From an uncultured Bacilli bacterium (GTDB taxonomy: Bacteria > Bacillota_I > Bacilli_A > RF39 > UBA660): a stretch of 36,525 nt of DNA. Shown here one piece after another: positions 1 to 36,525 of the stretch. The notes beneath the pieces are model-generated. The model ran no database searches and was not told where the DNA came from. It was given only the letters and a program-made list of their open reading frames with translations. Made by a program: the position numbers and the translations under genes. The DNA is taken from NCBI GenBank assembly GCA_944332105.1, contig CALVJI010000001.1, positions 1 through 36,525 on the forward strand. Reading direction: 5' to 3'. The first letter of the stretch is position 1. Every line of letters begins with the position of its first letter.

Positions 1-76
1 TACTTTAGAAGAGATTTTAGCCTTTAAAAAAGATAGTGAGTGATCACTACTTTTTCAAGTGGCTGTGAATTGTAAC
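1..76. repeat. Left arm of the terminal inverted repeat; positions 2..76 pair with 36449..36523
   Basis: The reverse complement of 36449..36523 equals 2..76 with one mismatch (t25 versus a). The arm holds 13 codons plus TGA of an ORF entering from the left edge, then 33 nt of 3' flank. A 10-bp palindrome AGTGATCACT (39..48) overlaps the stop codon. Confidence 0.9.
2..43 (+). CDS. 3' end of an ORF truncated by the window edge (..TLEEILAFKKDSE*); repeated-gene copy A, function unknown
   Basis: The frame is open from the window edge to TGA at 41..43. A near-identical peptide is encoded on the minus strand at the other end of the window. Confidence 0.5.
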   Translation, partial: TLEEILAFKKDSE

Positions 77-141
77 AGAAAATTATAGAAAAAAGTAGGA
101 AAATGGTGTAGAATATATAGCCAATAACAAGGAGTGATTAA

Positions 142-678
142 ATGATATATTCTGAGATTCCTAGAGACTACTTTTTCCGTGAATTTCAAAAAAACTATGA
201 TAAAATTGTTCGGAATGAAATGAAAGAAGAATTTGACGTTTCATGGATACAAAATTTTAAACACGAAAAATTAAAGTGGATAGATACTGCTCTTTGGGAA
301 ACATGTATTGACTATATAAGTCTTGCCGAGATATTTCCGGATGAACTTCCAGAAAAAGGATTAGATTTCGCAGCTTATTTACTTAATGAAAAAGCTGATA
401 AATCACTTAAAACAAGTTTTGAACACTCTATGGTATTAATGAGTTCCATGTATTTAGCAAGTGTAGAAGCTGGATTTCCTTTAATTTACGTCATCACAAA
501 TAATTCTCTTTCTCCAGTATGTGATATATGGATGGATCAAGAACAAAACGTAAAAAGAATAAATATGATCAATATGGATTTAAAAGATCGCACTCAAACA
601 CTTCTTCGTTTATGTCTAATGATTCAAAACAAAACTCAAGGCCCAATTCCATTTATCCGTATGCGTAATAAAAAATAA
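142..678 (+). CDS. hypothetical protein (178 aa)
   Basis: Long ORF with RBS AAGGAGTG 5 nt upstream of the ATG. I recognise no family. Confidence 0.7.
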   Translation: MIYSEIPRDYFFREFQKNYDKIVRNEMKEEFDVSWIQNFKHEKLKWIDTALWETCIDYISLAEIFPDELPEKGLDFAAYLLNEKADKSLKTSFEHSMVLMSSMYLASVEAGFPLIYVITNNSLSPVCDIWMDQEQNVKRINMINMDLKDRTQTLLRLCLMIQNKTQGPIPFIRMRNKK

Positions 679-693
679 TAAAGGAGGTTGAAA

Positions 694-1452
694 ATGCAAA
701 TAGTTTCTTGGAATGTAGCTGGTATTCGTGCCTGTATAAAGAAAGGCTTTATTACTTTCTTCAATGAAATAAATGCAGATGTTTTCTGCGTACAAGAAGT
801 AAAAGCGCTAAAAGAGCAAATCGAATTTTTACCAGAAGGTTACGAACTTTATGCTTATCCTGCTGTTCGTAAAGGTTATTCGGGTACACTTATTTATACA
901 AAAATAAAACCCTTATCTGTAAAATATGGGATTGGTGACTCAGAATATGATGATGAAGGTCGTAATATCACTTTAGAATTTGCCGATTTTTATTTAGTAA
1001 ATTGCTATGTACCAAATGTTAAAAGAACTTTAGAAAGAATGGCTTCAAGAATGCGCTATGAAGAATTGTTCTTAAATTATATTGAAGAGTTAAAACAAAT
1101 AAAACCTGTTATTTTTTGTGGAGACTTAAACGTTGCTCATGAAGAAATTGATATTAAAAATGCAAAAGCAAATATTGGTAATGCTGGTTTTACTTATGAG
1201 GAGCGCGATAAACTAACCAATTTACTCGCACATGGCTTTACAGATACCTTTAGATATTTCTATCCTGAAAAAACAGATGCGTATACATGGTGGAGCTATA
1301 TGAAAGATGTTCGTGCCAAAAATATTGGCTGGCGCATTGATTACTTTATTGTTTCGAATGACTTCTTACCTTATTTAAAAGACAGTATAATTTATAAAGA
1401 TATTTATGGCAGCGATCATTGCCCAATTGGCTTAATACTAAAAGATAAATGA
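694..1452 (+). CDS. xth: exodeoxyribonuclease III (AP endonuclease, ExoIII/Xth family)
   Basis: MQIVSWNVAG N-terminus, CVQEVK, GDLNVAH and SDHCP motifs. GGAGG sits 6 nt upstream of the ATG at 694. The TTG at 688 in the ORF track abuts the RBS and is unlikely to be the start. Confidence 0.9.
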   Translation: MQIVSWNVAGIRACIKKGFITFFNEINADVFCVQEVKALKEQIEFLPEGYELYAYPAVRKGYSGTLIYTKIKPLSVKYGIGDSEYDDEGRNITLEFADFYLVNCYVPNVKRTLERMASRMRYEELFLNYIEELKQIKPVIFCGDLNVAHEEIDIKNAKANIGNAGFTYEERDKLTNLLAHGFTDTFRYFYPEKTDAYTWWSYMKDVRAKNIGWRIDYFIVSNDFLPYLKDSIIYKDIYGSDHCPIGLILKDK

Positions 1453-1492
1453 TTTTGTTTTTAGTAACATTTTAATGAATAATAACCTTGTG

Positions 1493-1515
1493 AACAAGAG
1501 AAATCTTGTTTTTTT
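1493..1515 (+). terminator. rho-independent terminator after xth
   Basis: Stem AACAAGA/TCTTGTT, loop GAAA, followed by a T run. Confidence 0.6.
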
Positions 1516-1566
1516 ACATTTTCAATGATATTCTATTCTTAGAGTTAAGGAAGAGGAGAAAAGAAA

Positions 1567-2653
1567 ATGAGTCCAAATGAACTTATCAACATTTTAAAAA
1601 ATTATCAAATAAGAGTCGAAGAACTTGGGAGGTCACTTTGACATAGAATCAAAGCAAAAAAGAATCGAGAAATTAGAACAAGAGACTCTTAAAGAAGATT
1701 TTTGGCAAGACATAAAAAAATCAAATGAGGTAAACAAAGAGTTATCTTCATTAAAAAAAATCACTTCTAAGCTTGCTAAGTTAACAACTGAAATAAAGGA
1801 TAACATAGAATTAATACCTTTACTAAATAATGAAGAATTATCCACGGTAGAAGATGAGTTATCCACAATTGAAAAAGAAATAAATGATTTAGAACTTGAT
1901 ACCCTATTAAATGGAGAATATGATAATTTAAATTGTTATTTAGAAATCCATCCTGGAGCAGGTGGGACAGAATCTTGCGATTGGGCAAGCATGCTCTTAC
2001 GAATGTATAAAATGTTTTGTGAAAAAAACGGATTTACTTATGAAGTGGTAGAAGAACAAGCCGGTGAAGAAGCTGGAATTAAAAGTGCCACTCTCTATAT
2101 AAAGGGAGAATATGCCTATGGTTATTTAAAAAATGAAAAGGGCGTTCATCGTCTAGTTCGTATTTCTCCCTTTGATGCAGGTAGAAGAAGACATACTTCC
2201 TTTGCATCTGTTTCGGTAACACCTGAATACAATACGGATATTTCCATTGATATAAAAGAAAGTGATTTAAAAATAGATGTCTATCATTCCAGTGGTGCCG
2301 GCGGTCAATCCGTAAATACTGCAAATTCGGCCGTTCGTATTACCCATTTACCAACAAAAATTGTAGTGACATGCCAAAATGAACGTAGCCAACTAAAAAA
2401 TAAAGAACAAGCTATGAAAATTTTAAAAAATAAAATTTACCAACAAGAACTAGAAAAAAAAGAAGCTGAACTTCATGCTTTAAAAGGCGAAAATGTCGAT
2501 ATTAATTTTGGCAGTCAAATTCGCAACTATGTATTAGAACCTTACAAATTAGTAAAAGATATACGCGTAAATTATGAAACAAGTAACACGGATAAAATAT
2601 TAAATGGTGATTTAAAAGAATTAATTGAAGCTTTATTAAAAAAGAAGGAATAA
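1567..2653 (+). CDS. prfB: peptide chain release factor 2, requiring a programmed +1 ribosomal frameshift at 1636..1642
   Basis: A 24-codon frame-0 leader (MSPNELINILKNYQIRVEELGRSL) ends at CTT TGA C. The +1 frame continues DIESKQ... and carries the SPF (RISPFDA) and GGQ (SGAGGQSVN) motifs. Confidence 0.93.
1627..1642 (+). promoter_or_regulatory. prfB autoregulatory frameshift site (internal SD-like GGGAGG followed by CTT TGA C)
   Basis: The sequence gggaggtcactttgac has the canonical spacing of an SD-like element, then slippery CUU and a UGA C stop. Confidence 0.9.
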
Positions 2654-2654
2654 T

Positions 2655-3536
2655 ATGACTAGAAAAATAAAAAAGTATTTGCAAATTATTGTCGGAATTT
2701 TTATAACAGCTACTGTTTATAATCTTTTTTTAGCGCCCTACAACTTAGTAAATGGTGATGTTAGTGGTCTTGCAATTATAGCTCGACGTTTTTTCTATAT
2801 CAATGAAAGTGTATTTATTTTAGTTGGAAATTTATTAATTCTATTATTAAGCTTTTACTTTTTAGATTGGCCTAAAACTAAGCATAGCATCTTAGGATCC
2901 TTACTTTTTCCTCTTTGTGTTTACCTAACAGCTGACATTAAAAACTTTATTGTCATAACCGACTTAGATCCTCTACTCGTCGCGATTATTGGCGGGGCTT
3001 TAAATGGCTTTGGCAATGGCTTAATTTTTCAGAATGATTACACTACTGGTGGAACAGATATTCTCGAACAACTTTTAGTAAAATTTGCTAAGATGCCTTT
3101 TAGTAAAGCGATTATTTATATAGATGGAGCCATCATTGTCTTGAGTGGATTAGTTTACGGTATGGAAACTTTGCTATATTCTTTGATTGTTTTAATATTA
3201 TCGAGCGAATTAACACATCGAACTATGTTTAAAATAAATCGCCATCAATTATTATTTGTTCAATCAAAAAAGATAAATAAAATTAAAGAATATTTACAAA
3301 CACAATATGTTTATGACGTGACGTTATTAAATACAATAGGCGGTTATACCCAAAAGAAAAGAAAAACTCTTTTCTGTGCTGTTGAAAAAAAAGACTGTTA
3401 TCCTATTAAAGAAGGAATTCTTCTCATTGATCCCCATGCTTTTATCACATTTGTTAAAGCTTACGAAACGCAAAATGGCAATCATACGCTAAGGCATAAT
3501 CAAGAAAAATTAACACTCGACGAGGATAAGTGCTAA
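2655..3536 (+). CDS. YitT family membrane protein (DUF2179 C-terminal domain)
   Basis: Multi-TM N-terminal part, TGGTDI motif and a C-terminal DUF2179-like domain. Paralogue of 32679..33572. Confidence 0.8.
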   Translation: MTRKIKKYLQIIVGIFITATVYNLFLAPYNLVNGDVSGLAIIARRFFYINESVFILVGNLLILLLSFYFLDWPKTKHSILGSLLFPLCVYLTADIKNFIVITDLDPLLVAIIGGALNGFGNGLIFQNDYTTGGTDILEQLLVKFAKMPFSKAIIYIDGAIIVLSGLVYGMETLLYSLIVLILSSELTHRTMFKINRHQLLFVQSKKINKIKEYLQTQYVYDVTLLNTIGGYTQKKRKTLFCAVEKKDCYPIKEGILLIDPHAFITFVKAYETQNGNHTLRHNQEKLTLDEDKC

Positions 3537-3598
3537 AAAACCCTTGAAAAATACCAAAGAATTTAGTAAAATAACATATGATTTCTTTAGGAGTGATT

Positions 3599-4924
3599 AT
3601 GAAAGAAATAAAAAAATATTTACAATCGCGAATTACTGACAAAGATACTTGTGTTCTTGCTCTATCAGGTGGCCCAGATTCAATGTGTTTATTATCTTTA
3701 TTAGAAGAAATAAACGCACATATCATCTGTGTTCATATTAATCATAATACAAGAGCTGCTTGTATAGAAGAATATGCCTTCATAAAAAAATATGTAGAGC
3801 AAAAAAAGATTCCTCTTGTCTATCATAAAATTGAAGAATATACAAAAGGAAAATTTACAGAGGAAGAAGCACGAGAAATACGTTATCAAAAATTATTATC
3901 AGTCGCGAATGAATATCATGCAAAATACATTTTAACAGCTCATCATGCAGATGATTTAACAGAGACTATTATAATGCGCTTACTAAGAGGAAGCACCCTC
4001 GAAGGTTATGCTGGCTTTAAAAAAGAAACGACTTATCAAGGCCACATAATTTTAAGGCCGTTCATTTCCAAAAAAAAGCAGGAAATTTATGCATATTTAA
4101 AAGCAAATGAAATACCATATATAGAAGATGAAAGTAATAAAAGTGATGACTACGAAAGAAATCGTATTCGTCACCATATATTGCCGCTTTTAGAACGAGA
4201 AAACGATAAATATCCAACAAAGATTCTTCAATTTAGTAATACTCTTCTAAAAAAAGCAACATTACTTAAAGAAATCATGGATGATGAAAGGAAAAAGATT
4301 GAAGAAAATGGCAAAATAAATGTATCTTTATTTAAAAAACTATCTCCTTTAATGCAAGAGTCATACGTTGAATATTATTTACAAGATGTATATCAAGAGA
4401 ATCTAAAAAAAATTACCTTAAAACATCAAAGATTATTTCTTAAAAGTATTGAGAATAAAGAAACTAGGTTAATTTTAGATTTTCCAGGGGGTTATCAGTT
4501 AGTAAAAGAAAATGGATATATTTATTTAGCCAAAAAGAAAGAAAGCGTATCTTATTGTATAAAATGTGAGGATATGAACATCTTACCTAATGGGATACTA
4601 AAAAAAATAGAAAATTACGAGGAGAAAAGTAATTATGAAATTCATTTGAATTCTCAAGAAATCGCTTTACCTTTATATATTACTACCAGAAAAAATGGCA
4701 TGAAAATGGCTACCAAAAATTTAAATGGTCATCAAAAAATCAGTGATATCTTAACAAATAGTAAAATAAAAGGCTCAAAAAAAGATGAAATTCCTATTCT
4801 GGTTGACAGTAAAGGCGAGGTTTTATGGGTTTTAGGTATCAAGAAATCAAAATATGATTTAGAAAAAGATAAAAACTATGATATAATATACAAGTATATT
4901 GAAAGAAAGGAAAAAACAATATGA
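3599..4924 (+). CDS. tilS: tRNA(Ile)-lysidine synthetase
   Basis: SGGPDS PP-loop and the conserved position immediately upstream of ftsH. RBS AGGAGTG precedes the ATG at 3599. Confidence 0.88.
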   Translation: MKEIKKYLQSRITDKDTCVLALSGGPDSMCLLSLLEEINAHIICVHINHNTRAACIEEYAFIKKYVEQKKIPLVYHKIEEYTKGKFTEEEAREIRYQKLLSVANEYHAKYILTAHHADDLTETIIMRLLRGSTLEGYAGFKKETTYQGHIILRPFISKKKQEIYAYLKANEIPYIEDESNKSDDYERNRIRHHILPLLERENDKYPTKILQFSNTLLKKATLLKEIMDDERKKIEENGKINVSLFKKLSPLMQESYVEYYLQDVYQENLKKITLKHQRLFLKSIENKETRLILDFPGGYQLVKENGYIYLAKKKESVSYCIKCEDMNILPNGILKKIENYEEKSNYEIHLNSQEIALPLYITTRKNGMKMATKNLNGHQKISDILTNSKIKGSKKDEIPILVDSKGEVLWVLGIKKSKYDLEKDKNYDIIYKYIERKEKTI

Positions 4925-6915
4925 GAAAAACAAATCAAAATGCTATGCGCAATTTATTTCCTTATTTGATTTTAGTCATTGTAATATTTGTTGTTTTAAG
5001 CGTTCTAAATTTAGGACGGACGATTACAAACAACTTAACAACCGGCGAATTAATGAGTGAAATAGAAAATAAAAATGTGACAGAAATTACCATAACACCT
5101 AGTAGTGAAGAAAGTGTTTATTATATTGATGGTAAATTATCTACATATAAAGAAAATGAAACCTTTCGCGCTACTGTTGTGGAAGCAGAATTAGATAATA
5201 TTATTAAGTATGCTGAATCAGCTGATCTAAAGGTATATGAGACGAATCCAGATCCAGGTACAATCTCATGGGTATATATTTTAATAAATATTGTACCACT
5301 AATCATTTTAGTCGGCGCTACTTACTTCATTTTTGTTAAAATGGCAAACAGTAATAAAGGATCTATGGACTTTGGTAAAAGTCGTGCGAAACTATCAAGT
5401 GATGGTGGCAAAGTTCGTTTTAGTGATGTTGCAGGCTTAAAAGAAGAAAAAGAAGAAGTTTCAGAATTAATTGATTTCTTAAAAAATCCTAAAAAATTCC
5501 AACGTTTAGGCGCTCGTATTCCAAAAGGTGTCTTACTAGTAGGCCCTCCTGGAACAGGTAAAACTTTATTAGCAAAAGCTGTAGCTGGTGAAGCAAACGT
5601 ACCATTCTACTTTATCAGTGGTTCAGATTTCGTTGAATTATTCGTTGGTGTCGGTGCTAGCCGTGTTCGAGACATGTTTAAAGAAGCCAAACGAAATGCA
5701 CCATGTTTAATATTTATCGATGAAATTGATGCAGTTGGACGTCAAAGAGGTTCAGGCATTGGTGGAGGACATGATGAAAGAGAACAAACACTTAACCAAT
5801 TGTTAACAGAAATGGATGGCTTTGGTGCAAATGAAGGAATTATTATCATTGCCGCGACGAACCGCCCAGATGTTCTAGATCCAGCTTTACTACGACCAGG
5901 ACGTTTTGATCGTCAAGTAACAGTTAATCTTCCAGATACTGAAGAAAGAGAAGCAATTTTAAAAGTTCATTCTAAAAATAAAATTTTAGCTAACAATGTT
6001 AACCTAAAAAGTATTAGTCAAAGAACTTCAGGTTTCTCTGGAGCTGATTTGGAAAACTTAATGAATGAAGCAGCCCTTCTTGCTGTTCGTAAAAATGAGG
6101 CAGCTATTACTCTTCAAGATATTGATGAAGCGACCGATCGCGTATTAATGGGACCAGCTAAAACTTCTAGAAAAGTTAGCGATGATGTTAAATGGTTAAC
6201 TGCAGTTCATGAATCTGGTCACGCTGTATTAGGCTTAAAATTAAAAGATGCAATGGAAGTTCAAAAAATCACGATTGTACCAAGAGGTATGGCTGGTGGT
6301 TACACAGCTTATACACCTAAAGAAGATAACATTACAAGATATACAAGAAATGAGATGATCGCGATTATTACTTCTACTCTAGGTGGTCGTGCAGCTGAAG
6401 AATTATTCCTAGATGATATAACTACTGGAGCTAGTGATGACTTTAAACGTTCGACTGAACTAGCTAGAAGCATGGTAACTGAATATGGTATGAGTGATCT
6501 AGGACCAATTCGTTACGAAGCAAATTCTGGTGATAATGTATTCTTAGGTCGTGATTATAATAAAACGAAAAATTACTCTGATAAAGTTGCTTTAGAGATC
6601 GATCAAGAAGCGCGTAAAATTATTATGAATTGTTATGAAAATGCCAAGAAAATATTAAAAGAAAATAAAGATTTAGTTATGTTATTAAGTCATACATTAA
6701 TTGAAAGAGAAACTATTACCAAAGAACAAATTGATGAATTAGTTCGGACTGGTAAAATTGAAGATGAAACTTTTGACATTAGTGATGAACCAACAATCAG
6801 TAAACTAAGAGAAGAAGCTAAAGCCATGAAAATAAAAGGTGCATCAAAAATGACTAAAGAGGAATTGGAACAAGCTTTAGAGGAAGCAGAAAAACAAAAA
6901 AATAACGAAGAATAA
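4921..6915 (+). CDS. ftsH: ATP-dependent zinc metalloprotease FtsH
   Basis: Two N-terminal TM segments, Walker A GPPGTGKT, the AAA second region of homology, and the zinc site HESGHA. Confidence 0.97.
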
Positions 6916-6944
6916 AGAAAGAGAAAAAAAATCTTTCTTTTTTT
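6914..6944 (+). terminator. rho-independent terminator after ftsH
   Basis: Stem AAAGAAAGA/TCTTTCTTT followed by a T run. Confidence 0.7.
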
Positions 6945-7105
6945 AATTTTGCAAATTTTAAAAATCTGCAAAAAAAGTTATACAAATTTTATTAAAAGGT
7001 TATTACAAAATGAATTTTCTGTATTTTTTAACTTAAAATTCCCTGAAATTAGCGATTTGCAATGGTCAAAAACTTGTGATACCATGCCGTTTGAAAGGAG
7101 AAAAA

Positions 7106-7501
7106 ATGAAAAAATATCAAATAACATATTGCTTAGACGGCGAAGTTTTATTTAAAACAAAGAATAATTCAGGTTATCAGTTAGTAGCTAACTTTTTAAG
7201 TGCTAATACGAAAGGCGATTGCATAAAATGTTTACAAATTGGCAAAGTTTGTTACTATGAAATCAATATGGAAAAGGCGATTCAAGTAATTAAGCAAAAA
7301 AAGCAGTATGACTACAATGAACTTGAAAGATATCTATTATCCTTTATTGAAGCATTTCTTGCTAATACAGCAGATGAGCTAATGACGTATCTTTCAAATA
7401 CAAATAGTTATACGAAAAAAGAGCTAGCAGATATTGAATTAGAATTTGAAAGAAAGAAAAAAAGAATAAAATTTAAGCAGAAAAAGTTTAAAACGGCATA
7501 A
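7106..7501 (+). CDS. hypothetical protein (131 aa)
   Basis: ORF with RBS AAAGGAG 6 nt upstream of the ATG at 7106. The longer track start at 7076 has no RBS. Confidence 0.65.
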   Translation: MKKYQITYCLDGEVLFKTKNNSGYQLVANFLSANTKGDCIKCLQIGKVCYYEINMEKAIQVIKQKKQYDYNELERYLLSFIEAFLANTADELMTYLSNTNSYTKKELADIELEFERKKKRIKFKQKKFKTA

Positions 7502-7546
7502 CTTTATGTTAAAATGGTAATAGACTAGAAATTAAAAGGTGGTATT

Positions 7547-8332
7547 ATGGCAAAAGTTATTTCATTAGTAAATCAAAAAGGTGGGGTAGGAAAAACTACT
7601 ACAAGTATTAATCTTGCTGCAGCATTAGGAAAAGAAGGCAAAAAAACGCTTTTAATCGATTTGGACCCTCAAGGTAATGCTTCTAATGGCTTAGGTTTAA
7701 ACAACAATGATTTTGATAAAGACATTTATGATGTAATTACAGGTGTTTGTGAAATTAAAGAAGCAATTATTAAAACAAAGTTCCGTAATTTATCTATCAT
7801 TCCTGCAACGATTAATCTTGCTGGTGTTGATGTGGAATTTGTCAAAAAAATGTTAGAAGACAATACTTTTAGGCAAAACGAACAATTAAGAAATGCCATC
7901 GAAGAAATCAAAGAAAAATATGATTACATCATTATTGACTGTCAGCCTTCTTTAGGTATATCTACAATGAATGCATTAGTGGCAAGTGATTCTGTAATTA
8001 TTCCAGTGCAATGCGAATACTTTGCGCTTGAGGGAATTACTCAACTTCTAAATTCCATTATTTTAGTGCAATCAAATATGAATCCTGAACTGCGAATTGA
8101 AGGCGTGTTACTAACCATGTTAGATGGCCGTACAAATATTGGATTAGAAGTAATTGAAGAAGTTCGTAAATGCTTTAAGTCTAAAGTATTTAATACAATT
8201 ATTCCTCGTCTAGTCCGTTTAGTAGAAGCTCCATCTCATGGCAAACCAATTAGTGATTACGATCCAACTTCACGTGCTACACTCGCTTATCAAAACTTAG
8301 CAAAGGAAGTGATAAGTCGCAATGGAAACTAA
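7547..8332 (+). CDS. soj: chromosome partitioning ATPase ParA/Soj
   Basis: Deviant Walker A KGGVGKTT, and the gene is paired with parB. Confidence 0.93.
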   Translation: MAKVISLVNQKGGVGKTTTSINLAAALGKEGKKTLLIDLDPQGNASNGLGLNNNDFDKDIYDVITGVCEIKEAIIKTKFRNLSIIPATINLAGVDVEFVKKMLEDNTFRQNEQLRNAIEEIKEKYDYIIIDCQPSLGISTMNALVASDSVIIPVQCEYFALEGITQLLNSIILVQSNMNPELRIEGVLLTMLDGRTNIGLEVIEEVRKCFKSKVFNTIIPRLVRLVEAPSHGKPISDYDPTSRATLAYQNLAKEVISRNGN

Positions 8333-9212
8333 AAGAAAAGCTTTAGGAAAAGGCTTGGAACAATTATTCTCTAATGAAGTAATTAATTTTGAAAATTTTG
8401 AAAAAGATGTAGTTAAAAGTGCTTCAAAAAATGATATTGCAGAAATAAAAATAAGTGACATACGAAGTAATCCTTATCAACCACGTAAAACATTTGATGA
8501 AACCACTTTACAAGAACTAGCAGATTCTATTAAAGAACATGGTATAATCGAGCCAGTTATTGTTAAAAAAGCGATCAAAGGCTATGAATTAGTCGCCGGT
8601 GAAAGAAGAACAAAGGCTGCTAAACTTGCAGGTTTAGAAACTATTCCAGCAATTATTAAAGATTTTAATGATCAAGAAATGATGGAAATAGCTTTAATCG
8701 AAAATATTCAAAGAGAAGACTTAAATCCGATTGATGAAGCAAATGCCTATCAAAAAATCATTGAATTGGGACATTTAACTCAAGAAGAATTTGCTAAAAA
8801 ATTTGGCAAAAGTCGTAGTCATGTAACCAATATGCTAGGTTTATTAAAATTGCCTTTCTCTGTGAAAGAATTAGTAGAAAAAAAAGAATTGTCAATGGGC
8901 CATGCCCGCGCATTAAGTAAAATTGAAGATGCAGACAAAATTAAACAATTAGCAGAAAAAGTAATTACTAACAACATGAGTGTGCGTGAATTAGAAGCTG
9001 AGATTCAAGAAACCAAAATTCCAAAACACGAACAGCAAGACCGCAGCTATGAAACAAAATCAATTCGCAACACCATATATGAACGACTTATGCGTGAAAA
9101 AGTGGGAACAAAAGTGAAAATCACCAAGAAAAAAATTGAAATACCATATGATTCAGAAAAAGATTTAGAGAGGATACTAGAGATATTAGGAATTAGAATA
9201 GAAGGTGTATAA
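8322..9212 (+). CDS. spo0J: chromosome partitioning protein ParB/Spo0J
   Basis: ParB box GERRTKAA, an HTH region, and an overlap with the end of soj. Confidence 0.92.
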   Translation: METKRKALGKGLEQLFSNEVINFENFEKDVVKSASKNDIAEIKISDIRSNPYQPRKTFDETTLQELADSIKEHGIIEPVIVKKAIKGYELVAGERRTKAAKLAGLETIPAIIKDFNDQEMMEIALIENIQREDLNPIDEANAYQKIIELGHLTQEEFAKKFGKSRSHVTNMLGLLKLPFSVKELVEKKELSMGHARALSKIEDADKIKQLAEKVITNNMSVRELEAEIQETKIPKHEQQDRSYETKSIRNTIYERLMREKVGTKVKITKKKIEIPYDSEKDLERILEILGIRIEGV

Positions 9213-10018
9213 TGGAAAACCTTAAAAATTTTATTTTACAAGAAAAAGTAATCGCCCCAATTATCATTCTACTTAGTACATGGATATTAATTAAAGTAAT
9301 GAAGATAATTGTCAAAAAAATATTCATCAAAGATAAAAAGAACTTTATTGGTAAAAAAAGAACTACAATTATCGAATTAGTTACCAATGTTTTAAAGTTT
9401 TTTGTCTATGCAATTGCGATTATGATGATTTTAGAAGTTTATGGCGTTGATACCAAAGGTATTCTAGCTTCTTTAGGAATTGCCGGCGTTGTTTTAGGTT
9501 TAGCTCTTCAAGAAACTGTTCAAGATTTAATGAGTGGAATAAGTATTATCCTTGATAATTACTATGTGATCGGAGATACAATTCGCATCGATGACTTTAC
9601 AGGCGAAGTAGTTGAACTTTCTTTAAAAAGTACAAAAATTAAAGGTGCAAATGGTGAAATGTATATTTTTGCCAACCGTCTAGTTGATAAAGTTGTTAAC
9701 TTATCTCAAGCTAGAGCTGGTGTTAAAATTGAGATACCAACAGCTTATGAAGAAAATACTGAAAAAGTCGAAAAAGCTTTAGATGCATTAATGGAAGAAA
9801 TCAAAAAAATTCCTGATGTCTATGAAGATAGCTCATATTTAGGTATCGAAATGCTTGATGCATCAGCTATTAAATACTCATTGATGATTTATTGTAAATC
9901 AAGTGAACAGTATGCTATTAAACGAAAAATTTTAAAGATGATAAAAGAAGTGTATGAACAAGAAAATATAAAAATGCCATATAACCAGATCGAGGTGCAT
10001 AATGGAAAAGAATTATAG
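9212..10018 (+). CDS. small-conductance mechanosensitive channel (MscS family)
   Basis: Three N-terminal TM segments and an MscS beta domain (GDTIRIDDFTGEVVELSLKSTKI). Confidence 0.85.
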   Translation: MENLKNFILQEKVIAPIIILLSTWILIKVMKIIVKKIFIKDKKNFIGKKRTTIIELVTNVLKFFVYAIAIMMILEVYGVDTKGILASLGIAGVVLGLALQETVQDLMSGISIILDNYYVIGDTIRIDDFTGEVVELSLKSTKIKGANGEMYIFANRLVDKVVNLSQARAGVKIEIPTAYEENTEKVEKALDALMEEIKKIPDVYEDSSYLGIEMLDASAIKYSLMIYCKSSEQYAIKRKILKMIKEVYEQENIKMPYNQIEVHNGKEL

Positions 10019-10196
10019 TTTAAATACCCATGTCGTAATGAAAAAAAATCATGCTTGTGGAACCAATGAATGGATAATCACACGTATGGGCGTAGACATC
10101 AAATTAAAATGTGTCCACTGTGGACGAGAAATCATGATGGATCGGTTAGAATTTGAAAGAAAGCTAAAGAAAATATTAGGTGATAGTCATGAATAA
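10002..10196 (+). CDS. DUF951 family small zinc-ribbon-like protein (YyzM-like)
   Basis: HACGTNEW...CVHCGR pattern, and the conserved position between spo0J and ychF as in Bacillus. Confidence 0.75.
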   Translation: MEKNYSLNTHVVMKKNHACGTNEWIITRMGVDIKLKCVHCGREIMMDRLEFERKLKKILGDSHE

Positions 10197-11724
10197 AGAA
10201 AAGACTAAAATGACTCTTCATCCTGTTATGAGTTTTTTAATTCTATCAGGAATTACAATTCTTTTAAGTGGCTTACTTTATTTATTAGAGTTTCAGCAAA
10301 CCGTTTATACGATCAATGCAACGACTCTAGAATATAGCACAGAGCTAGTAGAAATAACCAATGTTTTTAGTTTAGAAGGACTTAAATACATCTTTAGTTC
10401 AACAGTTTCAAACTTTGTAAATTTTGCTCCTTTAAGTAGCTTAATTATTATTTTAATAGGTTTTGGTGTCATGGAAAAAAGTGGCTTTTTAAAAACAGCT
10501 ATCACTTTTTTAACGAAAAAAATGAAAAAAAACACCGTGACATTTATTCTAGTTTTTATGAGTGTTATTGCTTCTGTAATGGGTGAGATATCTTATATTA
10601 TCATTTTACCATTAAGTGCTGCGATTTTTAAATATGGCAAACGAAATCCTGCTCTTGGGTTAATCGCAGCTTTTGCCGGCTTAACTTGTGGTAGTGGAAT
10701 CTCGTTTATCTTTACAAGTATTGATTCATCGTTACTTTCACAATCACTACTAGCTGCTCGTGTTTTAGATATTAATTATCGGATGGCTTCCATCAGTGCA
10801 ATTTTCATCATGGCTGTCGCGGTAATCTTACTATCTTTTATAATTACTTGGATCACAGAAAATGTCATAGCTAAAAGACTAAACAATGTTGTGAATGAAG
10901 ACGAAGAAAATGAAGACAAACTTTTAACAAGAAGAGAACTACGAGGATTATTATTTGCTTTATTTGCCGCGTCATTATATGTGATTATTATTTTATATAA
11001 TATTATTCCAGGTCTTCCTTTTTCCGGAAATCTTTTGGATAATACACAGATACTATACATCGACAAACTATTTAGCTACAATTCCTTTTTCTCAAATGGC
11101 TTTGTCTTTGTTGTTTCTATGTTCTTTCTTTCATTAGGCTTATTCTATGGTTTAGGTGCTCGCACTATTAAAAACAATAAAGACTTTGTAGATGCTCTTG
11201 GTCATTCTCTAGATGGTATTGGTAAAACATTAGTTATAATACTCGCAGCATCCTTATTTATTAGTATTTTTAAATATTCAAATATTGGTACCGTTATTGT
11301 TGCCTATCTAACTAGTTTATTTAGAAATATTAGCTTTCAAGGTTTACCTTTAGTTATTTTGCTTTTTGTTGTTTCAGCGATTGCAACTATTTTTATTCCA
11401 ACATCAATTACCAAATGGAGTATAATCGCTCCAACCGTTGTACCTGTTTTCATGAATGCCGGTATAACTCCGGAATTTGCTCAAGTAATTTTCCGCTTTG
11501 GTGAAGGAATAACCATGGGATTAACACCAATTATGGCTTACTTCGTTATTTATTTAGCTATATTAGATAAAAATAATCCAGAAGAAAAGCCCATTAGTTT
11601 ATGGCAAGGAATTAAGTTTCAAGTGCCGTATGCTGTCGCAACAGCCATTGTGTTATTAGTATTAATTGTTTTATGGTATATCATTGGTTTACCTTTAGGA
11701 ATTAATGGTAGTACCGTTTTGTAA
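10189..11724 (+). CDS. AbgT family transporter (p-aminobenzoyl-glutamate transporter family)
   Basis: About 510-aa polytopic membrane protein with an AbgT-like sequence pattern. The start at 10189 is preferred because AGGTGA lies upstream of it. Confidence 0.75.
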   Translation: MNKEKTKMTLHPVMSFLILSGITILLSGLLYLLEFQQTVYTINATTLEYSTELVEITNVFSLEGLKYIFSSTVSNFVNFAPLSSLIIILIGFGVMEKSGFLKTAITFLTKKMKKNTVTFILVFMSVIASVMGEISYIIILPLSAAIFKYGKRNPALGLIAAFAGLTCGSGISFIFTSIDSSLLSQSLLAARVLDINYRMASISAIFIMAVAVILLSFIITWITENVIAKRLNNVVNEDEENEDKLLTRRELRGLLFALFAASLYVIIILYNIIPGLPFSGNLLDNTQILYIDKLFSYNSFFSNGFVFVVSMFFLSLGLFYGLGARTIKNNKDFVDALGHSLDGIGKTLVIILAASLFISIFKYSNIGTVIVAYLTSLFRNISFQGLPLVILLFVVSAIATIFIPTSITKWSIIAPTVVPVFMNAGITPEFAQVIFRFGEGITMGLTPIMAYFVIYLAILDKNNPEEKPISLWQGIKFQVPYAVATAIVLLVLIVLWYIIGLPLGINGSTVL

Positions 11725-11736
11725 GGAGGGTTTTAA

Positions 11737-12837
11737 ATGAGTTTAAAAGCAGGAATTGTTGGTTTGCCAAATGTCGGTAAATCAACTCTTTTTAATGCTA
11801 TTACTAAGAAAAATATCTTAGCTGCAAATTATCCATTTGCTACGATTGATCCCAATGTCGGCGTCGTAACTGTTCCAGATTCACGGTTAACTTTTCTAGA
11901 AGAACTATATGTTCCTAAAAATACTGTGCCAACATCTTTTGAGTTTACAGATATTGCCGGTTTAGTTAAAGGTGCGAGTAAAGGAGAAGGATTAGGCAAC
12001 AAATTTCTTTCACATATACGCGAAGTAGATGCCATTGTTGAAGTCATTCGTTGCTTTGAAGATGAAAATATTATTCATGTATCTGGCAAAGTGGATCCAA
12101 TTGAAGACATCGAAATTATTAACGTTGAACTTATCTTATCAGATCTAGAAATCATTGAAAATCGATTATCAAAAATTGAAAAAAAAGCTCAGACAACCAA
12201 AGATAAAGAAACTATCGCCGAATATGAAGTTTTAAAAAAATGTCAGGATTCATTAACAAAAAATATTCCCCTACGTCAAATAGAGTTTACAGAAGACGAG
12301 AAGCTTTTAATTAAAAACTTCAATTTTATTACTGCAAAACCTATTATCTATGTGGCAAATGTCAATGAAGAAGATGCAGTTTTAGGAAAAAATAAATATA
12401 CAGAAGAAGTACGAAATTTCGCAAGCAAAGAAAATGCTGGTGTCATTGTCATGTGTGCTAAATTAGAAAGCGAGCTAGCTGAATTAGAAGAACAAGATAA
12501 AGAAGCTTTTTTAAAAGAGCTAGGCATCGCTCATAGTGGTTTGGATAAACTCATATTTGCAACTTATAGTTTACTTGGTTTAGAAACCTTTTTTACAGTT
12601 GGTAAGGACGAGTGTCGTGCCTGGACTTTTAAAAAAGGCACAAATGCAAAAAAAGCCGCGGGACTTATCCACAGTGATATTGAAAGAGGATTCATTAAAG
12701 CTGAAATCATGAAATATAACGATCTAGAAGAACTAAAAGACGAAAAAAAAGTCCAAGAGGCAGGCAAACTTTACCTTGAAGGAAAAGACTACATCATGCA
12801 AGATGGTGACATCGTCTATTTTAGGTTTAATGTTTAG
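11737..12837 (+). CDS. ychF: redox-regulated ATPase YchF
   Basis: GLPNVGKST P-loop, the DIAGLVKGAS motif and a TGS-like C-terminus. Confidence 0.95.
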   Translation: MSLKAGIVGLPNVGKSTLFNAITKKNILAANYPFATIDPNVGVVTVPDSRLTFLEELYVPKNTVPTSFEFTDIAGLVKGASKGEGLGNKFLSHIREVDAIVEVIRCFEDENIIHVSGKVDPIEDIEIINVELILSDLEIIENRLSKIEKKAQTTKDKETIAEYEVLKKCQDSLTKNIPLRQIEFTEDEKLLIKNFNFITAKPIIYVANVNEEDAVLGKNKYTEEVRNFASKENAGVIVMCAKLESELAELEEQDKEAFLKELGIAHSGLDKLIFATYSLLGLETFFTVGKDECRAWTFKKGTNAKKAAGLIHSDIERGFIKAEIMKYNDLEELKDEKKVQEAGKLYLEGKDYIMQDGDIVYFRFNV

Positions 12838-12848
12838 GAGATGAGAAG

Positions 12849-13079
12849 ATGAATGAAGTAAAAATAAAAGGCGTTTATAGACACTACAAAGGTGATTATT
12901 ATTTAGTAGAAGATATCGCTTTAGATTGTGAAACAAAAGAACCATTAGTCATTTATCGAGCTTTATATGGCGATGGAATTTTATGGGTAAGACCATTAAA
13001 AGACTTTATAAAAGAAGTAAACAAAGAGAATCAAAAGTATCGTTTTGAATTACAAAATATAGAATCGAAGAGAAAATAA
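12849..13079 (+). CDS. DUF1653 domain protein
   Basis: YRHYKGDYYLV...VIYRALYGD...WVRPL pattern. Confidence 0.7.
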   Translation: MNEVKIKGVYRHYKGDYYLVEDIALDCETKEPLVIYRALYGDGILWVRPLKDFIKEVNKENQKYRFELQNIESKRK

Positions 13080-13083
13080 AAAA

Positions 13084-13115
13084 CTTTTTCAAAATCTTAT
13101 TGAAAAAGCTTTTTT
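13084..13115 (+). terminator. rho-independent terminator
   Basis: Stem CTTTTTCA/TGAAAAAG followed by a T run. Confidence 0.65.
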
Positions 13116-13191
13116 AATTTTGAAGTATAATCATTAATTTTACAAACTAAAGAGAATATGATATACTAATGAGGTAGAAAAGAGGGAATTT

Positions 13192-13845
13192 ATGGTAAAT
13201 AATCAAACACTTTCCAAAACTTTTGGATGGATGTTTATTGGACTTTTAGTAACCTTTTTAACAGGTTATGTCGTGTCACTAAATGAAAATATGCTTTACA
13301 ATATAATGAGTACTTGGGGAATGATTTTATGTATCGTTGTGGAACTTGGATTAGTTATCTTTTTATCAGCAAGAATCACTAAAATGCAACCAACGACTGC
13401 TAAAATAAGTTTCTTATTATACTCCTTTGTGAGTGGATTAACATTTTCTAGTATTTTTATGGTATATTCGTTGAATTCAATAATGTATGTCTTTTTAATA
13501 ACAGCAGTTGTATTCGCCATATTCGCGGCGATTGGAGCTTTTACTAAAATTGATTTAACAAAAATTGGTTCGTATTTATTGATGGCCTTATTAGCTATAA
13601 TTATTTGTACCATCATAAACATTTTCTTAAATAGTACAAGTTTTGATTTATTTCTTTCAATCATCATTATTATAGTTTTTATAGGCTTCACTGCTTATGA
13701 TGTGCAAAGATTAAAGCGATTAAGTGGAACTGGAATAATTAATGAAGAAAATTTAGCTATTTACGGCGCACTTGAACTGTACTTAGATTTTATTAACTTA
13801 TTCTTAGAACTACTTCGTTTATTTGGCTCAAGTCATGATAATTAA
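13192..13845 (+). CDS. Bax inhibitor-1/YccA family membrane protein
   Basis: Seven-TM protein of about 217 aa with a BI-1-like C-terminal pattern (YGALELYLDFINLFL). Confidence 0.85.
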   Translation: MVNNQTLSKTFGWMFIGLLVTFLTGYVVSLNENMLYNIMSTWGMILCIVVELGLVIFLSARITKMQPTTAKISFLLYSFVSGLTFSSIFMVYSLNSIMYVFLITAVVFAIFAAIGAFTKIDLTKIGSYLLMALLAIIICTIINIFLNSTSFDLFLSIIIIIVFIGFTAYDVQRLKRLSGTGIINEENLAIYGALELYLDFINLFLELLRLFGSSHDN

Positions 13846-13870
13846 GATGTGTTAAAAGCATCTTTTTTTT
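13844..13870 (+). terminator. rho-independent terminator
   Basis: Stem AAGATG/CATCTT followed by T8. Confidence 0.6.
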
Positions 13871-13920
13871 CACGCTAAATTTTGATAAAATAGAAATATA
13901 TGATGGAGGCTGTGATGTAA

Positions 13921-14646
13921 ATGATATATGTTTTTATAATTTTTCAAATTCTTATTTTTATAGAAAGCTACATTCTTTATCAAAAAAAGATGCGTAAAAG
14001 CAGTGCGATTCTTTTTTTAATAAATACAATTTCATTAATTGTAAATATTATCTTTTTCCTTCCACTATTTAAAAATGAAATAACTACTTCATCAGTGATC
14101 TATTTTCAAAAAAAGATGACCACAGAGGCTTTTCAAACTTTACTATGGTTTTTAATTAATGTAATATTAATTGCTGTGAATGCAAATGGGTTAATAAAAG
14201 CTTCGAAAAAACAAAAAATTTCTAAAATAATAACTAGCATATCTTATCTTTTCTCAGCTGTGCTATTCCTATTTTTAAGTGTCGTTCTTTTCTCTAAAAG
14301 TGCTGACCTATTAATCTTTATTTATGTCATTGTGGCAATCATTTATTTAATTCGCAAATACTGTATTTTACAAAAAAATTACTATCTTGCAGTTATTCTA
14401 ATTTTACTTATTTTTACTTGGTATTCATATTGTACATATACAGGTGCAGCCCGTTTTCAAATCGCTTTAACAGGTTATCCTAACAAAGCTTATGATGGTG
14501 GGCTAGAAGAACAGAAATTTTATCAAGAAGAAAATGTCAAGAAATATGTGCCTATTGAAACTATTGAAGTAATTGATGGTGATATGGGTATTATTGAGAT
14601 ACGTAACTACGGCTTCTTAAAATTCGGTAATTATAGTACATATTAA
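13921..14646 (+). CDS. hypothetical polytopic membrane protein with a soluble C-terminal domain
   Basis: Long ORF with about six hydrophobic segments. No family recognised. Confidence 0.65.
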   Translation: MIYVFIIFQILIFIESYILYQKKMRKSSAILFLINTISLIVNIIFFLPLFKNEITTSSVIYFQKKMTTEAFQTLLWFLINVILIAVNANGLIKASKKQKISKIITSISYLFSAVLFLFLSVVLFSKSADLLIFIYVIVAIIYLIRKYCILQKNYYLAVILILLIFTWYSYCTYTGAARFQIALTGYPNKAYDGGLEEQKFYQEENVKKYVPIETIEVIDGDMGIIEIRNYGFLKFGNYSTY

Positions 14647-14666
14647 ATTTTAGAGGAAGCGTAGTT

Positions 14667-15242
14667 ATGAAAGAAATAGAAGAATATTCTTGGCAAGAGA
14701 TCGAAAGTTTACCAAAAAAAGAAAAACTAGAATTATCAAAACGATTTTTGCAAGCTAAAAAAGAAATGACTTCATGTTCATTTCTGGAAAGTGAATGGCA
14801 AAATATATTTGATGAACATCTTTCATTGTATGAAAATTACTTAAAATTACAAAATTACATTGTAGAGCTTCAAAGTGAAATGATTTTTCCAGGTCACATT
14901 GTCAAACTCTATCCTTATATAAGTGAATCTATCGCCCAAAGAGATATAATTGCTCATTTAGGGCCTTATATAATTCAAACAGGAACACGGTATTGCCGCT
15001 ACCGCCCTTTAATTAAAGATCATACTTCCAAAAAATGTTACGTTTTAAAAAAAGCTATTCTAACAACTCATGAATATACCACCTTATTACCCCATACTTT
15101 TAGAGAATTTGAAACATGGGACAAAAATTTAGAAACTTCATTTTTCAAAAGAGAAAATACTCCTATTGATTTTTATGATTTAAGCTGCCGTTTAAAAACA
15201 GATAAACTAGCGTTGCAAGAATTAAAAAAATCTAGAAAATAA
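14667..15242 (+). CDS. hypothetical protein (191 aa)
   Basis: Long ORF with RBS AGAGGA. No family recognised. Confidence 0.65.
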   Translation: MKEIEEYSWQEIESLPKKEKLELSKRFLQAKKEMTSCSFLESEWQNIFDEHLSLYENYLKLQNYIVELQSEMIFPGHIVKLYPYISESIAQRDIIAHLGPYIIQTGTRYCRYRPLIKDHTSKKCYVLKKAILTTHEYTTLLPHTFREFETWDKNLETSFFKRENTPIDFYDLSCRLKTDKLALQELKKSRK

Positions 15243-15261
15243 TATTGATATATATTTCAAA

Positions 15262-15288
15262 ATAGCAAATAAATGTTTGCTATTTTTT
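15262..15288 (+). terminator. rho-independent terminator
   Basis: Stem ATAGCAAA/TTTGCTAT followed by a T run. Confidence 0.7.
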
Positions 15289-15305
15289 GCGAAAATCGGT
15301 ATAAT
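15277..15305 (+). promoter_or_regulatory. sigma-A type promoter, TTGCTA-17-TATAAT
   Basis: Near-consensus hexamers with exact 17-nt spacing, upstream of the radical SAM gene. Confidence 0.6.
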
Positions 15306-15338
15306 ATATAGGTAAATATCTCTAAGGGGATGAAGAAT

Positions 15339-16226
15339 ATGGAAATAATTAAAACAAAGACAATCATGACTAAATCAAGTCAAGGCCATCGTTGGTTTGG
15401 GATTGACTATCACATGAACTTATATAAGGGTTGCCCCATGGGCTGTATTTACTGCGATTCGCGCTGTGAAGCTTATCATATAGAAAATTTTGACGAAGTT
15501 CGCATCAAAGAAAATGCTCTAGAAATATTAGAAGAGGAACTAAAAAGTAAAGGATTAAAAGGTGTTGTTTCCTTTGGGTCTTTATCCGATCCTTATAATC
15601 CTGAAGAAGAAAACTTAGAACTTACTCGTCAAGCTTTGATGTTAATTTTAAAATATGGTTTCGGTGTTTCAATTGATACGAAAAGTGATTTAATATTAAG
15701 AGATCTAGATTTATTAAAAGAAATTCAAAAAAAGAATAATGTAATTATCAAAATATCCATTACGACATATGATAATGAACTTGCCAAAAAAATAGAGCCT
15801 AATGTTATCTCATCAACCAAAAGATTTGAAGTGCTAAGAAAATTAAGAGAAAATGGTATTTATGCCGGTGTTCTAATGACTCCAGTCTTGCCCTTTCTAA
15901 CAGATACAGAAGATAATATTTTAAATATTATTGTAAAAAGCAAAGAAGCCGATGCCAAATTCATTTATACAAAGATGGGTATGACTTTAAAAACTAATCA
16001 ACGAGACTATTACTATCGAGCTTTAGATATTCTATATCCTGGGTTAAAAGAGGATTATATGGCAGTTTATGGCAATAAAAATATTTGTAATACTTTACAA
16101 TTTAGACATCTAATGGATCTTTTCCTGCGCAAATGTAGTGAAAATCAAATTCTAACCGATATGGATGCGATCATTGCTGACTATAAAAAAGAAATCCCAC
16201 AAAATGAACAAATGAGTTTATTTTAA
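15339..16226 (+). CDS. radical SAM protein, SPL / DNA-repair-photolyase-like (COG1533) family
   Basis: CPMGCIYC (CxxxCxxC) cluster motif, with the size and layout typical of the family. The start at 15339 is preferred because of RBS AAGGGGA. Confidence 0.8.
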   Translation: MEIIKTKTIMTKSSQGHRWFGIDYHMNLYKGCPMGCIYCDSRCEAYHIENFDEVRIKENALEILEEELKSKGLKGVVSFGSLSDPYNPEEENLELTRQALMLILKYGFGVSIDTKSDLILRDLDLLKEIQKKNNVIIKISITTYDNELAKKIEPNVISSTKRFEVLRKLRENGIYAGVLMTPVLPFLTDTEDNILNIIVKSKEADAKFIYTKMGMTLKTNQRDYYYRALDILYPGLKEDYMAVYGNKNICNTLQFRHLMDLFLRKCSENQILTDMDAIIADYKKEIPQNEQMSLF

Positions 16227-16250
16227 GAAAAAATGGTAAAATTTAACTTG

Positions 16251-16280
16251 ATATACTTTGTAAAAAAAGTATATTTTTTT
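16251..16280 (+). terminator. rho-independent terminator
   Basis: Stem ATATACTTT/AAAGTATAT followed by T7. Confidence 0.75.
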
Positions 16281-16313
16281 AGTTAAAAACCATACTAGTA
16301 ATGGGTGATAAAT

Positions 16314-16496
16314 ATGAGTGAAAAAGAATTATTATATCTTGAAGATGCTTTAAGTCATCTCGAATATTTTAAAAGACATCTATGTATTAACAAAGAATGT
16401 GTAAGTGAAACAAAAGAAAGTAATTTACTTAAGAAAATAGAAAAGAAAACAGATACTTTATATCAAGACTTTTATACAGAATTGAAAGGAGAATAA
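16314..16496 (+). CDS. small hypothetical protein, translationally coupled to the CotF-like gene
   Basis: 60-aa ORF with RBS GGGTGA. Its stop lies 2 nt before the next start. Confidence 0.55.
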   Translation: MSEKELLYLEDALSHLEYFKRHLCINKECVSETKESNLLKKIEKKTDTLYQDFYTELKGE

Positions 16497-16498
16497 AA

Positions 16499-16756
16499 AT
16501 GGATAATAAGACAGTATTAGAAGGAATTCTTTGGGATTTAAAATGCTTATCAGATTTATTCTTACATGGTACGATGGAGTCGTCTACCGAAACACTTCAC
16601 AAAACTTTTCAAGACGCTTTAAATGATATTTTAAATTTACAAAATGATTTATATAATTTAATGAGCGAAGAAGGAATGTATTCAGTATCTCAAGTTTCCG
16701 AAACAAAAATCACAAAAACAAAAGGAAAGTTTACTCCAAGTTTAGAGGAAGATTAA
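16499..16756 (+). CDS. spore coat protein, CotF (Coat_F) family-like
   Basis: LEGILWDLKCLSDLFLHGTMESSTETLHKTFQDALNDILNLQNDLYNLM resembles the Coat_F four-helix pattern. Confidence 0.6.
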   Translation: MDNKTVLEGILWDLKCLSDLFLHGTMESSTETLHKTFQDALNDILNLQNDLYNLMSEEGMYSVSQVSETKITKTKGKFTPSLEED

Positions 16757-16772
16757 ATCTTCTTCTTTTTTT
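16744..16772 (+). terminator. rho-independent terminator
   Basis: 9-bp stem AGAGGAAGA/TCTTCTTCT (one G-U pair), loop TTAAA, followed by a T run. Confidence 0.6.
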
Positions 16773-16816
16773 CACGAAAAGTACACAAACGATAAGTAAA
16801 ATAAATAATAAAGGTG

Positions 16817-16951
16817 ATGCAAGATATTAAAAAAAGATTAGGTACAATTATCGTTTTTCTTCTTCTTTTCCTGCTTATTGGTTTTTTCATTCAACTGATT
16901 TCCAACAATATTGGACAAAGTATTAACGAAAAATCTAGAATTTCAAAATAA
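16817..16951 (+). CDS. candidate 44-aa single-pass membrane peptide (not in the ORF track)
   Basis: ATG..TAA ORF MQDIKKRLGTIIVFLLLFLLIGFFIQLISNNIGQSINEKSRISK with a clear TM helix. The RBS is weak. Confidence 0.35.
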   Translation: MQDIKKRLGTIIVFLLLFLLIGFFIQLISNNIGQSINEKSRISK

Positions 16952-16989
16952 CATTTGCTATAATATTTCAAGGGAGTGAGAGTGAAAGA

Positions 16990-17718
16990 ATGAAAAAAAA
17001 TATTTTCCTTTTAGTTGTAAGTATCATAGCTATTTTCTTTATGGCTCCAAACAAAGCAAATGCAGATACAGTAAATGTCTACTTTTTTAGAAGTAATACT
17101 TGTAGCATTTGTGCTTCACTTGAAGACTTTTTTGAAGAGTTATCTAGTGATGAAGAATATAAAGACTTGTTTGTGATTAAAGATTTTGAAGTAAGTAACA
17201 GTACGAAAAATGCTAGACTTTGGTCAGAAGTAGCCGAATATTTTGGTGATACAGCTAACGGTGTTCCTTATTATGTTATTGGGGATGAATCATTTTTAGG
17301 TTTTCAAACTTCAGATGAAGATACGATCAAAGAGAAAATCAAAGAAGTGTATAATGATGAAGACTTTGTAGATCCTTTGACAGATATCATGAATGATTTT
17401 GAAAATCCAAGCGATGATGGCTTAATTATTCTGGCTTTATTAGGTGGTATTATCCTTGTAATTGGTGTAATTGTCTTTATTGCAAGAAAAGATACGACAA
17501 AATTAGAAAAAGCAATAGTAGAAGAAGAAAAGAAAGAAAAAGAATTAGCGATTATAGCTAAAGAAGAAAAAGAAGAACCAGCAGCAGAAAAAGTAACACC
17601 AACAGCTAAGAAAACAACAGCGAAAAAAACTACTACTAAAGAATCAACAACGAAGAAAAAGACAACATCCAAAACAAGTTCAAAAACAACTACTAAAAGA
17701 AAAACAACTAAAAAATAG
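16990..17718 (+). CDS. exported thioredoxin-fold-like protein with a CxxC motif, a C-terminal TM anchor and a Lys/Thr-rich tail
   Basis: Signal peptide MKKNIFLLVVSIIAIFFMAPNKANA, a CSIC motif after the beta-strand VNVYFFRS, a TM segment at about residue 150, and a KKTT-rich low-complexity C-terminus. Confidence 0.6.
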   Translation: MKKNIFLLVVSIIAIFFMAPNKANADTVNVYFFRSNTCSICASLEDFFEELSSDEEYKDLFVIKDFEVSNSTKNARLWSEVAEYFGDTANGVPYYVIGDESFLGFQTSDEDTIKEKIKEVYNDEDFVDPLTDIMNDFENPSDDGLIILALLGGIILVIGVIVFIARKDTTKLEKAIVEEEKKEKELAIIAKEEKEEPAAEKVTPTAKKTTAKKTTTKESTTKKKTTSKTSSKTTTKRKTTKK

Positions 17719-17744
17719 AATCTACGAAACGATTCTATTTTTTC
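17711..17744. terminator. bidirectional rho-independent terminator between convergent genes
   Basis: Stem ATAGAATC/GATTCTAT flanked by an A run on the left and a T run on the right. Confidence 0.7.
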
Positions 17745-18265
17745 TTTAATAAATAATTTAAAATATCAATGACACTATATATAATGAGTAGAATTCCTAA
17801 TAGAACAAAAACAACATTCTCAGCAAAAATTGAATAAATACCAAGTAGTATTAATAAGACAGATACAATTAATGTAATTGTATAATAACGATTACTGCTA
17901 CTCTTATAATATGGAGCTGTTCCCAATTTATTTAAACCAGAAACAATTAACCAAATTCCTGTAATAATTTGAATAGCATTAGTCAAAAAACTGGCAAGTA
18001 AAATAGTTAAAATACCAATAATTAAACTTGTAATCGCGCTCATTAAAATCCGTGAATCTTCAAAGTGAAATTGATTTTTAATTTGATAAAAGCGAATAAA
18101 TTTATAAATGCCATACACACTTATAATTATTCCTAAAAAAATAAACAACGCACTTAAGACTCCACCAGAATTAAAAGCTAAGAACAATCCCAAGATAAAC
18201 AAAAGAATAGAACTAATAGGGAAATCATCACTTTTTTTCCCTGAATTTAAAACTGTAACTTTCAT
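17735..18265 (-). CDS. DUF308/HdeD-like membrane protein
   Basis: Six-TM small protein with repeated GI..I..G patterns. AAAGGAGG lies upstream of the second ATG (MKVTVLN...). Confidence 0.6.
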   Translation of the reverse strand: MKVTVLNSGKKSDDFPISSILLFILGLFLAFNSGGVLSALFIFLGIIISVYGIYKFIRFYQIKNQFHFEDSRILMSAITSLIIGILTILLASFLTNAIQIITGIWLIVSGLNKLGTAPYYKSSSNRYYTITLIVSVLLILLGIYSIFAENVVFVLLGILLIIYSVIDILNYLLKKK

Positions 18266-18319
18266 AATCCTCCTTTTCATAAAACATTATAGCATTATAT
18301 AGAAATAAAATAAAGAATA

Positions 18320-18328
18320 TGTTATAAT
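18320..18328 (+). promoter_or_regulatory. extended -10 element TGtTATAAT
   Basis: The sequence tgttataat lies about 25 nt upstream of the 18354 start. Confidence 0.45.
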
Positions 18329-18353
18329 TGAAAAAATAAATGGGGTCGAGAAA

Positions 18354-20087
18354 GTGAAAAAAGAAGCATTAAAAAAAATCATGACAATGTATGGCTTTTA
18401 TTCTTTAAACAAAGAACCTTTTTTGTATGAAAAAGAAACAGAATTAGGAATAGCCTATACTTTCAAAGACGATTTTTTTGGTGAATTAACACGCATATAC
18501 GTTCCCAAAAATGAAGAAGAAGCAACAGACTTTTTAGCTAAATATAGTTGGTATAAAAAATATGGCCAAAAATATCAAATTAAAATTGTCTTATCCGATT
18601 ACAAATTATATAATCCAGAAATAAGCTTTATAAAAGATGAAAAAAAACTATCTTTAGAAGGTATGAAGCAATTAATTGAAGATCAAGATGGTAAAAAAGA
18701 AACAACTAAAAAAGATGAAGCATATATTGAAAAATTACAAAGAACTCTTCTTTTACTAGTAGAAATAATTAAAGAAAAAATCAAAATTCAAGAAGATACA
18801 TATAAAAATTTATTTGAATTAACCAAGGAATTTCGGGCCAAACATAATCAATTAGAAAAATTAAAAAAAGAATATGATAAAAGAGCTAAAATAACTTTAT
18901 TACCTGAAGAAGAATTCACACCGTTACCAGACCTCACTAAAGAATTGAAAACCTTAAGTCAAGATATTGAAAAAATAAAAGAAAAAGAAGTTTTAGAACA
19001 ACAAATAGATGCATTTATTGAATATTTAAAAACCTTAGAAAAAAGTGAGAGTTTAATAAAAAACAAATACGAACTTTTAAAAATACCATTAGAAGTAGAA
19101 AATATGAATAAAGAAATTCAAGTATATGAAAATTTTGCTAATAAAAAGAAAGGACTATTTGCCAAAAAAGTATCTATATCTGAAGAATTAGCTAAAATAG
19201 AAAAACAAAGTGTTGTCTTACATATTGTTTCTTTTGAACAATTTAAAGAAAATGAAATAAAAAGAATTGAAGAAAAATATGCAATGATTCCCGATTTAGA
19301 TAAACGAACCATTAGTGATTTTCTTATTGAATTTGATAATTTAAAAGTAAAAGAGCCTCCTAAGAAAAAAGAACAACCAAAAGAAACAGAACTTTCATAC
19401 GAGGAAGTAATGGTTAAATTAGAAAAAGACTTTTATGAAAGAGGTACAAACGAACAAAAAGTATTAACAGTTTTCCATTCTATTGTAAGACCGATTTTAT
19501 TAAATAAGATCTATCGTGAAAAACAGATAGAAGAATTTATTACTTTATTAAATAACCCCAATAATATTATGATTCGTTTAAAATATTTTAAAGATATAGA
19601 TACGAGTTCACCACGCAAGTGCTACGATTCATTATTACTATATCGAAAAAATTTAGAAACGATCCAGCCAGATATTTTAGAAGGAACAATTAATGTTTTC
19701 TTTAAAGCAAATAAAGTACTAGACAATATAGAATATTTAGCCGTGACCAATAAAAGAACACAAGCTCCATCTCAAAATCTTGGCGAGAATGAAATTGAAT
19801 ACATTGCTTCTATCAAAAAATCGACGAAAGTATATTTTATTCCAACAGAAATTACTTATGATTTGGCCAGTGATGATACACTTATTCAAAAAAAGAATCA
19901 ACCTTTTTTCTTAATTGATGTACAAAAAAATACTATAAATACAGAAAAATCTGATATAATAAAAATTGTAAGATATCAACTAGAAAAAAAACAAGTAGAA
20001 CAAGAAACCATTGCAGTAGATATTAAAAGTCAAAAAATAGATCAATATAAGAAAATTATAATAGAAGGGAATGAGAACTTTGAATAA
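18354..20087 (+). CDS. large hypothetical protein (577 aa) with a Lys/Glu-rich coiled-coil central region
   Basis: Uninterrupted 1.7-kb ORF with a GTG start. No family recognised. Confidence 0.7.
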   Translation: MKKEALKKIMTMYGFYSLNKEPFLYEKETELGIAYTFKDDFFGELTRIYVPKNEEEATDFLAKYSWYKKYGQKYQIKIVLSDYKLYNPEISFIKDEKKLSLEGMKQLIEDQDGKKETTKKDEAYIEKLQRTLLLLVEIIKEKIKIQEDTYKNLFELTKEFRAKHNQLEKLKKEYDKRAKITLLPEEEFTPLPDLTKELKTLSQDIEKIKEKEVLEQQIDAFIEYLKTLEKSESLIKNKYELLKIPLEVENMNKEIQVYENFANKKKGLFAKKVSISEELAKIEKQSVVLHIVSFEQFKENEIKRIEEKYAMIPDLDKRTISDFLIEFDNLKVKEPPKKKEQPKETELSYEEVMVKLEKDFYERGTNEQKVLTVFHSIVRPILLNKIYREKQIEEFITLLNNPNNIMIRLKYFKDIDTSSPRKCYDSLLLYRKNLETIQPDILEGTINVFFKANKVLDNIEYLAVTNKRTQAPSQNLGENEIEYIASIKKSTKVYFIPTEITYDLASDDTLIQKKNQPFFLIDVQKNTINTEKSDIIKIVRYQLEKKQVEQETIAVDIKSQKIDQYKKIIIEGNENFE

Positions 20088-20670
20088 AGAAATGTTTGTC
20101 AAAAAATTAAAAGATAAATTAGATATTTTAGAAGATAGTGTTCAAGAAGAAGAGATTAATGAATATGTAAAAAAAATAGAGGAACAAGAAAAAAACGATT
20201 TAAAAGAAGAGGACATTATTAAATCATTTGGCTCTATTAATGAGATAAGTCGCAAAATTTTAAAAAAACATGGAATTAATCCGAATAAAGTTTTAAAGAA
20301 AGACCGTTTCTTATACAAGAAGTTTGAAGAACTATTTGAAGTGATTCACAAAGTAGTCGATGTGATGTCTAAAAATTCTTTAGAGGAAAATGCCAAAATT
20401 ATTTTAGATATTCTTATTCTAATCGCCTTTGTTTGTCTATTAAAGATTCCTTTCGTCGCGATTAGAGACTTAGGAGACAGTTTGCTTAGTTATACAAGTA
20501 TCCCAGTTTTATATAATTTATGGGGGATATTAATTGATATAATCTATATCATTGTCGCTGTATTTGTCTTTATGAATATCTTCACAAAATGGTTTAAAAA
20601 TTTAAAAAGCACTAAAAAATTAAAAGTAAAAAGTCTAGATACTGTTACTTTAGAAGACAAAAAAGAGTAG
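20080..20670 (+). CDS. DUF1700-like membrane protein
   Basis: The N-terminus MNKEMFVKKLKDKLDILEDSVQEEEINEY...EEDIIKSFGSINEISRKIL resembles DUF1700, followed by two C-terminal TM segments. The TTG start at 20080 is preferred because GAAGGGA lies 9 nt upstream; the track start at 20071 abuts that RBS. Confidence 0.55.
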   Translation: MNKEMFVKKLKDKLDILEDSVQEEEINEYVKKIEEQEKNDLKEEDIIKSFGSINEISRKILKKHGINPNKVLKKDRFLYKKFEELFEVIHKVVDVMSKNSLEENAKIILDILILIAFVCLLKIPFVAIRDLGDSLLSYTSIPVLYNLWGILIDIIYIIVAVFVFMNIFTKWFKNLKSTKKLKVKSLDTVTLEDKKE

Positions 20671-20697
20671 TTATCAATCAAAAACTACTCTTTTATT
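20661..20697. terminator. bidirectional terminator
   Basis: Stem GAGTAGTT/AACTACTC flanked by A and T runs, between convergent genes. Confidence 0.7.
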
Positions 20698-20918
20698 GTA
20701 TTTACTTTTTTTAAACAAATGATATCTTCTACGTTACAAGATAGAGCCATACATAACTGGGATAAAACATATAGATCCACACGTGAAATATTTCCTAAAT
20801 AATATCCTTGAATGGTTTCAAAACGTAAACCAGTCAATCGACATAGTCTATTTTTACTCATATGATTTTTTTCTATGGTTTATTTTAATTTAAAACAAAT
20901 CTGATGTGTTTGTTCCAT
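20685..20918 (-). pseudogene. XRE/Cro-C1-type small HTH regulator with an in-frame TAA at codon 13
   Basis: RBS AAGGGTGA, then the ATG at 20918: MEQTHQICFKLK*TIEKNHMSKNRLCRLTGLRFETIQGYYLGNISRVDLYVLSQLCMALSCNVEDIICLKKVNTIKE. The internal ATG at 20861 has no RBS. Confidence 0.6.
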
Positions 20919-20961
20919 AGAAAATCACCCTTCATTAAATAGCTTAGCATGAATAAAAAAC

Positions 20962-20990
20962 TTGCAAAATTGCTTATTTTGTTGTAATAT
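20962..20990 (+). promoter_or_regulatory. sigma-A type promoter, TTGCAA-17-TAATAT, upstream of typA
   Basis: Hexamers with exact 17-nt spacing. Confidence 0.55.
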
Positions 20991-21024
20991 CTTTTAAGTA
21001 TTTTATGTAAGGGGATGAGTTTTC

Positions 21025-22827
21025 ATGGATAAAATTATAAATATTGCTGTAGTTGCTCATGTTGATGCTGGAAAAAGTACATTAGTAGATGCTCTTTTAA
21101 AACAAAATGGTGTTTTTAAAGAACATGAAGAAGTTGGCGAGCTTATCATGGATAGCGACTCTATCGAAAAAGAAAGAGGTATTACAATTTATTCTAAAAA
21201 CTGTTCTATTCATTATAAAGATTACAAAATTAACATTGTAGATACACCTGGCCATGCCGATTTTTCTAGTGAAGTAGAACGAGTTATTAAAACTGTGGAT
21301 ACTGTTATTTTGATTGTCGATTCAGCGGAAGGACCAATGCCTCAAACAAGATTTGTTTTAAAAAAGGCCTTAGAACAAAATTTAAAACCTATTTTATTTA
21401 TTAACAAAATCGATAAAAGAGATGCTAGACCAACTGAAGTAGTAGATATGACATTCAATCTTTTTATGGAATTAAACGCTACAGATGAACAACTAGATTT
21501 TCCAATTGTCTACGGTATTGCTAAAGAGGGAAAATGTTCACTTGATTTAAGTCAAATGGCAGATACAGTCGAGCCACTATTAGAGACGATTGTTAAACAA
21601 GTAAAGCCTTATGAAGGTAGTGAAAGTGATCCGCTCCAATTACAAATTAGTAATTTAGATTATGATAACTTTTTAGGCAGATTAGGAATTGGTCGTATTT
21701 CAAAAGGAATTATCAAAAATGGCGAGAGTGTTGCTTTAGCAAAAAATGATGGTAAGATTGAAAATTTTAGAATTTCTAAACTATATGTTACTGAAGGAAT
21801 TAAAAGAGTAGAAAAAGACGTAGCTTATTACGGTGATATTGTAACAATTGCTGGATGTGCAGATATTTCCATTGGTGATACAATTTGTAGCAAAGATCAT
21901 ATTGAAGCACTGCCGCCAATCTTTATCGAAAAACCTACTTTATCAATGAATTTCTTAGTTAACAATGGTCCATTCGCTGGTCAAAGTGGCAAGTTTTTAA
22001 CGACTAGACACATTAAGGAAAGATTAGCTAGAGAACTAGAAACAAATGTCGGATTAGTTGTTGAAGAACTACCAAATTCAGATGGCTTTAAAGTCAGCGG
22101 TCGTGGTGAACTTCATCTATCTATTCTTCTAGAAAATATGCGTCGTGAAGGTTATGAACTATGTGTATCAAAACCAGAAGTTTTATATGAAACTATAAAT
22201 GGGCAAAAATGTGAACCTTTTGAACGTGTCATTATCAATTGCCCAGCTGAATATCAAGGAACTGTTATTAGTGATTTACAAGAAAGAAAAGCAATGCTTG
22301 AAGTCGTTTCAACGACAAATGAAGGGTATTCTCACCTAGAGTTTTCTGCTCCAACCAGAGGGTTAATAGGTTATCGTAGTACTTTTATTACCAATACAAA
22401 AGGTGAAGGTATTATGGTTCGAAGCTTTGAAGAATACAAACCATATGTTGGGGAGATTACAAGACGTAAAAATGGTGTTTTAGTTTCGATGGAAAATGGT
22501 AAAGCCTTAGGTTATTCCTTATGGAACTTAGAAGATCGCGGAACTTTGATAATCGAACCAGCAACAGAAGTATATGTTGGAATGATTATTGGTATTCATA
22601 ATCGCGATAATGATTTAGATGTCAATCCATGCAAAAATAAAAATCTAACCAATACCAGAGCTTCAGGTTCTGATGAAGCAATCAATCTAACAAAACCTAA
22701 AAAATTTACTCTTGAAGAAGCTCTAGAATTTATTGAAGACGATGAATACGTAGAAATTACTCCAGATGCTATTCGTCTAAGAAAGGCGATTTTAGATCCA
22801 AAAGAGCGTTTTAGAAGTAATAGATAA
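21025..22827 (+). CDS. typA: translational GTPase TypA/BipA
   Basis: [17 protein letters not shown] and NKIDK GTPase motifs, with an EF-G-like domain order over about 600 aa. Confidence 0.96.
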
Positions 22828-22852
22828 GCTAGTTTTTAAAGACTAGCTTTTT
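22826..22852 (+). terminator. rho-independent terminator after typA
   Basis: Stem AAGCTAGT/ACTAGCTT followed by a T run. Confidence 0.75.
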
Positions 22853-22912
22853 CAGTCTTTAAAAATTCTATTTTTTAAGGTATAATGAATATACATAACA
22901 AAGAGGTGAAAA

Positions 22913-23398
22913 ATGAAAAAAATCAAAAATTGGTGGGACAGTAATCGTGTATTATTTGTTCTTTGTGTAATCGTTATCATTTGTTTTCTTATTATGGGAT
23001 TTGTTGTTGTTAAGTACTTTGTTGGTTTAAATACAAGTGCTTATGGCGATCGTTTAGACGACATTGCCGACTTACCTTTTACAGAAGAAGCCCAAAATAA
23101 TATTATAAATAAATTAAAAGAAAGTGAAACTGTAACAGATGTCACTGTACATTCTCAAGGAAAGATTATTTACATCCGCATCACTTTTACAAATACTTCT
23201 TTAGATCGTGCCAAAGAAATAGCCGCGACTGCTCTAGAAGTAATTAGTGATGAATATAAACAACATTATGATATTCACTTTACTTTATATGAAGCTGCTA
23301 CCGAAGAAAATGCTGGCTTCACAATTATGGGTGCTAAAAACATAACAAACGAAAGTAATATTATATGGAATAACAATACCCCTGTAACGGAGGAATAA
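22913..23398 (+). CDS. hypothetical N-terminally anchored membrane protein (161 aa)
   Basis: ORF with RBS AGAGGTGA and a single N-terminal TM segment. It is the first gene of a three-gene operon. Confidence 0.65.
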   Translation: MKKIKNWWDSNRVLFVLCVIVIICFLIMGFVVVKYFVGLNTSAYGDRLDDIADLPFTEEAQNNIINKLKESETVTDVTVHSQGKIIYIRITFTNTSLDRAKEIAATALEVISDEYKQHYDIHFTLYEAATEENAGFTIMGAKNITNESNIIWNNNTPVTEE

Positions 23399-23402
23399 AA
23401 AA

Positions 23403-25415
23403 ATGAAAAACAAAAAAAGAACATTAGTAATCTTCCTGTTCATTCTCGCTATTTTAATTGGCATTGGGCTATTTATTTTCTTAAGTGATGAAAATCGTTT
23501 GACAAGTGCTGAAAATCGTTGGTTAAATGAAAATGCCTCAAATGTTCAAAACGTTCACATTATTAACAATGTGGATATGTTTGGAAATGCGGGTGTAGGA
23601 ATATACTATGATTTTCTAAATGATTTTACTAGTACTTATGATATTACCTTTAATCCGATCACGATTAACTCTTCAGAAGAAGGAGAAAATTTATCCTTTT
23701 TAGTTGGCAATTCGCTACCTTCTAATGCATTTTCCTTTTATGAAGACCACTATGTTTTAATTAGTAAAAACTCTGAAAGTCTTATGAGTTTTCAAAATAT
23801 TACAGGCAAAAAAATAGGGATATTAAACACCAATTCTGAATACATTCAAAATCATTTAGCTACTTTAAAAGATAATACTTTTACCGTATATAATTCTAAA
23901 GAAAGTTTAGTAGAAGCTCTAGATACAAATGCTGTCAATTATATTTTAGTCCCACGGATTGAAAATATCAGTACAGTGTTAGAAAAGAAGTATTGGATTG
24001 TATATCATTTTAGCGATTTAAAACGGTACTTTTATGTTGCCGATGAATCAAACTCTACTTTGTATCAGATTTTTATTAAATTTTTTGCCAAATGGCAAGA
24101 AGAACTTGAAACAAATTTATATGAACAAGAACGAACCATATTTGCTGAAAAATTACAAATTTCGGCTTCTCTTTTAGATGAACTTCAAAATACTCCAATT
24201 ACTTATGGCTATCAAAATTATATGCCATATGAGATTCATGGTGATAATCAATATGGTGGCATCGTAGCCGAATATTTAAAAACATTTGCATCTTTTATAG
24301 ACGCAGATATAGATTACAAAAAATATTCGAATGAACGTCGTTTTATAAAAGACATAAATGATTCTAAAATTACTCTTTACACAAATTTTTATAATTATGG
24401 TGTGACGGGAACGGATATTTCTTTAAATTTACCAATTACTTTTAGTATCTATGCCCATAAAAAAAATGACATCGTTATTGAATCTTTAGCGACCTTAAAA
24501 AATTACCCAATATATGTAGAAGAAGATTCCTATTTACAAACCAGATTATCTGTTTTAGATGGTTGTACATTAAAAACTTTTGATTTAAAAGATATTAAAG
24601 ATGTTTTAAAAGATGAAGAAAATATCATTTTACTAGATAAAAAGGTAGGCGATGAGCTTTTAAAAGATACGTTAAAAGACTATAGTAGTAGATTTACCTA
24701 TGATTTAAATATCTCTTATTCTTTAAAATCAATAGGCAATGATACGTTAAATACTCTACTTACGAGATATATTAATTATTTAGATAACAAAACATTAATA
24801 AATAAAGGATTATATCAAAGTGAGATATTAGAAAAAAGAGGAACTTTTATTGGTAGTCTCGCACGTTATGCTCTATATACCATTATCATAATTGTAGTGA
24901 TTTTATTAATGATTTATCGTTCAAGTAAAAAAGTAAGACTTCAAAAGAAAATAAAAAAAGAAGATAAATTAAAATATATGGATCAACTTACTTCATTAAA
25001 AAATCGTAATTATTTACATGAAAATATGGCAACATGGAATAAAAATACAATTTATCCACAAAGTGTCATTATTATCGATTTAAAAAGAGTTCAAGAGATA
25101 AATGACACACTAGGCTATGAAGAAGGCGATAGACAAATTAAAGCTGCTGCTAATATATTAATTAAAACTCAGTTAGATAATTCAGATATTATTAGAACGA
25201 ACGGTAATGAATTCATGATTTATTTAATTGGTTACAATCAAAAACAAGTAACAAGTTATATGAATAAATTAATGAAAAACTTTAAAACTTTACCATTTAA
25301 TTATGGCGTAGCGATCAGCTATAGTATGATTGAAAGTGATTTAAAATCAATAGAAGATGCAATTAATGAATGTGTAGATGAAATAAAAAAACAGAAAAAG
25401 GACGAGGAAAAATGA
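23403..25415 (+). CDS. membrane receptor with extracytoplasmic solute-binding-like modules and a degenerate GGDEF domain (NGNEF)
   Basis: An N-terminal TM segment, two SBP-family-3-like stretches, a second TM segment at about residue 490, then DQLTSLKNRNYL...IIIDLKRVQEINDTLGYEEGDRQIK...RTNGNEFMIYL. Confidence 0.8.
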   Translation: MKNKKRTLVIFLFILAILIGIGLFIFLSDENRLTSAENRWLNENASNVQNVHIINNVDMFGNAGVGIYYDFLNDFTSTYDITFNPITINSSEEGENLSFLVGNSLPSNAFSFYEDHYVLISKNSESLMSFQNITGKKIGILNTNSEYIQNHLATLKDNTFTVYNSKESLVEALDTNAVNYILVPRIENISTVLEKKYWIVYHFSDLKRYFYVADESNSTLYQIFIKFFAKWQEELETNLYEQERTIFAEKLQISASLLDELQNTPITYGYQNYMPYEIHGDNQYGGIVAEYLKTFASFIDADIDYKKYSNERRFIKDINDSKITLYTNFYNYGVTGTDISLNLPITFSIYAHKKNDIVIESLATLKNYPIYVEEDSYLQTRLSVLDGCTLKTFDLKDIKDVLKDEENIILLDKKVGDELLKDTLKDYSSRFTYDLNISYSLKSIGNDTLNTLLTRYINYLDNKTLINKGLYQSEILEKRGTFIGSLARYALYTIIIIVVILLMIYRSSKKVRLQKKIKKEDKLKYMDQLTSLKNRNYLHENMATWNKNTIYPQSVIIIDLKRVQEINDTLGYEEGDRQIKAAANILIKTQLDNSDIIRTNGNEFMIYLIGYNQKQVTSYMNKLMKNFKTLPFNYGVAISYSMIESDLKSIEDAINECVDEIKKQKKDEEK

Positions 25416-26245
25416 AAATAATTAAGAAAGCAAAAATAGGACTAAAAAGGCTAGTAGATATCTTAATGAGACCAGATATGCTGATTTTGCCCGGTCAACT
25501 TGCTTTCTTTTTTTTGTTGGCAACTGTTCCGACAATCACCCTTATTGCCTGTGGAGCTTCTCTTTTCCACGTTTCAATGGACTTTATCTCCAATTTTCTT
25601 TTAAAAGCATTTGGCAGTGATATTGCTTCATTAATCACTCCAATGTTAGGAGAAATAAACATTTCTTTTGAATTTTTAATCCCTCTTGTAGTTGCCTTTT
25701 ATGCTGCGAGTGGCGGAGCAAGTTCAATTATTGTGACTTCTAACCAACTTTTACACTTTAAAAATAGTTCATTTCTTAAAAGAAAAATCAAAGGCCTAGT
25801 TATGACATTTATTCTAATCAGTCTAATTGTCTTTCTCTTATTAGTACCCGCTTTCGGTGACAAATTCATTGAAATGATTCGCTATGTAAACATGAATGAA
25901 GCTGTGACAAATACCATTGCCTTTGTGATTAATCTGTCCAAAGGTCCAATCTCTTGGCTATTAATCTTTTTCTTAATAAAAATTATCTATACTCTTGCAC
26001 CGGATGAAAGAGTCGCAAGCAGTTATACAACCAAAGGATCCCTTTTTACAACCGTAGGATTAGTTGTTACAACCTACATTTATTCCTTCTACGTGAATCG
26101 TGTTGCTCATTATGATCTGCTCTATGGTGGTCTTGCTCACTTTGTTGTATTAATGATCTGGTTCTACTTAATTGCTTACATGGTAACCATCGGTATTGCT
26201 ATCAATGCAGAAGAATTAGAGAATAGGAAAAAAATACCAGAATAA
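25412..26245 (+). CDS. YihY/BrkB (virulence factor BrkB) family membrane protein
   Basis: Polytopic protein with a LPGQLAFFFLLATVP start, typical of the YihY family. Confidence 0.8.
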   Translation: MKIIKKAKIGLKRLVDILMRPDMLILPGQLAFFFLLATVPTITLIACGASLFHVSMDFISNFLLKAFGSDIASLITPMLGEINISFEFLIPLVVAFYAASGGASSIIVTSNQLLHFKNSSFLKRKIKGLVMTFILISLIVFLLLVPAFGDKFIEMIRYVNMNEAVTNTIAFVINLSKGPISWLLIFFLIKIIYTLAPDERVASSYTTKGSLFTTVGLVVTTYIYSFYVNRVAHYDLLYGGLAHFVVLMIWFYLIAYMVTIGIAINAEELENRKKIPE

Positions 26246-26346
26246 TCTATTTAAAAAAATTTACAATATAGTTATGCACACCGATATTATTCGTGCATAA
26301 AAAGAAAAATTACTTTTTGATGGAAAAAGTATTTTTCAGTAATATC

Positions 26347-26391
26347 GAAAAGAGAATAAGGTTCTACTCCTTCCTTACTTCTCTTTTTTTT
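26347..26391 (+). terminator. strong rho-independent terminator
   Basis: About 14-bp stem GAAAAGAGAATAAGG/CCTTACTTCTCTTTT (one bulge) followed by a T run. Confidence 0.7.
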
Positions 26392-26396
26392 AAAAT

Positions 26397-26425
26397 TTGA
26401 ATGAATTATTAATTTATAGTATAAT
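26397..26425 (+). promoter_or_regulatory. sigma-A type promoter, TTGAAT-17-TATAAT, upstream of the rlmB-like gene
   Basis: Hexamers with exact 17-nt spacing. They lie inside the over-extended ORF-track start. Confidence 0.55.
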
Positions 26426-26447
26426 AGACCTAATTGGAGGGGTATTT

Positions 26448-27122
26448 ATGTTAGCTTATGGTAAAAACATCTTATTTATGACAGATCCAAAAGAGATTAA
26501 AAAGGTTTATCTATCACGCAAAGACGAGGAAATTTTTAATTATTTAAAAACTCATAAAATTCATTATGTTATGACGACAACAGAACAACTAAACAAAATG
26601 ACGAAAGCCAACCATCAAGGTATAATTATTGAAAGAGATGAATATAAATATTATACGCTTGAAGATATAAATAATGAGGAGTTTTTATTAATATTAGATC
26701 ACTTAGAAGATCCGCATAATTTGGGGGCGATCATCAGAACTGCAGAAGCTGCTGGTATTAAAAGCATCATCATTCCTAAAGATCGCAGTGTAAGCATCAC
26801 CGACACAGTCATCAAAACGAGTGTAGGAACGACAAGCAAAGTGAAAGTAATTAAAGTAACAAATATTGTAGAAACCATAAAAAAATTACAGAAAAATGAT
26901 TATTTTGTCTATGCTTCAGCCATGGATGGCAAAGATGCTAGAAATATAGACTTTTCTGGAAAAAAAGTTTTAATAATCGGTAACGAAGGAAAAGGCATTA
27001 GTTCTTTAGTTCGTAATACTTGTGATGAAATCATTAAAATTCCAATGATTGGCGAAGTAAATAGTTTAAATGCCTCTGTCGCAGCCGGTATCCTAATTTT
27101 TAAAATGGGGGGATTAATTTGA
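26448..27122 (+). CDS. rlmB: TrmH-family 23S rRNA (guanosine-2'-O)-methyltransferase RlmB/YacO-like
   Basis: SpoU motifs (LDHLEDPHNLGAIIRTAEAAG, IGNEGKGIS, SLNASVAAGI) and the conserved position upstream of sigH. GGAGGGG precedes the ATG at 26448. Confidence 0.85.
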   Translation: MLAYGKNILFMTDPKEIKKVYLSRKDEEIFNYLKTHKIHYVMTTTEQLNKMTKANHQGIIIERDEYKYYTLEDINNEEFLLILDHLEDPHNLGAIIRTAEAAGIKSIIIPKDRSVSITDTVIKTSVGTTSKVKVIKVTNIVETIKKLQKNDYFVYASAMDGKDARNIDFSGKKVLIIGNEGKGISSLVRNTCDEIIKIPMIGEVNSLNASVAAGILIFKMGGLI

Positions 27123-27757
27123 ATTACCATGAAGACGATGAATTTTTATTTGACATGATCTCAGAAAGCAATGAAGAAGTACGAGATAGTTTATATGAAA
27201 GGTATATTCCATTAATAAAATACTTAACTAAAAAATATGTTCGCAGTGCTCAAAAATATGGACTAGATTACAACGACCTAATCCAAGAAGCCAATGTAGG
27301 TTTTGCCGATGCTTTAAATAGCTATGATGAGCAGAAGGACGCGAGTTTAAAAACATTTATCACCCTTTGCATTGAAAGACGCCTCATTAATGCCATTCGT
27401 AAAGCTCAATCAAATAAAAGCCAACAAGATAAAAGTAATCTTTCTTTAGAATATGATTATGATAACAATGGTCAACCATTAATTGAAGTGCTTCGTGACG
27501 ACACGATGGATCCATTGCTTCACTTTAGCGAACAAGAAAGTGAAGAAGCTTTGTACAAAAAAATTGAAAATGAACTATCGGAAGGAGAATATACAGTTTT
27601 CACTTATTTGTTAAATGGCCTAAATTATAAAGAAATTGCACTTTTACTTGACAAAACAGAAAAACAAATTGATAATACAATTCAAAGAATTCGTAATAAA
27701 ATTCGCAATCTTTTAAAGGAGGAAGAAAAATGGCCAGAAGAGAATGGAAAAAAATAG
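27119..27757 (+). CDS. sigH: RNA polymerase sigma factor, SigH-like
   Basis: Region 2 and region 4 patterns resemble B. subtilis SigH (DLIQEANVGFADALNSYDEQKDASLKTFITLCIERRLINAIR; YKEIALLLDKTEKQIDNTIQRIRNK), and the rlmB-sigH-secE-nusG synteny is conserved. TTG start preceded by GGGGGGA. Confidence 0.8.
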   Translation: MNYHEDDEFLFDMISESNEEVRDSLYERYIPLIKYLTKKYVRSAQKYGLDYNDLIQEANVGFADALNSYDEQKDASLKTFITLCIERRLINAIRKAQSNKSQQDKSNLSLEYDYDNNGQPLIEVLRDDTMDPLLHFSEQESEEALYKKIENELSEGEYTVFTYLLNGLNYKEIALLLDKTEKQIDNTIQRIRNKIRNLLKEEEKWPEENGKK

Positions 27758-28416
27758 GCATAGGTGCAATACTATGTATCCTTTTAATTTTAATTATGTT
27801 AAGCACTTTAACTTTTGAGATGACTAAAGAAGACACTTTTGAAGATTTAACCAATAAACCAAACGAACTAGATAGTTTAGTTTTTAAAAATGAAAGTGAT
27901 CTATCAGAAGAGGAAGTAAGCGAGATAGTAGAAGAAAAAAGAAATACTTTAAAAGATTTTTTTGAAAGTGCCACTTACTATAAACCAAGCGAAATAAACA
28001 GAGAATATACAAGTGCAGATGATGAAAACTATTTAGTGGTAGATGAAAGTTTCTTAAATGAATTAAATGCTCTTGTTACTACTGAGATTTATAATAGTTA
28101 TTTTGAACAATTTGTAGAAATTACGAAAGACCAAGATGTCGCGATTACAGAAAGACTCTACCGCGGTCCTAAAGACATTTTTGATGATTTATTTTATAAA
28201 AGTGCTATTGCCATGATCGACGTGAATGAAGAAAAAACACTGTTAGATCGCGCTACAAACGAGTACATAAGTGCAGTTATTAACATTAGATATTGTGATG
28301 AAGAACAACCAGATATTTGTTCCAAAAATGAATATTATGTTTTTGAACTACAAAAAGAAGAAAATGATTGGCAAGTTGCCGAATTTACTGAAGAGAAAAA
28401 ATTGAACAAAGCTTAA
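27730..28416 (+). CDS. hypothetical single-pass membrane protein overlapping the sigH 3' end
   Basis: Strong RBS AAGGAGG inside sigH, 7 nt before the ATG. An N-terminal TM segment (IGIGAILCILLILIMLSTL) is followed by an acidic extracytoplasmic domain. Confidence 0.7.
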   Translation: MARREWKKIGIGAILCILLILIMLSTLTFEMTKEDTFEDLTNKPNELDSLVFKNESDLSEEEVSEIVEEKRNTLKDFFESATYYKPSEINREYTSADDENYLVVDESFLNELNALVTTEIYNSYFEQFVEITKDQDVAITERLYRGPKDIFDDLFYKSAIAMIDVNEEKTLLDRATNEYISAVINIRYCDEEQPDICSKNEYYVFELQKEENDWQVAEFTEEKKLNKA

Positions 28417-28448
28417 GAAATTTTTCTCTTTTTTTTCTGTGCAATTTT

Positions 28449-28457
28449 TGTTATACT
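28449..28457 (+). promoter_or_regulatory. extended -10 element TGtTATACT
   Basis: The sequence tgttatact lies about 26 nt upstream of the ATG at 28483. Confidence 0.4.
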
Positions 28458-28482
28458 TTTTTTAGTAGAAAAGAGGATATGA

Positions 28483-30136
28483 ATGAAAAAAGCGTTAAAA
28501 ATAAGTATCCTCCTAACCAGTCTAATCATTCTGGGGGGGGGGTATACTGAATAAGGAAAATTCTTTCCAGAATGACAAAGAAACTTTAGCAATTTATGTA
28601 GGTGAGAGTAAAACAGATGGGATTCCTTCAAAAGAAAACTATATTTTTGAAAACGCTGTTTGCACAGTCAATGGTAAAACAGATGAGACAGTGAAAGTCC
28701 TATGGGATGAAGAAGCATGGGCACCTATCCTGTATAATTTAAAAGATCATTCAACAAAATGTACTTTATATTTTAAAGAAAGATATCAAGAAGAAATATT
28801 AAATGGAGCAGATCCGGTATTACAAAATGATTTAATACCAGTTACAATCGATAATGATGGAACCGTAAAAAAAGCAGACTTAGGAAGCAAATGGTATAGT
28901 TATACAGATAAAGAATGGGCAAATGCTGTTCTCTTGTTTGATAATACGGTTTATTATGAACCAGGAGAAACGATTTCAGAAGAAGCAATTGAATCGTACT
29001 TTGTCTGGATTCCAAAATACAGATATCAATTATGGGATTTAGGAGACTATGATGGATTAACAGCTATTGATACAACTAAAGTTCACGAAATTCCTATAAT
29101 TTTTGGAGATTATAATACGAGTGATTCTGTCAATGGTGAATGCACCACGCCAATGGAGTCTGGCTCATCTGGTAATTGTGAAATTGGTGATTATATGACG
29201 CATCCTGCATTCTTAAGTATTCCAAGTACAGGCTTTTGGGTTGGCAAATTTGAGACCGGATATAACGGTGCAACTAGTAGTAGTGAAGCTTTGAAAAATG
29301 AGAATGACGCGAGCAAAGTAATTATAAAACCGAATACGTATAGTTGGCGAGGAAGCCAAGTGGCTAATGCTTTTTACACCTCTTATAATTATAAACGAGA
29401 GTTAGATAGTCATATGATGAAAAACACAGAATGGGGAGCAGTTGCGTATTTACAACATAGCGCATATGGTTCAAGTACAAATATTAGACTAAACAATAAT
29501 TCTTCATATTTAACAGGCTATCAAGCCAATAATGAACCAACATGTGGCATAACTGGTACGAACATAGAATGTAACAAGCATTGCAACGATGAAAGTTGCA
29601 ATACACCTTATCCTAATAGTAATTTAGCAAGTACAACGGGAAATATTACAGGCATTTTTGATATGAGTGGTGGAGCTTGGGAATACATTATGGCAGCTAT
29701 TGTAAACCAAAGTGGTGAGCTAGTCAGTGGTCGTAATAGTTTGTATAACTCAGGATTTAATGGCCCATTCGGATGTCCAACTTGTGATAATAATAATTCA
29801 GGTATTACTGAGTTAACCACAGGAGTTACTTGGCCAGATAAGAAATATTATGATGTATACCAATATGGTAATAGTCCGTACGATGGCATTAGAAGAATAC
29901 TAGGCGATGCTACTAGTGAAATGGGACCATTTAATCGTACTCAATATGTTGAAGAATATATGCCTGTGATTAGTAGCTGGTATGAAGACTCGTTTTACAT
30001 GATCATAGTAAGTGAACCGTGGACAATTCGAGGAGGCAATTTTTCTTATGGGGCAAACTCTGGAATATTTTCATTTGAAAACCATTATGGAGCCGTAGCC
30101 AATTATTCATTTCGTCTTGTGCTGACTCCTGTTTAA
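28483..30136 (+). CDS. secreted FGE-sulfatase (SUMF1)-like domain protein, split by a G10 tract (frame OFF as sequenced; G9 gives an intact 550-aa protein)
   Basis: AGAGGA lies 5 nt upstream of the ATG at 28483, which encodes the signal peptide MKKALKISILLTSLIILGGG. After the G tract this frame stops at 28552. The +1 frame is open from 28526 to 30136 and carries FGE-like motifs (THPAFL..GFWVGKFE, FDMSGGAWEYIMA, WTIRGGNFSY). Confidence 0.75.
28533..28542 (+). repeat. G10 homopolymeric tract (candidate slipped-strand phase-variation switch)
   Basis: Ten consecutive G residues at the junction of the signal peptide and the mature protein. It is the only G/C run longer than 6 that I saw in the window. 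Confidence 0.9.
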
Positions 30137-30142
30137 AAACAC

Positions 30143-30171
30143 TTGCAAAACACCTTTGTTTATGCTAAATT
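30143..30171 (+). promoter_or_regulatory. sigma-A type promoter, TTGCAA-17-TAAATT, upstream of secE-nusG
   Basis: Hexamers with exact 17-nt spacing. Confidence 0.5.
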
Positions 30172-30225
30172 ATATACATAAGCACGTAGGTGTTTTTATT
30201 TTGGAAAAAAATATGAGGTGAAAAG

Positions 30226-30462
30226 ATGGCAAAAAAAGAAAAAGAAGTAAAAGAAAAAAAGATTAAAAAAGAGAAAAAAGCGAAGAAAGAAAAAAAAACA
30301 AGTTACTTTAAAGAAGTACGCATGGAAATGAAAAAAGTTACATTTCCATCAGCTAAAGAAATTGTAACGTACACTGTTGCTACTATCGTCATTGTTTGTT
30401 TCTTAATTGTCTTTTTCTTAGCAGTAACAGCATTATTATCACTTATTAGGGAGGCGTTTTAA
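30226..30462 (+). CDS. secE: preprotein translocase subunit SecE
   Basis: Lys-rich N-terminus, the FKEVRMEMKKVTFPS motif, a single C-terminal TM segment, and its position before nusG. Confidence 0.9.
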   Translation: MAKKEKEVKEKKIKKEKKAKKEKKTSYFKEVRMEMKKVTFPSAKEIVTYTVATIVIVCFLIVFFLAVTALLSLIREAF

Positions 30463-30995
30463 TGGAAAAACAATGGTATGTAGTTAATACTTATTCAGGA
30501 CATGAAGAATCAGTTAAAGAAAAATTAGAAATGCGAACAGAATCAATGGGTATGCAAGACCATATTTTCCGTGTAATCATTCCTGAAACAACTGAAATCG
30601 AAGTTAAAGATGGTGTTAAAAAAGAAAAAAAGAAAAAAATGTTCCCAGGCTACGTTTTAGTTGAAATGATTATGAGTGATGAAGCATGGTATATCGTTCG
30701 AAATACACCAGGTGTAACTGGCTTTATCGGATCAAGTGGTAAAGGTGCAAAGCCTACTCCATTACTTCCTCAAGAAATTGATCGTGTTCTAGTCAATATG
30801 GGCATGAGTAGAATGGATATTGAGTCTGAATTAGCCGAAAATGACAAAGTTTCTATTGTAGATGGACCATTTAAAGGTATGGAAGGAACAATCAGCACGA
30901 TTGATCTAGAAAATAACCGTTTAGTTGTTTTAATCGATTTATTTGGTCAAGAAACATCAGTCGAAGTTGAACCATTCCAAGTGAGCAAATTATAA
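30462..30995 (+). CDS. nusG: transcription termination/antitermination factor NusG
   Basis: WYVVNTYSGHE NGN start and a KOW motif (VSIVDGPFKGMEGTI). Confidence 0.96.
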   Translation: MEKQWYVVNTYSGHEESVKEKLEMRTESMGMQDHIFRVIIPETTEIEVKDGVKKEKKKKMFPGYVLVEMIMSDEAWYIVRNTPGVTGFIGSSGKGAKPTPLLPQEIDRVLVNMGMSRMDIESELAENDKVSIVDGPFKGMEGTISTIDLENNRLVVLIDLFGQETSVEVEPFQVSKL

Positions 30996-31001
30996 AAAAA
31001 G

Positions 31002-31032
31002 AACACTTCCAAATAATATGGAGTGTTTTTTT
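31002..31032. terminator. bidirectional terminator between nusG and the convergent lemA gene
   Basis: Stem AACACT(T)CC/GGAGTGTT flanked by A and T runs. Confidence 0.7.
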
Positions 31033-31576
31033 ATAGTTTAAAATCTTCAATATCCGTATCAGTCATATCTTTACCATCAAAGAAAGGTTTCGGTTTTATA
31101 TGATGAAATTTAGCGATTAAATTATTAGGAAATTTTCTGATATAAGCATTTAAATCACTAACATGTTTATTATAATAAGAAATACCAGCCACGATTTTCT
31201 CATCAGCCACTTTTAAATCTTGAATAATTTCAATTAAAATTTCATTTTTATTTAATTCTTTATTATCATCATATAAAGTATCCAAAATATTTTCGGCTTC
31301 CTTTAACTTTCTTTCTAAATCAAAATTACTGATCTTTTCATCCCGTAAATTACGAAACTCCTTAAAATAATCTTTTTTATTTTTCAAAGTATTTTTAATA
31401 ATCCCATCTGCTTTTAAAATTAAATCAAATTTAAGACGTAGATCTTCATCAATTTTACTTTCTACTTTTTCAATTTTAGTTTTACTAAATTGCACATGAT
31501 TATAGATCGCAATATAAAAAATGGCAATAATTCCAAAAAGAATAATAAATAACAACATAATTGTGAACATTTCCAT
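31031..31576 (-). CDS. lemA: LemA family protein
   Basis: N-terminal TM segment and a C-terminal YYNKHVSDLNAYIRKFPNNLIAKF pattern. The start MEMFT follows RBS GAGGGA. Confidence 0.8.
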   Translation of the reverse strand: MEMFTIMLLFIILFGIIAIFYIAIYNHVQFSKTKIEKVESKIDEDLRLKFDLILKADGIIKNTLKNKKDYFKEFRNLRDEKISNFDLERKLKEAENILDTLYDDNKELNKNEILIEIIQDLKVADEKIVAGISYYNKHVSDLNAYIRKFPNNLIAKFHHIKPKPFFDGKDMTDTDIEDFKL

Positions 31577-31717
31577 TACAATATCCCTCATTTTCTATTC
31601 AAATTGTATCATACTTTTAAAAACTTGAAAATAAAATCTTTACAAAGTTCGTAAAGCAAGTTAAAAGGACATGACAAATTAGTATAAATTATGGTATTTT
31701 TAAAATGGTGAAGAAGA

Positions 31718-32221
31718 GTGAAAGTAGAAAAAATAGTAGTCGGTGATTTAGCCGAGAATTGTTATGTAGTTATTAATGAACAGAAAGAAGCAATTATAAT
31801 TGATCCGGGAGATGAAGCTCAAAAGATTATAGATTTTTTAAAACCTTATCATGTAATCGAGATTTTAGTAACACATCATCATTTTGATCATGTTGGAGCC
31901 TTACAGGAACTAACAGATTTTTACCATGTAAATCCCAATACACCAAGTGGCAAATTTGCTTATCAAAAAATAGCAACCCCTGGTCACACGATGGACTCTG
32001 TTTCCTATTATTTTCCGGAACAAAAATGTGCATTTGTCGGCGACTTTATTTTTAAAGAAGCGATTGGCAGAACCGATTTAGGTGGTAATGATTTAGCCAT
32101 GCGAGAGTCACTACAAATGTTTTTAAAAGAGATTCCTTTAGAAACTACACTTTATCCAGGACATGGTCCTAAAACTACATTACAAGCGGAAAAACCATTT
32201 CTAGAAAGTTTATTAAAATAA
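31718..32221 (+). CDS. MBL-fold metallo-hydrolase (short, about 167 aa)
   Basis: THHHFDH motif plus a downstream PGHT and a C-terminal PGHG. GTG start. Confidence 0.8.
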   Translation: MKVEKIVVGDLAENCYVVINEQKEAIIIDPGDEAQKIIDFLKPYHVIEILVTHHHFDHVGALQELTDFYHVNPNTPSGKFAYQKIATPGHTMDSVSYYFPEQKCAFVGDFIFKEAIGRTDLGGNDLAMRESLQMFLKEIPLETTLYPGHGPKTTLQAEKPFLESLLK

Positions 32222-32248
32222 AAAAGAAACTTGCAAAAAAGTTTCTTA
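32221..32248 (-). terminator. hairpin terminator serving the minus-strand gerQ-like gene
   Basis: Stem AAGAAACTT/AAGTTTCTT. A U tail is present only on the minus-strand transcript. Confidence 0.55.
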
Positions 32249-32599
32249 ATCAAAAGTATCTGAATAGTCAACGTTATAGTTGATCTTTTCATCAAACTCG
32301 ACAAAATTAACATACAGCATTCTAAGCAAATACCAATTGCCCGTATTTGGATCAGACAAGATTAAATGATCACGACCACTTTCTTCAATAATTCCTTCAT
32401 AGATGCGGTCACGCCATTCATTAGAATCTGGATAAGAAGCATAGACTTTAACTTTTTTTCCTTTGTTTAATCGCAAAATATTTTCAATTAAACTTTGTTC
32501 TAAAGGTAGAGAAGTTTGACTGCTAATGTTTCCTGGTGGCGACATTGGTGTTGTTGTCGCATTAGGAAAAGTCGGCGTATTAAAAAAACTGCCATTCAT
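32246..32599 (-). CDS. gerQ: spore coat protein GerQ-like
   Basis: EQSLIENILRLNKGKKVKVY...GIIEESGRDHLILSDPNTGNWYLLRMLYVNFVEFDE matches the GerQ/YwdL pattern. GAGGTGA precedes the ATG at 32599. Confidence 0.75.
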   Translation of the reverse strand: MNGSFFNTPTFPNATTTPMSPPGNISSQTSLPLEQSLIENILRLNKGKKVKVYASYPDSNEWRDRIYEGIIEESGRDHLILSDPNTGNWYLLRMLYVNFVEFDEKINYNVDYSDTFD

Positions 32600-32678
32600 G
32601 AATTTTATCACCTCAATATATCTTATGTTTCTTGCTTTTCAAATAGAAGTTCGTTATAATTTAAAAGAGGATGATACT

Positions 32679-33572
32679 ATGGATATTGAAAAGATAAAAG
32701 AAGCTGTCATGAAAAAAGATTTTTATAAAAGATTATTTGTCATTTTATTAGGTGTTTTCTTTCTTGCTTTAACTTACAATTTATTTTTAAAACCATATAA
32801 TTTAGTAATCGGTGGAACGACAGGCCTTTCCATTGTAGTAGAACCAGTCTTTGGTTGGGATCCAACAATCTTTTTATATGTTTGTACAGCTATTTTACTC
32901 GTTTTAAGTTTGGTATTACTTGGACGCAAGAGAACGGGAATATCGATCATTGGCAGTGTGATGTATCCGGTTTTCATTACTTTAACAGAACCAATCGCAA
33001 ATTTTTTAATACCATACCTTCAATTTGATAACATGCTTTTAGTAGTGCTCGCCAGTGGCTTGCTTTATGGGCTTGGCTACGGCTTAGTTTACAAAATGGG
33101 CTTTGATACGGGTGGATCAGACATTGTCGTTCGTATTCTTAATAAATACTTACATATGCCTGAAGGAAGATGTGCTTTTTTAATTCAAAGTGTTGTCATT
33201 ATTATTGGTGGTTTTGTTTTTGGTGTCACGCAACTCATTTACGCGATTATTATTCTAATTATTTATACGAATTTAATGGATAAAATTCTAATTGGTATAT
33301 CTAATTCTAAGCTCTTTTTTGTTCATACCAAGGAACTTGAAAAAGTCAAAGACTTTATTATTAACGAATTACATACTGGTGTTTCCATTTTAGAAATGGA
33401 AGGCGGATACTCCAAAAAGAAAAGTAGCATTTTAATGTGTGTGGTTCGTAATAATGATTATTATTTATTTAAAGAAGCCATTTTAGGTGTCGATAAAGAA
33501 GCCTTTTTCGTAATCAATGACTGCTATGAAGTTCACGGTGGTGTCAAAAGACAGAATTTGCCATTTATGTAA
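32679..33572 (+). CDS. YitT family membrane protein (DUF2179), second paralogue
   Basis: Same architecture as 2655..3536, with a DTGGSDI motif. The ATG at 32679 has RBS AAGAGGA. The track start at 32526 overlaps gerQ on the opposite strand. Confidence 0.8.
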   Translation: MDIEKIKEAVMKKDFYKRLFVILLGVFFLALTYNLFLKPYNLVIGGTTGLSIVVEPVFGWDPTIFLYVCTAILLVLSLVLLGRKRTGISIIGSVMYPVFITLTEPIANFLIPYLQFDNMLLVVLASGLLYGLGYGLVYKMGFDTGGSDIVVRILNKYLHMPEGRCAFLIQSVVIIIGGFVFGVTQLIYAIIILIIYTNLMDKILIGISNSKLFFVHTKELEKVKDFIINELHTGVSILEMEGGYSKKKSSILMCVVRNNDYYLFKEAILGVDKEAFFVINDCYEVHGGVKRQNLPFM

Positions 33573-33583
33573 GGCTTTTTTTG

Positions 33584-33592
33584 TGGTATAAT
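33584..33592 (+). promoter_or_regulatory. extended -10 element TGgTATAAT upstream of ftsE
   Basis: The sequence tggtataat lies about 25 nt upstream of the ftsE start. Confidence 0.5.
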
Positions 33593-33617
33593 GAAAGAGA
33601 ATACATAGGAGGTAGTA

Positions 33618-34331
33618 ATGAAGTTAATCAAATTAGAGCATGCTTATAAGATATATAAAAATGGTACAACTGCTGTCGCTGATCTAAGTGTGTCAATTGA
33701 TAAAGGCGAATTTGTTTTCGTAATTGGTTCAACTGGATCAGGTAAATCTACATTTATTAAAATGTTGTATCGCGAAGAAAAACCTACCAAAGGAAATGTT
33801 ATTGTTGGTGGGATTAATGTCGCTCGTTTACGTAACTCAAAGGTTTATAAATTACGTCGAAAACTTGGCGTTGTTTTTCAAGATTTTAAATTGTTACCTA
33901 AATTAACAGTTTATGAAAATGTCGCATTTGCCTTAGAAACATTAGGTCTGCCAGCAAATGAAATAAGACCAAAAGTATTAAAAGCAATTGATGCCGTTGG
34001 CTTAAAAGAGAAAACACGAAATTTACCAAGTGAATTATCTGGTGGTGAACAACAACGTGTCGCGATTGCTAGAGCTATAGTAAATGATCCAAAATTATTA
34101 ATATGTGATGAACCAACTGGGAACCTAGATCCTGAAACATCTAAAGGAATCATGGCTATTTTAAATCGCATTAATAAAGAGCTGGGAACAACCATCATTA
34201 TGGCTACCCATGATAAAGAACTAGTAAATAAAATGAAAAAAAGAGTATTGATCATTGAAAATGGTGTTTTAACAAGCGACACAAAGAAAGGAAGTTATAA
34301 GGTCCATGAGAGCATTAAGAATTCTAACTAG
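33618..34331 (+). CDS. ftsE: cell division ATP-binding protein FtsE
   Basis: Walker A GSTGSGKST, ABC signature LSGGEQQR, Walker B LLICDEPT. Confidence 0.93.
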   Translation: MKLIKLEHAYKIYKNGTTAVADLSVSIDKGEFVFVIGSTGSGKSTFIKMLYREEKPTKGNVIVGGINVARLRNSKVYKLRRKLGVVFQDFKLLPKLTVYENVAFALETLGLPANEIRPKVLKAIDAVGLKEKTRNLPSELSGGEQQRVAIARAIVNDPKLLICDEPTGNLDPETSKGIMAILNRINKELGTTIIMATHDKELVNKMKKRVLIIENGVLTSDTKKGSYKVHESIKNSN

Positions 34332-35199
34332 AAGCATTCGTGATTCTTTTAAAAGTGTTTTCCGAAACATTTCCTTATCAATGGCTTCTATCGCTTGTAC
34401 AACCATTACTTTGATTTTAGTAGCTTTATCTCTTTTCTTATCTCATAATGTTCGTGAAATTACCACGACTCTAGAACATGAATTAACTATCGTAGTCTAT
34501 CTAGATCGTGAAGTAACAGATGAACAAAAAATTGAATTAGAAAATGATCTGAAAACGATGGAAAACGTCGAAAGCTATACGATGAAAAGCAAAGAAGAAT
34601 GGAAAGCAGAAATGCAACAAGAAAATGAAACTTTAGAAACCACTTTAGATTATTTAGATGAAAATCCCCTTTTAGATTCTGTAACTGTCACGGTAGATGA
34701 TGTACGCAATTTAAGTGAAACCGCTGAAAAATTAAGGGCATATGATTTTGTTACCAGTGCTGAATATGGTGAAGGTATGGTCGAAAGTATCATTGGTATT
34801 TTTGATGCAGTGAGCCTAAGTACTTTAGTAATTGTTATTGCCCTCGTATTAGTCACGGCTTTCCTAATTAGCAATACGATTAAATTAACAATCTTTTCAA
34901 GAAGAACGGAAATTGAAATCATGCGTTTAGTAGGAGCTTCCAATACAGCGATTAAATTGCCATTCGTTTTTGAAGGTTTTATTCTTGGAGTATTAGGAAG
35001 TATAATTCCGATTGCTCTAAGTATCTATGGCTATGTGTTCTTATATAATGAAACAGGTGGTTATATTTTCACAAGAATTATTACCTTAGTAGAACCATTC
35101 CCATTTGTCTTAATCGTGTCAGTAATACTACTAGTCATTGGCTCATTAGTCGGTATGTTGGGTTCATGGCGAGCAGTTAGAAAGTATTTGAAAATATGA
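34306..35199 (+). CDS. ftsX: cell division permease FtsX
   Basis: FtsX topology (one TM segment, an extracellular domain, then three TM segments) and an overlap with ftsE. Confidence 0.9.
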   Translation: MRALRILTRSIRDSFKSVFRNISLSMASIACTTITLILVALSLFLSHNVREITTTLEHELTIVVYLDREVTDEQKIELENDLKTMENVESYTMKSKEEWKAEMQQENETLETTLDYLDENPLLDSVTVTVDDVRNLSETAEKLRAYDFVTSAEYGEGMVESIIGIFDAVSLSTLVIVIALVLVTAFLISNTIKLTIFSRRTEIEIMRLVGASNTAIKLPFVFEGFILGVLGSIIPIALSIYGYVFLYNETGGYIFTRIITLVEPFPFVLIVSVILLVIGSLVGMLGSWRAVRKYLKI

Positions 35200-36437
35200 T
35201 AAATAAAATAAACAAAGCAATTGCTTTATTACTAGTTGTATCATCATTTCTTTTAGCTATTCCAACTGCCATGGCCGACACGGCAGAAACATTAGGCGAA
35301 TTAAAAGCCGAATACCAAGCTAAATTGGATGAACAAGCTAAAAATGAACAAATGACAGAAGAGGCAAAAGCCCAAATTGCTCGTAATGAAGCATTAATTG
35401 ATGATGCCGAGCAAAAAATTCATGAAGCTGAAGGTGAAATGGAAGTAGCCCAACAAAATATTGATGCTTCAAATGAAAGAATCGCGGGTTTAACAGAAGA
35501 AGCAAATAATGTTCTTTTATATTTACAACAGATGCAAAGTCAAAATGCCTATGTCGAATATGTTTCAGGGGCTACGACTATCACAGAAATGATCACGCGT
35601 ATCGCAGCAGTGGAACAAATTTCGGATCATATTCAAACAACGATGAAAAACTTAGAAGAAGAAATTAAAAAAAATGAAGAGCTAAAAGTTGAATTAGAAG
35701 AAAAGAAACAAAAACTAGAGCAACAACAAGTAGAATATCAAAATACGATTAATTCATTATATGATGATATCGCTGAATACGACAAATATGCTCTCGATAT
35801 TGATACACAAGTAGCTTCTTTAAAAGACAAATTGGATAGTGCCGAAGATATGTGTGCGAAATGGGCCCCAGAAAAAGGCGATGATGCAATTATTAATGTA
35901 GATTGCGTTGAACCAGTTTATGATGAAAATGGCAATATTATTTCTATTATAAACACAGGATGGCTAAAGCCTTTAAATTCTGGTAGAATAACGAGTGAAA
36001 TTGGTTATCGCTGGGGCAGTTACCACAATGCTCTTGATATTGGAGGTAACGCCGAAGGTACACCAGTTTATGCTGCTGCAGCTGGCGTTGTTTCTGGTAA
36101 AGTATCTCGTTATCGTTGTGGTGGTAACATGTTATACATTGATGTAAATGTAAATGGAGTTGCATACACGACTTACTATTATCATTTATTAAGCTTTGCA
36201 GTAGATATAGGTGATGTTGTAACAACCGACACTGTAATTGGATATGTAGGTGGTAGCTCAACATCAACCACTCATGGTGGCTATGATAGTTGTACTACTG
36301 GTGCACACCTTCACTTTGGTGTAGCTTTAGGCTACTATAATGGGTATTCTGTTCCAAGTAGTAATGTAATTACTCCACCTGGATTCCCAAATCAATATGG
36401 TTGGCGGTTCTATACTCGTTATCAAATGTATGGGTAG
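35196..36437 (+). CDS. secreted coiled-coil M23 family metallopeptidase (EnvC/PcsB-type partner of FtsEX)
   Basis: Signal peptide, a coiled coil of about 200 aa, and LytM motifs HNALDI (HxxxD) and GAHLHFG (HxH). Confidence 0.88.
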   Translation: MINKINKAIALLLVVSSFLLAIPTAMADTAETLGELKAEYQAKLDEQAKNEQMTEEAKAQIARNEALIDDAEQKIHEAEGEMEVAQQNIDASNERIAGLTEEANNVLLYLQQMQSQNAYVEYVSGATTITEMITRIAAVEQISDHIQTTMKNLEEEIKKNEELKVELEEKKQKLEQQQVEYQNTINSLYDDIAEYDKYALDIDTQVASLKDKLDSAEDMCAKWAPEKGDDAIINVDCVEPVYDENGNIISIINTGWLKPLNSGRITSEIGYRWGSYHNALDIGGNAEGTPVYAAAAGVVSGKVSRYRCGGNMLYIDVNVNGVAYTTYYYHLLSFAVDIGDVVTTDTVIGYVGGSSTSTTHGGYDSCTTGAHLHFGVALGYYNGYSVPSSNVITPPGFPNQYGWRFYTRYQMYG

Positions 36438-36448
36438 ATCAAAAAAGA

Positions 36449-36525
36449 GTTACAATTCACAGCCACTTGAAAAAGTAGTGATCACTCACTATCTTTTTTT
36501 AAGGCTAAAATCTCTTCTAAAGTGT
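36449..36525. repeat. Right arm of the terminal inverted repeat (pairs with 2..76)
   Basis: See the left arm: 74 of 75 positions are identical in inverted orientation. Confidence 0.9.
36482..36524 (-). CDS. 3' end of an ORF truncated by the window edge (..TLEEILALKKDSE*); repeated-gene copy B
   Basis: Minus-strand frame open from the window edge to TGA (36484..36482). It differs from copy A by one residue (F to L). Confidence 0.5.
   Translation of the reverse strand, partial: TLEEILALKKDSE

Follow-up and report, generated by a model that had tools for sequence, protein, structure and literature searches.

The near-perfect inverted repeat that brackets this stretch of DNA (the window, 36,525 nucleotides in full) very probably consists of the tips of two opposed copies of one multicopy insertion sequence (IS), at each of which short-read assembly broke off. 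In both copies the visible tip is End A, the transposase-3′ end, and the element itself appears to be a 1,796-bp member of the IS66 family. Here we set out how the arms were traced to this element, how each copy came to lie where it does, and why the repeat stops at the edges of the contig.

A repeat search of the window pairs positions 2–76 with 36449–36523 as an inverted repeat of 75 nt with 99% complementarity, and ranks second an inverted repeat of 44 nt with 73% complementarity. Direct comparison places the sole mismatch at window position 25, T on the left versus A on the right once the right arm is reverse-complemented, so the 75-bp inverted repeat with one mismatch described in an earlier note on this DNA is indeed there. 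The coordinates also agree with that note on the sharp inner ends, which fall at 76/77 and 36448/36449, and on the spacing of the right arm, which begins 11 nt past the stop of an M23 peptidase ORF ending at 36437. The 17-mer at the inner end occurs at two sites only in the window, even with up to three mismatches permitted (0.13 chance matches expected). The outermost bases of the window are repeat as well: the right arm matches the element through position 77, and the left arm spans 76 nt of it with the final base mismatched.

Each arm further contains the 10-bp palindrome that the earlier note had pointed out, AGTGATCACT. It is kept in the closest IS variants, takes the form AGTGA-N5-TCACT in one related IS and is missing from others; with conservation limited to the closest variants, it was rejected as a functional site. 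By estimate, the chance of a 10-bp palindrome within 76 nt is ~6% under uniform base composition, which is not improbable. The arms were also considered as an RNA gene, which was ruled out by tRNA and Rfam scans that returned nothing in the window, the IS or the contig L048 described below.

Table 1. Coordinates of the IS-related features, given as window positions unless a contig is named; a point in the strand column marks a feature assigned to neither strand.
Feature	Position	Strand	Basis
Left arm: last 76 nt (End A) of an IS66-family IS, transposase reading inward	1..76	+	Reverse complement equals L018 1-76 except last base
Terminal inverted repeat of the IS, left copy, GTTACAATTCACAGCCA	60..76	-	17-bp perfect inverted repeat between L018 ends; two window matches only
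10-bp palindrome AGTGATCACT, inside the IS, overlapping the transposase stop codon	39..48; second copy 36477-36486	.	Window sequence
Inner copy of 9-bp target-site duplication AGAAAATTA, left insertion	77..85	+	Empty site compared with outer junction
TAG, orphaned stop of the upstream 184-aa ORF	86..88	+	Empty-site contigs, read-through proteins
Predicted 9-bp target-site duplication CAAAAAAGA, right insertion, in the 57-nt M23-whiA spacer	36440..36448	+	Length inferred from left copy and related ISs
Right arm: last 77 nt (End A) of second, opposed IS copy, transposase reading inward	36449..36525	-	Equals L018 1-77 except position 52
rplM-upstream flank junctions of the P0079-type IS	L045 1876-1889; L047 930-943		

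Searching with the inner-end 30-mer of the arms gave 0 matches among viral contigs, a single contig end among species-representative genomes (L013, from a MAG of an uncultured Bacilli bacterium) and five contigs in the metagenome collection. Four of these five open at a depth of 54–55 nt in the repeat, and the remaining one, L018, is a complete IS. This 1,796-bp contig starts GTTACAATTCACAGCCACTTG... and ends ...TGGCTGTGAATTGTAAC, both ends being the repeat's terminal sequence, and its perfect terminal inverted repeat is 17 bp long (GTTACAATTCACAGCCA; stated for the element as 16–17 bp, GTTACAATTCACAGCC(A)). It is covered 66x, about four times as deeply as three contigs from its own assembly that run out inside the IS (14–16x). 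The earlier note's core proposal, that the window lies between two inverted copies of a longer repeated element, is therefore upheld, with this IS as the element.

L018 carries one 531-aa ORF; the remaining ORFs are ≤50 aa and lie within it, on either strand, and neither tnpA nor tnpB appears among the ORFs listed for the 1,796-bp element. The encoded protein matches Pfam PF03050 DDE_Tnp_IS66 (E = 2.6e-15, 57 bits against a cut-off of 23.1) over profile positions 3–278 of 284, and NCBIfam NF033517 'IS66 family transposase' (E = 1.3e-51, 175.9 bits) with a score just below, by 4 bits, the equivalog cut-off of 180. Its sequence also shows a CxxC...CxCxxC zinc-finger-like motif and, towards the N terminus, a coiled-coil-like region. 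Homologues number 586 at E ≤ 1e-10, mostly on contigs of ~1.7–2.5 kb, and PF03050 is found in all 120 homologues listed except one truncated fragment. The nearest annotated IS66-family transposases, drawn from the plasmid collection only, are ~27% identical. Taken together, the NF033517 score under 180 and this low identity suggest that the element is a divergent member of the family, and its domain content places it in the single-ORF ISBst12 group.

Canonical IS66 members are 2.0–3.0 kb long and the IS described here is shorter, at 1,796 bp; they carry three ORFs (tnpA, tnpB and tnpC) as opposed to its one 531-aa ORF, although its catalytic transposase is homologous to TnpC. The length range of the ISBst12 group includes 1.8 kb. 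Termini in the IS66 family start GTAA, whereas the inverted repeat of the window IS starts GTTAC instead, and target duplications in the family are 8–9 bp. A single ORF without tnpA and tnpB defines the ISBst12 group, examples being ISBst12 of Geobacillus stearothermophilus and ISDge4 of Deinococcus geothermalis (PMC12898284). The window IS is like these elements in its single transposase ORF with an IS66-type DDE domain and in its short target duplication on insertion; its hosts are uncultured Bacilli seen only in metagenomes. ISDge4 has the terminal inverted repeats GTGACTACTCAGCA and GTAACTGCTCAGCA and duplicates 8 bp of its target (PMC12898284). The terminal repeats of the window IS are similar and begin GT-AC, while its 9-bp duplication is one base longer.

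How do the two arms relate to this element? Read as codons, positions 2–40 of the left arm give ...TLEEILAFKKDSE, followed by the stop TGA at 41–43; the right arm encodes the same peptide with Leu for Phe, and the gene points inward at both ends. The substitution stems from the SNP at IS position 52, TTA (Leu) in the right arm versus TTT (Phe) in the left, and translation of the contig L004 yields the same transposase C-terminus in its Leu variant, ...ALKKDSE. Position 52 of End A (window 25 and 36500) is in fact tri-allelic—A, T or C on the End A strand, with the codons TTT (Phe), TTA (Leu) and TTG (Leu)—and each allele is stably tied to particular insertion sites across samples, making it usable as a marker for individual IS copies. 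The arm mismatch is thus a copy-specific coding SNP, and the arms therefore come from two real copies. More broadly, End A abuts no fewer than nine distinct flanks (the window's left and right ends, L013–L017, L020 and L021). IS copies of the window lineage are a 94%-identical variant of L018 (P0001; L019–L024 and L048), with an End A identical to that of L018 apart from position 52.

The left copy arose by simple transposition, which duplicated 9 bp of the target. The left site is empty in seven contigs that come from other samples and share the window's first ORF in identical form; their junction is ...CTATTTAAA/AGAAAATTATAG (here and below a slash marks the insertion point or IS boundary), and they extend collinearly upstream, taking in a 184-aa ORF as well as a carbohydrate kinase gene. 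Another contig, L012, has the IS at the left site as in the window. The insertion precisely separates the last sense codon of the 184-aa ORF from its TAG stop. Read-through of this ORF into the IS was predicted, and the 90%-identity cluster does contain 195-aa and 206-aa members. These read-through proteins end ...KRKL-VTIHS(R/Q)RNKSG..., which corresponds to the full ORF, the 9 bp AGAAAATTA and the translated terminal repeat, VTIHS... being the translation of GTTACAATTCACAGC. At the DNA level, the outer junction ...AAAAGAAAATTA/GTTACAATTCACAGCC is present in L048, a k=31 Logan contig (ERR9612718) made up of the 184-aa gene, the 9 bp AGAAAATTA, the whole IS and then 211 nt (2606–2816); the read-through proteins P0122, P0129 and P0131 show it in translation. 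It is from these proteins and the L048 junction that a simple transposition with a 9-bp duplication follows. An exact look-up of fusions built with L018 End B found none at any assumed duplication length, because the lineage carries the other IS variant, and a contig look-up for P0131 returned none.

At the right site, too, both alleles are represented. The empty site reads ...GATCAAAAAAGA/TTTACCTTTTTTTT in L049, L050 and L052, and five contigs with a 99%-identical M23 peptidase read ...GATCAAAAAAGA/TTTACCTTTT...; empty-right-site contigs run collinearly into whiA, clpP, gap, pgk, tpi, spo0A and gpmI. Where the exact M23 protein of the window is encoded, all four contigs carry the IS at the window's position: L001, L003 and L004 share both the right junction and the position-52 SNP, and L002 shares the junction and ends 30 nt into the IS, before the SNP. 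A 9-bp duplication at the right copy would give an outer junction of ...GGCTGTGAATTGTAAC/CAAAAAAGATTTACCTTTTTTTT-whiA. Related ISs assembled in context have 9-bp target duplications at five independent sites. Occupied and empty alleles thus exist at both window sites, and at least nine distinct insertion sites are seen; such polymorphism between strains, along with the multicopy state, indicates that the IS is probably active in transposition.

The length of the arms has a technical explanation. Among twelve contig ends that enter the IS, eleven stop at a characteristic depth: 30 nt in the Logan contig L002, 54–55 nt in six contigs, and 76–77 nt in L003, L013 and both window ends (76 left, 77 right). 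L004, the exception, extends to a depth of 131 nt. The depths at the other eleven ends resemble k or k−1 for k = 31, 55 and 77, a pattern that de Bruijn-graph assembly would produce on halting at a multicopy repeat, and the window is presumably a whole contig. It follows that the length of the arms is technical and the repeat itself real. The earlier note had listed k-mer overlap in the assembly graph among the things that would undo its claim; this turns out to hold for the arm lengths of 76 and 77 nt, which the assembler's stop sets, and not for the repeat, which is genuine.

The events behind the window can then be pictured as follows. Two copies of a probably active 1,796-bp, single-ORF IS66-family element have inserted in opposite orientation in the chromosome of this strain, presumably by the usual DDE mechanism: one cuts the 184-aa ORF off from its own stop codon, directly after the last codon, and the other lies 11 nt past the M23 peptidase stop and upstream of whiA. 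Both face the intervening 36.4-kb segment with End A. Given many copies of the IS, the assembly graph would branch inside each, and the contig would end about one k-mer (76–77 nt) into either copy. Two such stops would leave what resembles a 75-nt, near-perfect 'terminal inverted repeat'.

The segment enclosed by the two copies has ~30% GC, positive GC skew throughout and roughly 45 ORFs, nearly all on the + strand. Matches in Pfam and NCBIfam include an exonuclease III-like nuclease, prfB, tilS, ftsH, parA, parB, mscS, an AbgT transporter and ychF; a radical-SAM protein, CoatF, typA/bipA, a GGDEF protein, a SpoU methylase and a sigma factor; and secE, nusG, LemA, GerQ, ftsE, ftsX and the M23 peptidase. 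Phage or plasmid replication and structural genes are absent from the Pfam and NCBIfam matches in the window. Judged by these matches, the window is a piece of chromosome with housekeeping and sporulation genes, from an uncultured, low-GC Bacilli bacterium that forms spores. To call the genes mostly essential, as the earlier note did, is overstated: many are housekeeping genes (prfB, tilS, ftsH, parAB, ychF, typA, secE, nusG and ftsEX), but sporulation, membrane and unknown proteins are also encoded.

Several features of this gene content merit a mention in their own right. The prfB gene (window 1568–2653) has the classic +1 programmed frameshift: ORF0, with its ATG at 1568, leads into GGGAGG tca CTT TGA C (about 1627–1645), and the main ORF, 1625–2653, reaches 485 bits against NCBIfam TIGR00020. 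GC content is lowest (25–27%) at window positions 16990–20670, where three ORFs of 242, 577 and 199 aa are without a meaningful Pfam or NCBIfam match; this block may be specific to the lineage or acquired. Two further ORFs, of 228 and 481 aa, at 27730–30136 between the sigma-factor gene and secE-nusG, likewise have no family match. The expected neighbours of nusG are rplK-rplA; in the window, nusG is instead followed by the LemA gene on the opposite strand.

Viewed in isolation, an inverted repeat at both window edges is exactly what automated pipelines would flag as 'ITR', and the earlier note had raised true terminal inverted repeats as an alternative. Yet it is scarcely credible that the window is a complete 36.5-kb linear replicon or phage genome: its genes are chromosomal housekeeping and sporulation genes, its arms are the end of an IS present at many other loci, and no viral contig matched the arm sequence. 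Moreover, contigs from other samples pass both ends collinearly, those with empty sites running into chromosomal genes on either side, and the occupied allele likewise continues past the left arm into the rest of the IS and then the 184-aa gene (L048). The opposite suspicion, that a chimeric or fold-back read or a graph overlap generated the repeat with no real element behind it, could draw on the resemblance of the arm lengths, 76 and 77 nt, to an assembler k-mer size, but is just as hard to credit. The junctions recur in independent samples and through different pipelines (ENA contigs with NODE_ and scaffold_ names, and Logan contigs), each arm's own SNP is reproduced in other samples, and a complete IS with transposase and target duplication was recovered. 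Both the linear-replicon and the pure-artefact readings are refuted.

More deserving of thought, though improbable, is that the two IS copies are coupled, either because recombination between them flips the 36.4-kb core segment or because the pair forms a ~40-kb composite transposon that moves by its outer End B termini. Two inverted 1.8-kb copies, near-identical over the visible 76 nt, are a valid recombination substrate, and IS–IS recombination could in principle invert the 36.4 kb. The contig L048, which links the left IS copy to an unrelated flank, and several copies of related ISs that are without target duplications may be footprints of such recombination; against this, the duplication-free cases are short-read contigs crossing a repeat and may be chimeric. 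An inversion keeps both inner and both outer junctions and would therefore return the same contig reverse-complemented, so short-read contigs are uninformative on orientation; SNP linkage, too, would be altered only by a crossover in the 52 nt closest to End A. No second orientation was observed. In IS-free alleles the segment is in its native position, collinear with flanking genes that share its strand, whereas the inverted state would set ftsH, nusG, secE and others against the strand bias of genes and the GC skew. If that bias marks the leading strand, inverted genes would meet replication head-on. Uniform gene orientation, GC skew and the co-oriented flanks of IS-free alleles together suggest that the inverted state is likely to be selected against. 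As for a composite transposon, the arrangement does recall those of the Tn5/Tn10 type, in which two inverted copies of one IS surround a segment. Such a unit would show one outer duplication and none at the inner ends; here the left copy has a duplication of its own (as is assumed for the right), and each site has an IS-free allele. Nor is the cargo typical for a transposon: the 36.4 kb between the copies belongs to the core chromosome and keeps its native synteny, and IS-free alleles show it collinear with its flanks. The left copy's own duplication and the IS-free allele at each site point to two independent insertions rather than one composite transposition.

Two opposed insertions of a multicopy IS, cut short by the assembler, are a real but ordinary mobile-element feature and would not surprise a specialist. 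The main value of the finding is as an example of how IS-bounded contigs imitate inverted terminal repeats. Contigs that viral-contig pipelines flag as 'ITR' complete genomes likewise carry, right at either end, an inverted repeat of at least 20 bp; in the window, this repeat is assembler overhang into two IS copies, and the molecule continues. Caution is thus warranted wherever an inverted repeat at both contig ends mimics the terminal repeat of a complete linear genome. The analysis also documents a divergent single-ORF IS66-family element with a 9-bp duplication, polymorphic in an uncultured, spore-forming Bacilli lineage. Both insertions lie at gene ends: one replaces a stop codon, and the other separates whiA from the upstream M23 peptidase gene. 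A bolder view, in which the segment with parAB, ftsH, nusG and secE flips within the population and the duplication-free junctions of L048 and related ISs are the footprints of frequent rearrangement, strikes us as a long shot. Were it true, gene orientation relative to replication and transcription would change, and whiA and the 184-aa ORF would be uncoupled from their neighbours.

The duplication-free junctions nevertheless invite description. In L048, the flank at 2606–2816 begins AAGTTTTGCTTGACTTTTGAAGG... and carries no target duplication. It matches neither window end, nor the fetched loci, nor viral contigs, and has no informative ORF and no Rfam match; L048 may be chimeric, or else it records a genuine rearrangement, mediated by the IS, in another strain. 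Several contigs with related ISs are also without target duplications, and these could be chimeric joins across the repeat in low-coverage assemblies or real IS–IS recombinants. For a related 1,875-bp IS (the P0079 type), one sample has End A next to a flank upstream of rplM, and another sample has End B next to that same flank, which implies either occupancy of one site in opposite orientations or rearrangement. A sister IS of 2,002 bp (L025 1248–3249; L026 125–2126; L027) encodes a transposase that is 77% identical and has an extra 84-aa ORF, without a Pfam match, upstream of the transposase gene. In L026, this sister IS lies 65 bp from a second, different IS66-family element.

Follow-up and report, generated by a model that had tools for sequence, protein, structure and literature searches.

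Homopolymeric contingency loci belong to the textbook knowledge on Campylobacter, Neisseria, Haemophilus, Helicobacter and the mycoplasmas. The “phasome” of Campylobacter jejuni, as outlined in two accounts, comprises many poly-G contingency loci per genome, at which genes for surface structures are toggled ON and OFF (PMC6321876, PMC8355987). The locus described here and its relatives have in common with the C. jejuni phasome tracts of G9-G11 size in an AT-rich genome, a 5'-intragenic or intergenic position of these tracts and a bimodal distribution of run lengths. In contrast to C. jejuni, the host is a monoderm, uncultured member of the small-genome Bacilli, and the tracts cluster in a single paralogous family, whereas in C. 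jejuni they are distributed among genes for glycosylation, capsule and restriction.

In Mycoplasma hyorhinis the Vlp system is switched by a poly-A tract in the promoter, and other Mycoplasma families of SSR-switched lipoproteins exist. These families share with the one described here a reduced genome, multi-copy surface proteins, a conserved 5' or signal module, a homopolymer switch per copy and combinatorial surface variation. Unlike the Mycoplasma antigens, the proteins considered here are predicted to be large and globular with a C-type-lectin fold; they are not repeat-rich, and they are not lipoproteins, since they have no lipobox cysteine. Moreover, the tract consists of G instead of the A found in Vlp and, in the window, lies inside the coding sequence.

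In Neisseria, the tracts of porA and opc are located in the promoter spacer. The genes hmbR and hpuA harbour poly-G in the ORF and are described as switched ON and OFF by frameshift (PMC3786947). Such a frameshift switch in the ORF is the feature that our locus shares with Neisseria and Haemophilus, and in related loci, tracts likewise lie between elements resembling -35 and -10 hexamers; unlike the promoter tracts of Neisseria and Haemophilus, these upstream tracts (“class B”) space the hexamers by 19-22 bp in 10 of 10 cases and thus do not establish a promoter-spacer mechanism. The product of the gene analysed here is a probable phase-variable surface binding protein, whose kind of switch is already known from other bacteria. 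Literature searches returned no account that describes phase variation by SSRs for these lineages, nor of its combination with DGR targets, in line with a preliminary description of this DNA that was not aware of such switches in the lineage.

The poly-G tract and the reading frames of the gene

The window, i.e., the whole stretch of 36,525 bases analysed here, has a composition of 31% G+C. Read directly from the sequence, ten G's occupy positions 28533-28542, and apart from this G10 the window has a single G/C run of at least 6 bases, namely the G6 at 27107-27112. Homopolymers of 8 or more A or T residues also occur in the window, e.g., an A9 and A8/T8 runs. From the base frequencies (G 0.169, C 0.136), G/C runs of at least 10 are expected by chance 6.5e-4 times in the window. 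The tract divides a signal-anchor of 20 codons, starting at ATG 28483, from a body that spans 530 codons of the +1 frame. As sequenced, the frame of ATG 28483 translates as MKKALKISILLTSLIILGGGYTE and ends at TAA 28552-28554, and the +1 frame runs without interruption from 28526 until it terminates at 30134-30136. The parts of the gene are as follows:

28472..28477, + strand: AGAGGA, Shine-Dalgarno-like, read directly; 5 nt before ATG 28483 and 1 nt before ATG 28479
28483..28532, + strand: start codon and signal-anchor segment MKKALKISILLTSLIIL up to the tract, from the translation
28533..28542, + strand: poly-G tract G10, proposed slipped-strand switch, from the sequence; lengths vary in other assemblies
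28544..30136, + strand: gene body in the +1 frame, ILNKENS... to ...RLVLTPV, with the stop at 30134-30136
28552..28554, + strand: TAA closing the signal-peptide frame at G10 (23 codons); an overlapping TGA stops G11 after 22
28586..28783, + strand: N-terminal beta-rich domain, residues ~35-100 of the repaired protein, from model strands; variable among paralogues
28781..30133, + strand: predicted FGE-type C-type-lectin-fold ectodomain, residues ~100-550, from the AF2 model and Foldseek
29936..30118, + strand: C-terminal hypervariable segment, residues 485-545, from the conservation profile

Removal of one G would yield a repaired product of 550 aa, and addition of two G's a product of 551 aa. 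Signal and body are joined in frame at 6, 9 and 12 G's and are out of frame at G10 and G11, where translation terminates after 23 and 22 codons, respectively, at stops that both lie 2-3 codons past the tract. A second ATG at 28479 overlaps ATG 28483 and at G11 shares the frame of the body; for this reason, gene callers give a 552-aa product without signal peptide on G11 contigs. A homopolymer far above the expectation from composition, placed where a change of +/-1 toggles translation, characterizes a contingency locus, and both features were found here. Our re-reading of sequence and translation agrees with the tract coordinates and frame arithmetic of the preliminary description, locates the ribosome-binding site AGAGGA with the 5-nt spacer it had named and bears out its statement that no other G/C run exceeds 6.

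The AGAGGA motif is unchanged across all conspecific contigs, and approximately 27 nt preceding the tract are conserved among paralogues. The signal peptide was assigned by eye and by a helix that residues 3-17 form in the first, full-length AlphaFold model. The in-frame orthologues P0001 and P0282 start with the identical N-terminal peptide, and the body is 96% identical to that of P0001, a full-length protein of 549 aa. A simple scan of the + strand upstream of the gene for promoters and terminators found none.

Tract lengths among strains and paralogues

Conspecific contigs were retrieved via the 228-aa upstream protein of the window and NusG; an exact-sequence look-up with the SecE of the window returned no contig. 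This comparison with orthologues, which the preliminary description had proposed, recovered the orthologous tract at lengths G6, G10, G11 and G12. Among assemblies with the same allele, the gene is ON in ERZ17292902 (G6, 549 aa) and ERZ28614819 (G12, 551 aa), and OFF in two samples with G11 and, besides the window, in 7 samples with G10. ERZ15844613, ERZ2916501, ERZ28615081, ERZ24774876, ERR4968687 and SRR14535162 are further samples with this allele; the various ERZ, ERR and SRR accessions may not all stand for independent samples. The commonest state of the allele is OFF. The contigs L085 (G11) and L087 (G12) show no differences from the window across the 1590-nt body, 687 of 687 identical positions upstream and 769 of 770 downstream, and thus nothing but the tract has changed across the gene and the flank upstream of it.

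Purifying selection acts on the body. No internal stops occur across 8 strains and dN/dS amounts to 0.09-0.15, pairs of OFF strains included, which argues against a decaying pseudogene. A divergent allele in the same syntenic slot (gene 78% identical, flanks 98% identical) also has the tract, as G10 or as G6+T, each of which is in frame because the post-tract register of this allele is 1 nt shorter.

The tract also recurs throughout a protein family that is very large and of which no source names any member. Single MAGs contain at least 10 loci with a family copy, one complete genome being 1.31 Mb in size. In 468 kb surveyed around 80 homologous loci of GTDB genomes, approximately a quarter of the copies have a coding-strand tract of G7-G13 at the 5' end, in ON as well as OFF registers. 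The spectrum of G runs is bimodal (G6 8, G7 2, G8 1, G9 6, G10 6, G11 7, G12 2, G13 1), and C runs of 7 or more were not found in the surveyed DNA. The 5' ends of family genes hold 23 of the 25 tracts, with G on the coding strand every time. At the same site as in the window, tracts are ON in L002, L004 and L009 (each G9) and OFF in L012, L016, L020, L044, L045 and L078. A single scan of metagenome DNA yielded five paralogues with a common 5' module, all from one sample, of which one is ON (G6) and four are OFF (G8, and G10 three times).

Among the copies, the tracts sit in the signal peptide, in a prepilin leader, directly behind the start codon or 5' of the gene, and in one case in sister genomes a poly-G tract interrupts a MutS_I-like DGR accessory gene. 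For the “class B” tracts upstream of genes, a promoter-spacer switch with a spacing of n+9 was considered but is not borne out by the recount of the spacing given above, and the promoter scan does not call L003. Of 84 diverse relatives, 21 begin with a prepilin-type export signal, as would be expected of an extracytoplasmic family, and the L070 protein also begins with one; the window protein itself has no N_methyl (PF07963) match and no leader of the G-F-T-L-x-E type (MKKALKISILLTSLIILGGG).

The predominance of G10 over a body under selection would also be expected if G10 were productive, through slippage of RNA polymerase or a ribosomal +1 shift on GGG GGG, such that the tract tunes the level of the protein. 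After a slip inside the G run, tRNA-Gly can re-pair perfectly, and RNA polymerase is known to slip on long A/T runs; on G/C runs, however, slippage is generally weaker. Furthermore, no stimulatory element is evident at the tract (neither a rare codon nor a stop in the A site, no downstream structure noticed, next codon UAU), and the DNA length varies between strains, in and out of frame, which recoding does not need. We therefore regard recoding as an improbable account of the tract, yet it can operate alongside switching at the DNA level, as a leak.

An error of homopolymer sequencing or assembly, behind which the true gene is in frame at G9 or G12 and does not switch, is very improbable. Long G runs raise Illumina indel errors, and some contigs are covered poorly (L085 ~3.5x, L089 ~3x), so that the isolated G11 and G12 calls may be erroneous. 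In addition, contigs break or turn chimeric at the tract: L086 ends 2 nt and L088 10 nt past it, and L101 begins with unrelated sequence 45 nt ahead of it. As a sign of length change within a population, these breaks are only suggestive. Yet, G10 is repeated in the 7 other assemblies, which stem from different assemblers and include ERZ2916501 with a coverage of about 21x and ERZ15844613 with about 28x. At other copies, these pipelines do yield lengths that are in frame, namely G9 (L002, L004, L009), G6 (L001, L102) and G10 (L092, L096), and thus have no systematic +1 bias. The gap between G6 and G10 is too big for read error; neither this difference nor G10 at 21-28x can be a sequencing error.

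That the gene is a fixed frameshift pseudogene, inactivated once at a mutable tract and decaying, might be read from the prevalence of the OFF state and from gene callers giving just a truncated 481-aa ORF, but is highly unlikely in view of 1.59 kb without extra stops or frameshifts in 8 strains and the low dN/dS, of in-frame G6 and G12 variants in the same species and of a conserved tract that occurs in the ON state, too, both among paralogues and at the second allele.

We thus consider it likely, judging from sequence comparisons, that the poly-G tract is a slipped-strand ON/OFF switch of a surface binding protein gene, and that the window represents the OFF state. The preliminary description had arrived at the same reading, which is now supported by the length polymorphism, the purifying selection and the paralogue tracts in both registers.

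The ectodomain fold and its DGR-targeted relatives

Profile searches place neither the repaired protein nor its body in a described family. Against Pfam, the repaired protein matches 0 families at E<=1, PF03781 included, and the 481-aa body none at E<=0.01; NCBIfam gives just one meaningless 12.8-bit match to the repaired protein, PHROGs no match, and the PDB no match by phmmer or by a profile of close homologues. Among 84 diverse relatives, 17 have weak PF03781 matches, the best at 4.9e-4.

A first AlphaFold model built on 41 close homologues reached a pLDDT of 40 and was discarded, its N-terminal beta strands having a pLDDT of ~70-80; the variability of this N-terminal domain among paralogues follows from the conservation profile. 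The usable AF2 model (pLDDT 95.5, pTM 0.93) was built on an alignment of 84 representatives, obtained by clustering at 50% identity. The best PDB match of this model by Foldseek is the DGR variable protein TaqVP (5vf4; E 8e-9, probability 1.0), followed by FGE, the Treponema denticola DGR variable protein TvpA (2y3c), OvoA and EgtB, where the matches to FGE (6muj/2q17), EgtB and OvoA are weak (E ~0.1-0.5; probability 0.2-0.3 for FGE). Among viral structures, SUMF-like and phage tail-fibre proteins match with a Foldseek probability of 1.0, and the top BFVD match is a SUMF-like domain protein (E 2e-9). According to this confident model, the ectodomain would adopt an FGE-type C-type-lectin fold that is closest to DGR variable proteins.

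The preliminary description had called the protein FGE-sulfatase-like and had named PF03781 as the family to look for in the repaired ORF. The likeness stands at the level of the modelled fold, and the motifs DMSGGAWEY and RGG...FRLV are recognizable; at the family level it fails, as there is no PF03781 match and there are no C-terminal catalytic cysteines. The catalytic, copper-binding cysteine pair of FGE sits near the C-terminus, and the last 60 residues of the window protein contain zero cysteines. The protein is thus unlikely to be an FGE-type enzyme. A Cys-rich insert in the ectodomain, also noted earlier, recurs as six conserved alignment columns (C354, C363, C367, C372, C431, C434).

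Among paralogues, variability of the protein peaks in the C-terminal 50-60 residues, with a majority-residue fraction of 0.42-0.60 at residues 485-545 versus 0.8-0.93 in the core. DGR-targeted relatives have their VR at the same C-terminal end. In L070, the family member is truly targeted by a DGR and has its VR in this C-terminal stretch; all TR/VR mismatches in the matching stretch fall on TR adenines, and the target gene adjoins genes for MutS_I, bAvd and RT.

A DGR in the window was considered and rejected. There is no TR-like second copy of the last 337 nt of the gene within the window, and the annotated window genes are housekeeping genes, among which neither RT nor Avd occurs (the annotated set excludes about a dozen ORFs of at least 100 aa). 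The VR-equivalent segment is identical or nearly so across conspecific strains, and the window copy is thus probably not subject to DGR diversification. In contrast to DGR variable proteins, which are diversified by the DGR, the window copy varies ON/OFF.

A probable switchable surface protein in gut Bacilli

The product of the window gene would be a membrane-anchored or secreted surface binding protein, in which a hydrophobic signal-anchor is followed by a small beta domain and then by a large ectodomain with a variable and presumably ligand-binding C-terminal face. During replication, slipped-strand mispairing at the coding-strand poly-G would add or remove G's. At lengths of 6, 9 or 12 the signal would be joined to the ectodomain, and the protein made and exported (ON); at G10 or G11, translation would end 22-23 codons from the start without any exported protein (OFF), and the window would represent the G10 OFF state. 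The length changes are presumably frequent and reversible within a population. Surface exposure of the protein is presumed as well, and ligand binding may be assumed by analogy, as the C-type-lectin fold is described as a scaffold for binding ligands (PMC6328139). Since the family is multi-copy with independent poly-G tracts, a clonal population could display different subsets of its proteins.

The guts of animals and humans commonly harbour uncultured Bacilli with reduced genomes. Provided that the switch is real, these commensals use a large unannotated family, whose share of a 1.3-Mb genome is estimated at 2% or more, for stochastic variation of their surface. In this case, OFF copies would systematically be mistaken by gene callers for cytoplasmic proteins truncated at the N-terminus, and metagenome assemblies would break at such tracts. 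Most calls in the 90% cluster are of 481 aa.

The link to DGR variable proteins leads to a functional hypothesis, namely variable binding of ligands or receptors, and provides a natural system for comparing ON/OFF switching with hypermutation on one scaffold. Tentatively, and with slightly more doubt than belief, we suggest that small-genome gut Bacilli possess a mycoplasma-like variable surface system built from DGR-type C-type-lectin proteins, in which phase variation is layered with the DGR hypermutation that acts on the same family in sister genomes. If this holds true, two layers of variation would act on one adhesin or receptor-binding family in uncultured commensals.

The poly-G tract and its setting in the window

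The gene under study (window 28483-30136) begins with a signal-peptide frame that a run of ten G residues (G10) separates from the body of the protein. The following elements define it:

28472-28477, + strand: Shine-Dalgarno sequence AGAGGA, 5 nt before ATG 28483
28483 (ATG) to 28552-28554 (TAA), + strand: signal-peptide frame, translated as MKKALKISILLTSLIILGGGYTE
28533-28542, + strand: poly-G tract, G10, read from the sequence
28526 to 30134-30136 (stop), + strand: body, open in the +1 frame by translation

Computed on the window, removal of one G yields an uninterrupted 550-aa protein and addition of two a 551-aa protein (ON), while both out-of-frame readings (OFF) stop 2-3 codons past the tract. 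Tract, ribosome-binding site, frames and repair arithmetic of the preliminary description were correct on re-reading, and so was its claim that G10 is improbable by chance: base frequencies of G = 0.169 and C = 0.136 predict 6.5e-4 G/C runs of at least 10 in the window, where just one other G/C run reaches 6 or more (G6, 27107-27112). ATG 28483 is overlapped by another ATG at 28479, which enters the body frame at G11; for this reason gene callers report a 552-aa “MNEKSVKNKYPPNQSNHSGGGG...” product that lacks the signal peptide when the contig carries G11. Its Shine-Dalgarno spacing is just 1 nt, and these calls are therefore regarded as a gene-calling artefact.

The gene lies in window 27119-30995 together with an unannotated 228-aa membrane protein (27730-28416), between a sigma-factor gene in sigH position and secE-nusG, a housekeeping block that is normally conserved. 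Pfam gave no match for the 228-aa protein; its ORF and the 3' end of the sigma gene share 28 nt, and on this ground it might be an anti-sigma factor. Elsewhere, adjacent 577-aa and 199-aa ORFs lie where the window is richest in A+T (18354-20670, about 25% G+C). Neither matches a Pfam family at E<=0.001, and at E<=0.1 the 577-aa ORF has two sub-threshold Pfam matches only.

Tract length and selection in conspecific strains

Searching proteins with the repaired, tract-corrected sequence retrieved a full-length relative of 549 aa (P0001, 96% identical), whose contig carries an in-frame G6 and matches the window at about 98% identity near the gene start. About 20 conspecific contigs from other samples were selected by exact match to the 228-aa upstream protein or NusG of the window. 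The orthologue comparison suggested in the preliminary description finds the tract present, in ON as well as OFF lengths:

Tract length and state in the window and conspecific strains
G6: ERZ17292902; ON, 549 aa
G10: window, ERZ28615081, ERZ15844613, ERZ2916501, ERR4968687, ERZ2641666, ERZ24773437, ERZ24773444; OFF
G11: ERZ24774876, SRR14535162; OFF
G12: ERZ28614819; ON, 551 aa

Two contigs, L085 (G11) and L087 (G12), show 0 substitutions relative to the window across the 1590-nt body and match its flanks at 687/687 upstream and 769/770 downstream positions; the tract is the sole change within the gene and upstream flank. In three further contigs the sequence breaks off or turns chimeric right at the tract (L086 and L088 at their ends, L101 at its start), an effect expected of a length-heterogeneous site in a de Bruijn graph and suggestive of one. 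In the 90%-identity cluster of P0270, N-terminally truncated 481-aa calls starting at GTG 28691 make up most of the listed members (8/15), and OFF copies are therefore systematically mis-annotated.

Slipped-strand mispairing at the tract would act as a translational ON/OFF switch. With in-frame and out-of-frame lengths across strains, such a switch, currently OFF as initially proposed, is the best explanation and probably describes the window gene. Recoding on the G run, whether the polymerase slips or the ribosome shifts by +1, could still provide a leak and would help to account for the dominance of G10, yet no stimulatory signal is evident. Two observations make an assembly error at the tract unlikely: assemblies at 21-28x coverage repeat G10, and the same pipelines yield in-frame calls elsewhere. 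A fixed pseudogene is contradicted by the in-frame variants and by dN/dS values against the window of 0.09-0.15 (Nei-Gojobori), also where both members of the comparison are G10 (OFF); internal stops occur in the body in 0/8 strains.

A divergent second allele occupies the same slot (L092, L095, L096 and L098), with a gene about 78% identical to that of the window beside a secE-nusG flank at 98.1% identity; this suggests replacement of the allele, or recombination, at the surface-protein gene. Its tract, G10 in L092 and L096 and G6+T in L095 and L098, is in frame in all four, because the stretch from tract to GAATAA is 1 nt shorter; “G10” is therefore no assembler habit. The tract is maintained by selection in both alleles. 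In L096, a 747-aa paralogue containing Laminin_G_3 stands where the 228-aa upstream gene would be.

A lectin-type scaffold

Sequence searches with the window protein (Pfam, NCBIfam, PHROGs, PDB) returned nothing, and the PF03781 test suggested in the preliminary description failed. Among 84 diverse family representatives, 17 match PF03781 weakly (best 4.9e-4) and 21 carry a prepilin-type N_methyl motif; their profile makes weak contact with PvdO and 5vf4. An AlphaFold model from the alignment of these representatives is confident (pLDDT 95.5, pTM 0.93). Its nearest Foldseek neighbour is TaqVP (5vf4; E 8e-9, probability 1.0), the variable protein of a Thermus aquaticus diversity-generating retroelement (DGR), followed by FGE, Treponema denticola TvpA, OvoA and EgtB; the closest viral models represent a SUMF-like protein and phage tail fibres. 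For DGR variable proteins, the C-type-lectin fold is described as the conserved framework able to bear massive variation (PMC6328139).

Variability among paralogues peaks in the C-terminal 50-60 residues. They contain no cysteine in the protein sequence, and the catalytic cysteine pair, which lies near the C-terminus in FGE, is therefore absent. Of the original FGE-sulfatase-like assignment, the FGE-type lectin scaffold stands on model and Foldseek results, while an FGE enzyme is rejected for want of both PF03781 and the cysteine pair. We conclude that the protein is probably an exported binding protein on an FGE-type lectin scaffold; its hydrophobic N-terminal helix, together with the prepilin signals seen in relatives, predicts export. 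Six conserved cysteines (C354, C363, C367, C372 and those of CPTC at 431-434) make up a Cys-rich insert within the lectin-fold domain, at residues 354-434 of the repaired protein (window 29542-29785).

Poly-G tracts and retroelements across the family

The unnamed family is very large, with more than 5300 proteins in a word-indexed search, 4559 representatives clustered at 50% identity in a profile search (E<=1e-3) and 591 confirmed stretches in GTDB species representatives. These stretches come mainly from uncultured gut MAGs that bear the labels Bacilli, “Tenericutes”, Erysipelotrichaceae or Candidatus Ventrenecus. Individual MAGs have 8-12 separate loci, frequently with tandem copies; a complete 1.31-Mb genome has at least 3 copies, the window one. 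In 468 kb covering 80 family loci the G-run spectrum is bimodal, and C runs beyond C6 are absent:

G-run counts in 468 kb around 80 family loci
G4 374, G5 62, G6 8, G7 2, G8 1
G9 6, G10 6, G11 7, G12 2, G13 1

Tracts of at least 7 lie at the 5' end of a family gene in 23/25 cases, always with G on the coding strand, and occur in 17 of the 65 copies having enough upstream sequence. At the window position (...ILLTSLIVL-G(n)-tatat...), L002, L004 and L009 are in frame (all G9), and L012 (G7), L016, L044 and L045 (G10), and L020 and L078 (G11) are out of frame. Where the tract directly follows the start codon, G9 is ON in L013 and OFF in L026. Five paralogues from one metagenome (ERZ1643251, L102-L106) share a 5' module, MKKRITFLILLTSLVVLGG (MKIRIGLLILLTSLVVLGG in L106), with one G6 (ON), one G8 (OFF) and three G10 (OFF). 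Such a distribution, a few copies being ON and the majority OFF, is what a contingency family should show. A fourth kind of placement is seen in MAG BRZ_FK__bin67, within a long prepilin leader (MGFRNTNKYSS-G(n)-HFTK..FTL): G7 in L075 (2746-2752) and G12 in L081 (2743-2754). In L081 the frame downstream of the tract stops after 49 codons, and both copies may carry further lesions.

In ten copies a G9-G13 tract precedes the start codon by 50-145 nt; in L008 it lies 350 nt from the first long ORF.

Tracts upstream of the start codon
L003 160-168; L005 2904-2913; L006 2888-2897; L008 2759-2770; L015 2855-2867
L036/L040 26-36; L043 2846-2855; L049 2846-2856; L050 2881-2891

These tracts lie 1 nt past a conserved TTGAC(A/G) and 8-9 nt ahead of a conserved TGATAAAAT-like extended -10, which doubles as the 5' arm of a 13-bp hairpin with GAAA loop and T-run. 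Hexamer spacing is 19-22 bp in 10/10 copies, and a simple promoter-spacer switch is therefore not established.

Real DGR targets belong to the family. L070 (2539-6841) holds a complete DGR acting on a member of 668 aa whose N-terminus is of the prepilin N_methyl type and whose C-terminal end bears the variable region (VR, 4380-4545), followed by the template repeat (TR, 4738-4903), with all mismatches of the matching stretch at TR adenines, and by a MutS_I-domain ORF, bAvd and reverse transcriptase (RT). Similar repeats and RT motifs are present in L041 and L034. In L034 a G8 tract (4852-4859) splits a MutS_I-like accessory ORF (4762-5162) that G6 or G9 would restore, so that the DGR itself might be phase-variable; the downstream RT ORF also looks truncated. 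The window contains no TR copy, its annotated genes are housekeeping genes and include no RT or Avd, and the VR-equivalent segment is conserved in conspecific strains; the window copy is therefore probably switched, not hypermutated.

In the literature searched, SSR phase variation is described neither for these uncultured Bacilli, in keeping with the initial remark on the lineage, nor in combination with DGR-type proteins. The proposed mechanism is the already known homopolymer contingency switch; lineage and protein family are new. Tentatively, and with slightly less than even confidence, a poly-G phasome may extend through the whole family, superimposed on an adhesin scaffold of DGR type.
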